DNA from: Candidatus Sigynarchaeum calidifontis
Lineage (GTDB): Archaea > Asgardarchaeota > Lokiarchaeia > Sigyniarchaeales > Sigyniarchaeaceae
Direction: 5' to 3'
DNA: 11,325 bases
Assembly: GCA_030587475.2 (NCBI GenBank)
Contig: JAUQYZ020000018.1
Location: forward strand, 1-11,325
Positions 1 to 11,325 of the stretch are shown here, one piece after another. Position 1 is the first letter of the stretch. Every line of letters begins with the position of its first letter. Under the pieces are notes generated by a model. That model was not told the origin of the DNA and did not search any database. It saw only the letters and a program-made list of their open reading frames with translations. Made by a program: the position numbers and the translations under genes.

Positions 1-552
1 TTCCTGAAAAAATATATCCGCTACGCTCGCGCCGAGTGCGAGCCCAAGATGACGCCCGAGGCATCGGCCAAGATCAAGGAATTCTACATCAAGCTGCGCA
101 AGCCCGCGCAGGGCGACAAGGAGGCAGCGATCCCGATCGTCGCCCGCACGCTCGAGGGGCTGATCCGGCTCAGCGAGGCCCACGCGAAGATGGCACTGCG
201 CAAGGAAGTGCTCGTGCAAGACGTGGAGGCGGTCGTCAAGATCCAGGAGGAGAGCATGAAGCAAGTCTCGTGGGACGCGGAGCGCCAGCAATTCGATGTC
301 GACAATCTCCAGCTCGGGAGGGGCCACTCAAAGCGCGAGCGTCTGACCAAGCTCTATGCCTTGATCAAGAACCTCCAGGAAGAGGGCCACGACGAGCCCG
401 TGGACATGAAATCGATCATCGAGCGCGCCGGGTTCGCGCCGCTGAACTTGAAAGAAGACGAGGTCGCGACGCTGGTCGAGCAGCTCAAGAAGGAGGCCAT
501 GATCGTGGAGAAGAGGGACGGGAAGTTCCTCGTCGTGAAGGAGGCCAAGTAG
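1..552 (+). CDS. mcm: MCM replicative helicase, C-terminal part (AAA+ lid and winged helix); 5' truncated by window edge
   Basis: Frame is open from base 1: FLKKYIRYARAECEPKMTPEASAKIKEFYIKLRK...IPIVARTLEGLIRLSEAHAK. This matches the MCM LKKYIxYAR and sensor-2 PIxxRxLExLIRLSEAHAK motifs. It is followed by a DVDxLxxG linker and an archaeal C-terminal winged helix. Stop TAG 550-552. Confidence 0.96.
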   Translation, partial: FLKKYIRYARAECEPKMTPEASAKIKEFYIKLRKPAQGDKEAAIPIVARTLEGLIRLSEAHAKMALRKEVLVQDVEAVVKIQEESMKQVSWDAERQQFDVDNLQLGRGHSKRERLTKLYALIKNLQEEGHDEPVDMKSIIERAGFAPLNLKEDEVATLVEQLKKEAMIVEKRDGKFLVVKEAK

Positions 553-607
553 GCGGGATCCTATCTTTCACGAAGCGTCGTGTTTGATGAAACATCGCCT
601 CGCCAGC

Positions 608-614
608 TTATAAT
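608..614 (+). promoter_or_regulatory. Candidate archaeal TATA box for the 649..1569 gene
   Basis: TTATAAT in otherwise GC-rich DNA, ending about 35 nt before ATG 649. Confidence 0.4.
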
Positions 615-648
615 CCCCGGGAGATGAAACGGAAGGATTGATGCCGTC

Positions 649-1569
649 ATGACGACTGAACGCGCCTACAAGAAATTAGATAGAGAAAAAATCAAGGACA
701 AGCGGTCTTACTTCGTCGGCGATCGCGTCGCGCTGTCGCAAACCCTCCTGCTCTGCTTGACGGGGCTCTTCACGCGCTGGATCCAGGATTCCTCCCCGGA
801 CATCCAGTCAAGATGGATGACCGCGCTCTCGACCATCACGTTCATGACGGTCGTCGCTGTCCCGATATTCCTTAGCATCTTCGGGTTGGAATTCTCGTTC
901 GAGCTGCATTGGCTGTGGAGCGTCCTTGCATGCTCGGCGTTCTGGTTGCCTCTCACGACGTGGATCGGGCTGCTCATCGACGGCGCGCTTCATGGCAACG
1001 GGAACTGCATGCTGGTCAGCTTCTTCGTCGCGTGGGACTATGCCATCGGATATGCCCTTGCCCGTGTCTTCAGGATAGCCCGGAACCATGTGCCGGAAAA
1101 CGTGGAGAAAGCCATCGCCACGGTCACGCTTGCCACCATCGCCGCGGGGTGCATAATCGCGGGCGCCGTCATTTCAATGATCCATCTCATCGTGGCCGGC
1201 ATTGGCATCACGTTCTCGGCGTTGCTCGCCTACTACATGCTGTACGCGCTGTTCGACGAGCAAGGGCTGGACGTGATCGAGGATCCACCGAACCGGCTCA
1301 TCATCGTCTGCCTGCGGAACAGCATCATATTGACCTTGATCTTCTGGTTTTTCGTGGAACTACTCCTCCCGTTCGTGCCGGCGGCGGGTGGTGGCGGAAA
1401 GAGTAGATCGAGATCTTCCGGCGGAGCCAGGGGATCTTCCCGCGCGAAAACATCGTATAGATCCTCGTACAGGCGACGCGGGATGTACCCCTCGGCGATC
1501 ATCGAGGGCGTCGTGAACCCGGAACGCGTCGAGATGGAATGGGCGAGATATGGCCTCGGGTGGCAATGA
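649..1569 (+). CDS. Hypothetical polytopic membrane protein (about 7 TM) with Gly/Ser/Arg-rich C-terminal tail; possibly a remote Bax inhibitor-1/TMBIM-like fold
   Basis: 306 aa. Charged N-terminus, about seven hydrophobic segments, then GGGGKSRSRSSGGARGSSRAKTSYRSSYRRRG. The family assignment is tentative. Confidence 0.8.
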   Translation: MTTERAYKKLDREKIKDKRSYFVGDRVALSQTLLLCLTGLFTRWIQDSSPDIQSRWMTALSTITFMTVVAVPIFLSIFGLEFSFELHWLWSVLACSAFWLPLTTWIGLLIDGALHGNGNCMLVSFFVAWDYAIGYALARVFRIARNHVPENVEKAIATVTLATIAAGCIIAGAVISMIHLIVAGIGITFSALLAYYMLYALFDEQGLDVIEDPPNRLIIVCLRNSIILTLIFWFFVELLLPFVPAAGGGGKSRSRSSGGARGSSRAKTSYRSSYRRRGMYPSAIIEGVVNPERVEMEWARYGLGWQ

Positions 1570-1694
1570 ATAGCAAATTCTCGAAGCCGTGATGTCGAGG
1601 CCGCTCGATAACCGGCAGCGGTCGTCGTGGCTGGAAAGTCCCGTGGCTTCCATGATCGTTACCATGCCGCGTGCCCGCGAATAGACGCTCTAGA

Positions 1695-2291
1695 TCACGA
1701 CGCCTCGCGCTTGAACACCGACTTTTCCCACGCGTCGAGCAGCGCGTGCACGTGCCGGATGATGACCTGCTCTTCCTGGGTCAAGCTCTTCATGAGCGTG
1801 GACAAGGGCAGCGATAGCGAGTTCAATATTTGCTTGAGCCGGACATCGAAGAACGACAAGAACCGGGAGCGCAAGCGCTTTCCCATCTGGTCGGAAACCA
1901 TGCCTTTCCCGGTCAATCTCTCCACCGTGTCGAGCCAGTCAATCGTCTTGTTGTAGAAGAAGCCGGGCAAGGGCACGAGGTTCTTGTCGGACGCGGGCTG
2001 GAGCATCTCGTCCGTTTTTTCGTCGCGGTGCACGACGACGTAACCCTTGGACTTGAGCACCCGCATCAGCCAGACGGGAACCGTGAAGGCCGCCTCCTTC
2101 GGGAAGGGCCCGAACTTGATCGGCTTGGTTTCCGAGAAGGAGATGGTAACTTGCGGGATGTCCTCGATGGCGACGACCTTGATCTTCTCCATGCCATACC
2201 TGAACTCCACCCGGCGAAGCATGTCGTCGAACGATTCTAAAATCTCGTCTCCCACGGCCATCACGCGGGGTGCCCTTGCACTGATGGACAT
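1695..2291 (-). CDS. gins23: GINS complex subunit Gins23 (Psf2/Psf3-like, B-domain then A-domain order); true start may be ATG 2261
   Basis: N-terminal beta domain KVVAIEDIP...FGPF...VPVWLMRVLKSKGYV, then LVPLPGFFY, RLKQIL and LTQEEQ. These follow the Psf2/Gins23 pattern. Close to mcm. Confidence 0.88.
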   Translation of the reverse strand: MSISARAPRVMAVGDEILESFDDMLRRVEFRYGMEKIKVVAIEDIPQVTISFSETKPIKFGPFPKEAAFTVPVWLMRVLKSKGYVVVHRDEKTDEMLQPASDKNLVPLPGFFYNKTIDWLDTVERLTGKGMVSDQMGKRLRSRFLSFFDVRLKQILNSLSLPLSTLMKSLTQEEQVIIRHVHALLDAWEKSVFKREAS

Positions 2292-2440
2292 ACCATGGTA
2301 GCCGCGTTAAAAAAACCATCGGATTAACTCGTTAACGGGCGCGCGGGTGGTACCCATTGGCTGCATACGGCCACGTGCTGCGGTGCTGGCAGCGCTTGAA
2401 ACCAAAAAGGGAATCAATTGGCCAGGCATGACGTCGATGC

Positions 2441-3019
2441 CTATTGAATAACCGCCGGAATGCCGGTTCGCGCGTCCTGGCACTGCACGACGAGCGTGTC
2501 GGTGATGTACTTGAAGATATCCTCGACATTCTCGCCGGTCTTCGACGACGTGGGGACGTAGCAGTCCAGGCCGAGTTCCGAGGCGGTGTCTCTTGCAAGC
2601 TGGTGAATGTCCTCTAGCTGTTCCGGGGGAACAAGGTCGAGCTTGGTCCCGCCGAGCACGATCGGGATGTTCTCTGCCGCGTGGGCGCGGAACATGTTCA
2701 CCCAGTCCTTGACTTGCATGATCGTGCCGATGCGGGTCATGTCGAAGAAGACCACGCCCGCCTTTGCTCCTGCAGAATAGTTGGCCTGGAGAAAGCGGAA
2801 GCGCTCTTGCCCTCCGAGGTCCCAGAGCGCCAGCTTGATTTTTTTCTGCAAGCTCTCGAGATGGATCTCCTTGGTGTGGAAAGCGACGCCGATGGTCATG
2901 GTCGAGTTCTGCAGGAACGTGCCGTTCAAGTACCTGTGCAGCAGCGTCGTTTTACCAACGGCGCCTTGCCCCCCGATGACGATCTTGAAGAGATAGGATT
3001 CATCCATCTTATTTTTCAT
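2441..3019 (-). CDS. Ras-superfamily small GTPase, Rab-like
   Basis: G1 GQGAVGKTT, G2 TIG, G3 WDLGGQERF, G4 variant TKLD, G5 SSK. RabF-like motifs IGVAF, KLALW, RFRFL, YSAGA, VVFFDMT. No C-terminal prenylation motif. Confidence 0.95.
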   Translation of the reverse strand: MKNKMDESYLFKIVIGGQGAVGKTTLLHRYLNGTFLQNSTMTIGVAFHTKEIHLESLQKKIKLALWDLGGQERFRFLQANYSAGAKAGVVFFDMTRIGTIMQVKDWVNMFRAHAAENIPIVLGGTKLDLVPPEQLEDIHQLARDTASELGLDCYVPTSSKTGENVEDIFKYITDTLVVQCQDARTGIPAVIQ

Positions 3020-3073
3020 CTTTTTTTTCCTGGATTATGGTATGAATTATAATCGTAATATCGGCATATGCCC

Positions 3074-3080
3074 ATATAAA
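3074..3080 (-). promoter_or_regulatory. Candidate TATA box for the Rab-like gene
   Basis: Minus strand reads GAACAATAACA-TTTATAT, about 55 nt upstream of ATG 3019, within an AT-rich patch. Confidence 0.45.
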
Positions 3081-3285
3081 TGTTATTGTTCGTGGGAAGG
3101 GGATCCCATCACATTCATCAAGGCACGAGGCGCGGGATCGACATAGGGCTCTTGATGATGATCATCTCGGGGTTCATGCACGTGCTAGACAGCCGCTCAA
3201 GGTCAAGGCTTGCGCGTGATGTCATTTCATTTTATAGCAGGCAACAAGCGTTTCACGTGATGGTGAAAATCATTTTTGAAAAGTC

Positions 3286-4107
3286 TTAACGATAATCATC
3301 CACGTTTAGATCTTGATCGTCTCTTTTCGTCTCGCTCTTGGCCTTATCGAACCGTTTCTTGAACCAGCTAGGTTGTATGAAGCCGATGTAGAAGCACATG
3401 AGGCCGATCGCGGCAAATATCCATGTCAACGTCCCCACGAACGAGTAAGTGCCGGCTGGGCCGAGAATGAGCCCGAGAAGCGTGTCGATGACCGTGCACG
3501 CGATGGCGGCGATCAAGATGACCGATCCGTAGCCGATCACGTGTAACGAAACCTTTTGCACGGGGATGTTGATAGTTCTTGCGGTGCGAAACGCGCCATT
3601 TATGGCGATCGAGAACGTGACGACGAGATACAACAAGAGATGAACCTGAGCGATCAACCGGAACGATTGGCTCGCGCCCGTGATGCCCCAGTTATTTTGC
3701 GGCAAGATGATCAAGGTTCCCGCTAGCAACCCCCACGCGAGATAGAGATAAATCATCCATCGCCTGACGTCTTGAAAGAAAATTTTCGCGCAGAAGATGA
3801 ACAAGAAAAAAATGCTCATGCACAGGAGGAAATAGACCGACGGGTTCGTCCACACGACCCACGCCGGCCTGTAGCCTAACACGAAGGATTGCACGTTGGC
3901 CACGATGGGTATGGCGATCACCCCGGTAAACAAGAGGAATGACAACGCGAGCGAAAACGTCGTGAGTTTTTTTCGCTGGACGGATTTGATCAACAAGACA
4001 ATCGTTGTTATCAACACGATCGGGGATAACACGAACAATACGATGGTGTGCGGGATAACAGCCGGGTTGAACTCGCTGCATCCCGTGCAATCTGGAGGTA
4101 TCGGCAT
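3286..4107 (-). CDS. Stand-alone seven-transmembrane protein (receptor-like, N-out/C-in predicted)
   Basis: 273 aa with seven hydrophobic helices. Basic clusters follow TM1 (RKK), TM3 (RR), TM5 (RTAR..K) and TM7 (KKR). Ends YIGFIQPSWFKKRF. N-terminal CTGC. Confidence 0.88.
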   Translation of the reverse strand: MPIPPDCTGCSEFNPAVIPHTIVLFVLSPIVLITTIVLLIKSVQRKKLTTFSLALSFLLFTGVIAIPIVANVQSFVLGYRPAWVVWTNPSVYFLLCMSIFFLFIFCAKIFFQDVRRWMIYLYLAWGLLAGTLIILPQNNWGITGASQSFRLIAQVHLLLYLVVTFSIAINGAFRTARTINIPVQKVSLHVIGYGSVILIAAIACTVIDTLLGLILGPAGTYSFVGTLTWIFAAIGLMCFYIGFIQPSWFKKRFDKAKSETKRDDQDLNVDDYR

Positions 4108-4329
4108 CGGGCACGCTCATCTGTCGAGGATTCTGGGGCGATAGGTTACTCCTTTGCTGGATGATGCACTCGTTCTCTTAAGCCTTGTGATAACTCGTGT
4201 CGCAACACGGCATGTTGCAAGTATCCGTCGTGGACAATGGTGGCAGGCGAGAGTCATTTAAAATCGCGAAGACCGCATCGAGCTCGTGAGTACCGCACGG
4301 GATCGCTTCGCATATCTTGACGTGATGGT

Positions 4330-4334
4330 AAAAA
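4330..4334 (-). terminator. Possible oligo-T terminator after the tRNA
   Basis: Minus strand after CCA reads TTCATTTCTCGCCGATTTTT. Confidence 0.25.
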
Positions 4335-4367
4335 TCGGCGAGAAATGAATGGTGGACAGGGGGAGAG

Positions 4368-4397
4368 TTGTCCCGCACCCTCTAACAGCGGATGCGA
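4368..4397 (-). other. tRNA intron at position 58/59 (30 nt), strict bulge-helix-bulge
   Basis: TCGCATCCGCTGTTAGAGGGTGCGGGACAA. Central helix GUUC/GGAC, bulges AA^U and AA^C, inner helix CGCAUCC/GGGUGCG, outer helix GGGA/UCUC. Confidence 0.92.
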
Positions 4398-4443
4398 TTG
4401 AACTCCCGGCCGCCTGCACCCCAAGCAGGAATCATACCAAGCT

Positions 4444-4474
4444 TTCGGTCGGCAGGATGAATTTCTGCTGCCGC
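4444..4474 (-). other. tRNA intron at position 13/14 (31 nt), relaxed bulge-helix-loop motif
   Basis: GCGGCAGCAGAAATTCATCCTGCCGACCGAA. Central helix UGGU/ACCG, bulge CU^G, inner helix CGGCAG/CUGCCG, 3' cut AA^A. Removal restores U13-A14-G15. Confidence 0.88.
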
Positions 4475-4798
4475 AGACCACCTGTCCACGCATGAGGTTG
4501 ACGTGCATTGCAAACCCGCGCAACAAGTACACGCTTCCGAGCCGGCCGATCGTGTGGCCAGCATTTCCCGCGTGGCGAAGGAGCACGGGTATCGCACGTG
4601 ACATCATGAAATCGAAAAGTTAAAACATGCCCTTTTTTCGCCACCATGAGCGTGAGTCTCGAACCGACGATCCCATCCCCTCACCTTGTCTCTTTTTCGT
4701 CATTCCACGGGAGAATGTTATTAATCCAAAAGACTTATTCAAGAGCGACGAGTGATTCGACGGTACCAGGATCCCCGGTCGAAATAAGGTCGGTCGCA

Positions 4799-6514
4799 GT
4801 GGCAGAAAACCAGCACGTACCCGGCAAGAACCAGAAAGTCGCGTATTTTTCCATGGAAATCGCGCTCGAGGCAGACGTCCCGACGTATAGCGGAGGACTC
4901 GGCGTCTTGGCAGGAGATACCATCCGATCCGCCGCGGACCTCCAACTTCCCATGGTCGGCGTGACCCTGACTTATAACGCGGGATATTTCTACCAGATGA
5001 TAGCCCCGGATGGCCGTCAAGTAGAGCGCGACATCCGCTGGGATTTTTCGGTCGATTTTACCAAGGTGGATGCAAAAGTAAAGCTCGAGCTGCAAGACAA
5101 GACACTCACGGTTGGCGCCTGGGTATACCATGTCGTGGGCCGCAGTGGCCACATTATCCCCGTCTACTTGCTGGACACCGACTTGCCCGAGAACGAGCCG
5201 TGGCAAAGGAACCTGACCCGCGTGCTATACGACGCGAGCCCGTTCCAGCGAATCGTGCAAGAGATGATCCTGGGCATTTGCGGCATCCGGATGCTAACCA
5301 AGCTCGGTTACAACGAGATCACGACCTACCACATGAACGAGGGACACGCGGCGTTTATGGTGTTCGAGCTCCTCGACCGGTTCAAGAGCATCGAGGAGGT
5401 CAAGAAGCGCTGCGTCTTCACGACACACACGCCCGTGCGGGCGGGACACGACCAGTTCGACTACGGCCTCGTCCAGGACGTGTTCCGGGACCGGCTCCCC
5501 AAGGAAGCCAAGGATCTCGCCGGGCAGGACATGTGCAACATGACCATCCTCGCCTTGAACGGCAGCCGGTATTGCAACGCCGTTGCCATGAAACATGGCG
5601 AGATCAGCCGTCGCATGTTCCCCGATTATAAAATAGATTACATCACCAACGGCATCCACATGAGTTATTGGCTGTCGCCTTACATGCACACGCTCTTTGA
5701 CAGCGAGCTCGGGGCCGCGTGGCACCACGATTATCACAGCCTCGAACATGCCCTGCAGCTCAACAACAACGAGATATGGCGGGCGCACCAGAAAAGCAAG
5801 CTGGACCTGCTCGACTACGAGAAGAGCCACTCGTGGGTGTTGCTCGACGAGAAACTGCTCACGATCGGCTTCGCGCGGCGCGTCACCGAATACAAGCGCC
5901 CCTTGCTCATCTTCTCGGACCTGGAGCGGCTCGCCAAGATCGTCGCCGGCAAGGCGCAATTCATCTTCGCCGGCAAGGCACATCCTGCCGACAACCAGGC
6001 CAAGTCTTTCATCAAGAACATAAACGATTTCAGCGATTATCTCTGGAACTCCTACAAGGTGCGGGTCGTGTTCCTCGGAAACTACGATATGGATCTCGCG
6101 AAGCTTATGGTGAGCGGGGTCGACGTGTGGTTGAACAATCCCCGCCGGTACCGCGAGGCCAGCGGCACGAGCGGCATGAAGGCCGCGCTTAATGGCGTCC
6201 TCAATTTTAGCGTCCTGGATGGCTGGTGGATCGAAGGTTTTAAAATGGATCCCTTGGCTGGCTGGTCTATAGGGCCTGGAACCGATGATCCCGATGCCGA
6301 AAAGAAAGATGATGCCGTGGACGTCGAGGACCTCTATTCGAAGCTCCAGGACGAGATCATCCCGATCTACCGGAAAAATCCCGAGGACTGGCGCAACCGC
6401 ATGAAGCACGCGATCCACTTGGTCAGTTACTTCAACACGCACCGCATGGTCGAGGAGTACGCGGCCAAGGCATACAAGCTCGAGCGGCAGCCCATCTGGC
6501 GCAGCATCACGTGA
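4799..6514 (+). CDS. glgP: Alpha-glucan (glycogen/maltodextrin) phosphorylase, GT35, compact form of about 571 aa
   Basis: VAYFSMEI, YSGGLGVLAGD, HMNEGH, FTTHTPVxAGHD, ITNGIH, GFARRxxxYKR, AGKAHP, DVWLN, and the PLP-lysine signature EASGTSGMKAALNG. The in-frame GTG 4799, preceded by AAGGT, is preferred over ATG 4646 because the extra 51 residues are not family-like. Confidence 0.97.
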   Translation: MAENQHVPGKNQKVAYFSMEIALEADVPTYSGGLGVLAGDTIRSAADLQLPMVGVTLTYNAGYFYQMIAPDGRQVERDIRWDFSVDFTKVDAKVKLELQDKTLTVGAWVYHVVGRSGHIIPVYLLDTDLPENEPWQRNLTRVLYDASPFQRIVQEMILGICGIRMLTKLGYNEITTYHMNEGHAAFMVFELLDRFKSIEEVKKRCVFTTHTPVRAGHDQFDYGLVQDVFRDRLPKEAKDLAGQDMCNMTILALNGSRYCNAVAMKHGEISRRMFPDYKIDYITNGIHMSYWLSPYMHTLFDSELGAAWHHDYHSLEHALQLNNNEIWRAHQKSKLDLLDYEKSHSWVLLDEKLLTIGFARRVTEYKRPLLIFSDLERLAKIVAGKAQFIFAGKAHPADNQAKSFIKNINDFSDYLWNSYKVRVVFLGNYDMDLAKLMVSGVDVWLNNPRRYREASGTSGMKAALNGVLNFSVLDGWWIEGFKMDPLAGWSIGPGTDDPDAEKKDDAVDVEDLYSKLQDEIIPIYRKNPEDWRNRMKHAIHLVSYFNTHRMVEEYAAKAYKLERQPIWRSIT

Positions 6515-6573
6515 CAAAGCATTTCCTTCCCTCTTCCGACTTACGAGAGATAATAGCGGAATGGTGAAATAGA

Positions 6574-7515
6574 ATGAAGGAAACCGGAGAAATGCCCGCG
6601 ATGAAAGAAAAAAACAAGCTCAGCGCGTTCTTCGCGAAAAAATCCACGATCCCGCTCATCTTGTATGCCAGCCTCGCATTCGTCTACTATTTCCTGGCAT
6701 CATTTCTTTATGGAATTGCCCAGGCCATCATCAGCGTGTTTTTCGATCTTTTCTTGTCTTTTTTCTTCGGATTCTTGATTTTCGGCTTGCTAGGTATCGC
6801 GTGTGCCAAGCTATTCTTCATCGTGCAAGCCTTTTTCTCCAGGAAACAGAAAATGACCGAGAAATATATCATGCTCAAGACATCGGGAACCGTCACGGGC
6901 TGGCTGCTCGTCAAGCGGGCTTTCTTGATCTACGCCATCGCCATCTCGCTCACCTTGACCACGCTCCAGATCTACAACTTTCTAGACCCGACCTTGTTCT
7001 CGGGTAGCGAGGAGAGCCAGAAGACGTTCACGCTTTTATACACGTCGTTTGTTTTCATCTACGCGGCCGGCCTCACCCTCATCTTGCCACCGACATGGTA
7101 CCTGGACGACGTGAACCTCATGTATTTCACCGAGGCAGAAGGTGTCAAGTATTTAAATCCAGTCGGTCAAAGCGTGCTTCCGGCGCTCAAGGGCTTTGGA
7201 TCAGTGAATATAGTCATCGCCTACCTTGTTTTCGTGGCAACCCGATTCAAGGGTGCAAATTTAATCACGCTATTCGATCCTATTCTCACCTTGTTCATGC
7301 CAATCATGTTCTTGCTTGGATTCGATGCGATCAGCGAGTATGGAAAGAAAAGCGTGCGATCCTTTCTCGTTAAAAGGGGCATCCAGAGTTTCGACGAGAT
7401 GCATATCGAACTCGTGAAGGCTTCGGGGGAAAACAGGATCGAGATCGAAGGAACGACATCCACGGCTGAAAAAAAGGCCACCAGTGAAAAGGACACCGAT
7501 CGAAAAAAAAAGTGA
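6574..7515 (+). CDS. Hypothetical polytopic membrane protein (about 6 TM)
   Basis: 313 aa with Phe/Leu/Ile-rich helices, a polar loop PPTWYLDDVNLMY...PVG...LKGFGS and a charged tail. Several possible starts (6574, 6592, 6601). Confidence 0.85.
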   Translation: MKETGEMPAMKEKNKLSAFFAKKSTIPLILYASLAFVYYFLASFLYGIAQAIISVFFDLFLSFFFGFLIFGLLGIACAKLFFIVQAFFSRKQKMTEKYIMLKTSGTVTGWLLVKRAFLIYAIAISLTLTTLQIYNFLDPTLFSGSEESQKTFTLLYTSFVFIYAAGLTLILPPTWYLDDVNLMYFTEAEGVKYLNPVGQSVLPALKGFGSVNIVIAYLVFVATRFKGANLITLFDPILTLFMPIMFLLGFDAISEYGKKSVRSFLVKRGIQSFDEMHIELVKASGENRIEIEGTTSTAEKKATSEKDTDRKKK

Positions 7516-7540
7516 AATATAGGAACTTGAGGGCACGATC

Positions 7541-9145
7541 GTGGCCTCGCGAATGATGGTGATGCGAGTGAATGACAAGTACAACATCGTGCTCATAACG
7601 ATCGACGCGCTGCGGTACGATCATTGTGGATTCAACGGATATCACCGGGATACCACGCCACGCATCGATCAACTCGCGCAAAATGCCGCCGTGTTCGATA
7701 ACATGTATGCAACCGGGCCATGCACGCCCCCTTCTTTTTGCTCGATGTTCACCGCGACGTTTCCCTTCGACAGGGGAGGTTACTCGCCTCTTCCGGCTGG
7801 AAAGACGACGATCGCCGAGGTCCTCTCGAGACACGGTTACCAGACGGCCGGCTTCACGTCGAACCCGCAAAACAGCCATTATTTCAACTACAACAGGGGC
7901 TTCCAGCGATTTTTCGATTCACTTGGTGCGAGCTCGAAGAACCCCATCACGAGGCAGGTCCTCGCCCATTTCGAACGCAGTGGCAAGCGGTCGAACGCCT
8001 TGTACAACCGCATCCAGAGCGCAAAGATCTTCCCCAAGATCGTGCAGGCCTCGCTCAAGCGGCTCTTCTACCGCATATTCCTCGGCAGGAGCGTCATCTA
8101 CTACGTCCGCGCCCGGGGCATCACGAGGCGGGCTTTGAAGTGGCTCTGGTACCATTACATCACGTCCAATCCCCAGGACGGCGCGGCCAAGAGGCCATTC
8201 TTCTTGTGGACACATTACATGGACACGCACGACCCGTTCATCCCGAAATGGAAGGATCTTGTCGAGATCAACCCTCGATTCAACAAGAAAGAATTCGACT
8301 ATGTCAAGCGATTTCCCGAGTACACGGACGTGCTAAAAATAAACAAGCGAAAGCGGAGCCTCGTCGATCTCTACGACGCCGCCCTCCGCGCGGCGGACGA
8401 GCGCATCGGGTTTTTCGTCCGCAGGTTCAAGCGCAAGGGAGTCTTTGACAAGACCATCTTTTTTCTCACGTCGGATCACGGCGAGGAATTCAACGAGCAC
8501 GGGGATTTCGGCCACCGCGCGCACTTGTACAACGAGCTCCTCCACGTCCCCTTCATGGTATTCGGCGGGCCGGTCGAGCGCGGCGAGATCCAAGGCATCA
8601 AAGCCGGCACGCGCATCACCGACACCTTTTCGCTCGGCCAGCTCGCGCCGACGATACTTGATTTGCTCGGCATCCGCCGGCCAGCCTCGTTCGACATGGA
8701 TAGCATGATGCCCCACCTGGCGCGAGCCGTAAGCGGCCAAGCGGCTCGTGAAAATGCATCCACGATCTTTCCGGCACGCCACGTCATGGCTTGCACGTTC
8801 CACAAGGGCATCGAGACCCGCTTCAACGAGTTAAAGGACAAGGCCATCAAGCGGATGGTCTCGATCCAGGATCACGCCTACAAGTTCATCCTGGACATGG
8901 CAACGACCCGCTGCGAGCTTTATGACTTGCGGGCCGATCCCGGCGAGAAGGTCGACATATCGATGGCGCGTCCCGGCATCGTGGAGCAATGCATAGCAAT
9001 ATGCAAAGAATACGTCAAGGGAAACGGGCGCGGGCTATCACGGACGGGTAGCATGAAGGGGGAGGCAGGTGAGAACGAAGACGATGCTAGCGGCGAGCGG
9101 GCGAAGATCACCAAGGCAATCGCTCGTCTGAAGGTGAGATTGTAA
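7541..9145 (+). CDS. Sulfatase-like alkaline phosphatase superfamily hydrolase/transferase with predicted Thr nucleophile
   Basis: NIVLITIDALRYDH, GPCTPPSFCSMFT, TIAEVL..HGYQT, PFFLWTHYMDTHDP, LYD, SDHGEEFNEHG..GH, LHVPF, ELYDLRADPGE. Exact start uncertain. Confidence 0.92.
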   Translation: MASRMMVMRVNDKYNIVLITIDALRYDHCGFNGYHRDTTPRIDQLAQNAAVFDNMYATGPCTPPSFCSMFTATFPFDRGGYSPLPAGKTTIAEVLSRHGYQTAGFTSNPQNSHYFNYNRGFQRFFDSLGASSKNPITRQVLAHFERSGKRSNALYNRIQSAKIFPKIVQASLKRLFYRIFLGRSVIYYVRARGITRRALKWLWYHYITSNPQDGAAKRPFFLWTHYMDTHDPFIPKWKDLVEINPRFNKKEFDYVKRFPEYTDVLKINKRKRSLVDLYDAALRAADERIGFFVRRFKRKGVFDKTIFFLTSDHGEEFNEHGDFGHRAHLYNELLHVPFMVFGGPVERGEIQGIKAGTRITDTFSLGQLAPTILDLLGIRRPASFDMDSMMPHLARAVSGQAARENASTIFPARHVMACTFHKGIETRFNELKDKAIKRMVSIQDHAYKFILDMATTRCELYDLRADPGEKVDISMARPGIVEQCIAICKEYVKGNGRGLSRTGSMKGEAGENEDDASGERAKITKAIARLKVRL

Positions 9146-9160
9146 AGATTTAGCGCCGCG

Positions 9161-9559
9161 TCATTTCTTCCCGGGTTTCTGGTATTTTTTATGGGACTGC
9201 TGGCCCTTGGCGTGGTGTTGCTGCCGTTCCTTCAGGTCCTCCTTTTCTTTCTTCTTTTTCTTGACCATGACGAGGTATTTTGCAATCTTGATGATTAACT
9301 TGGCCTTTTCTACTTTCTGGCTTGTCAAATCAACCGGCTTCACGAGGAGCCGGCCCTGGTATTCCTCGAACCACGATGCGGGGTGTTTTGCATCGGGATC
9401 GACCTGGTAGTCGAGTTTCAACACGTCGGCTATGACCTTGAGCTCGTCGAGCATCGGGCGCTGCACCGCTATCGACATGGGTACACGTCGCCCTGTCCGG
9501 CGTGAATGCTTGGCATCGAAATAGACCGGATACACCATCAACAAGTGCTTGTTTCTCAT
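9161..9559 (-). CDS. srp19: Signal recognition particle protein SRP19
   Basis: VYPVYFDAKHSRRTGRRVP..AV.RP.LDEL, KHP.SW and GRLLV match the SRP19 signature. Confidence 0.96.
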   Translation of the reverse strand: MRNKHLLMVYPVYFDAKHSRRTGRRVPMSIAVQRPMLDELKVIADVLKLDYQVDPDAKHPASWFEEYQGRLLVKPVDLTSQKVEKAKLIIKIAKYLVMVKKKKKEKEDLKERQQHHAKGQQSHKKYQKPGKK

Positions 9560-9589
9560 GATAGCGATTCTCGAACGAGTCTAGGTTAT

Positions 9590-10162
9590 TCAGCAAAAGG
9601 AGGCCAAGTATGTTAACAGTTTCTGTCCGCCCTCTTCAATCGTCCCCGTGTTGACAATGGTAAAATCCGCGCCGGGCAGCGTTTCGTTTTCCTTCGCGCG
9701 CTGGACGCGGGCCTGGACTTGTTCCTCCGTTTCCCTGCCACGATCATGAATGCGCATCACGATCGTATCGATCGGGACCTGCACGAAGATGACCTTGGTG
9801 CCGGGAAACCGTTTCCGGGTATCGTCGATGATCTGGCGGCTCACATTCACGATGACGAGGTTCCCTTTTTCCAATTCCTCGATGATGTCGTTTTTCACGC
9901 CATAGTACATGCCATAGCTAATCCACTTGAGCGAGAAATCCCCGTTCTTGTCCATTTTCTCGAATTCTTCAGTTGACACGGAAACGAATTTCTCTGTTTC
10001 CGGTGATTCGGGCCGGGTGATATATCGCTGGGCCACGATCAATTCCTTCTCGGGGCATTTCCAATGCTCCTTGGCCCACGTAAGAATCGAGTCTTTACCC
10101 GAACCCGAGTTACCGACCAGCAAGAACATGGTTCCTCGAGGATTCCTTGCGGTTTTTGCCAC
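9590..10162 (-). CDS. phnN: Ribose 1,5-bisphosphate phosphokinase PhnN-like (guanylate kinase fold)
   Basis: P-loop VGNSGSGKDSIL, RYITRP, W.SYG.YYGV, VIVNVSR and RGRE. GKDS plus N-x-S-R point to PhnN rather than Gmk. Confidence 0.85.
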   Translation of the reverse strand: MAKTARNPRGTMFLLVGNSGSGKDSILTWAKEHWKCPEKELIVAQRYITRPESPETEKFVSVSTEEFEKMDKNGDFSLKWISYGMYYGVKNDIIEELEKGNLVIVNVSRQIIDDTRKRFPGTKVIFVQVPIDTIVMRIHDRGRETEEQVQARVQRAKENETLPGADFTIVNTGTIEEGGQKLLTYLASFC

Positions 10163-10176
10163 GGCGTATCACGCTG

Positions 10177-10184
10177 AAAAAAAA
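10177..10184 (-). terminator. Candidate oligo-T (T8) terminator downstream of the USP gene
   Basis: Eight consecutive T on the minus strand, about 48 nt past the stop at 10232. Confidence 0.35.
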
Positions 10185-10231
10185 TGAAGGCGGGATACAA
10201 AAGCGTTCCCAGGCGACACGAGGGGCCGGTT

Positions 10232-10843
10232 CTACGCTTTTCCCTTTGCCTTTTGCTTTTTCGGCTGCTCGGCGGGCACCGAACCGTGCGACGCTGCGCA
10301 CTCGCTCCGCATGATCATGATGTTCGTGCACACGCTGTTTACGATGCCTGATGTTACCGACCCGAGAAATATACGCTCGATTGCATTATGAACGCCCCGT
10401 GCACCAACGATGACGAGGTCTATTCCTCGTTTTTGGACGAGATCCCGGGCAGCTTCGACGGGACCCGTGTTTTCAACGAGGATCACCTCGCACTTGAGGC
10501 CGGCAGCTTCGACCTTCTTCTTTGCTTCGGATAATAGCCGCTCGCCGATAGCCTTCTGGGTCTGGAACATACGCGCCTCGGCATCGGCGTCGATGGCTAA
10601 CGAGTCTTGTCCCATCGGGGGCATCGAGGACGTGTTCAACATGCCGAGAAACGGGATGGACGTGATCGCCTTCACGGTGTGGAAATAGTGCTGGATGGAA
10701 TGGAACACGATGATCTGCGAGTTGTGCAGCTTGCCGATTTCAATGGCGTTTTGCAGGCTCCAGGACGATGGATCCGAGCCATCGAATGGAACCAATATCT
10801 GCTTGAATGTTGACATCGAATTCATCTCGAAAAGTACTACCAT
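10232..10843 (-). CDS. Universal stress protein (UspA family); likely start ATG 10816
   Basis: FKQILVPFDGS..S..SLQNAI, DLVIVGARG...IERIFLGSVT..IV. Lys-rich tail. Confidence 0.94.
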   Translation of the reverse strand: MVVLFEMNSMSTFKQILVPFDGSDPSSWSLQNAIEIGKLHNSQIIVFHSIQHYFHTVKAITSIPFLGMLNTSSMPPMGQDSLAIDADAEARMFQTQKAIGERLLSEAKKKVEAAGLKCEVILVENTGPVEAARDLVQKRGIDLVIVGARGVHNAIERIFLGSVTSGIVNSVCTNIMIMRSECAASHGSVPAEQPKKQKAKGKA

Positions 10844-10908
10844 TCGAAGCTCCCCAGGCAGTTCATAAAGTTACTTCATATACGGGAAAAAAACGTTGCA
10901 TCACAAGG

Positions 10909-10930
10909 CAAGCCCGGTTGACCAGGCTTG
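10909..10930 (-). repeat. 22-bp imperfect inverted repeat or hairpin
   Basis: Minus strand CAAGCCTGG TCAA CCGGGCTTG forms a 9-bp stem (one G-U) with a 4-nt loop. A T7 tract follows about 15 nt later. Confidence 0.5.
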
Positions 10931-10971
10931 AAATAACGGTTAAAAACCAGGCGGATGAAAAGCGAAGGATC

Positions 10972-11325
10972 CTAGAGCACCTTCAAGATCTCGTCCTCTT
11001 GGTAGGATTTCAACGGGATTTTCTCGCCACTCTGCATGAAATAGACGCCTTCGGCCTTCCCCACCACGGAGCCGATGACGGAGGCATCCATCTTGAGGTT
11101 CCGGATGGCGCGGACGATCTTGATGGTTTCCTCGGGAGGTGCCAGGATTATCATGGCTCCCGATGCGAGCAAGAACAACGGGTCGAGGCCCAAGGCGGTG
11201 CAGATTTGCTTGGTCTCGTCGTAGATCTTGATGCGATCCTGGAAGATTTTAAAGCCATGACCTGTCAACTCGGCGAGCTCGTTCAGCGCCGTGCCGAGGC
11301 CGCCCTCGGTCGGATCGTGCATGGC
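10972..11325 (-). CDS. AIR synthase-related (PurM/HypE-like) protein, C-terminal part; truncated by window edge
   Basis: AMHDPTEGGL..AL.ELA, IC..LGLDPL.L.ASG and A.VIG.V. MHDPTEGG, versus MRDPTRGG in true HypE, indicates the HypE-like paralog group. Confidence 0.88.
   Translation of the reverse strand, partial: AMHDPTEGGLGTALNELAELTGHGFKIFQDRIKIYDETKQICTALGLDPLFLLASGAMIILAPPEETIKIVRAIRNLKMDASVIGSVVGKAEGVYFMQSGEKIPLKSYQEDEILKVL

Follow-up and report, generated by a model that had tools for sequence, protein, structure and literature searches.

A three-exon tRNA-Pro(GGG) gene with two non-canonical introns, missed by standard searches, in Candidatus Sigynarchaeum calidifontis

Structure of the tRNA-Pro(GGG) gene

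The stretch of DNA analyzed, 11,325 nucleotides of Ca. Sigynarchaeum calidifontis and referred to here as the window, contains on its minus strand a gene for tRNA-Pro(GGG) that is divided into three exons by introns at tRNA positions 13/14 and 58/59. The gene is real, well supported and ordinary for Asgard archaea, and it is very probably a functional, single-copy gene with two protein-spliced introns, in which a two-subunit EndA would cut both splicing motifs and RtcB would join the exons. The residual interest lies in the rare 13/14 site, with its two possible registers, and in a within-genus mosaic of homologous introns. The features are as follows.

4350 to 4487, minus strand: tRNA-Pro(GGG) gene; precursor of 138 nt, mature tRNA of 77 nt, CCA encoded
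4475 to 4487, minus strand: exon 1; 13 nt, tRNA positions 1 to 13, equal to the 5′ end of intronless orthologues
4444 to 4474, minus strand: intron 1; 31 nt, position 13/14, HBh′ motif
4445 to 4473, minus strand: alternative register of intron 1; 29 nt, leaving two extra bases before A14
4398 to 4443, minus strand: exon 2; 46 nt, positions 14 to 58 (D loop with 17a, anticodon arm, variable loop and 5′ T arm)
4420 to 4422, minus strand: anticodon GGG (34-36); G37 is next, without a 37/38 intron
4368 to 4397, minus strand: intron 2; 30 nt, position 58/59, full hBHBh′ motif
4350 to 4367, minus strand: exon 3; 18 nt, positions 59 to 76, with discriminator A73 at 4353 and CCA at 4352-4350
4646 to 6514, plus strand: alpha-glucan phosphorylase gene; divergent from the tRNA gene, a conserved neighbor used as an orthology marker

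The joined 77-mer was called as tRNA-Pro(GGG) by ARAGORN, with a 7-bp acceptor stem, A73 and CCA, and its cloverleaf contains U8, A14, G18, G19, U33, the T-loop and the GGG anticodon. When only one of the two inserts was removed, there was either no ARAGORN call or a false Gly call. An earlier note, made from the sequence by itself, had proposed a three-exon gene with inserts of 31 nt (4474-4444) and 30 nt (4397-4368), a textbook 77-nt cloverleaf with CCA after splicing and no intron at 37/38, and these coordinates proved to be exact. Its suggestion of an Asgard host also held, as the neighboring phosphorylase shares a 90% cluster with proteins that bear the name Ca. Sigynarchaeum springense (Lokiarchaeia). 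The exons are intact and contiguous, and because they adjoin in normal order a split or permuted tRNA gene was ruled out. Short open reading frames that overlap the locus were dismissed as lacking support; a sigma-70-type promoter scan was uninformative, and no tRNA promoter was assigned.

Whole-genome search for proline tRNA genes

It was found that ARAGORN detects no tRNA in the window when the gene is left unspliced, that the unspliced gene has no Rfam match at E ≤ 1, and that it is also missing from the genome-wide RF00005 list, as expected from the earlier suggestion that standard finders may overlook it. Three related genomes supplied 46 reference tRNAs for a tRNA profile, and the whole genome was searched with it, with inserts permitted anywhere and without use of the splicing motif. 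This blind search recovered the tRNA-Pro(GGG) gene with both inserts at a score of 63, compared with a best score of 27 on the reversed genome.

The possibility that the gene is an assembly artefact or a chance mosaic of tRNA-like pieces draws on the source, a metagenome assembly with 5% contamination, but the score lies far above the reversed-genome control, and both intron positions are found again in relatives that were assembled independently. The assembly GCA_030587505.2 is moreover identical over 3.6 kb, both introns included, though it may derive from the same sample. We regard an artefact as hardly credible and effectively refuted.

Neither the profile search nor a second scan for anticodon arms found another Pro(GGG) gene in the genome, which answers the earlier question of whether this is the only one for an assembly that is 89% complete; an intact copy could therefore be unassembled. 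The profile search also yielded a Pro(CGG) gene without introns and a Pro(UGG) gene with two. Among the proline codons of long open reading frames, CCC accounts for about 31% and CCU for 12%.

Splicing motifs at the two junctions

Both introns have a 4-bp central helix formed between exon and intron and flanked by 3-nt bulges, and a cut after the second base of each bulge restores the tRNA. The earlier note had placed each junction at the cut position of a bulge-helix motif; this is supported by an HBh′ motif at 13/14 and an hBHBh′ motif at 58/59, far above the shuffled controls. When the criterion was a 4-bp central helix and an intron helix of at least 6 bp within a register of ±3, 0.035% and 0.1% of the trials with shuffled introns equaled the motif quality. 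Relative to the free fold, each motif carries a penalty of about 5 kcal/mol; an objection to the motifs on grounds of free energy was rejected because the canonical 37/38 introns of the same genome carry the same one (4.5 to 5.5 kcal/mol).

By sequence, intron 2 fits four registers, and the geometry of the motif fixes it at 58/59, the only register in which the full hBHBh′ forms. Its central helix is GUUC/GGAC (4403-4400 with 4373-4370), its bulges are AA^U and AA^C, its intron helix (h′) has 7 bp, and its outer helix (h) has 4 bp by means of a two-base slip of the T stem, so that the structure is of the strict form.

For intron 1, the 77-mer is obtained from the 13/14 register only. The central helix is UGGU/ACCG (4480-4477 with 4449-4446; U-G, G-C, G-C and U-A), the bulges are CU^G and AA^A, the intron helix has 6 bp (4473-4468 with 4455-4450), and the outer exon helix has 0 bp. 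With h 0 and h′ 6, the motif belongs to a recognized subtype, the relaxed HBh′, and not to the strict hBHBh′. If 29 nt were removed instead, the tRNA would be 79 nt long, with a D loop enlarged by two bases, and could be the sole product or a minor mis-spliced one. The central helix of that register, GGUC/GACC, has four Watson–Crick pairs and a predicted stability, in a constrained ensemble, equal to that of the 13/14 register (−57.9 versus −57.6 kcal/mol); the 79-mer is still called as tRNA-Pro by ARAGORN, and the same ambiguity persists in the relative L142. Set against this, the 29-nt register displaces A14, which is invariant in the 46 reference tRNAs and in all orthologues, and the intron would end in GA, whereas 13 of the 24 introns of the genome end in AA. 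We therefore consider removal of 29 nt very unlikely and prefer the 13/14 register, because the D arm then matches that of every orthologue and the intron has the end that is commonest here. The absence of an outer helix in intron 1 and the equal stability of the wrong register do count against the splicing of this gene.

The 31-nt intron at the same site in L142 has equal length, the same ends and, in a comparison of two sequences only, three compensatory changes from G-C to A-U. In a survey of 400 Asgard genomes, limited to tRNA-Pro genes that match one search pattern, no other 13/14 intron was found, and all other D-arm inserts in that set begin after A14-G15; the one further case seen is in a metagenomic congener. 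Position 13/14 is not in a review's non-exhaustive list of archaeal intron positions (PMC4090602, PMC4033280). One His gene of Atabeyarchaeia has an intron that begins after 13 listed bases and may be at 12/13 or 13/14 (PMC11291895), and for this reason we do not claim 13/14 as a new site.

Candidate splicing enzymes

The genome encodes an EndA alpha subunit that is nearest to crenarchaeal enzymes (2cv8, E = 2e-29) and aligns with them through the specificity loop, including its lysine, with the region of the catalytic Tyr and His conserved. The gene runs off the end of a contig, and the C-terminal part is on another contig end. A second EndA subunit, which lacks the His motif and looks non-catalytic, and RtcB are also encoded. 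It was reported that HBh′ motifs are cut efficiently only by enzymes that carry the loop and that Asgard EndA has it (PMC5829648); by analogy, the host EndA would be able to cut relaxed motifs.

In the proposed mechanism, both junctions of the precursor would fold into a bulge-helix-bulge, relaxed (HBh′) at 13/14 and strict (hBHBh′) at 58/59. The two-subunit EndA with its L1/CSL loop would cut each bulge after its second base, RtcB would join the three exons into a 77-nt tRNA, and the mature tRNA-Pro(GGG) would read CCC and CCU. We infer transcription, cleavage at these exact bonds, the order of the steps, ligation and the correct choice of register at 13/14.

Distribution of the introns among relatives

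The tRNA-Pro(GGG) gene is head to head with the phosphorylase gene, near the GINS and MCM genes, in all family members examined, and the spliced product differs by two bases from the intronless syntenic orthologue (L062/L137). The intron sets of this genome, of the congener G001 (JAFGBX010000195.1, a Promethearchaeota (Lokiarchaeia) MAG) and of four further loci, together the six closest lineages, are as follows.

Ca. S. calidifontis: 13/14 and 58/59
G001: 42/43 and 58/59
L134: 42/43
L142: 13/14
L056: none
L146: none

More distant family members have no intron, a D-loop intron near position 17, or one near 17 together with one at 37/38.

Judged by their sequences, the two 58/59 introns are clearly homologous, with 23 of 30 positions identical, above all 514 unrelated pairs, and the two 42/43 introns are probably so (0.6% of the null). 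Homology of the 13/14 pair is weak by score (5% of the null). The intron helices stay paired in the relatives, with three double changes at 13/14 and the hairpin kept at 58/59.

These comparisons bear on whether the gene is a pseudogene, that is, a tRNA-Pro inactivated by two insertions, while tRNA-Pro(UGG), or an intact copy absent from the assembly, reads CCC and CCU. The assembly is incomplete, and an intronless Pro(UGG) is present in a tRNA array of the genome, both of which favor that explanation. It is nonetheless highly improbable, as the exons are intact and match the intronless orthologues, both inserts lie exactly at the motif cut sites, the 58/59 insert is kept with its hairpin in the congener, and the gene occupies the ancestral syntenic locus. 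We therefore retain the functional, spliced gene as our interpretation.

In a tree of the flanking proteins, in which two rows are less than half filled and the root is not clean, this genome and the intronless L056 group together (98/98); a clade that unites the 58/59 carriers is rejected (p-AU 0.002), as is one of the 13/14 carriers (7e-10). The absence of the 58/59 intron from this sister lineage points to precise loss or to allele exchange. At least one base-exact loss in L056 is the simplest reading; replacement by an intronless allele is equally possible because the acceptor stem is altered there. At 13/14, a single gain with at least three losses is inseparable here from two gains.

Within one Asgard genus (six lineages, five intron sets, three sites), homologous introns at this locus may repeatedly have been lost with base-exact precision or exchanged horizontally, and 13/14 may be a site not yet catalogued, at which EndA would need a fidelity cue beyond the bulge-helix-bulge fold because both registers are equally stable. 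We put this combined interpretation forward tentatively, as possible and short of probable; if true, the locus would be a natural setting in which to test how archaeal tRNA introns arise and disappear.

Several further differences between relatives were noted. In L134, L142 and L146, all three without the 58/59 intron, the closing pair of the T stem is A53-U61, where G53-C61 is near-universal. An MCM intein with a LAGLIDADG domain is present in some family members (1233 to 1235 aa) and absent in others (692 to 711 aa; loci L133, L134 and L137). At 2441-4107 of the window there is a Ras-family small GTPase with an upstream membrane protein that has no Pfam match, and the membrane protein gene is absent from that position in the relatives checked. 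A search of viral contigs found no relative of the gene that neighbors the tRNA gene.

Discussion

The earlier note had named Thermoproteales as the main precedent and overrated the novelty of the gene. Interrupted Asgard tRNA genes have been published, including multi-intron genes and a Freyarchaeia Pro(GGG) interrupted by introns three times, first after 15 nt (PMC11291895, Supplementary Data 4), and the novelty is lowered accordingly. Valentin-Alvarado et al. (2024) reported introns, many of them non-canonical, in 92 to 95% of the tRNA genes of three Asgard genomes, and some multi-intron genes of Atabeyarchaeia and Freyarchaeia are missed by tRNAscan-SE (PMC11291895). The gene described here therefore belongs to a known kind: like those genes, it is an Asgard tRNA gene with several non-canonical introns that is missed by annotation. 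Unlike them, it is from Lokiarchaeia, its introns are at other positions, and about two thirds of the dispersed genes of its genome are interrupted.

In a preprint, Goswami et al. survey 90 Asgard genomes, covering genes that tRNAscan-SE detects, and report that D-arm inserts are systematically missed, that none of the inserts has been shown to be spliced, and that parsimony cannot separate losses from repeated gains (bioRxiv 10.64898/2026.10.13.758758). Our results agree with the census in the D-arm and T-arm inserts at bulge-helix-bulge boundaries, the failure of annotation, the turnover between relatives and the lack of a donor; they differ in that a homologous intron here flanks an intronless sister. 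Lokiarchaeia and Sigynarchaeum are never named in the main text of the census, whose panel may include them.

As in Thermoproteales, introns defined by bulge-helix-bulge motifs are found at D-arm and T-loop positions together with a two-subunit EndA that has the specific loop (PMC4090602, PMC4033280). In contrast to the transposed families of Thermoproteales, neither intron has a related copy in another tRNA of the genome: short BLAST searches of the genome and of the relatives' loci gave nothing beyond 13-nt matches among the matches listed, and in a comparison of introns within the genome no cross-gene pair with either intron was among the top scores. With no donor among the matches listed and no cross-gene relative among the top scores, a transposed intron family of the Thermoproteales type was rejected.

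The tRNA-Pro(GGG) of Thorarchaeia shares the 58/59 position and the 30-nt length, but the intron sequences are unrelated (scores within the null), and the Thorarchaeia intron is usually paired with one at 37/38. Because Thorarchaeia often have such unrelated 30-nt introns there, 58/59 is a recurrent site and not the result of one event.

The tRNA inventory of this genome is corrected by these results, as the sole CCC/CCU reader found is invisible to ARAGORN and Rfam, and hidden multi-intron tRNAs are extended to a Lokiarchaeia genus. What is added is the rare 13/14 site, its second equally stable register and the absence of 58/59 from the sister lineage. The gene is also a short, defined substrate for a first Asgard splicing test, which according to the preprint is lacking (bioRxiv 10.64898/2026.10.13.758758), and close relatives that differ by single introns offer a comparison set.

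Other tRNA genes of the genome

By a rough count in which boundaries are not fully curated, about 29 of about 45 dispersed tRNA genes have inserts, and at least nine have two or more. The tRNA-Pro(GGG) gene is thus typical of its genome, and the lineage-wide multi-intron system that had been suggested earlier is borne out. Isotype-biased searches force anticodons onto other genes; Leu(CAA), Trp(CCA) and Lys(UUU) were the only calls accepted.

Intron lengths cluster tightly at 28 to 33 nt in the genome and at 29 to 32 nt in Thorarchaeia Pro(GGG) (L025-L064), longer and narrower than the 22 to 23 nt median given in the preprint (bioRxiv 10.64898/2026.10.13.758758). Introns at rare positions were seen in Gly(GCC) (8/9; C71:31220-31320), initiator Met (14/15; C192:28156-28258) and Glu(CUC) (28/29; C49:55713-55814). 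A 212-nt tRNA-Trp(CCA) gene (C70:4524-4735, L218) has at least three inserts, is mis-called by ARAGORN and has a partial Rfam match. A tRNA-Ile gene with anticodon UAU and a 37/38 intron is at C97:3343-3444, and Ile(UAU) also occurs in the relatives G003 and G011. The 3′ end of tRNA-Leu(CAG) is duplicated about 3.8 kb downstream of the gene (C132, near 23211 and 27004), like an integration site.

Two contig ends that overlap by 19 nt (C212:11601-17719 and C82:1-1816; L215 and L216) together form an array in which about 30 tRNA genes, all without introns, are arranged by amino acid; it contains Pro(CGG) and Pro(UGG) and lacks Pro(GGG). The array encloses a Ro60/TROVE gene (C212:15389-16945) and a Thr(AGT) call, has ordinary metabolic neighbors, and looks like a second, acquired tRNA set.
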